From NCBI GenBank assembly GCA_037447605.1, contig CM074806.1:2976001-3040000 (forward strand): a DNA stretch of 64,000 nt, in the 5' to 3' direction. The notes beneath the pieces were generated by a model. It had not been told where the DNA came from. It did not search any database and saw only the letters and a list, made by a program, of their open reading frames with translations. Shown in pieces: positions 1-64,000 of this stretch. The DNA is from Zygnema circumcarinatum SAG 698-1b (lineage: Eukaryota; Plantae; Zygnematophyceae). How positions within the stretch are numbered: position 1 is the stretch's first letter; every line of letters begins with the position of its first letter. Both the position numbers and the translations under genes were made by a program.

Positions 1-1532
1 GAGAGATAAAGAGGGAATGTCTGCGATGGAGAGCGGAGAGAGAGAGAAGCTGATGGAATAGAGGAGAGAAGCGATTAAGAAGGAGAGGGAGAAGACAGAG
101 GCTGCATGGGAGTGTTAAGGTGGAGGGCGATGGGAAAGAGAGGAGAGTGAGAGGGGCTTGGCGATAATTTAGGAGTATGGCGTTAATCTTTGTAGTCGGA
201 CGTGATCTTTTTACGGCCTCACTTCTTTGGGCTTCTATGTTTAAGGTTTCATCCTCCCCTTTGTTGTTTTTCTAGAGAGTAGAGAGTCTTACCAGGAGGG
301 GTCCGGCAGACGGTCGGAAGAGTCCGACCGTGGTTGTGGAGAAGGCGAGCCCTCCGAGGTCCCAGTCAATGAGCGCCCACACAGCGAACGTCTGCAGGAG
401 CAGCGCAAAGCAAAGCCCGCGCGGGCGGGCGAGCGAGCGAGATGAGGAGGCGCTGGAAGAGGGTCGGCCGCTTGGAAGCCGCAAGGGAGGAAAGGGGAAG
501 ACGAGGGGTCCGGGTTTGCAATTCAAAATTGCGGCATCTGACGTCAGGTATCGGCGATCTACCCGCGCCGTTCGCAGCCTTTTTTTAAGTTTGAGACCCC
601 CCCGCGCGGGCGAAGTTGGTCATCGCGCCTTTGGAAATTGGTCATAACGCAAGAACGCGCGAGGGTGATAGCCACGCCGCTGGCCACGCATCACGGTTAC
701 GTCGGGCTGTAGACCGTGAAGTTGACTCCGAAAAACTGGTAATCGTATTGCCTTGGTAATTGGTAATCGCTTTTAAGTCCGAGACCCCAATATTTTCGCT
801 TCCAATTTTGCCGAAATCCACTTTTTGTACCTGGTGAACTTTAGGTGCCAGATCGTCTGCATAACCCGCATCGCTCGTGACTATCTCACTAGCCGCTACG
901 GGCTTACGCGAACGCATTCTAATCTCCTCGCCAGGCCGCCAGAAGAGTGGGCGCCGCTTCTTCTCCCCGCCTTCTGACTTCGAGCACGATACGCATACCA
1001 TACGATACGGCCAATACGCATACTAAATCCCCCGATGGTTGATGATCTACAAGATGTAATGACAAGATATGCCAATGATATATCATCACGATAATGAGGC
1101 GCCGATGATGCCAAAGACGATACGGTACGATACGGGTACTAAGATGATAATGCACGGGCTCAACACATGAACTCTAACATAATATACTCAGTTTATTCGT
1201 AGAATACCTAACCTTATATATGCAATCTATTTTCGGCCATTTTGCCCTAACCGGTGGAAAATATGAGGACCCCTTTATCAGACAAAATTGCCAAGGCCAA
1301 GACGGTGATCTGGGCGACGCATTGACCTACCGATTGCCCTCCGCTAGATCCTTTGACCGGCCGTGTTCTTTTCGCCATTTTCCTACCGCCGCCCCGCATA
1401 CTGCTCGCTCGACATTCTCCGCTGACTCCACGCATGAGTGGTCCACATGGCACCACTTGATTCAGAGTCGGCTATCTCGAGGCTTACTCCATCGACGCTT
1501 TTCCGGCCGCTGTTTCGTTGATGCGGCTGGGC

Positions 1533-2180
1533 GCGAACAAAAATTGACGGAAAAGGAAAGTTACGAAGTCAACAGCCAACCTGGCCGTCACGCTGCCGCG
1601 ACCGCTACCGGGAGCGCTGTCGCGATGAACGACGCCGCCGGTGTCGCGACGCTGCTGCTGGCCGCTGCTCTTAGTCCACCCGCCAACGCGTGAACCCTCG
1701 TGATACTCCTTAGCTACGACATTGACGACGGCGATCTCGCCACGCGGGCTAACCGCCACGGCTAGTAAGAGAGCCACGCTGCCTTCGCCACCGCCGCGAC
1801 TTTCACTCGGGTTAGTGTCTCCGCCTTTGATGGGCTGGGTCGGCCGCTGCTGGCCGCATCTACACGCCGAGCGCGCTGTCGATGAATGACGCCGCTGGCT
1901 GCCGCGATGCGCTACAGGCATCTACGGGCGCCAACAAAATTGACGGAAAAGGAAAGCGCCGAAGTACTCCTGCCAGGTCGCTGGCGTCACCGGGAGTACT
2001 CGTTTAGTGTCGTAAACATAATGACGCTTGTTACGCTTGGTTTGGGTGGTATCAAACGTAACAAAAATTGACGGAAAAGGAAAGTTACGAAAAGTCACGC
2101 CAACCACCGCCGCTGCCTCGCGACCAGCTGGCCGTATGCGCGCTGTCGCATGAACGACGCCGCCGGTGTCGCGTGACGCT
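1533..2180. repeat. Degenerate dispersed direct repeat (three copies)
   Basis: The core AACAAAA(A)TTGACGGAAAAGGAAAG occurs at ~1536, ~1933 and ~2060. A second motif, ATGAACGACGCCGCCGGTGTCGCG, occurs at ~1625 and ~2150, with a variant near 1885. Confidence 0.7.
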
Positions 2181-2654
2181 ACAAGCCGCTAATTTGCAAT
2201 CAGCTGCAACAATTATTGATTAATGATGACGCCACCATCCTCGCCATGGTGACACCGCCAGAAGTCGCGGACGCCAAGCAGAGGCCGCTACGCACACTGT
2301 AAGCCGCTTCGGTATTGTCAACCGACAAATACAATCCCAGCGACATTAAAAAACGTGAAAAGAGAGAGCCTCAATAGAGCCAACAGAGCCGCTTCAGTTC
2401 CTCAGACGATCGCCGACGACGCTTCGATGATCAAAACAAATACGAACAACCATGATATCATCTTTCCTCAGTGCTTCACCTCTCCGGACTTCCATTTCTA
2501 CACCGCTCTACCAAGAGTTGGCTGTGGTGCTTACGCCGCTTTGTTCCACCCATCAGAATTCAACACTTGCGTCGCCGCTGGGTTTCCGCTTTCACGTCAT
2601 AGTTTACCGGGCCGATTTCTTCCTACCGTAGAAACCAAATGACCGACAAATAAT

Positions 2655-2885
2655 GATTGGTGGAGGAGGAGGAGGAAAGAGAAGGAGGAGGAAGGAACAT
2701 GGAGTGTGGTGAAAGGGAGAATGGTGGAAGGGCGAAGGAAGAAAAAGGAGAGGGTGTTGAGGAAGGAGGAGGAAGGAGGGTGTTAAGGAGGAAGGCGGAG
2801 GAAGGAACATGGAGAGTGGTGAGAGGGAGAATGGTGAAGGGCGGCGAAGAAGTTGAAGAGGGTGTTGAAGAAGGATGGAGGCTAC
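2655..2885. repeat. GA-rich low-complexity tract with a ~110-bp internal duplication
   Basis: GGAGGAAGGAACATGGAG(T/A)GTGGTGA(A/G)AGGGAGAATGGTG occurs at ~2688 and ~2797. Confidence 0.65.
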
Positions 2886-3250
2886 TAACTAACAAGTCAC
2901 CGGGCCGGGCCAAATTGGCCGGCCAAACCGTGAGTCCGTCATTAAGCAATTCACAAATTGCCGCCACCAGGAGTCTGCCTGGCTGGGCCTGCCGGGTCGG
3001 GCCTCACAGGAGTCCGCCTGTCACTACTTCGAAACAGCCTGTTTCAAGCAGTCCGGGCCGGGCCCTTCGACTTTAAAGACCGGGTCATATGGAAATTATT
3101 TAAATTGTCGGCCAGTTTGCCAGTCCTATGGACTTTAAAGACTTGTCAAATGGAAATTATGAAAATTATGAAAATTCTGGAAAATATGGAAATCATCGAA
3201 TAAGGTTCGTTGTTACGCTTACTTTCAAGTATTGTTTAAAGAAATAACCC

Positions 3251-3482
3251 CGATTGATTTCGAAGGACCTCGTCCCCGAGATGATGATTTTCGCAAAGAT
3301 AAAAAGTCAGAATTATATGATTATAATCAAAAAAGGTTCAGACTTACACTCTCACTCATGTGTTCTATACTCCACAACCCCCTCGATTGATTTCTCGTAT
3401 GACCCGTCCGAGATAATGATGTTCGAAAGATTGAAAAAACGTCACAATATATGATCCTAATCAAAAAAGGTTTGTACTTCAC
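3251..3482. repeat. Two-copy degenerate tandem repeat (~130 bp)
   Basis: The pattern CGATTGATTTC...CCGAGAT(G/A)ATGAT...ATATGAT..TAATCAAAAAAGGTT occurs twice (~3251-3340 and ~3384-3472). Confidence 0.6.
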
Positions 3483-3509
3483 ATTCCCATTCTTCACTTC
3501 ATTCAGCAG

Positions 3510-5238
3510 CCTATTTTTTTTTTTTTTTTTTTTTCCCTGTGATTGTGTTTGTGTGTGTGTGTATTTTCGTGTGTGACTTTCACAAAAAAAAAAGAAAAAA
3601 AACACACTAATTAATATAACATGAGGCCTAATGTTGTAATATTTAGCTGGTTTTTTTTTCTTTTTTTTCTTTTCCCAGTGACTGTTTTTGTTAATTTGTA
3701 TTTTTGCGTGTGTGCTTTTTCCAAACAAAAAAAAAAAAATGAATCAAATCCACTAATACAACTGCGGAGGGGCAGGACGGTAGTTTAAATTCACCTTCCA
3801 CCCTTCTCCCTCTTCACCTGCCCATGGAAATCTCTCCTCGGTGCCCTCAAGCAAGTAAAGACTCTCACTCATTTTTCACTCACGCATACACAACACACGA
3901 GAGGCGGAATAGAAAACGAGGAGAAAGCTCCCGCCCTAAAACTCCTTTATGATGACAAGTTTCCAACTCAAGCCCCCATATACTAAGCTTTCACATGATC
4001 ACTTCCACCTTCACGCCAGGTACCACACACCCGAGACTCTCAAAGGTCCACCTCGCTGCCAAAGCCATGCCTTCAAACCGCCATAGCCTCAGAATGCATA
4101 TCGCTAGCGTTTCAACTTACACCCACTCTCAAATATATAAGATGGGGCTGTGATGTGACCATGTCACGTCACACGCGCCGACCATGCATGCAACAAATCT
4201 TATTCAAACAACCTAAATAAACTACTTCGTGTCTGCTATGCATAAGACACCCACCGCACCCACTCAACACCACCGCTCTTAACCCAGATGGCTACGATTC
4301 TTACCGCCGAAGCTGAACTTCCCGTCAGCCACCCACAAGGACTATCTTCCAGACAGCAAAGTAGGCTCCGCCGACTCCACCGACTTCGCCGCCTTTTGCC
4401 GCCGCATCAGTCCACGATTCCGTACGCCAGGACCGATTCCTCGGCGCGGTACCAAATGTCGGACTCCGGCCGTACTGTCCGTACCGACCGTACGGTCCGT
4501 ACGGTCCATACTATCCGTACGGTTGCGCGGTCGGTCTCGCCGCCGCGCGCACGCTGAAGTAAGTCCGTCCCCATACATGTCACACCTAGAAGCACACCCC
4601 TAGGAACTAAGCGCCAACACAAACATGCTAATCTGAACTAACTATGTACACTAACAACAACATGGGGCCTCATGTTGTAATATTAAGAATGATTATGTTT
4701 TTTTTTGTTTTTTGTTTTTTTTTTTTTTTTTCCTGTGATTGTGTTTGTGTGTGTGTGTATTTGCGTGTGTGACTTTCACAAAAAAAAAGAAAAAAAAACA
4801 CACTAATTAATACAACATGAGGCCTAATGTTGTAATATTTAGTTTTTTTTTCAGTACGGTACGTTGTACGGAGATCTCCGTGGTGCGCTGAGCGCCACGG
4901 TGGCTGTAGCGTTTCGCTAGTGTGCGTTTGTGTGTCTATGTTTTTTTTGTTTTTTTTTTGATTTTTAAACAAACAAAAAAAAAAAAGACATCTCAATATT
5001 ACAACATCAGGCCAAATGTTATAATATTAAGATTGTTTTTTTTTTTTTTCCCTGTGACTGTGTTTGTGTGTGTGTGTATTTGCGTGTGTGACTTTTACAA
5101 AAAAAAAAAAAAAAAAAAACTTTCAATATTACAACATCAGGCCAAATGTTGTAATATTAAGATTTTTTTTTTTTTTTTTTTTTTTGATTGTGTTTGTGTG
5201 TGTGTTATTTGCGTTTTTTTTTTTTTTTCAATATTTGC

Positions 5239-5273
<35 letters not shown>

Positions 5274-5400
5274 CCCGTGATTGTGTTTGTTGTGTGTGTT
5301 TGTATTTGATTTTTAAAAAAAAAAAAAAAAAAAAAAAATAGAATCAAACTAATTAATACAACATGAGGCCTCATGTTGTAATATTTAGATTGATTATGTT
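3510..5400. repeat. Interrupted ~130-bp satellite: polyT, TG-rich block, polyA, 24-bp palindrome
   Basis: Six copies of a palindrome, perfect at 5357-5380 (TACAACATGAGGCCTCATGTTGTA), with variants near 3616, 4658, 4811, 5000 and 5130. Each is linked to polyT-CTGTGATTGTGTTTGTGTGTG...-polyA blocks. Non-satellite inserts lie at ~3763-4648 and 4851-4920. Confidence 0.8.
4288..4562 (+). other. Candidate small Pro/Tyr/Gly-rich protein gene, possibly frameshifted (unproven)
   Basis: A CA-rich leader ends in ATGGCT at 4288. A different frame (4365-4562) reads APPTPPTSPPFAAASVHDSVRQDRFLGAVPNVGLRPYCPYRPYGPYGPYYPYGCAVGLAAARTLK*. No single clean ORF joins the two. Confidence 0.25.
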
Positions 5401-5459
5401 TTTTTTTGGTTTTTTTCCCATTTTAGGGCTACGTGGCAACACCTGACTGGATAAGCATT

Positions 5460-5732
5460 TGATCCGACGAAACGCACAACCAATCAGGACGCGCGACGTG
5501 GCAACGTCCGACTCGTGGCAGCAGACACTCTTTCCCCACTCAACGCTCCTCCGACCTCCTAACCACAACCATACACCACATAAAACATCAAAATCAAACG
5601 CCGTCGTACATAGAAAACGACACGTGGCAATGACAGAATAAGTACGCAATATACCCCATTTTCTGCGCATTCGATCCAATGAAACGCACAACCAATCAGG
5701 TCGCGCGACGTGGCAACGTCAGACTCGCGGCA
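5460..5732. repeat. Two-copy ~60-bp direct repeat containing ACGTGGC
   Basis: GATCC..GAAACGCACAACCAATCAGG(A/T)CGCGCGACGTGGCAACGTC(C/A)GACTCG occurs at ~5461 and ~5673. Confidence 0.75.
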
Positions 5733-5834
5733 ACTATACCCCATTTTCATTAAATTAATCTTTCACAACATAATCGAACCCGTCGTACGGATCAAAACGA
5801 TGACAAAGCTTTCACAGATCGGACCATTAGACAA

Positions 5835-6220
5835 ACCAGTCGACTGGTTGGCAACCAGTGGTTGCGGACCGAAACAACCATTCGACTGGTTGGCAACCAG
5901 TGGTTGCGGACCGAAACAACCATTCGACTGGTTGGCAACCAGTGGTTGCGGACCGAAACAACCATTCGACTGGTTGCCAACCAGTGGCTCAGGACCGAAA
6001 CAACCATTCGACTGGTTTGGAACCAGTGGATGCCACTGGTTGGCAACCATTCGACTGGTTGCCAACCAGTGCCGCCGGATCGAAACAACCATTCGACTGG
6101 TTTGGAACCAGTGGATGCCACTGGTTGGAAACCAGTCGACTGGTTGCGAACCAGTGGCGCAGGACTGAAACAACCATTCGACTGGTTCGGAACCAGTGAT
6201 CCAATGGTTGGCAACCATTG
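5835..6220. repeat. 42-bp tandem array, block 1
   Basis: Unit CCATTCGACTGGTTGGCAACCAGTGGTTGCGGACCGAAACAA starts at 5878, 5920, 5962 and 6004, followed by shorter variants. Confidence 0.9.
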
Positions 6221-6484
6221 AATTTCTGAAATTATGCCTTTTTGCAAAAATGGGTCGTATGTGTTTTTTGGTGGGTTGCCAACCGTTGACAACTAGTGTA
6301 ACAAGCCTGATGCGTACAGATGTGTACGGATTCGTACAGCCGAGTCGTACGGTTGTACGGGAATTCTGTACGGCCGAACCGTAATAGTTTTCTCCGAAAC
6401 GCCGACGGCATTTTGGTAACTGTAGCGTTCAGTTCGCTACAACTAGTGATTTAATGGTTGCCAACCATTTGATTTAATGGATAT

Positions 6485-6860
6485 AACCATTCGACTGGTT
6501 GCCAACCAGTGCCGCCAGATCGAAACAACCATTCGACTGGTTGGCAACCAGTGGTTGCGGACCGAAACAACCATTCGACTGGTTGCCAACCAGTGCCGCC
6601 AGATCGAAACAACCATTCGACTGGTTTGGAACCAGTGGATGCCACTGGTTGGCAACCAGTCGACTGGTTGCCAACCAGTGGATCCACTGGTAGGCAACCA
6701 TTCGACTGGTTGCCAACCAGTGCCGCCAGATCGAAACAACCATTCGACTGGTTTGGAACCAGTGGATGCCACTGGTTGGCAACCAGTCGACTGGTTGCCA
6801 ACCAGTAGACGTCCAACCATTGCCATCCAATGGTTGTCCAATGGTTGCCGATCCACTGGT
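6485..6860. repeat. 42-bp tandem array, block 2 (same orientation as block 1)
   Basis: The same unit and its variants (…CCAGTGCCGCCAGATCGAAACAA…, …CCAGTGGATGCCACTGG…). Confidence 0.9.
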
Positions 6861-7324
6861 CCGAACTGTGAAAGCTTTTGCCTACGGCAACGCAAAAAAC
6901 GACGCGAGGGAAGGCCAACCGACCGTACGATAGTCACAGTCTAAATTCGTACATTTTGTACGAATATGTACGGACAGTACAATTCACGCAACAGTCCATG
7001 GAACGTTCAAATTTGTGTGATTCGAAGTCGGCAGTTGATCCACGTCGAAAGGAATCAGAATCGTTTACCGTACAGAGCGGCAGTGGAACTGCGGAGAAGA
7101 TGACCCCGATCGCTAAATGTTGATCCAGACCACGCATCCCGGCCCTTTCCAGGCTGTCGGGTCGCCTTCGTTCCCAGCTGTCGCTCTCCGCCTCACAGCG
7201 TGCGCCCGCCATGGATGAGGACGGGCCGGTGCTTGCCCAGACTGCCCCTCCTCACACCTCATGCAAACCCTAAATTACCTGACAAGGTCAATCAAGGGAC
7301 AAGTTATTCGTCCAGAACGGCTCC

Positions 7325-25488
<18,164 letters not shown>

Positions 25489-25603
25489 ATTAAAGGCTGT
25501 CCTGGACCCTGCGGTCTCGGCGATTTAGCAATGCTGTTAAGGACGGTTCTCTTGAAAAATGGGAGAATTCTTTAAGTTGTTGGACATAATCATGTTAAAG
25601 AAA

Positions 25604-26314
25604 GGAAAATGATACGTCCCCCCCCCCCCTTCCTTTTTGGGTTATCCCGCCCCGTTTGTTTTGAAATCCCGGCCTCCCATTTTGGCTATTCCGCCCTCTG
25701 TTTTGGATATCCCGCCCTTCCCCATTTTGGATGTTCACCCCCCTGTTTTCTCCTTCTCACACATCAGCGCAACGTCCGTAACGACACATTCACAGAGAGA
25801 GAGCGGAGGAGAGAGAGCAGAGGGGGGAGAGAGCAGAGGGGAGAGAGAGCAGAGGAGAGAGCAGAGGAGAGAGACTAGAGGAGGGAGCAGAGGAGAGAGA
25901 GCAGAGAGAGAGAGAGTAGAGAAGAGAGAGAGAGCAGAGGAGAGAGAGAGAGCAGAGGGGAGGGGAGAGAGCAGAGGAGAGCAGAGGGAGAGAGCGCAGA
26001 GGAAAGAGAGAGCAGAGAGAGAGAGAGAGAGAGAAAAAGAAAGCAAGCAGGCCAACCATTACATCATCACAAAGCTTCACACCCACCGAAAGAAAAGAAA
26101 AAAAAAGAGAATAAAAAGTTCTTAAATATTGAAAAACTCGACAAGTGTCTGCGCATTTGAAGCCTGCAAGCTGCCAAACTAGCTACACCTAAGTGGAAAT
26201 TGCAAACCGAGAAGAGGAGGGGAGGGGAGGGGAGGGAAAGCCAAAATGGGAGGGCGGGATTTAAAAAAAAATGAGACGGGATGACCCAAAAATGGGGGCG
26301 AAGTATCGTTTTCC
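25604..26314. mobile_element. Non-autonomous Mutator-like element with an internal GA-rich tract
   Basis: Imperfect TIRs of ~80 bp run GGAAAA(T/C)GATAC…TTTTTGGG(T/C)ATCCCG…CTCCCATTTTGGC. TAAAGAAA is an exact 8-bp TSD (25596-25603, 26315-26322). It belongs to the same family as 48865-49593, in opposite orientation. Confidence 0.8.
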
Positions 26315-26673
26315 TAAAGAAAAAGGATCTAGCTGTATTGTTTGCTGTCCTTCACTTACCATTTTGGTTCCCGCTTTGTTCATACGCGTCTTTGAAGAAA
26401 ATGGTCTTGGCATTGATCTCACGATGGCGATGCCATCAAATGTATAATGGACATAACCAACAACATGGAGAACCACGAGGAGCCGCTCACAAATGACCCA
26501 CCACTTGTTCGCGAATCCGCGTCCAAGCGTCCTTCGATGTGAGCTTCGCTGTCCGCAGTTGAATGGGACCGAACGGCACTGAACGGGGCCGCACAGGCTT
26601 GGAATGCTTACTGCGAACAACGCACATGAATCTGCCGTACCGTGGTGACGGAGGGCGCGAAGGGCTCGGCGGA

Positions 26674-27625
26674 TGGTAGTGCTAAATTCACACCTTTTTT
26701 GTCTAGACACAGACCTTTTGTTCGCCGGGCAGATTGTAAAATACTGTAGACATAAAAGGATTAAAAACGGATAATGCTTTTTTCACACCTTTTTGGAATC
26801 GAAAAACACCTTTTTCCGTGGGGCAGATTTTACTTTTGCAATCCGCACGAAGCGGAAGATCCGTCCGCCACGAGATCGTTTGCGGGTGTCCGTCCTTTGC
26901 ACTTGTGGAGAATCTCCGCCGTCGACTCTCTCGCACATCGCACCACGGCAGATCACCGTTGGATCTGCAGCCGGGCTCGCTCCTAGCGAATGGCACGTGC
27001 CCACGTGTCCCGCCAAAGTCGGCTCACACTTGCGAGTGCGTGCGTCCCGCGGCCCGAGATCTCCGCAAAATTATGAGCTGGACCGGCCAGCCTGCGGCGG
27101 CTCGCTAATGGATAACGAACAGCCAATCGCCATCACGTGTCATTTTGTTGACAAATTGTGATTGGTACAGGCTTTCAATGTACGGTATTTCACCTTTCTT
27201 CGAAGCTGCGACCGTACGACGCTTGTTACCAAGCCCCTTTTGAGCCTGTTTTGGCGGGACACGCGGGCATGTGCTATTCGCTGGGATCGAGCCCGGCTGC
27301 AGATCCAACGGTGATCTGCCGTGGTGCGATTTGCGAGAGAGTCGACGGCGGAGATTTACCGCACGGGTGAAGGACACACACCCGCGAATGATCTTGTGGC
27401 GGACGGATCTTCCGCTCCGAGCGGATTTGGGCAGGCCGATATTTTTTTCTCTCAAAAAAAAAAAAAACAGGCGTAAAATCTTCCAGTCAGAAAAAGGTGT
27501 GTATCGATTCCAAAAAGGCGTGCAAAAAGCACTTTCCGTTTTTAATCCTTTTTTGCTATTTTAAAATCTGCCCGGCGAAAAAAGGTCTGTGTCTTGACAA
27601 AAAAGGTGTGAATTTAGCACTTCCG
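26674..27625. mobile_element. Long-TIR (foldback/Mutator-like) non-autonomous element
   Basis: Inverted arms of ~340-380 bp start (T/C)GG(T/A)AGTGCTAAATTCACACCTTTTT. TCGGCGGA is an exact 8-bp TSD (26666-26673, 27626-27633). Confidence 0.85.
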
Positions 27626-28121
27626 TCGGCGGAGGGCGGGATCACTGTACGGATACACCCGTTGATCCGTACGATATGACGTGACAATCCTTTCAAATTT
27701 TGTGGCTTCACAAATCACAACGGTCGTCGGAGGGAGGGACGGAGGGAGCCAGGTAGGGCCGCCGCTGCAAGAGCGGGGCGGGGCGGCAGAGGGAGAGGGA
27801 GAGGGAGAGGGAGATAGGGGAGAGAGCGAGACTCCATCTGACTTGGAGAGAGGGAGGGAGATTTCGCCTGATTACCATGACCTGTCGGCTGGTTATTTTG
27901 TAAATAGGAAGGAGGTCAGACTACAGTTTGGAAGCTCCGATTGTCGTTGCTCGACTTTTTCCAGGGTTTTCTGATGAACAGAACTTAAAATCGTCATTCA
28001 GCCATCGCAAGAACCTGAGTTTGGTTGTATGAGATGCGAAAATACGTTGTTATAACAAAAGAGATGAGTGTTGAGACACCTCGTGTATAAAACAAAACAT
28101 TCTTAGGCATAAATTATAGAA

Positions 28122-31100
28122 ATGACAGGTGTGCGCTTCCTTCCTCGGTCCAAAGTGGTGCGTGGTCCAGGAACTCTGGCTACTCCAACACGTGAGTTCA
28201 ACTCCCTTAGATTTTTTTCTCTACTCTTGGAGCAAATTTTAGAAGCATACGCAATAACCTGAGTATGCTTTTGAATTCCTTAAAGGATCAATATTTGGCT
28301 GCAGCATTGTTAATGACAACGCTGGCAACGTAGGTTCTGTGCTGCAAGCAATTTCTGCATATTGGTGCTGTATGTTGAGCTGCTCTTTTGTGGCCCAAAA
28401 CATTTTCATAGTTATGCAATAGGATTGGCTGATGGGAATGGAATTGGAGAGAAAGAGAAAAAATGTTTAAAATCACTAGAAGGCACTGAGAATAAATGAA
28501 ACATAGCTCTAATAGGGAGCTACGTCTGAATTCTTAAATTCTCCTAGAAACCATACAACATGCAGAGTCCCTTGCGACGATCATCAGGGGTAAATTCTAC
28601 TGCAAAACTCCCTTGCACTGTTGGCGATAGGCAGACACCAAGTTTGGGGCGTTTTGCTGATCGTTTGATCGTCAAACGACTATAATGGGTAGATCCATCG
28701 GCTCTGGCTCATGGCAAATCTGTCCATCTTGGTTGCAGACCGAAATCAAAACAGGGCCTCTGTACAGGGAAGGAGAAAGGTTGGGGGATCGAGCCCTTTC
28801 GGCAGCCGAAATGCAAATGGTTCTCCTCTGGTTGGGCCTGCGACAGGCAGCAAGCCCATGGATAGCCGCAGCTTTCCCCAAAAGACAGAAAATTCAGAGT
28901 ATTATCAGCATCAACCGAGTGATTTGACCGGCGACGAGGAGACGTCAGCTGATGACATAGAGGTTAATCAACTTATCCCTAGCGCTTGCCACCTACCTGT
29001 GTACTGACATGGAGAAGGTAGGATTATAAGTGACTGGGAAAGCATTGGGATACACGTAAGAATTGAAAGGTGAATGGGCCTGAACAGACGTACTTCCCAT
29101 GATATGAGCCAGGGAAACGAAAATCGCTGCTTTGTTTTGACCAGATGAACATCTGCGTTGCTTGTTATTGTAATCAGCTGCTCTGCTATCTCGAATGTTC
29201 GGATTTATTTGAAAGTTGTTATTATCGTGAGACCCAGGTAGATGCATGTAAATGTGAGCTGATTAGTATAAATTGACAGCCGTTTGAGCGTCAAGGTGTC
29301 TGACTTTGGCATTCAAAACTTGAGATATTGACAGAGGGATGTCAAGCAAGGAATCATGTGATTGAATCCCTTGTGCCACATGGCTAAGACCTTGATTTTC
29401 TGGACACTTTGATTCACAGCGAAGTACGATGAGACCAGTTCATACAGTCCCTTCTAGAGGCACTCCTGCTGGATACTTAGAAGGAAGCGTACTCTCCGAG
29501 TTTGAAGCTCAGCAGGCAGTGACTCGCTGCATCGAAAACGGGGCTGCTGTAGTTGAAAGTGATGAATCACGGGACACTGACCAAAGGATGCACAGTCCAA
29601 GTGAAGAGCGACTAGAGGAGGAACTTACAGGCGAGGACGGGGATCAATCAGGCTGGAAGGATGACACGGGAATTAAGGTCAGTCTGAGGTGGTTATAATG
29701 GCTTGTTTGACTACGTTGCACTCCCTTTCCAGCTTACAATGAAGGTTCATCGAGCAATGCATAGGGAGTGGACAGATATTCGAACAAGTATCGTCTGGCA
29801 TGATGGCATCATCGTGTCTTCTCTCACGTGTGAGGCTATCAATTGACATTGAGTAATGCCGTCAGACTATATAACCAATCAGAAAAAAACCATATGATCT
29901 GGAACAATGAAGCCCATTTCTGCTTTCTAATTTAGTTTACTAGACTTTGTGGTATCAAGGTAAGGTCTTGTGATAAGTGATGCTTCAGTGAATGCTAACC
30001 TCTTTCGACTGCCTTCAGGTGATCGTGAGAGCACGGCCTCTCAATAGCCGAGAAATTGAAGAGGGTGCGACCTCCATCCTACGGCGGACTTCTCGAAGAT
30101 CACTCGTATTGAGGAACCAGTCCTATGTCTTTGATTCGGTGGCAGGGCCGGATGCATCGCAGGTAACAACCACGCATAGAGCCAGTCCACTTTTGTAGAT
30201 TAAAATAGCACCAGGAAGATTTCATATGAAAGTACTCTGCAGACTGAGCCGGCGACTCAAGTTTAGAAAACCTAAGAATCTATCAATTAGCTAAAATACA
30301 GTTTTAATTAGACGGGGTTGCATTGATCAAATCGAACGACTGGGAATCGTTGAATCAGTTGCCAGTTGAGCACGTGGATCGCATCTTCTTGCAAGGTAGA
30401 AAACATGCTTCTCAAGGGGACCAGTCATCGTCAGGAATCCTTTCTCTAAAAGGACAGGATTTGTATGTGAACTTTTCTTCCTGAGCATTTCCGGATCCTT
30501 TCTTACTTTATTCTGAAACGTCCTTGCAGAAACATATTTTTGGACTGGTTGGACGGCCGATGGTGGAAAACTGCTTAGCTGGATTCAATAGTTCGATCTT
30601 CGCATATGGCCAGGTTCTCTTAACTTTTCTCTTTCCTGTATACCGTATGTATGAACCGGTTGGTCAAGTACGGACTCCTGTACAGGGTCCCTAAAGGCTT
30701 ACAGTGGCTGCTTTCTGGGTCTGGGTGTAAAGCGAAATCTTCTGTTGACCAGTGCTGCTTACCTTCTCTTACTGAAAATACTGCCTGTCGATTCCATGCA
30801 GCGTCACTTTCCACTTCAATCTAAAGTCCTTTTGGGAAGAAAAATGGTTTCTGAAATTCACAAGTGACACGTTGCATTGACCATAGCTAGCAACTCGGAA
30901 CACAGTCATATCATGTGTATGTTCATAGAGGCTAAGTCATCAGAATCAAAGATCTTGTGTCATATTTTGCATTTGCAGACTGGGAGTGGCAAAACTCACA
31001 CAATGATGGGTGAATCGCAAGAGAACGGCCATTCCAAGGGCCGGGGGCTGACTCCTCGGCTTTTTGAGGAACTTTTTCAGCGAATTCGTGAGGTATACAT

Positions 31101-34100
31101 TCTAAACTATTTGCAACGACAAAATCAAAGAATTTGATGAGTCTATGTAGCTCGGATGCCATTCGGTAGTTTGTATGATAAATAAAGACTGGACGCTCGT
31201 TTATGGACGTATCTTGGGATGGAATGTCAAACAAAAAAGGAGGCTCATCGTGGGGTCAGATTTTTTTGAGATAACTTTTTTGTTGATAACAAACAGTTTG
31301 CTATCCTAATTTTTACTTTTAGACATGTTACAGAAGCCATTCTGTGACTATTTTCACCTTCATAACAATCGCATGAAATATGCTCTGGGTGCGTGGTGGC
31401 AGGAGGAGGCTGCAAACAAAACGAAGGAACTGAAGTATGCATGCAAATGCTCATTTCTAGAGGTGTGAAGTTATCTCCTCAAGAGCACGATCCTGTCGTA
31501 TAGCAGGAGCAAAGCAGGCGAAGGTTTTCATTAAAACAGTGACTCCTAGACCTTCAGAACATTTCTGTCCTCACAATGAAGTTTCAACGCTGTCTAAAAT
31601 TCCTCGTTTTGCTCTTTACCACTGCTTATACGATACGATTACCGAGCGTTAGGTGTAGTGTTCTAGTACAATTTACTGTGCTGGTTAGACTTATGCAAGA
31701 ATGAGAAGTGCAGCTTAGTGATCTAATCGGATTCCTCTCCTGCCCTGCTAATGATTCCTCGTGGCCATGTGGGCCAAGGCTCACCTTGAAAATGGAATGG
31801 AATCTCAGATGGGTTGCGTGTGAAATGCTGTGCAGATTTACAACGAGCAGATTATGGACCTCCTCGACCCGTCTCAGCGGAATATCCAGGTGAGTCCTCA
31901 ATTGATTGACGCACTCGATAGAAACATGGTATAGACTAAAAGATGGAATCATCAGCGGATCAGGAAGGAACTTTAGATAAGAAGGATCATAAAGGGGCCA
32001 GACTGATATCCAGTGCATTGTGAAATCCATTATGAGGCGTAAATGGCAAGTCACGGAAAATGTTTACTACAAGGATACTTGCGATTCAATTCTTTGCATT
32101 GGAGCTTATTTTCTATGCCGATATTCGTATATGTGCATTTTGCATAATTTTGTGAACCAATGCTGGATAGAACTAGAGATTTGCACCTGTTGAATGTCCC
32201 ATGTTCGGTAATGCTAGTCAGAACCAGAAGATATACAATTTTAGGCGTTAGCAGAGATGTTGTCGTATGAAAGTTTCTAGTTTGAAACAGAACCGTTTGC
32301 ACGACTAGTCCGTAAGTGCAGCAGCCATGTAGATTCAATGCCAATATGAATGGTATGACCTCGCCTGGCAGGATGAGTTGATGGCATGGCATATGCCATT
32401 CATGGCAATTTGTGTATGGCATGAAAGTGCATAAAGCTTGAGTGATAGGGAAAAGAACTAGCCAGACACGCATATAGCTAACCTTCTCAGCGTAATTCTT
32501 CTAACCAAGAAATGGGTTCTTGCGTTTGCATAATTGGCGATTTCGGCAGTTGCAGCTGCGAGAAGACACTCGGACAGGGGTGTACGTGGAGGGACTGACA
32601 GAAGAAGTAGTCTCAACCGTGGATGATGTGAATCGCCTTCTTTACCAAGTCAGTTTCTTTACCTCAATGCTTGCGGAGAAATCAGCTTTCCTGAGCATGA
32701 CAGTCTGACACTTGAGCCCAGCATTTTCTGGAGTTAGGTCACAAGATTCATGAACTCGTATGTTGGACAGTGATTAGCTACGAGATGTTTATGGGCCACA
32801 GTGTGGAGAATATATTCAGCCATTAGATAGATTCCCAAGGGTTAGGGTTAGATTCCCACGGATTCAATTCTATTGGTTTTGCTGGTGTTGGACTTGTTCT
32901 CGTTTTGATTGGTATCGAATGCACTTACTTCGGTTGCACAAGATTGATCTAGCTGGAAGTTTCATGCATTCACTAATCTGAAACCCCTTACACAGGGATT
33001 CTGGTTCTCTGTTCTCATTGTTTCCATGTCTTTCCAACTTCATTCCAAGATAAACTTGCAAAAATCATTTCGAGATGTAGCACTCTGTGGACTGAGATGA
33101 GGTCGGAGATAACATTGCTCTCCTACGTGGCTGGATGAGCAGGGAATGGCAAACCGGAAGGTCGCTGCAACAGCAATGAACAACGAAAGCTCTCGCTCTC
33201 ATAGCGTCTTCACCTGCACCATAGAATCTCAGTCCAAGGTAATCAAACTACTTGTCTTCTAGTCCAATTTGCTTATTGTATTCACTTCAAAGTCTTCTAT
33301 TGCGCTCCAAAAATACCACTCACTTGTATTGACTGCTTACGTGTAACTGACCGCATCTTGGCTGCATTGCTAATAGGTCCACAATATGTTTCTTGGAAAT
33401 GTGCTTTGGCAGAATGTTGCGGAGGGTGTGAACGCAGTAAGGTTTGCTCGCCTCAATCTGGTTGACCTTGCAGGATCGGAGCGTCAGAAGTTGACGGGTG
33501 CTGCAGGTGAGCGTTTGCGCGAGGCAGGATCGATCAATCGCTCCCTCTCCCAGCTAGGGTAAGCTTTCGGAACCACTTCAAAATGAGGAATTGGAAAGTT
33601 CCATAATGCGGATAAGCCAGCTTTGGAGATATTTTAACTTGCACGTTTGAAATGAATTGAAGCCTAACAGTCACTTTTTTCAAAAAACGGCTTAGCTGAT
33701 ACATCTCAACCACCTTAAGAAGTTCCCAAGAAAAACGTTTCATTTACCAGAAGCGAAGAAATGCCTTCTAGGTGTATCGTATGAGAGCTGGCTGACTCAA
33801 GTACATTTTAAAGCATTTCAGATTTTTGTTCGCAAGTGCTTTGACCTGATGGATTGCACTGGTGGGAACAGGAATGTGATAAAGCTACTTGCTGACATGG
33901 CACACAGCGGCAAATCCCGCCACATTCCATATCGTGATTCTCGCTTGACCTTCCTACTTCAGGAGTCCCTTGGAGGCAATGCCAGAACGGCGATGGTCTT
34001 CAATGTCAGCCCAGCAAGCACGTAAGTCTATTCCAGAGGGGGTGTTACACGATTCTACATGATCCTAAGAACTACATTTCACTGGGCCTGCCTCCGACTT

Positions 34101-37100
34101 GCCATTTTCTTATGCCGTCGCGCATATGCTTGGGTGGATCAGTAATTTTGCAGAAACTTTAGGCACACTCAAGTTTGCTCAACGAGCCAAGGCGGTACAG
34201 AACAAGGCGAAGGTGAACGAGGAAAGGACTGCTGATGTAAATGCATTACGGCAAGAAATCCGAATGCTGAAGGTGCGCTGAACAAACGACGTATAGCGTT
34301 GTTCGTGGTATAGAATTGCACTACATTCATTGCTGAAGGGTGCTATAAGTTCTGCCTGCAATGCTCTGAACAGTTGCAGTAGTCCGTTGTTGAAAAGCAA
34401 GGTAAGCGAGTAAACATTTGCTGTGAATTCGTACAGTTGCCTGAGAATGCCGATCTTGTAGCTCATTGATCTCGAAGTATGAGGCACTTGTCGGCCGAGG
34501 ACAGCACCTTCAAAAGGAAAACATTCGTCTATGATCCGTTTGAAGAGGCGGTCATTTCATTTCCTTCCTTGTCAAGCTTGTGGCTGTTTTCACAATGAAA
34601 GTTTGAATCTTGACGTGTGTATGTGCACTGCGGTTGGGGACTTGTACCAGGCCGAAATCACCCACCTCAAATCCATCGGCCAGAACACCCCTGCACCACA
34701 GAATCAAGCCGAGTCAATGGTATGTACAGACAATGGAGTACATGAACAATTCCAAGGCAACTCTTATGTGGCAGAGTGCACCTATGCGGAGGAGGGTGTG
34801 AGTGGGGATAACGCATTAGGAGACGAAGTCAATGGCAAACCAAAACGACTCTTTCTCGGAGCTCATCCAGGAATAGTTTCAGATAAACGGACAGGGGACG
34901 AAGGTAGACTAGAAAGAATTTCACTTATCGAGCACAAGGGCAGAGGAGATCGTGAGACCCACCTTATTTCTAGCAATAAAGTTGGCGTGGAATCAGGCCA
35001 TGGGTCATCCTCTTCGCTCGCAAACGCAAAGTTTTGTTCATTTGGTAAAGGAAGGGAGTTGAATTTTGGGGAGCAGGACTTTCGGAAGGACGCAATTGTT
35101 GAATTTGCCAGTGATTCTGAGCGAGTGAATGCGTGGAGGAGACTGTCAATGTTGGAAGCAAGGCCTTCCCCACTAGATAGGCTAGCGGCTCAATTACGTC
35201 TAGATTTGAATCCTCCCAACGCAAGAAATAGAAGCCCACTTAAGCCACTCAACTTTCAGAGTCTTACAGGTTCAGTGGATGTCTTCCAAGGGAGTACTCC
35301 TCTTAAGAATCTGACGGGAAAGAACGTTCTTTCACCATTAGGTCCGTATAGTGAAAGAACTGATGAAAACAGTGTAAACCCGAACTCCACTGAAGCAGCA
35401 GGAAAGCCAGGGATTATGAATGCGCGAAGTGTACAAAATGGGTGGAGGGACAAAGCGTCTCCTTTGCACCGAAAGACGTTGGTTGGCCAAGGGCGGCAGG
35501 TAAGCAAGCCATCTCTCGCAGTTTGTAAAGCACATGCATTTTCAAACAGCGCATTCTGCTCTCTATTCTGATTCCTACGTTGCGCATGTTTCTCCTGTGG
35601 GTAGTGTACCTTCATTCATTTTGTTGTAGTGGTTGAAACCCGTAGGAAACCCATACAGTTTTACAGACAAATAGTCAACGAGTTTTTGTTCTCAGCAGAC
35701 TTTCTTATCGTCGTCGCTTCAGGTGGCAAATATCAACTCAGTTAACATTGGAGAAGCATCGCCAGACGCTATGTCTCCATCTTCTAAAGAAGCTGAATAC
35801 TCAGCAATGGAAGCTCTATTGGCAGGCGCTTTGCGGAGGGAGAAGGTGGCCATGGAAGCGAACAAAAAACTAATGTCAGAAATCGAGCAACTGAATTGTG
35901 TGGTAATCACTGAATTTTGGTGCCTGAGTCTAGTTTGATTCTTTGAAATCTCTGCTTCAAATTTCCTCTGCCCATGTTGTATTGGGTCCTGCATAAGGAT
36001 ATTAGTTGTAGGCCAGCAGGAGATCGTGGAGAGAAGTTCTTAGATTGTAGAATTTAGTTCGAACAGAATTAGACATGCATGCCGGTCTGTAGGAGGTCCC
36101 GTATATCATGTCTTCCTCCATTACTACGCAGTATTCGTTCCCTTTTCCAGCTTAGTATAATTTCTTCTTTAATTTTTGAAGCAGGCGCAGAGTTGCTTGC
36201 TGTATACATCACATGCATTGTGTAATCTGACCATGATTGGGGATGATTTATTTGATGGGGTCCGCTCTCCCAGGTGAAGCAATACAAGCAGGAAAGGGTC
36301 TGTCATCAAATTTTGCAACAGGCAAGAGATGAACGCAATACCCGGTTGGAGGAACTCGCTGATAAACTTATCCCTGCTGAGACATTTCTAGGCCAAGAAT
36401 GGTCGTCTATGTCGTATCAACGCAAGGTCGGTAGCCTTACCCCGAACTCGACAATGAAATAAGCCACCAACCTTCTCAATACTCGCAAATCATCTCCTAG
36501 AGGAATTTGCATTGGTTCACGGGTCTCAGAGATCGCTCAGACAATTGAAACTTTTGATTCAGCAAGCTCGTAAGTGATGAAGAATTGTTTGCTTGAATTC
36601 TGCAGTAGAGTTTCTTAGTGAGTGATTGTGCTGAGTCTGAGCTCGTTCCACATATAGATGAGGATAAACTCATCTTCTAATGTGAAGCAGGTAATGGGCG
36701 TCACATTTCATTGTAGCTGATTGAAAGCTAACATTGACATCAGGCTGGTTCAAGTGTCCAAGGCACAGTTGTACAATCTTTGAATGTAAATGCATACCCG
36801 AATGACTTTTGGTAACGGCCATGGACGGGCAATCAAGATGCCTGCAAAACGAACACATGCATGGTCACAGTTTCACAAAGAAAATGGTCAATTGTCACTT
36901 TGGCTATTGATATCTTAGTGAAACTATGGTGGCCTTGTGCTTGGTTGCGTCTTTCCTTTCCACAGGTAATGCAAGATCAGCTATTGGATCATCCGGAAGT
37001 GGCTGCAAAGCGTTTGGAGCGACAGCGGCTGGAGAAGGAGCTCGAGCGTATGAGTGATTTTTGTGAGGTATAAAGTGGTGAAATGCCCCAGCTGATTTTT

Positions 37101-40100
37101 GCAATCAGAAATGAGGAACCACACGTGTCCTGTTTGTATTTGAATTTTAGCGACAATGGAATGAGCAAGCAACTCCTTTATGCAAGAACAATATCAGTGA
37201 GACGTATCAGTGTACGTCAAGGGTTGGTCGCCTAGACGTGACTGACTGGTCTTTGCTAGATGATTGACTTATTGTTTAAGCGTGATGCTTGATGTGAATC
37301 CCTACTCTATCTGTTCTTGCTCTTCAGACTTTTGCATTGCAGGTGTATTCTTCTCAACCTTGCACTTGAACGTGCTTTTTACCTTGCAGGCGGGAGAAAG
37401 AGAATCACTGATGTCAGAAGTTCACCAGTTGCGTGATCATGTCCTGACTTTACTCAATAAGGCAAATGGCGGTGATTCTTTATCACCTATGACGCCAATT
37501 GGTGGTAGGAGATACAGCTTCTCTACTCCTGACCAGTTGCTAGTAAGACGCTCCATTGAGCGGTCGATGGGGTCTCCAAAGCTGCTGACAAATAGTGCCC
37601 TTCCTGATGGAGAAGATCAAAGTAAGGAGGGCCCTGAACTGGAGGCAGTTGAAGAGGAAAGACATGAAAGCATAAGGAAGAGTGAGTGGGAGGAGGAGCG
37701 TGGAGAGTGGCTGGCAAAGGAAGCAGAGTGGGGAGCCAGGGAGGAGGAGTGGGTCCAGTTGGTGGAAGAACAACAGGAGAAGGTTAAGACTCTGGAAAAG
37801 GAAGTTGAGGAAATGAAGGCGGAGGTCGAAACGCAGCAACGCCTTGCTGAAGAGGCGCAAGACGCTATAGGGAGAGCATTTGAAGGGCACAGACGGCTCC
37901 TAGACCAATATGATGATCTGCAGGTGCGTTAAAAACTTTTCTCAAAATATGCTCAAACTTTTCTCAGAATAATGCTCGCCATTTTGTCGTACTTATAGAC
38001 TATTACAAACGTTTTCCCTTGGACTGAGTTTCGCTAGGTTAACGTGTTTGCGAGTCAAACTTGGGAACTCTGAGAGGCTAGCGTGCCAAGTCTCTCAGTT
38101 TGTAAATATGGTGCATAACATAGCATGACAGTTGTGCAATGCTTTCATGTTCTGTTATTCCACGCTTCCATAGCGCGTTAGCAGATGAGACTTGTTGAGT
38201 TAAGAAGCGCAGAAGTTGGATACAATCATATTTTTGAAGAAGACGGTTCCAATAGCATCCACTGTAGTTCCAGAGGCAAGGCTTTGTTCAATATTTTTCA
38301 TTTTGAAGCTCAGGGATCAGGAAACGTTTGTGAGGCCAGTGATGCTATATTCAAGCACTGTTGAATCAATCCGATATTGATGACAAAATAATGACGATCT
38401 GAGGCCTCACTCATCAGCTCTGTTCCAGGGTTGTAAACGATGTCATTAGGAAACCAATCAGACCTATATTTTTAAATTTCTGTCACTTGTTCCCTCTGTC
38501 ACTTGTTTTTTGTGTCCACTGCAGTCCTCCATTTTCTACAACTAACTACAGCTTTTGCATCAGTCCGCGAGTATACTGTGTTAACAGTGAAAAGGCTCTT
38601 TGGTCTGTGAATAATTCCAGGAGCGCCATATTGCACTACTGGCTTTGTTCAATATTTTTCATTTTGAAGCTCAGGGATCAGGAAACATTTGTGAGGCCAG
38701 TGATGCTATATTCAAGCACTGTTGAATCAATCCGATATTGATGACAAAATAATGACGATCTGAGGCCTCACTCATCAGCTCTGTTCCAGGGTTGTAAACG
38801 ATGTCATTAGGAAACCAATCAGACCTATATTTCCAAAATTCTGTCACTTGTTCCCTCTGTCACTTGTTTTTTGTGTCCACTGCAGTCCTCCATTTTCTAC
38901 AACTAACTACAGCTTTTGCATCAGTCCGCGAGTATACTGTATTAACAGTGGAAAGGCTCGTTGGTCTGTGAATAATTCCAGGAGCGCCATATTGCACTAC
39001 TGGCCAAGCAGCAGAAGATTAATAATGGTGTGGAAGACCTGAAGAAGGTGGCAGGAAAGTCGGGCGTCAATGTCGCAGCAGTGAAATGGTTTACAACCTA
39101 TGCAGCCAAAGTAACAAAAAAAGAAGTGGAATCTGAGAGGCAGAGGCAGGATACAGAGGAGGAGGTAGCAGGCCTGAGAGCTCAGTTGAAAAACACAGCA
39201 GAAACAGCTTCTGAGCTCTTGACCAGGCTGAGAAGGGCTGAGAACATAGTGGCACTTTCACATGTAAGCCTCCCTTCCTTTTGGTGGGCATCAGTGTTCT
39301 TGGGTCAAAATCGTTATAGCTTTCACTACAAATTGCTTTTCATGTCAGTGTTCGAGTTCTTGAATGGAAAGTGGAATAGGCGATAATGCATAGTGGAGAC
39401 GGTCTGATTTGGCAGAGAGCTCTAGCGATGTAGAATGTTTGCATTAACCTGAGTCTCAGGGCGATGCGTTTGCAGGCAGCTGCTGGGGCAGCTGAAAAAA
39501 AGGCAGACGAGCTCAAGCGAGAAAATGAAAAACTAAAGCGACGACATTTTGCCGAGAAGGCCAAGCTTGAGGACCTGCTGAAAGAATGCCAAAAGGTATG
39601 GCAATGACACCATTCAATCACTTCAAATGGTGGGAGATGTCAGTGAATGGAAAAAACGAGGTGAATGGAGAGTCCTATTGTCACAGCCCGATACTTGCCT
39701 TGCTGTCACTGTGTGTGTGTGTGTGTGTGTGTGTTTTTAAAAAAAAGAGAGAAAACTGAAGGAGGGCTGCGTACCTTATCAGTCTCGTGAACATGCGTGA
39801 TGAATTCTATTACAGTGTTTCCACTTATATCAGATGCTTGCTCAGGTGTGCACGTCATAGGAATCATCCGTAGGATATGAAACCTGTCGTGACATACAGA
39901 CAGCCGTTTGCGCATGGTGGAAACTAACTGATTTGGAATCATATTGTTGGTTCTGCAGAAATGCGGGAAATGTGCTACATGCAAGGAAGCAAACCGAGCA
40001 AACAGGGTGGACAAGACTCCTCCTGAAAGTAGTCTTTCAAGAGGAAAGCGTTCAACACCGCGAAGAAGCAAGCGGGCCTCTGGCAAAAGGCGACCGCTGC

Positions 40101-40678
40101 CAGTGGCTTTTCTTGAGATAACGGAAAGCTTTGATGGTACGCATGAGACTGGCCATGGTTTAGGCGAATTCGCAAGCCAGGCTCACGAGGGTGCAAAGGC
40201 GACCGTATCAGACAACCGAGCCCGTCAGATCAAGAGAGAAACCTCAATAAGAGCAAACCAGAGAGAGATTGCTGGAGAGGAAGCATATGTGTATAGCCTG
40301 ACAGCAAGCTGCGAACTGCCAGTGGAGGCAGATCACTTTGTCAACTTTAATTGGGGTGAGAATTCCAAAGATAGCCCACCAACAAGCCATGGTGGCAGTG
40401 GTTCTTGGGTTGAGGAGGCCACGGAATTGGGCATGGAGGAAAGTCCACCCCGTTATGGGGATTTCAAAGGACCAGAAAGCTCGCCTCTGAGACAGTCAGT
40501 TGCCCACTCCAATGAGTGGAATCTGGCACACGAAGATGTCCACGTACTTGGCGACGATGATAATCCGCTTGTGGGTGATTGTGAACCCCGAGTGCGGGTA
40601 AGGGAGCTATGGAGGAAATCGACAGCGAGGCTACTAAGCAAGGAGGAGTATGCAGCTATGGAGGATGTAGCATTATGA
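28122..40678 (+). CDS. KIN12A: Kinesin-12, PAKRP1/KIN12A-B type (phragmoplast-associated), multi-exon
   Basis: Motor motifs: VIVRARPLN (~30019), IFAYGQ|TGSGKTHTM (~30600/30979), NESSRSH (~33180), LVDLAGSE (~33460), [20 protein letters not shown] (~33920), [13 protein letters not shown] (~34155). The KIN12A/B-like stalk reads [47 protein letters not shown] and [22 protein letters not shown]. The last exon stops at 40678. The start is uncertain: ATG 28122 with donor 28192 is phase-compatible with the exon at 28739. Confidence 0.88.
38280..39001. repeat. 361-bp tandem duplication spanning an intron/exon junction of the kinesin
   Basis: Copies start at 38280 and 38641 and differ at a handful of positions. 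Each ends with TTCCAG|GAGCGCCATATTGCACTACT. Confidence 0.95.
39710..39734. repeat. (TG)n microsatellite, intronic
   Basis: Direct reading. Confidence 0.85.
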
Positions 40679-41174
40679 ATGTCAGGGTCTGCTAAATAGA
40701 AGGAACGTTAATATAGGAGTAAGTAATTATTGAAAGCTTTTTATTAGTTCCCTGTTATCAATCCTTACCTTGTTGGTTCTTGCCCGTGATTGTAAGGAGG
40801 CAAGTTTCTCCATGGACCAGGGTCACTTTCTAGACAGGGGAAGGAAACTTTGCCATGTATATGAAACTTACCCCAGTGCTGATTACGGAATTACAAGTTT
40901 TCGGATGATCTACTTCACAAGAGTGATGGAATCTATATCTGCTGCAGGCATACTCTGAAATGAGCTTCGAAGGATAATGTTTTCATACAAGGTACAATGG
41001 TTGATACTGGCTACTACACTACAAAGCTACCACAGACACTCGTCGTAGGAACTCATCCATGGATAATAGATAGCATCTGTCGTGCATTTCAAAAAATGAA
41101 AAAAAAAAAGTTTTATTTTCCTTTTACCTTCACGGATTTTGGTAACACGGACCTTATATTTGGCAAATACAATA

Positions 41175-42038
41175 GGGGGCGACTATTTACAGTAGGGGGT
41201 GTCAGACTTAAAAAATTTCAGTACGCGTGTTCGTAAGTTTGACATCAGAACGAGTACTCCAGTATAATCGCGATCCTCCTGCGGCGGAGTACTTTCGTAA
41301 TCTTTTTTTTCGTAACGCTTTTCGTAAGATTTTGTTAAGTCTGACACCCCCTAGTGTACGGATTCTGAATGTAGTGTACGATTTCGCCGGGCAGCAAAAA
41401 AAAATCATTTTTTTGGTTGCCCGGCGCTGTTTCATACTTTTTAGAATAGATATAGACCTTTTTTCGTCGGATGTACGGATAGTGATTTGAAATGTACCAA
41501 GCGCGCGCGTCTACAAGGTAGAAGGGCGCAACACGTGGAGCGACATGATTGGTGCGGCAACATATGACGTGACAAGTATGTTTGGGACCGTGACGTGACG
41601 AAACGAGACGCGACAAAAGTGGAGTCCGCGGACGGCAGTCGGAAATGGCGGGAATAAAAACTGACAGATTTTTCCTGAAACACGCTACGTTATGTGCCCT
41701 ACCTTTCTCTGTCAGTTTTAATTCCGGCCATTTCCGACTGCCGTCCGCGGACTCCACTTTTTTCGCGTCTCGTTTTGTCACGTCACGGTCCCAAACATAC
41801 TTGCCACGTCATATGTTGCCGCGACCAATCATGTTGCTCCACGTGTTGCGCCCTTATACCTTGTCGACGCGCGCGCTTCGTACATTTCAAATCACTATCC
41901 GTACATCCGACGAAAAAAGGTCTGTATCTATTCTAAAAAGTATGAAACAGCGCCGGGCAACCATAAAAAGGATTTTTTTGCTGCCCGGCGAAATCGTACA
42001 CTACATTCAGAATCCGTACACTGTAAATAGTCGCCCCC
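41175..42038. mobile_element. Foldback/Mutator-like hairpin element
   Basis: Arms at 41175-41668 (including a MITE insert) and 41708-42038 are ~330-bp near-perfect inverted repeats around a 39-bp loop. The termini are GGGGGCGACTATTT. ATACAATA is an exact 8-bp TSD (41167-41174, 42039-42046). Confidence 0.9.
41194..41352. mobile_element. MITE with a 3-bp AGT TSD, nested in the left arm of the foldback element
   Basis: TIR AGGGGGTGTCAGACTTA is perfect over 17 bp. AGT lies on both sides. The opposite foldback arm shows the empty site TTTAC-AGT-GTACGG. Confidence 0.85.
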
Positions 42039-43426
42039 ATACAATATTATCGCCCGATATTTGCCAAAACCATGGCGAAACTATCATGGGGTCCTACTGT
42101 AACAGTAGTTGACTGGTACCGTACAATGCCGGGCGCGCTGTGATTGACGCCGTACAGTACACACTCGAGAAGTGGCCGTACGGAAAATAAGGCGTGGCGC
42201 GCGCTCATCGGACGGTCTGGACGGCGCCGCCGCGAGATGGGCGCGCCAATCGCAGGCGCCACGTGACAACCCACCCAGCAGACCCCGGACCGCCGGACTG
42301 CTCGCCAAGTGGCAGCCCGCAGACGGTCAAGATGCAGTGGCGGTGTACTGAAGCGGCCCGAGGCCACGTCGCCGCGCGGCGGCGGTCGTACGAAGACGGC
42401 GCTGGGGGGCAAAAACCTGCCACTGTCGAAAAAAAGCAAACGAGCACAAAGAGAAGGAAGTGGCATTGGTCTCGCGATGGCGAGGCCATCCAATGCACTA
42501 AAGGGCGTGGCCATACTGCACCGTGTCGAGCGCGAGCGAGAGCTGCGCCACACACCGCGCAGTTGGATAGGCCCTCGCATCAAAATTCTATGGTTGGCAT
42601 CGCCATCGTGAGACCACTGCCACATCCCCCCCCCCACCTCGACTCCAACAGCAAAGTTCCAGTTCTTGTTATCATTAAACAAAAGAGGTGTATTAGGGAG
42701 TCCTGCCTCGGTGCTTCTCACCTTCAACTATTTCATTGGGCGTGGTGGCTGTCTCCACTATAGACCCTACTGAGACTACGGTAGACTTGGTAGCGAAGCT
42801 CAGGGTCAAAAATAAAACTGGGCCTCATCCTAACAGACTCATCCACTGAATTTTACAACCACTTCCTATCACGCATATCAATGTACTGCATTACAATGAA
42901 GAGGGAGAATTTATTGTCAAAACAACCAGCCAAACAACGCAGGTACACCAAACACGAAATACCAACCCCCTTTTTTCCCAACTCATTATTCAAAACCTGT
43001 GGCAAAATGAGAATCGTGAAAATAAGAAAACCTTGAAGAAATCCTTTCATAAAGGATGATTACATTAGATGCTCCTGAATTAAAACGCGATGGGATCAAA
43101 AGTCTAGCTTCTGATGTGCTATACAAGCCAAGGGCCATATTGTGGACTAAATCATCTCTCTAGCCTACCGCTTACATGTACCCTTCATCTACCCTCACTG
43201 AAGCTAATGCACTAGGGGATCGAGTGACCAACCGCATGCTGTCACCTTTCAAAAAATCAAGTGCAACGAAGCTACGAAGAGCTACGAAGTTCCCTTGAAA
43301 AGCCTATCCCTAAACTATCTCCTACCGGCCATCTGGGCACTTTCAGCAACAAGTAATTTTTCTCTGTACATTGCTCGAAGGTGAGGTCATCCATGGGGGC
43401 CATGGACGGTGCCAGGTGGCAGTCCG

Positions 43427-44399
43427 TCAGAGCGTGGTCGAGCAGGAGACGTAGAGGTCGTTGCCCTCCGGCATGTCGGGGGTGTAGCCCGTGAGGACGC
43501 TGACCATCTGGCACTTGGCGTCGTCTGAGATGGGGGCCACCTTGCCGTCCTCCCAGAGCGTGGCCACGCAGCGGTCCGAGTTGGCGGTGCAGGCGGCCAC
43601 GCAGCTCTCCGCGCTGTCCGCGAAGTACGCCTCCCACACTCCCACAGGGAACGTCGCCAAGTGCAACTCGTAGCCCGCGATCACCGCGCCGCACCCGGCT
43701 GCACTCACACACGGGGGAAGGGGGGGGTCAGGCAGGAGCTGGAAGCATGCCGTGGGGTAAATACAGCTGCTAACATCAAGGCCAATTGCATTCATTCAAC
43801 TCGAGTGGCCAGGGCTATGGAAGTGGAAGGGGTGGAGGGGTAAAGGCGCACTGTTGCAGGGCGTGTAGAGGTCGACGCCGTCCGGCATGCCGGGGACGAA
43901 GCCGGTGAGCTCGCTGACGAACTGGCACTTGGCGTCGTCGGAGTACGGCAGCACCTTGGCGTCCTCCCAAAGAGTGGCCACGCAGCGCGCGGAGTTGGCG
44001 GCGCAGGCGGCGGCACACGCGGCCGCGCTGTCGGCGAAGTACGACTCCCACTTGCCCTTGGGGAACGTGTTGCTGTGCTTCTCCCACCCGGCGATGCTCG
44101 CTCCGCAGGCAGCTGGCAGAGGAGACAGCCCAGACCGCGCGCCGTCAGTACCCCATCCGCCATTCTGATCACGCAGGAGCCATGGCCCCGCTGAGCTGGC
44201 AATGCAGGGATGGCAAAGGGCAGGTCAAGAGAGGGCACGCACTCAAGTTGGTGACAAAGCTGGAGGCGGGAGCTGCGTCGGGGTTGACGTCCACGGAGGC
44301 GGCCGAGAGGGTGCCTGTCGACAGCTTGCGGGGGGCGGCCATGGCCACACCGGCGCAGGCGAAGGCCAGAACGGCCAGAAGCACGAGTGAGCGAGCCAT
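43427..44399 (-). CDS. Secreted protein with two Cys-rich PAN/apple-like modules, copy A (229 aa)
   Basis: Exons 44399-44243, 44112-43852 and 43698-43427, with GT-AG phase-1 introns. The signal-peptide-like N-terminus is MARSLVLLAVLAFACAGVAMA. The frame is open to TGA. Confidence 0.85.
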
Positions 44400-44695
44400 G
44401 GTGTCCTGACGGGGACTTTTGGGCCGAGTTCAGTGAAGGCTGTGACGGGCGAGAGAGAGCAGACGGGCAGCGGAGGCGGCAAGAGAGAGGGAGAGTGAGA
44501 GGGAGAGGGAGAGGGGAAGAGGCGGCGATGGAGTTCGAGGGTGCCGCAGCACCGTCTTTATACGACCGCCGCCGCGCAGCGACGTGGCATCGGGCCACGT
44601 CCGTACACTGCCACTGCATCCTGACCGTCGATCTAAGGACCTTTCGTCACGTAGTACAGTACTGTAGTCTGAAGTGAAATCACGACCCCCTTGAG

Positions 44696-45537
44696 CAGGG
44701 TTCGTCAAATAGGGGATTTCGGCTTAAGATAGGGGACTGTCCCCTAAATTGGTTTTGTAAAAACACGTAAATATGGACTGTACGGACGAAACCGTACACG
44801 TACGGACAAGACAGGAGTACAGGAAGACAGGAATTGTTTGGGAGAAAGACGAGTTTCGAAAGAGGTTGACAGACTTTTCATTGGAAGGAATTCTTCACTG
44901 CAAACAGTTTGATAGTTTGACCGCTCTTCGAGGGTCTCTTTGAGTAGTTTGCATCACTTCTATAGCTGTCTTGTTCAGCCTAAAACTCCTAAGGGAGTGG
45001 GACCATTTTTCATTTCATTTCTAATTTTAGTTCCTATTTCAGTTTTTCTTTTGTGACTACACCTAGAATTTCAGAGGTTATGATTTGGAATAGAGTTTTT
45101 GTGAGGAAATTTCAAGACTATGATGGATTCTAAAGTGATACTTGGAGTAATTAATGATGGATGGAAAAGGAAATAGAGAGCTTAGGATTGGATCTACAAA
45201 GTTTTCAAGCAATTGGGTTTTTGAATAAGCAACTATATGTTGTGATTGCCAAATGCACAGTTGTTCTAATTGATTGGTAAAATTTACCAATCTATAAGAG
45301 TCGAAGAGGTTGCACCAGTTTCTAAAGCCGTGTTGTTATACCAACAAGTAAAGTTCATATACATCATTGCTATCGTGGTTGCAAATGCAATTCATTTCCT
45401 TTTTGTTTTTAACCAAAAAAATGCTTTTTTGGGGCTTGTGTGGTATTTAAGTTGAAATCACGTAAACTAATCTCAAAATCTTACATAAATAAGCTATTTA
45501 CGATATTTAGGGGATCTCCCCTATTTGACGAACCCTG
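44696..45537. mobile_element. Non-autonomous hAT element
   Basis: A perfect 21-bp TIR CAGGGTTCGTCAAATAGGGGA and an exact 8-bp TSD CCCTTGAG (44688-44695, 45538-45545). The empty site is present upstream of copy C (~49965-49972, reverse strand). A weak transposase-like remnant RKRLTDFSLEGILHCKQF lies near 44860-44915. Confidence 0.9.
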
Positions 45538-45926
45538 CCCTTGAGTGAAGCCGTACGTTGTCGGGCGCGCTGTGATTGGTCCCGTACATGTGCGAGCAGT
45601 GGCCGTACGGTGGCGCAGCCTGGGGGCCGTACGGCATTCTCCGCCGTTCGCCCTCCGCCGTTTGCCCTTCGCGTGATCGTGCGCTCATCGGACGGTCCCA
45701 ACGGCGCCGCTGCGAGATGGGCGCGCCAATCGGAGGCGCCACGTAGCAGTCCACCCCGCAGACTGCGGACCGCCGGAATGCGCGCCACGTGGCAGCCTCC
45801 GCGTACCCCCCCGCGGCCATAAGGGCCGCGCCGCGACCCCTCTCGGCCAAGCCCTCAGCGCCTCCCTCCGCCTCCGCCTCCCCTCGCATCCTTTCCTCCT
45901 CCGCAGCCAGCCCCCGCCAGGCCGCC

Positions 45927-46899
45927 ATGGCTCGCTCACTCGTGCTTCTGGCCGTTCTGGCCTTCGCCTGCACCGGCGAGGCCTTGGCCACCCCCCGCAA
46001 GCTGTCAACAGGCACCCTCTCGGCCGCCTCCGTGGACGTCAACCCCGACGCAGCTCCCGCCTCCAGCTTTGTCACCAACTTGAGTGCGTGCCATCTCTTG
46101 ACCTGCCCTTTGCCATCCCTGCATTGCCAGCTCAGCGGGGCCATGGCTCCTGCGTGATCAGAATGGCGGATGGGGTACTGACGGCGCGCGGTCTGGGCTG
46201 TCTCCTCTGCCAGCTGCCTGCGGAGCGAGCATCGCCGGGTGGGAGAAGCACAGCAACACGTTCCCCAAGGGCAAGTGGGAGTCGTACTTCGCCGACAGCG
46301 CGGCCGCGTGTGCCGCCGCCTGCGCCGCCAACTCCGCGCGCTGCGTGGCCACTCTTTGGGAGGACGCCAAGGTGCTGCCGTACTCCGACGACGCCAAGTG
46401 CCAGTTCGTCAGCGAGCTCACCGGCTTCGTCCCCGGCATGCCGGACGGCGTCGACCTCTACACGCCCTGCAACAGTGCGCCTTTACCCCTCCACCCCTTC
46501 CACTTCCATAGCCCTGGCCACTCGAGTTGAATGAATGCAATTGGCCTTGATGTTAGCAGCTGTATTTACCCCACGGCATGCTTCCAGCTCCTGCCTGACC
46601 CCCCCCTTCCCCCGTGCGTGAGTGCAGCCGGGTGCGGCGCGGTGATCGCGGGCTACGAGTTGCACTTGGCGACGTTCCCTGTGGGAGTGTGGGAGGCGTA
46701 CTTCGCGGACAGCGCGGAGAGCTGCGTGGCCGCCTGCGCCGCCAACTCGGACCGCTGCGTGGCCACGCTCTGGGAGGACGGCAAGGTGGCCCCCATCTCA
46801 GACGACGCCAAGTGTCAGATGGTCAGCGTCCTCACGGGCTACACCCCCGACATGCCGGAGGGCAACGACCTCTACGTCTCCTGCTCGACCACGCTCTGA
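45927..46899 (+). CDS. Secreted protein with two Cys-rich PAN/apple-like modules, copy B (229 aa)
   Basis: Exons 45927-46083, 46214-46474 and 46628-46899. The N-terminal variant is MARSLVLLAVLAFACTGEALATPRK, and the 5' leader differs from A and C. Confidence 0.85.
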
Positions 46900-48025
46900 C
46901 GGACTGCCACCTGGCACCGTCCATGGCCCCCATGGATGACCTCACCTTCGAGCAATGTACAGAGAAATTACTTGTTGCTGAAAGTGCCCAGATGGCCGGT
47001 AGGAGATAGTTTAGGGGTAGGCTCGGGGTAGTTTAAGGGAACTTCGTAGCTCTTCGTAGCTTCGTTGCACTTGATTTTTTGAAAGGTGACAGCATGCGGT
47101 TGGTCACTCGATCCCCTAGTGCATTAGCTTCAGTGAGGGTAGATGAAGGGTACATGTAAGCGGTAGGCTAGAGAGATGATTTAGTCCACAATATGGCCCT
47201 TGGCTTGTATAGCACATCAGAAGCTAGACTTTTGATCCCATCGCGTTTTAATTCAGGAGCATCTAATGTAATCATCCTTTATGAAAGGATTTCTTCAAGG
47301 TTTTCTTATTTTCACGATTCTCATTTTGCCACAGGTTTTGAATAATGAGTTGGGAAAAAAGGGGGTTGGTATTTCGTGTTTGGTGTACCTGCGTTGTTTG
47401 GCTGGTGGTTTTGACAAAAGTTTCCACTTCATGGTTGTGCAGTACATTGATAAGCGTGATAGGAAGTGGTTGTAAAATTCAGCGGGTGCAAAGGGGCACG
47501 GCTCGACTTGGACAAAGCATTGCGCACAGCTGTTGACAACTAGCCACGAAACGCGCCCAGGATTCGAATGCAGTCAAACGAAACCCTAAAAGCATTGATT
47601 AGCGGTCATGGACGTTTGGAGTACATTGTAATGATGAGAGCAAGGCGTTTCAGACATGCTGACGTCGACATGCTGACTCAAGAAAGTTACGATGAGAAGG
47701 CCCACTTTTATTTTTCACCCTGATCTTCCCTACCAAGTCTATCGTAGTCTCAGTAGGGTCTATAGTGGAGACAGCCAACTTTCCCAATGAAATAGTTGAA
47801 GGTGAGAAGCACCGAGGCAGGACTCCCCACTACACCTGTTTTGTTTAATGATAACAAGAACTGGAACTTTGCTGTTGGAGTCGAGGTGGGGGGGGGGGGA
47901 TGTGGCAGTGGTCGCACGATGGCGATGCCAACCATAGAATTTTGATGCGAGGGCCTATCCAACTGCGCGGCGTGTGGCGCAGCTCATGCTCGCTCTCCAC
48001 ACGTGGCCACGCCCGTTAGTGCAAT

Positions 48026-48825
48026 AGGGGGAGTCAGACCTTGTCCATCGCCAAACCAATTCCGCGAGCCCGTCGGGCCAAGTCCGCGTTATACGGCAGG
48101 CCTTTTCCGCCAAAAGTGGACGTTCGACAGGCTCGGGCGCCGCGAATTCAAGAGAGCAATTATTTTACCTTTGCATCTCCGGGCCAGGTTTGACTCCCCC
48201 CTTTTCGCCCCCCCGCGCTCCCTCAGCCGCCCGCCGCCCGCCGCCCGCCGCCCTCCGTTTTGTCGCCACGCGCGCCTCACACGTGCGAAAGGCCCTCGCA
48301 CGTGCGTGACGCGCATGGCGACAAGGCGGGGCACGATTCCTCATCGGCGGAAATCTGGAATTTCGAAACGGGGGGCCTCCAGAGGCCCCCCGTTTCGGAG
48401 CGCGGAATTCTGAAATTTGAGGACATTTTTGTAACCTATTCCGCCGTACGGACGTGACAGACAGGTTCGGGGGGAGCCGTGGTTTCCGATCCGAATTCTG
48501 CAATCGAAATCAATACCTTTTCGCAGAGGGAATCTTTGAATTCCGCAGGCGATGGTCAAGGTCTGACTCCCCCTAATAGCCATCTCCTTTGCCGTGCGCT
48601 CTTTCTATTTTTCGGAGAATAAAACTGCACCCCCTATTTTGAATATCCCACCGAACCTGTCTGTCCAGTCCGTACTTCGAAATAGGTTACAAAAATGAGA
48701 TACAGGCTCGGCGCCCGAGCCTGTCGAACGTCCACTTTTGGCGAAAAAGGCCTGCCGTACAACGCGGAATTGGCCCGACCGGCTCGCGGAATTGGTTTGG
48801 CGATGGACAAGGTCTGACTCCCCCT
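48026..48825. mobile_element. TIR element with a 3-bp AAT TSD and two right ends (same terminal family as the 41194 MITE)
   Basis: The left end AGGGGGAGTCAGACCTTGTCCATCGCC at 48026 is preceded by AAT. Right ends at 48574 and 48825 are each followed by AAT and the same ~78-bp flank. The second right end extends the inverted match to ~115 bp. Confidence 0.8.
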
Positions 48826-48864
48826 AATAGCCATCTCCTTTGCCGTGCGCTCTTTCTATTTTTC

Positions 48865-49593
48865 GGAGAATAAAACTGCACCCCCTATTTTGAATATCCC
48901 ACCCCCTTTTTGAAATTTTTGCCCTCCCATTTTGGTTACCCCCCCCTGTTTTGGATATTTCACCCCCTGTTTTGGATATTTTACCCCCTGTTTTGGATAT
49001 CCCAGCTTCCTGTCTCGGATATATTGAGAGGAGATATCCTCTGGCCTCCCCTCCCGTCCCCTCCACTCCAGTCCTCTTCTCTCTTCTCGGTTTGCAATGT
49101 CCACAAAAATGCTACCAACTGAGTATGAGACCCGCGATGAACTCGTACAAGTCATGACCGAGCACTACAAGCACGAAGAATTTCACATCAAGATCGGCAG
49201 GCATAGCGACAGCTGCCGACTCCACCTGCAATGCTTCTGCGTTTTTGCACTTGGGCCTAATTTAGTTTAAGTTTTTTCTTAAGTTTTCTGCTCCTAGTTT
49301 TTTTATTTTGTGCTTAGGTCATTTGCGACCAGTCTCTCGTGGGTCCCCATGCTGACTTCGTCTATGTTCATATGATGGCCTTACAATCGTGAGATCAATA
49401 CAAATCCCCTTTCCTATTGTTGCACAATGTTGGAAGTCAGTAATGAAAAGGAGAAAACAAGGGGGGTGGGATATCCAAAGTAGGGTTGAAATATCCAGAA
49501 CAGGCGGCCGGATGACCAGAATGGAAGGGCAAATCTTTTCAAAGGTGCGGGGCGGGGAGGATATCTAAAATAGGGGGTGCAGTATCGTTCTCC
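48865..49593 (+). mobile_element. Internally deleted Mutator-like element with a transposase N-terminal remnant
   Basis: TIR GGAGAA…ACTGCACCCCCTATTTT at both ends and subterminal TTTTGGATAT repeats. A short ORF from ATG 49097 (MSTKMLPTEYETRDELVQVMTEHYKHEEFHIKIGRHSDSCRLHLQC) resembles the MuDR/FAR1-type N-terminal DNA-binding pattern. The TSD is degenerate (CT(A/T)TTTTTC). Confidence 0.7.
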
Positions 49594-49659
49594 GCTTTTT
49601 TTCGAGTGGCAGGTTTTTGCCCCCTTAGCGCCGTCTTTGCACGACCGCCGCCGCGCGGC

Positions 49660-50101
49660 GACGTGGCGTCGGGCCACGTCCGTACACCACCACTACATCC
49701 TGACCGTCTGAGGGCTGCCACGTGGCGCGCATTCCGGCGGTTCGCAGTCTGCGGGGTGGACTGCTACGTGGCGCCTCCGATTGGCGCGCCCATCTCGCAG
49801 CGGCGCCGTTGGGACCGTCCGATGAGCGCACGATCACGCGAAGGGCAAACGGCGGAGGGCGAACGGCGGAGAATGCCGTACGGCCCCCAGGCTGCGCCAC
49901 CGTACGGCCACTGCTCGCACATGTACGGGGCCAATCACAGCGCGCCCGACAACGTACGGCTTCACTCAAGGGGGTCGTGATTTCACTTCAGACCAGTACT
50001 GTACTACGTGACGAAAGGTCCTTAGATCGACGGTCAGGATGCAGTGGCAGTGTACGGACGTGGCCCGATGCCACGTCGCTGCTCGGCGGCGGTCGTATAA
50101 A
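49660..50101 (+). promoter_or_regulatory. G-box/ABRE-rich upstream region and TATA box of copy C (mirrored for copy A)
   Basis: ACGTGGC or its reverse complement occurs at 49661, 49673, 49717-49726 (palindromic GCCACGTGGC), 49766, 50058 and 50070. TATAAA is at 50096-50101. Confidence 0.55.
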
Positions 50102-50258
50102 GACGGTGCTGCGGCACCCTCGAACTCCATCGCCGCCTCTTCCCCTCTCCCTCTCCCTCTCACTCTCCCTCTCTCTTGCCGCCTCCGCTGCCCGTCTGCT
50201 CTCTCTCGCCCGTCGCAGCCTTCACTGAACTCGGCCCAAAAGTCCCCGTCAGGACACC

Positions 50259-51232
50259 ATGGCTCGCTCACTCGTGCTTCTGGCCGTTCTGGCCTTCGCC
50301 TGCGCCGGTGTGGCCATGGCCGCCCCCCGCAAGCTGTCGACAGGCACCCTCTCGGCCGCCTCCGTGGACGTCAACCCCGACGCAGCTCCCGCCTCCAGCT
50401 TTGTCACCAACTTGAGTGCGTGCCCTCTCTTGACCTGCCCTTTGCCATCCCTGCATTGCCAGCTCAGCGGGGCCATGGCTCCTGCGTGATCAGAATGGCG
50501 GATGGGGTACTGACGGCGCGCGGTCTGGGCTGTCTCCTCTGCCAGCTGCCTGCGGAGCGAGCATCGCCGGGTGGGAGAAGCACAGCAACACGTTCCCCAA
50601 GGGCAAGTGGGAGTCGTACTTCGCCGACAGCGCGGCCGCGTGTGCCGCCGCCTGCGCCGCCAACTCCGCGCGCTGCGTGGCCACTCTTTGGGAGGACGCC
50701 AAGGTGCTGCCGTACTCCGACGACGCCAAGTGCCAGTTCGTCAGCGAGCTCACCGGCTTCGTCCCCGGCATGCCGGACGGCGTCGACCTCTACACACCCT
50801 GCAACAGTGCGCCTTTACCCCTCCACCCCTTCCACTTCCATAGCCCTGGCCACTCGAGTTGAATGAATGCAATTGGCCTTGATGTTATCAGCTGTATTTA
50901 CCCCACGGCATGCTTCCAGCTCCTGCCTGACCCACCCCCTTCCCCCGTGTGTGAGTGCAGCCGGGTGCGGCGCGGTGATCGCGGGCTACGAGTTGCACTT
51001 GGCGACGTTCCCTGTGGGAGTGTGGGAGGCGTACTTCGCGGACAGCGCGGAGAGCTGCGTGGCCGCCTGCACCGCCAACTCGGACCGCTGCGTGGCCACG
51101 CTCTGGGAGGACGGCAAGGTGGCCCCCATCTCAGACGACGCCAAGTGCCAGATGGTCAGCGTCCTCACGGGCTACACCCCCGACATGCCGGAGGGCAACG
51201 ACCTCTACGTCTCCTGCTCGACCACGCTCTGA
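50259..51232 (+). CDS. Secreted protein with two Cys-rich PAN/apple-like modules, copy C (229 aa)
   Basis: Exons 50259-50415, 50546-50806 and 50961-51232. Module 1: ACGASIAGWEKHSNTFPKGKWESYFADSAAACAAACAANSARCVATLWEDAKVLPYSDDAKCQFVSELTGFVPGMPDGVDLYTPCN. Module 2: GCGAVIAGYELHLATFPVGVWEAYFADSAESCVAACTANSDRCVATLWEDGKVAPISDDAKCQMVSVLTGYTPDMPEGNDLYVSCSTTL. Confidence 0.87.
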
Positions 51233-51956
51233 CGGACTGCCACCTGGCACCGTCCATGGCCCCCATGGATGACCTCACCTTCGAGCAATGTACAGAGAAA
51301 TTACTTGTTGCTGAAAGTGCCCAGATGGCCGGTAGGAGATAGTTTAGGGGTAGGCTCGGGGTAGTTTAAGGGAACTTCGTAGCTCTTCGTAGCTTCGTTG
51401 CACTTGATTTTTTGAAAGGTGACAGCATGCGGTTGGTCACTCGATCCCCTAATGCATTAGCTTCAGTGAGGGTAGATTAAGGGTACATGCAAGCGGTAGG
51501 CTAGAAAGATGATTTAGTCCACAATATGGCCCTTGGCTTGTATAGCACATCAGAAGCTAAGACTTTTGATCCCAACGCGTTTTAATTCAGGAGCATCTAA
51601 TATAATTATTCTGTATGAAAGGATTTCTTCAAGATTTTCTTATTTTCAAGATTTTCTTATTTTCAAGATTTTCATTTTGTCACAGGTTTGTCAAAATGAT
51701 CTGGGAAAAAACGAAGGGAGGAGAAAAGAAAGAGGTTGTGGCTTCGTGTATGGTGTGTTGTGTGACTGGTTGCTTTGAAAATAAGGGCTTCCTCTTCATG
51801 GTTTGGAAGTACAGTGATATGCGCTATAAGATGTAAACGTAAAAGTCAGCGGGGCCGAAGGGTCACGGCTTTACTTGGACAAAGCATCGCGCGCAGCTGT
51901 CGACAAGCAGCTAGGCACCCAGGATGTGTATCTAGTCAAGGTGGTACATGCGGCAA

Positions 51957-52266
51957 TCCAACGGTGTAAACGCAGCAAAATGCCTTGTGGCCAATCCAAC
52001 GGTCAAACCGACGTGTACTACCATGTGGCAAGTCCAACGGTGAATCACCGAAGCTGCGTGCGTGACGAATTCAACGGTCGAACGCCGCACAATGCCACGT
52101 GGCAAATCCAACGGTCGATCTTTGTGGAATGCCAGGTGGTGCATCTAACGATCAATTCCCGAAGATTGCTCCTTTGGTAATCCAACGGCCTAAACGCGGC
52201 GAACTGCCAGGTTGCTAATCCAACGGTCAGTCCTTGAAGATGCCGCACTCTCAACGGTCCAACGGT
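51957..52266. promoter_or_regulatory. ~37-bp-period array of MSA-like TCCAACGG motifs upstream of SAE2
   Basis: (T/C)(C/T)CAACGG occurs at 51957, 51995, 52033, 52070, 52107, 52181, 52219, 52250 and 52258. Several are preceded by G-box-like GCCA(C/T/G)GTGGC sequence. Confidence 0.55.
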
Positions 52267-52446
52267 CAAATTAAGTTGACCTGAATAAGACTTAGTCTGA
52301 CCATGGTTACTTTGTCCGACCTTAGTCGCTCGCTGTAGGCGGAAGGGAGTCACTGCTCTGCCATCCCTCCCTCCAGCTCGTGCGCAGGGGGACTTGGCAG
52401 GGCAGGGCAGGCCGTAGCCCTCCTGCCTGTCGTGACCGAGGCAGCC

Positions 52447-55400
52447 ATGGCTGCTCCCGTTACGGAGCTGGAGGCCATCAAGGTAAGCAAGCACATATTT
52501 TCTCCTGCAAAAATGACATTTCTCTCTGCCCCTTCCTCGACCATGGGCGCAAGGGAACCCAGGGCCACAGGCAGAAGCGGGGTCCCTTCTCTTCTGCAGT
52601 GATGCGAGGGTTCAAGTTATGACGCTTGGCAAGTTTGTGCTAGTGCCACATGCATCTCCAATTCCGTCGTTTTACAATTAGAGATTCTGGAAAGTTATCA
52701 TTGCGACTTTTGTAATTTGTTGAGAGGAAAGTGAAGTTGATGTCCCTGGAGTTGCAGATCGCATGGTAACTAGAAGCAAGTGCTCTTGGATGTTGATATG
52801 CACTTCGCCCAACTGCACCTAGAATAATGTCTCTACTAAAAGTGACATTCAAGAAAGGGATTTTTTCACCCATGTCTTATGGTGCAATGCATGGTGCAAA
52901 TAACAGTCTGACAACAATAATCGTGTTTGTTTTTGGATTATTAAATTTGAAGAAAGTGGTATAATTTTTTATTATCAGGAGAAATGACTTCATCAGGACG
53001 AGCTTAACGCATGTCAGCATGAAGTATTCTCAAATCATCATGAAACCATGTCACGTCAATCAATTTAAGGCTGTGTATGTCAGGTTCTGCATCCATAAAT
53101 TACGATTATGAAAATGGACATTATTTTGTTAGCGTATCAGTATTTGATAGTTAATGTGCCCTTTCAAGGACTTTTGTTTGCTTTTGCAGGAGGCACGCGT
53201 TTTGATGGTTGGAGCAGGAGGGATAGGCTGTGAGCTACTAAAGACACTCGTCATGACGGGATTCCGTGACATTGAGCTAGTATGTGTTGCCATCTTCCGA
53301 GCTATTGCAAAATGTCGAATCAAAGTAAAGCAATTGAGGCTTGATTTGCTCAAGAGGACTATTTGATCATGTTCTGTGTACCTTCTTTACTTTCTGCAAT
53401 CGTTATTTGTACTATCCCGATTGCTGTTGCGCCCATTAGGGCAGTGAGAATCGCAAGGCATGACGAGTGCTTGAGTATTATCTCTTCAGCTTTTGTCTTG
53501 CATAGATAACTGCAAAGGTGGAATTTCTCGCTAATCAGGAGGACAATGAATTATCTAGGTGACTCGTCTGAGATGGTTAAATGAACTTGTAAACTCTCCA
53601 AAGCATCAATATGGAGATAACCTTTATTACTGAGCTGCTATACTGGGCGTTCGGCTTCTGGGTCTTTATTTTGGATGTACATTTATCTATAATGTTATGG
53701 CTCATGAAAAGTTGCGCTTGACTAATGCAGATAGACCTTGATACGATTGATGTCAGCAACCTTAATCGCCAGTTTCTTTTCCGAAAGCGCCATGTTGGCA
53801 TGTCTAAGGCCAAGGTATGTCATTCTCTTTCTCTTCCATTCTCTTGTTCACTTTCTTCCTTTCCGACTGACAGTACTGGATTAGAATGCCGCGGCAGAGA
53901 GTATCTACTTGCTCTTTTTTTCTGTCCGAGGTTCCTTTTATCACATCTATCTTCCTTTCTGTGTCCATTTTGTGCACAATTCTAAGATTACAGTATTTTC
54001 TTAGCGTTTAACTCCAGTTTCATCAATGCTAACGTTTCTATTCGAAGATGGGTTAGGATTCAAGCATGATCTAACTTTTAACTACCTGTTATTTCTTTTC
54101 TGTTCGGTGACGTAGGTTGCCAGAGAAGCCGCTCTTAACCTTCGACCGGACACCAAGATTGTAGCACATCATGGAAATGTGAAGGATGCAGAATTCAGCG
54201 TTGACTTTTTCCAAAGCTTTGACGTTGTATTGGGAGGCCTCGACAATGCAGATGCTCGGCGTCATGTCAACCGCCTCTGTTTGGCTGCAGGGGTTCCGTT
54301 GGTTGAGAGTGGCACTACAGGGTATAATGGACAGGTACAAAGTTCAGATCCTTGAGCAGTATGACAAATGGTTGAGCAAGCAATTTATTTCTTCCATCAT
54401 GGCTTCCACTCTCTGTTGCGTTCAGGATGCAGAATGTATTTGTCTCATTGAACAGTCTCTGTCCTTGAATGGATAGATTTATAATCAGCCTGCTATCATG
54501 CACCTGTGCCAATGGGAGCGAACCTCAACTAAAATTATTCTTAAAAGGATGTAACAAGTTACTCAGCTGATCTTTACAGAAAAACTCATTCTTCACATCT
54601 GGCGCTAGTCGATGACGTAGAACGGCTTTTTGAGCAATTTCTAGTGGCGTAACGATGCGCGCACAGGACATGTCTGGGACCTCCATTGTGACATGGTAGG
54701 GATAGGTAACGAGGGCAGAGTCGTCTCCAATTTTGGAATTGCAGTGGATTTTTTCCCCCCCTTTTTCTCTTTCATTGCTAAATGTTATGGGTGGGAGAGG
54801 GTGGTGAACGTGTTATAGGTAGATGTTCACATCAAGGGACTCACTGGATGCTACGAATGTCAGCCGAAGCCAGTGCCTAAAAGCTACCCAACATGCACCA
54901 TTACCAACACCCCTAGTAAGGTAAAAGGTGGACGATTGTTTTCGGATGAGAAAGGAAGATGCCTAAAGATGTTTCGTACGAGAGCACTTCGGATTCTTGA
55001 GATTCCATTTTTGTACCGTTCTATTGATTTTTTGAATGGCCAGCAAATTCCCTTTGTGGAGACGATTATCTTGTCATTAGCAAACCATTGTTTGATGTCG
55101 TGAAAACGACCATCTCCTGCCAGTGGGACTCTGTAGATTTTAGTTTCTTTCTGTTCAATATGTAGTGAACAACTTCGCAAGTACATACAGCCATTGTAAC
55201 AGGTTGAGATGCAACTATGGTGCAAGTGCCAGGTATTAGATTCCATTGAACAAAAATATCGGAAGAAGGCTATAGTACCCAAGCAGATTGGTTCTTGTCT
55301 TCCTCCAGTTCAGTCGGAATAGGGTCGTCAGGGTAAAATAATGCTTGACATTCATTTGGTTCTAATTTCTACTGTTCAGCCTTTCCATCTCTAAATCGGT

Positions 55401-58400
55401 CTTCGGCGAATGTGGCTCTAAAGTGTGCCATGCTCTTCTGTGTTGTTCTCTTTCAATGGCAGCCAGTTCACTGCATAGTCTGGGCAAAAGAGCTACCATT
55501 TCAAAAGCTTTTTGGCGAATGTGGGCAAGCTAACGATCTCGATATTCGTACAGACGAAGAATCAGAAGAAGGAGATCGTCACTTTTTTGAATTGAGGGAA
55601 GGAGAGACAGGAATGCAGTTTGCCAGGAGAGTGTTTGACAGAATATTCGGTTTTAATATTGCGAGGACCTTAGAAATGGATGACCTGTGGAAGAATAGAG
55701 CACGGCCAACTCCTTTATATGTCAACAAGATTTTGCCGGGAACTGAAGATATTGTCAAAAGTCAAACCCATGACGACGAGCCTGTGGGAGGCAGAGGCAG
55801 TGCTGAAGGTTTAGTTGAAAGGAGAGTGACAGCAAGTGAATCTGGAGTCGTGGCAGACGAGAAAGTAAGTGGAAATGGAACTTCTGAGCACGAAAGTGCT
55901 GTTGCGGAGACTAGGCCGGAGGATTTGGGTGGGAGAGCGGAAAGTGGCACCGAATTTTCGGCGATGGCAAACTTGGGATTACGAAATCCTCAAGAAGTTT
56001 GGAGCGTGGAAGACAATGCGAGAATTTTTTTGGAAAGCGTCAGGATATTTGTAGAAGAACGGCGTAAGGTATGTAGGAGACATGGTGAGGTCCACAAGCA
56101 TGATGTGTAGGGATATTGTTGGAATTCGGAGAATAAACGGGTATGAGAATTGAATGCTTTCACTTCAACAATTTGCAATGTACAGTGTTGTGTCCGCAGT
56201 GTCAACAGAAGAGGGCTGCAAATTTATAGGCCTAATGTATTAAAGTCATATCCGTTCTTGAAGTTCAATACCATTCCTCCCTCGTCGCCCTGCTGATGCC
56301 TACGTAGTCCGGAGCAATTTTTTTGCTAATGCAAAATTCATTCAATTTATGCCTGCAGGAAATAGGAAGCCTCTCGTTTGATAAAGATGATCAGCTGGCG
56401 GTGGAGTTTGTGACATCGGCCGCCAATCTCCGAAGTCATTCTTTTGGCATTCCGACACAAAGTTTGTTTGATGCAAAAGGAATAGCTGGCAACATCATTC
56501 ACGCTGTTGCCACTACAAATGCGATCGTGGCTGGTCTCATTGTGCTCGAGGCAATAAAGGTCATCACAAAAAAGTTTGAGCTGTGCCGGTGAGTTTCATA
56601 TGAGGGATGTCGAGCTGATTCAGTTTGTGATAGTAACACAAAAGAAAGTCGTCGGATTGCACGGAGAAGTTCTCAAGCATTGGGAAGTTCTCAACGCTTT
56701 GCAACTAGGGTCAATTGTAGAGAGCCAGGGCTGGTCAGCAAAGCAATCCTAGCTTAAGCCTCATATAGACCCCCTTCATTCAGAACCGAAATCTAGTGAA
56801 GACTGTTAAGAAAAGAGCAACTTAACATAAAGTAACCTTTCTCTATCTCATTCAACAACATATGTAGATCCATAAATTGTTTTCACTCTTAAACGGCAGT
56901 GTTCATGCACTGCAGCCGTATTGGCCAGCACTTTGAACCTCATCTAAAATCAGATACCAGTATTCGCGCACCAGAAGATAGTGGATTGACCCTGCACCAC
57001 CTCATAAGCTGCCAAGAGGGGAAAAGTTGACCTCACAGAAAGAAAACAGTGCTTGTAGATAATCTCGAATGTCAATACTGATGGTAGGACAAAAGTGGTG
57101 GATGGATAAGGGCAGAAATGTGTGGTGCAACGAATTCCCGATGGGGCGTGGTTGTTTAGTCATGCCTGCAGAGTCTATTCCGCGCAACCCGAAGTGCTAT
57201 GTCTGCTCCCAGGTGGCTTCCAGCACTTGACCCCAAACCCCAACTCTTGGGATGCCTTGTACTTTATTTGAAGTTGGGTAAAGTCAAGTGCATCTAGGTC
57301 AGCCAATGACCTTGCCTGTAGGCGGAACGTCATTGTTTCGTTGGCAACACTAGACGTCTTCAAACTGCTCTGGAAATGCTTCCCACTGTCACGAGCAGTA
57401 TGCTCCCCCCTCTCCTCTCTCTCCCTCTCCCCCTCTCACTTTCACTCTCTGTTCCCTCTTTTTCTCGTGTTATGGCTACCATTAGTGCCATCATGTTCTC
57501 TTGCCTTCAATTAATTAGTTGCTATCCTTCACACTTACGTGGGATAGGCTGATAAATCTATTGACTACTTGAGGAAGGTTAAGGAGCCTATAGCCTGAAG
57601 TAATGTTTTATCGATATGTAACGTGTAAGGTTGCCACTGCGTTGAACATTTCCTCTCCTTTCACGTCCACAGGCGCCATTGTTATTGGAAGTTAACACGA
57701 GGTCGGCCACGTTAGGAGAGGTTCTGGACAAGATTGTGCGGCGGAGATTAGCAGTGTCCTCTCCAATGGTCACGGTGGGGAACAGTCTTCTTTATGAAGC
57801 GGGGGAGGACTTGGAAGAAGATGAGATACGGCAGTATGAGACGAACTCACGCAAGGTGGGCAGACTTAGTAGCCTGTAATTTCATCTGCTTCGAGCCAAA
57901 CAAGCCCTTTTTTATTGTTTGCTGCTTTCTAGCTATTTTGTTTAGCTTTTTGCTTTTTGGGCTCTTGATGTAGTGATGGAAGGATTGGTGTGGAAGGATT
58001 GGTAGCCCTCCCTAACCCCGATTACCTCGTGTAGTGGGCACCGTGTTCCAACTTCTGCACGACAGCTTAAAGTGGTGCAATTAAGTCTGGAGTTTCAGTC
58101 TCGGAACGTGTAACACCCATGAACTATCGTGGGAAATACCTTTTCCGCCGTCACTTTTAATGTCGACCTTCCTCTATTGTGAAGGGGAGGAGCTCTGAAT
58201 GCTATCCATCACCTATATAGTTGTTATCCCGAGTGCTGTCTCAAATTCGTAGTTAAGAACCTTTACTTTGGAGCAGATTATCATCCCATTTTTCGTGATT
58301 AAAGTTTGATTAATTACAGCGCCTGCTTTGTTGGGTTCAACAGAAGCTGATTGATTTTTCAGTACCCATCAAAAGCGGATCAGTGATATCTATTGAGGAC

Positions 58401-59108
58401 TACCATCAACAATTCAAATGCGCACTTCATGTGAAGCACAGGTATCGCAAATATGCCACAACTGTTAAGCATCATCCAATGTTTATGAAGCGAAGATTTA
58501 TTTTAATAGGACATTGTACTCGCGTTGGTGTCTCAACAGCAGCCACGTTGAAGGGAAGACTTTCAATTATTGGCAAGTTCTGAATGAGCTATTTTGCATG
58601 TGGATCATGTTTTGTCGTCATATTGTGGAACGATGGGCAAACATTAAGAATCTGCTGCCTGCGTCTCCTCTCCTCCTATGCACGTCTGAGTCTGAGTCTG
58701 AGTCTGAGTCTTGATTCTGAAGGTTGTCAATAACTTACAGTGGTCCATATGATTTGTCGTTTTAGTGATTCTGAAAAATGATGTGTGTGCTGTGACGAGA
58801 CAGGCCATGCATGGAACATAATTGGTTACATGATTATTGATGTCTATGAAGAATGGGTGTGCTGTGGCAGAGAGGATTTCAATGATGAGACGGAGCCCGA
58901 AGGCATGGTTCTCCATGGAGAGGTTTCAAAAGCTCTCGAGGCAGCGGACACCAAGGAGGGCGAGGGAGCAGGGAAGGAAGAAGAGGCTGACGAGGAGGAG
59001 ATCGAGGTGTGGTCACAAGAGGCTGCAGGGGATGGAAGCAAACGAAAGAGGGAAGGCGATGGCGGTGAGAAGGGCAAGAAAAGGAGCAAAGCCGGAAGCA
59101 GTTCTTGA
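52447..59108 (+). CDS. SAE2: SUMO-activating enzyme subunit 2 (UBA2/SAE2), multi-exon
   Basis: [12 protein letters not shown] | [25 protein letters not shown] | [28 protein letters not shown] | …[32 protein letters not shown] | [25 protein letters not shown] (catalytic Cys) | [10 protein letters not shown]… | [21 protein letters not shown] | RNPKCYVCS | UFD region. An acidic/basic tail ends at stop 59108. Confidence 0.95.
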
Positions 59109-60211
59109 AGTACGCCGCGATTTGACAAAGGCATTTTTGATGCGGGCTTGCCAACGTCAACTGGAGCGTCGTTAAGGGCGTGCTAGGGGGTCAAGTCTTC
59201 ATCCAGAACGTGACATTTTTTTGTGACATAATTGCCGGCGCAGTTCCAACGTAAATAGAATGGTCGAGAGCTAAGTTGGGATGTGAAGGCTCCTTCGGCT
59301 CAGCATTGGACAAGCGTGTCGTTTCAGCAGGGGTTTTTTTGCTTTCCAGTTGTGAGAAATGCAGTTTCTGGCACGTCGTTATGGAAGCGTGTTAAGCATG
59401 TCCTATTGGCGCTCAGAGGCAGCTCTGTGACTGGTGGCAAGGCCGTGTGATTTGCTTTGGCCATGGCGAAACGAGATGGGGCTAGCAATGGGTGGGCGCC
59501 TCAGGCGTAGGACTTTTGCATGGCACTTGGTTTGAAGTTGTGAAACATTCGGCCGCCAAGTCGACTTGGATTGCCACTTCCTCTTGGATTTGTGCGAACA
59601 GGATACATCGCTGCATCGATGAATGAGCGGCGAAAACTTGGGACGAAACTTGAAAATTGATGACGCCAGCGGGGCGAAAGTCCATTATTCCAGTGTGCCG
59701 CAGTTTGCAGTGCTGACGTCATGTTTCCCGCTGGTCCCTGCAGGTGCCCAAATGGCGGCGGGCTGCCAGTTGTACGGAAGCAGTCATGCGCGAGTTCAAA
59801 ATGCGTACGGCCGACAGCCATGATCGCGTCCGTATAGTCGACGCCGACAGGTCCGTCCGTACAGCCTACAGCGACTGCCCGACGTTGACGGTCCACTAGA
59901 TATTCTTTGCAAAAAACGTTTCAAAAAATGCGGTTCCGAATTCCAAAAAACAAAACTCTAACCGACTCTAGCCAATTGCAGCTTCCCGCTGCGCATGCGG
60001 CTCCTATTGTGCCTCGAAAAAAAACATCTTGAAAACCTTTTAGCCCATGCTTTGCCCCTGCCCGCTCGAGGCACCTGCCCGCTGGAAAACGTTTGTGCCT
60101 GCCCGGCTTCTGTTCCCGCGTCCATTCCGCCCTCCCTCCCTCCCTGGCAGGCCTGCCTGCAGCCGTCTGCCCCGACATTCCCTGCTCGCCTCTGCTCTCG
60201 TCCGGGCCGCC

Positions 60212-63200
60212 ATGGCGCCCCCATTCCGCGGCGCCCCGCGCGTGCGGCCGATGGTGCTCGCGGGCATTGCGGCAGCCGCGGTGCTTTTCTTCTCCGGCTC
60301 CCTGAGCACGCGAGCCTCCACTGGCGCGACGCAGGCCAAGGTCGGGGCTCTCGCCTGCACGCTGTCCCTCCTCGCTCTGCCGGATCTTCATCGCGTTGTT
60401 CTGCTGGAGTATTTTTTGTTCTTTGCCTCTTCGTTCTTTTGTTCGTTTCCTTCTCCTTGTGCTGGCTCTTCTCTCGCTTCCGTCTCCCCTTCGTTTTCTC
60501 CTTCCGTCCCGTTCACTGTCTTCTCTCTGGCTGGTCACTCTTTCCTAGAGGTGAGATTTGGAAAATGGACCTGGTTGTTTTTTCGTGGCACTTGCCTGGA
60601 TCTTAACGAGCTCCCGTGTTTTGAGACGCAGGAAGATCACTAATCCTTGTATCTGTCATTTACAGGGGAGGACGCTGAAGCATGTGGAGTCAGAACTCTC
60701 CGCCTCGCTGCAGAGACTTGCGGCTAATGAAATCATAGTTGGTTCCAGGGAATCTGAGGTGAATGACAATGGCCACGTCGAGGGAGTAGATGGCGTAGAT
60801 GATGATGAGCTTCAAGGGGCACAGCGAAAGCTGGAAAGTGACAATGGAGGAACTCAGGTGGACGAGAAGGCAACTCAGGTGGATGAGAAGGACAATGGGG
60901 GAGAAACATCATCCAATGCCAATCAGGAAATGACCGACGCTGGGAAGGTGGATACCAGAAGTGAAGGACAAGAGGCTGTGAATAATGCAGGTGAGAAAGA
61001 AACCACACAGAACAATCAAAGTAATGAGGGCAATCGCCAAGAGGGCCCAAAAGATGATGAGGGAGAAAGGAGGGAACTTGCCGAAGGGGACGATCAAGCA
61101 GAAGCGGAGAATCAAAAAGAAGGGGACAGTGAGGGGACGGCTGATGGTGCTGAGGAAGAGAAGCCTGCAGAGCCGGCAGCTGGGGAATCCACACAAAGTG
61201 AAGCTAATGGTCAGTCTTCTACTGGAGGCGGAACAGCTCCGCAAAAGAAGAGGTTCACTTTGGGCCCCAAGATTCGAGGTGAGGAGTCACGTGCAATAAC
61301 ATTTCACTCTTGAGGTCTTGCCCTCCTCCTGTTGTGTGTTTATGGATGATCTTGATTGGAAACCTGTCGGACTGGTGTGGATTATATCATGTCTTCGTGC
61401 CTGCCACACAGAACCGCATAGTCTCAAGTGGGCCGTGCGGTCATTGGCAGGCAGAGAGTGAATTGAGTGTATCGCGTCATACAGCCTGACTGTGGTTGTA
61501 TTTGATCGAGTAACATGCGGACATCTAGAGAGCTTTTTTTTTTCCTTCCTGACACACTCAACTATGTCAAGGAATTGGAATGGAGTAAGTCGATCTAAAG
61601 GTTTCAATTTGTCGTGGATGAATTCTCCAGTTTTGAGTGGTAACTTTTTATTGTTTCATCTGCAGACTGGAATAAGCAGCGACAGGCATACATTTCTTCG
61701 CACCCTGGATGCAATCAGACAAGATTTGGGAAGCCTCGGGTGATGATTGTGACAGCGACAGAGCCAGATCAATGCATGAACGCTGTAGGGGACTACATGT
61801 TTCTCAAATTTACAAAAAACAAAATGGATTATGCAAGGCTGAAGGATTATCAAGTGTACTGGGCTCAAGGAATTCTTCGGGATGATTTTGACATTTATTG
61901 GTCAAAGCTCCCACTGTTGAGGACACTTATGCTGGCTCATCCCGAAGTTGAATGGTTTTGGTGGTTGGATTCAGATGCTATGATTACAGGTGAGTTGCTT
62001 GGCCTGTACTGGAAATTGCTAGTTTAAGTGTTCCGAATTTTTTAGAGCTTTTGGTGCGGGTCACAAAGGACCTTGACTCCAGAGTAATGTCGAAGAGGCA
62101 ATAGTCACTTGGAGTGGGAAAAAGGGAACCTTGTTAAGAAAGAGCAGGTGTACCGCAAGACTTGATCGCGGCCTGTGAGAGCATTTTCTTTTTTTTGTTA
62201 TGGTGGAAACAGACATGTCTTTCGATATTCCGTTCGAGCGATATGACGATTACAACCTCGTCATTCATGGCTGGAAGGAGATGGTATACGACATTAAGGA
62301 TTGGTGAGCGGCTGCTTTCCTTTTGAATCCGGCTTTTGATCCAAGCTTTCACAGCAGCCCTAAAGATTTGGTAAAAACTCTAGTAGATTTCTTGAAGCAT
62401 TGATTAAACCTAGGACTATCATAGGGATTCGGAGGATCAACTTCTCTGCATAATCTTTTTTCTTATAGCTGACTTATCTAGCGTGTGCTTACAATGGGAA
62501 AGCGCTTCTGTTTTTGGAAAAAAATTGTGGACTCGGAGCGAGTCTCATGCAGTTACTGTTGCTCTGCCAGGGGTGTATTCAATTCGCTTTTGTCTTAACT
62601 TCTCTGGTTTGTTGGGCCCAGGTTTGGCATTAATGCAGGAATATACCTCCTTCGGAATAATAGAGTATGCATCTCAATCTTTGTTTCGCCTAGCTTTTTC
62701 CTGTTTCCTCTCTTTGTTTGTTTCTTCCTCTAAGAATTAAATCCATAAAGCATGTTCACATCGCGTCCTTGTCTCGTCCTTCTAACTCATATACAGCAAA
62801 ACAAACTCGTTGATCGTTTGAAACGATGCACGGCCTGGTAACTCTGTTATTTTCTTATTTCTTACGCCTTTGGTTCTAACATCTCCACTTCGATTGTTAC
62901 AGAGATCGCTCGATTTGCTTGATGTGTGGGCATCATATGGGCCTAAAGGAGCTGTCCGGGACTACTGGGGACCTAAGTTCACCAAGATGCTCAAGGTAGA
63001 TATTTCGGTTACAGTGAACATTCATCTTCAATGGACATGGAGGCTTAAGGCAGCCCGTGTCAAAGCCATGTGCTTAAGGACTTGATGCGTTGAGCTCGCT
63101 GATGTGTGAGTGGTGAATTCTATGTTAAGCTTGAATTAGATTAATTTTGGTCTATCATGTCACCGTCTATTTAGTGTTTTGGGTTTGCCATTGCCCTACA

Positions 63201-63509
63201 GTCTAGAAAGTTTCACTTGAGCTAAACAGTTTCTCGTTTTTGCTGGTATTGCGTTGTGAACGTAGAAAAAGAGCAGGGCGTTGAAGTGAATTGGTTGACC
63301 GTTTTTTTCCCTTGTTGTCTTTGCTTCCTCGCCTTCTCATACACATACATGTTACGTTTTCTACTGCAGTCACGACCGTCAAACTTCGAGTCTGATGACC
63401 AGGCGACATTGATTTGGATACTCCTCCACCGTCGCAAAAAGTGGGGCCACCGTGTTCATCTGGAGAACAAATACAATTTGCACTCTTTTTGGGTGCCCAT
63501 GGTGGAAAG
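60212..63509 (+). CDS. GT34 glycosyltransferase (xyloglucan xylosyltransferase / galactomannan galactosyltransferase family), 3'-partial
   Basis: A type-II TM segment (VLAGIAAAAVLFFSG, exon 60212-60340) is followed by a long acidic stem (60665-61278). Then FTLGPKIR|DWNKQR…KPRVMIVT…KNKMDYARL…WSKLPLLRTLMLAHPEVEWFWWLDSDAMIT|DMSFDIPFERYDDYNLVIHGW… and SLDLLDVWASYGPKG…ESDDQATLIWILL…LHSFWVPMVER. No stop codon was identified in the window. Confidence 0.9.
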
Positions 63510-64000
63510 GTGGGTCATTTGCTCAGGGAAGACCTCCCTAGCAACCAGTAATCAGTTGTGATCTGTTTTCACACAAGAGACGTTTTGTTCTGCAATAGGC
63601 GTTTGTCGAATGAGAAAAGATAGTGACAGAAGGGACAGGTGAGATGTAAGGGCCTCCTGCTGCCATTTTCTCGTTTTCGTTTTGTCATATGAGTTTTACC
63701 GTACAATCGGGCTGATCTGTCGATAAGTTCGCTTTAGTTTAGCGTTGCGTAGTTCAGTTTTAGTTTTAGTTTGGTCATTAAAAAAAGAAAATGTGGTTAG
63801 TTGTCGAGCAGCTATGCTGTACTTGTGTAGATTTTTTGTTTAGGGAACTTGAGTCCTCGATTTAAGCTCTTGCAGTAGAACACGAAGATCCTAACACGGG
63901 TCCACTGCATTGGAGGTTTGTCGTAGGAAGCATGAGGTGGTTGTCGAGAATATTGGGGCCCACTTGGAGGACCCTAATTGACATTGCGTACTGCTGAACT

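Follow-up and report, generated by a model that had tools for sequence, protein, structure and literature searches.

The locus examined here encodes, in several copies, a small protein with a secretion-type N-terminus and two six-cysteine modules, and it raises the questions of whether this protein belongs to a new family and what such a protein might do. We analysed a window of 64 kb and find that the protein is a lineage-restricted, narrow algal subfamily of the known PAN/apple domain family.

Gene model and protein architecture

By combining a landmark search of the 64-kb window with repeat analysis we identified a three-exon gene that is present as three intact, nearly identical copies. 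Copy A lies on the minus strand (43427–44399; exons 44399–44243, 44112–43852 and 43698–43427) and has introns of 130 and 153 nt. Copies B (45927–46899; exons 45927–46083, 46214–46474 and 46628–46899) and C (50259–51232; exons 50259–50415, 50546–50806 and 50961–51232) lie on the plus strand. As mapped in copy A, the first exon encodes the predicted signal peptide and a linker, the second PAN module 1 and the third PAN module 2 with the stop codon. Exon sizes are 157, 261 and 272 nt in all three copies, summing to 690 nt, or 229 codons and a stop. Across the copies the introns are 130 and 153/154 nt long, all are GT..AG with GTGCG donors and polypyrimidine-CAG acceptors, both are in phase 1, and retention of either leads to a stop codon. 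Frames, splice sites and every cysteine are intact throughout. GC at third codon positions of the chosen frames is 0.83, 0.94 and 0.97, and the overall GC of the introns is 0.57–0.65. The three intact copies and the spliced 229-aa gene model proposed in the first-pass annotation are thus confirmed by the exons, frames and splice sites mapped in each copy, as is its remark that the ORF track misses the protein, since the gene appears in the ORF list as fragments only. Arg/Pro-rich, out-of-frame ORFs of 275 aa that lie over the genes were rejected as GC-rich frame artefacts. In a tblastn search of the window, neither an additional copy nor a relic of the coding sequence came up, and nothing else there resembles the modules.

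The splice model is supported by the relative P0008 (230 aa), which derives from an assembled transcript. This protein runs colinear with the three exons in their order, a single residue from the junction codon standing between neighbouring exons, and the junctions are free of gaps. Moreover, in relatives located on genomic contigs the ORF calls stop exactly at the same module borders. In the resulting gene model, which is backed by a transcribed relative, a predicted signal peptide and a linker precede two PAN modules of one exon each.

The encoded protein of 229 aa consists of a predicted signal peptide (MARSLVLLAVLAFACAGVAMA), a linker of about 30 aa and two 86-aa six-cysteine modules, each of which corresponds to one symmetric phase 1-1 exon. 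Judged by hand, the N-terminus begins with MAR, followed by hydrophobic residues 4–17 (Kyte–Doolittle values up to 3.3) and then A-M-A, with A-L-A in its place in copy B, supporting the secretion-type N-terminus suggested earlier. The predicted mature protein has about 208 aa, a mass of 21.6 kDa, 12 cysteines and an acidic character. Within the linker there is a short conserved motif, R-x-L ... S-x-D-V-N. The translations bear out the two homologous modules. In every copy, each module spaces its cysteines as C-x29-C-x3-C-x6-C-x18-C-x22-C, and the motifs WE.YFADSA, CVATLWED.KV, SDDAKCQ and DLY are present. Modules 1 and 2 are 69% identical, with a dN/dS of 0.57 between them. Nearly all modules of the relatives keep the six cysteine positions. 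The exceptions are in P0002, whose module 2 is without the last cysteine, and in P0012, whose module 1 carries extra residues between C3 and C4. Since the module-1 and module-2 sequences of all relatives form separate clades (support 97/98), the internal duplication is old.

Relationship to PAN/apple domains

Scanned singly, the window exons score below the Pfam gathering cut-offs of 27 bits for PAN_4 (PF14295) and 21.4 bits for PAN_1 (PF00024): exon 2 reaches 17.1 and 15.7 bits, respectively, and exon 3 reaches 18.1 and 15.8 bits (E-values of 0.003–0.006 for PAN_4 and 0.013 for PAN_1). Added together roughly, the module scores would pass both cut-offs for the whole protein. The full-length natural relatives P0002, P0008 and P0012 (230–241 aa) are homologous to the window modules at E-values of 1e-49 to 1e-86. 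P0002 passes both cut-offs (PAN_4 28.7 bits, PAN_1 21.6 bits), and P0008 and P0012 lie above that for PAN_1 (26.3 and 26.1 bits). The nearest language-model clusters are kallikrein/factor XI-like. A sequence search of solved structures with each exon, with P0002 and with a three-sequence profile gave no match at E-values up to 10.

Because AlphaFold gave an unusable model of window module 1 alone (pLDDT 42 from a 7-row alignment), the fold evidence rests on P0008, which shares 86% identity with module 1 of the window protein and 69% with module 2. The P0008 model is of moderate confidence (pLDDT about 70 for module 1, mean 55.8) and shows a bb-a-bbb topology twice. Its leading structural matches are all PAN/apple. 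Foldseek matched it to the apples of factor XI/prekallikrein (E 5e-5, probability 1.0, about 180 columns), and VIA matched it to the plasminogen PAN domain (Z 9.5, rmsd 2.7 over 76 residues), the HGF N domain (Z about 8, rmsd 2.5–3.0; also matched by Foldseek), factor XI (also Z about 8), the lectin SML-2 (Z 7.8 over 123 residues; Foldseek E 0.03), TgMIC4 apple-5 (Z 6.6) and the SRK PAN domain (Z 5.9). If the modules follow the apple domains, to which they are homologous, each would fold as beta-beta-alpha-beta-beta-beta, with three disulfides (C1–C6, C2–C5 and C3–C4) holding the unit together and the C-x3-C pair on the central helix.

AlphaFold and Foldseek, applied to this relative, thus point to a PAN/apple fold. 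The initial guess of PAN/apple modules was therefore right, as judged from the Pfam scores of the relatives and the fold of the P0008 model. The accompanying view of an unrecognised family or new system is not supported, since full-length relatives score above the curated Pfam thresholds of PAN_1 and/or PAN_4 and the structural matches are to textbook examples of the PAN/apple fold. Taken by itself, the protein is of an ordinary kind within a well-known family of domains.

Comparison with characterised PAN proteins places the algal protein more closely. Factor XI and plasma prekallikrein, the best Foldseek matches, likewise have tandem six-cysteine PAN_1 modules of about 85–90 aa with C-x3-C on a helix, but they carry four apples and a serine protease domain whereas the algal protein has two modules only, at 14–19% identity. 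The N-terminal PAN domains of plasminogen and HGF give the best single-domain structural matches, but have only a four-cysteine core that is followed by kringles, and their ligands (heparin, MET and kringle 5) have no counterpart in the algal protein. Land plants are the sister group of these algae, and to our knowledge PAN modules are widespread in the land-plant lineage solely as part of G-type lectin receptor kinases and S-locus glycoproteins (PAN_2). These share the fold, as seen with SRK, but the algal protein is without their B-lectin, S-locus glycoprotein, transmembrane and kinase parts, and its modules match PAN_1 and PAN_4, not PAN_2.

Among 1.84 billion proteins, a profile search retrieved four true matches and, judged by such searches, the subfamily is very narrow. 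It occurs in several algal transcriptomes and environmental contigs, in which module 1 is conserved and slowly evolving. No stand-alone PAN proteins of conjugating green algae are described in the literature searched. A bacterial protein of 2938 aa (P0005, profile E-value 1.6e-8) was rejected, as the match is confined to a repeated T-F-P-x-G-T-W-E motif in the Ig-like (Kre9_KNH) repeats of a T9SS protein, and these repeats contain no cysteines. A word search with P0002 gave no match besides P0002 itself, and two peptide patterns run against metagenome contigs gave 114 pattern matches, none of which was confirmed. These patterns already fit P0001.

Duplication and promoters

The proteins of copies A and C are the same, and one synonymous base separates their coding sequences. 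The copy B protein differs from them at five residues, four of which lie close together where the signal peptide is predicted to be cleaved (AGVAMAA changed to TGEALAT), the remaining one being a T to A change in module 2. In exons 2 and 3 the differences among copies are few and mostly synonymous. Sites that tell the copies apart are found in exon 1 of B and at position 250 of exon 2 of C. A 3′ flank of copy A (42846–43426, minus strand) is common to the flanks of copy B (46900–47482) and copy C (51233–51653), and this shared segment is the 3′UTR part of the duplicated unit. The copies are products of recent segmental duplication of a head-to-head unit, and gene conversion has kept them alike.

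On the 5′ side, the region upstream of copy A (44400–44695, minus strand) is 99% identical to 49965–50258 upstream of copy C, and contains a TATAAAG box and two ACGTGGC motifs (G-box/ABRE-core) at 44582–44600. Between copies A and B sits a non-autonomous, hAT-like transposon of 842 bp (44696–45537). Its 21-bp terminal inverted repeats match perfectly, and the target duplication of 8 bp, CCCTTGAG, lies at 44688–44695 and 45538–45545. The corresponding empty site is found at 49965–49972, and the upstream region of copy C (49713–50258, plus strand) equals the A–B spacer minus the transposon insertion, with ACGTGGC motifs at 49717–49772 and 50058–50076. In the upstream region of copy B (45538–45926, plus strand), which has three ACGTGGC motifs at 45738–45793, positions 45538–45797 are shared with the distal upstream region of copy C (99%) and positions 45798–45926 form a copy B-specific proximal promoter/5′UTR. 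Copy B retains a different proximal promoter. Paired ACGTGGC motifs occur in the promoters of all three copies, suggesting, from the motifs themselves, control by bZIP factors that respond to light or stress. ACGTGKC sites number 37 against 9.5 expected, a count in which the motifs of the duplicated promoters are not independent of one another, and ACGTGGC is also found elsewhere in the window.

Proposed function and alternative readings

The protein probably functions as a bivalent binder. Our preferred reading, to which we assign a probability of about 0.6, is that of a small secreted two-PAN protein, recently duplicated to three copies, which binds a glycan of the wall or mucilage or a protein partner. 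The protein would leave the cell by the secretory route after cleavage of the signal peptide, and its two modules would permit bivalent binding, most likely of a cell wall or mucilage glycan and otherwise of a protein partner. The strongly conserved W-E-D...S-D-D-A-K-C-Q loop and strand, one per module, is the candidate binding surface. The nearest counterpart in architecture is SML-2, a microneme lectin of Sarcocystis muris (PDB 2YIL/2YIO/2YIP), which is likewise small and secreted and has only two tandem PAN/apple modules, both of which are spanned by the structural match. However, SML-2 is a protein of an apicomplexan parasite with 16–20% identity and is without a sequence-level match, and its sugar (galactose) binding is not transferable to the algal protein. 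Should a ligand be found, the algal protein could be used to probe for components of the wall or mucilage.

The same features might instead describe a diffusible signalling ligand for mating or cell–cell recognition, read by a surface receptor rather than binding wall or mucilage as a structural component. The Closterium sex pheromones are the PR-IP subunits and the PR-IP Inducer. Mating in Closterium relies on secreted glycoprotein pheromones (PMC5736609), the protein is small, disulfide-rich and of secreted type, its linker motif is conserved, and PAN modules serve as receptor ligands elsewhere, with the HGF N domain and SRK PAN among the structural matches. We nevertheless consider such a ligand unlikely, since module 1 is conserved and slow-evolving across transcriptomes and environmental contigs, unlike fast-evolving mating factors. 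A broader version, in which the family would serve conjugating green algae specifically as an extracellular signal or recognition factor (for pairing, adhesion or stress signalling), with the linker motif and the S-D-D-A-K-C-Q loop as its receptor-binding surface and its copies driven by the G-box/ABRE motifs, seems to us equally doubtful.

A role in defence, as a lectin or binding decoy against microbes or grazers whose PAN modules bind foreign glycans or proteases, would account for the recent rise to three copies as gain in an arms race, and both the existence of stand-alone PAN lectins such as SML-2 and the fit of the G-box/ABRE-like motifs with stress induction are consistent with it. Yet diversifying selection between the copies is not seen, the copies being 99% identical and homogenised, and conservation within the family is highest in the putative binding loop, which would be unusual for an arms-race surface; we therefore judge this role improbable as well. 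Finally, the copies could be silent recent duplicates, or a duplication in the assembly, without a function of their own. A transcript of exactly this gene was not found in the protein collections searched, and Closterium genomes have a generally high duplication rate and extensive copy-number variation (PMC10407611). Against this, frames, splice sites and cysteines are intact in every copy, most of the few differences within exons 2 and 3 are synonymous, and the close relative P0008 is transcribed with the same structure. Moreover, the differing flanks, the transposon insertion and the one distinct promoter argue that the copies are not a simple assembly duplicate, and we regard the silent-duplicate explanation as very improbable. 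Under the preferred reading of a secreted bivalent binder, three copies would probably raise dosage; the copy number itself may reflect a generally high duplication rate and not selection for dosage.

A three-exon gene in three intact copies

By landmark and repeat analysis we placed three copies of a three-exon gene, copy A on the minus strand (44399-43427) and copies B (45927-46899) and C (50259-51232) on the plus strand. In all three, the exons measure 157, 261 and 272 nt, splice donors read GTGCG, acceptors consist of a polypyrimidine tract with a terminal CAG, and the two introns (130 and 153/154 nt) are both in phase 1. The 690 nt of coding sequence give 229 codons plus a stop, bearing out the length proposed in the first-pass annotation. 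Exon 1 translates as MARSLVLLAVLAFACAGVAMA followed by a linker of ~30 residues, and exons 2 and 3 each yield one 86-aa module; the cysteine spacing C-x29-C-x3-C-x6-C-x18-C-x22-C and the motifs quoted by the same annotation are present in both modules. GC3 in the chosen frames is 0.83, 0.94 and 0.97, overall intron GC is 0.57-0.65, a stop is encountered when either intron is read through, and modules 1 and 2 share 69% identity with a dN/dS of 0.57. Together these show that the exon frames are coding, and the original observation is confirmed at a level far exceeding chance. Exon 2 (50546-50806 in copy C, with equivalents in the other copies) is symmetric (phase 1-1), and a single PAN module fills it exactly, as is classical for shufflable extracellular modules; exon 3, too, is entered in phase 1.

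Single exons were used separately as queries, and the splice model was checked against natural full-length relatives. A word search with exon 2 returned one relative, P0001, and only five sequences among 1.84 billion representative proteins matched in a profile search at E ≤ 0.001. One of these five, the bacterial protein P0005, was rejected, as it consists of cysteine-free Ig-like repeats with only a short T-F-P-x-G-T-W-E motif in common. A further relative came from a profile word search: P0008, a complete ORF of 230 aa on a Trinity-assembled transcript in EukProt. It is colinear with the window gene and gap-free at the joins: residues 18-56 correspond to exon 1, the next residue to the junction codon, residues 58-143 to exon 2 (86% identity), the next residue to the second junction codon, and residues 145-230 to exon 3 (69% identity). 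In P0001, P0003 and P0007, which are ORF calls on genomic contigs, similarity ends exactly at the module borders, so the intron positions are conserved. The same two-module build is found in P0002 (230 aa) and P0012 (241 aa). In a tree of modules (near-duplicate rows P0010, copy B module 2 and P0014 omitted), module-1 and module-2 sequences split with 97/98 support, so the internal duplication predates the sampled species. By sequence, this is a very small subfamily.

PAN/apple identity and fold

Scanned singly against Pfam, the window exons matched PAN_4 (E 0.003-0.006, 17-18 bits) and PAN_1 (E 0.013, ~16 bits), both below the curated cut-offs, and no other family. Full-length P0002 passed both cut-offs (PAN_4 28.7 bits against 27; PAN_1 21.6 against 21.4), and P0008 and P0012 scored above that for PAN_1 (26.3 and 26.1 bits). 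As lead-level evidence only, a language-model comparison pairs P0002 with clusters of plasma kallikrein and factor XI-like proteins (score 0.89).

The predicted structure of window module 1 (seven sequences) had a pLDDT of 42, too low for use, and that of P0008 (14 sequences) a mean pLDDT of 55.8, with ~70 for module 1 and 50-68 for module 2. The P0008 model has the order strand-strand-helix-strand-strand-strand, present twice, and its best Foldseek matches are all PAN/apple structures. Those to the apple domains of factor XI and prekallikrein (E 5e-5, probability 1.0) extend over ~180 columns and so cover both modules; also among the best are the HGF N domain (rmsd 2.4-3.0 over ~88 columns), plasminogen and the two-PAN lectin SML-2. 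On realignment of this list the plasminogen PAN gave Z 9.5 (rmsd 2.7 over 76 residues), factor XI 8.5, HGF ~8, SML-2 7.8, TgMIC4 apple-5 6.6 and the plant SRK PAN 5.9. PAN-type or PAN-related domains account for nearly all of the 50 matches listed, thyroglobulin being the exception.

On this moderate-confidence model of a relative, the predicted fold is PAN/apple, and the first-pass reading of the modules as such stands, the model matching PAN/apple structures rather than a non-PAN fold. The same annotation had not recognised the protein as a named family and took it as a candidate new system. That label does not hold, since relatives pass the Pfam PAN cut-offs, the fold is PAN/apple and the architecture is familiar; the protein belongs to a well-known domain family. 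Disulfide connectivity within the modules is assigned by homology and would follow that of the family. In the literature searched, no paper links PAN/apple to zygnematophyte genera.

Protein properties and possible function

Judged by hand from the sequence, the N-terminus appears to be of the secretion type. It is well supported that the rest of the protein, apart from the linker, is made up solely of two PAN/apple modules. The mature form would have ~208 aa, 21.6 kDa and 12 cysteines, and is acidic (24 D/E vs 11 K/R). Its sole N-glycosylation sequon, N-L-T, spans the exon 1/2 junction and is not kept in P0008. The linker (exon 1, 50322-50414 in copy C) is predicted to be disordered (pLDDT <50), and a pattern R-x-L ... 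S-x-D-V-N ... T within it is invariant across all full-length relatives (alignment A4) and may serve in processing or sorting.

PAN/apple modules bind glycans or proteins. Because the protein has two such binding modules and nothing else, the simplest reading is that it would bind bivalently or cross-link outside the cell; a role in signalling or defence is possible. For a bivalent binder, the putative binding surface would be the W-E-D ... S-D-D-A-K-C-Q segment, the family's most conserved part apart from the cysteines, which in the P0008 model forms a loop and the strand following the third strand.

Duplication history, promoters and surrounding repeats

Copies A and C encode an identical protein and are a single synonymous base apart. 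Copy B differs at 8 bases, six of them inside 36 nt of exon 1, where they alter four residues around the site of signal-peptide cleavage (AGVAMAA to TGEALAT); one other change replaces T by A in module 2. Near-identity of A and C covers ~300 nt ahead of the ATG and ~1 kb past it; that of A and B, which are oriented head to head, starts 18 nt upstream of the ATG, and sequence further upstream is unalignable. Similarity between copies is thus step-like and sharply bounded, with the first 80 nt more diverged in copy B, a pattern that fits gene conversion over older duplicates. The differing flanks of the copies speak against a simple assembly duplication. In Closterium genomes gene duplication is reported to be extensive, yet tandemly repeated genes make up <1% of orthogroups (PMC10407611).

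Each gene carries two or three ACGTGGC motifs within ~200 nt upstream of its ATG, in the promoter type common to A and C as well as in the distinct B promoter. ACGTGGC is the G-box/ABRE core. Clusters lie in gene upstream regions and relic promoters (44582-44600, 45738-45793, 49661-49772 and 50058-50076), with further ones at 42258-42369 and 5431-5714. Control of the genes by bZIP factors is only a lead: the duplicated promoters are non-independent, and other parts of the window contain the motif as well. The whole window has 37 ACGTGKC sites vs 9.5 expected from shuffles.

Between copies A and B lies an 842-bp hAT-like non-autonomous transposon (44696-45537), whose 21-bp terminal inverted repeats CAGGGTTCGTCAAATAGGGGA match perfectly and which is flanked by the 8-bp target duplication CCCTTGAG. 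Its empty site is preserved upstream of copy C (49965-49972), so the insertion is younger than the gene duplication. Two promoter-region relics lack a gene (42192-42437 and 49594-49839, 86-87% identity); the second is upstream of copy C and oriented away from it. It is as if copy C formerly had a head-to-head partner gene, lost to repeats inserted at ~48.0-49.6 kb. An inverted repeat pair (48025-48142/48709-48826, 97%) and a direct repeat pair (48548-48652/48799-48903, 99%) between copies B and C probably represent a foldback or MITE-like element. Adjoining the gene cluster on the left is a palindromic/foldback element (41353-42022), a 670-bp inverted self-match in perfect register at 91%.
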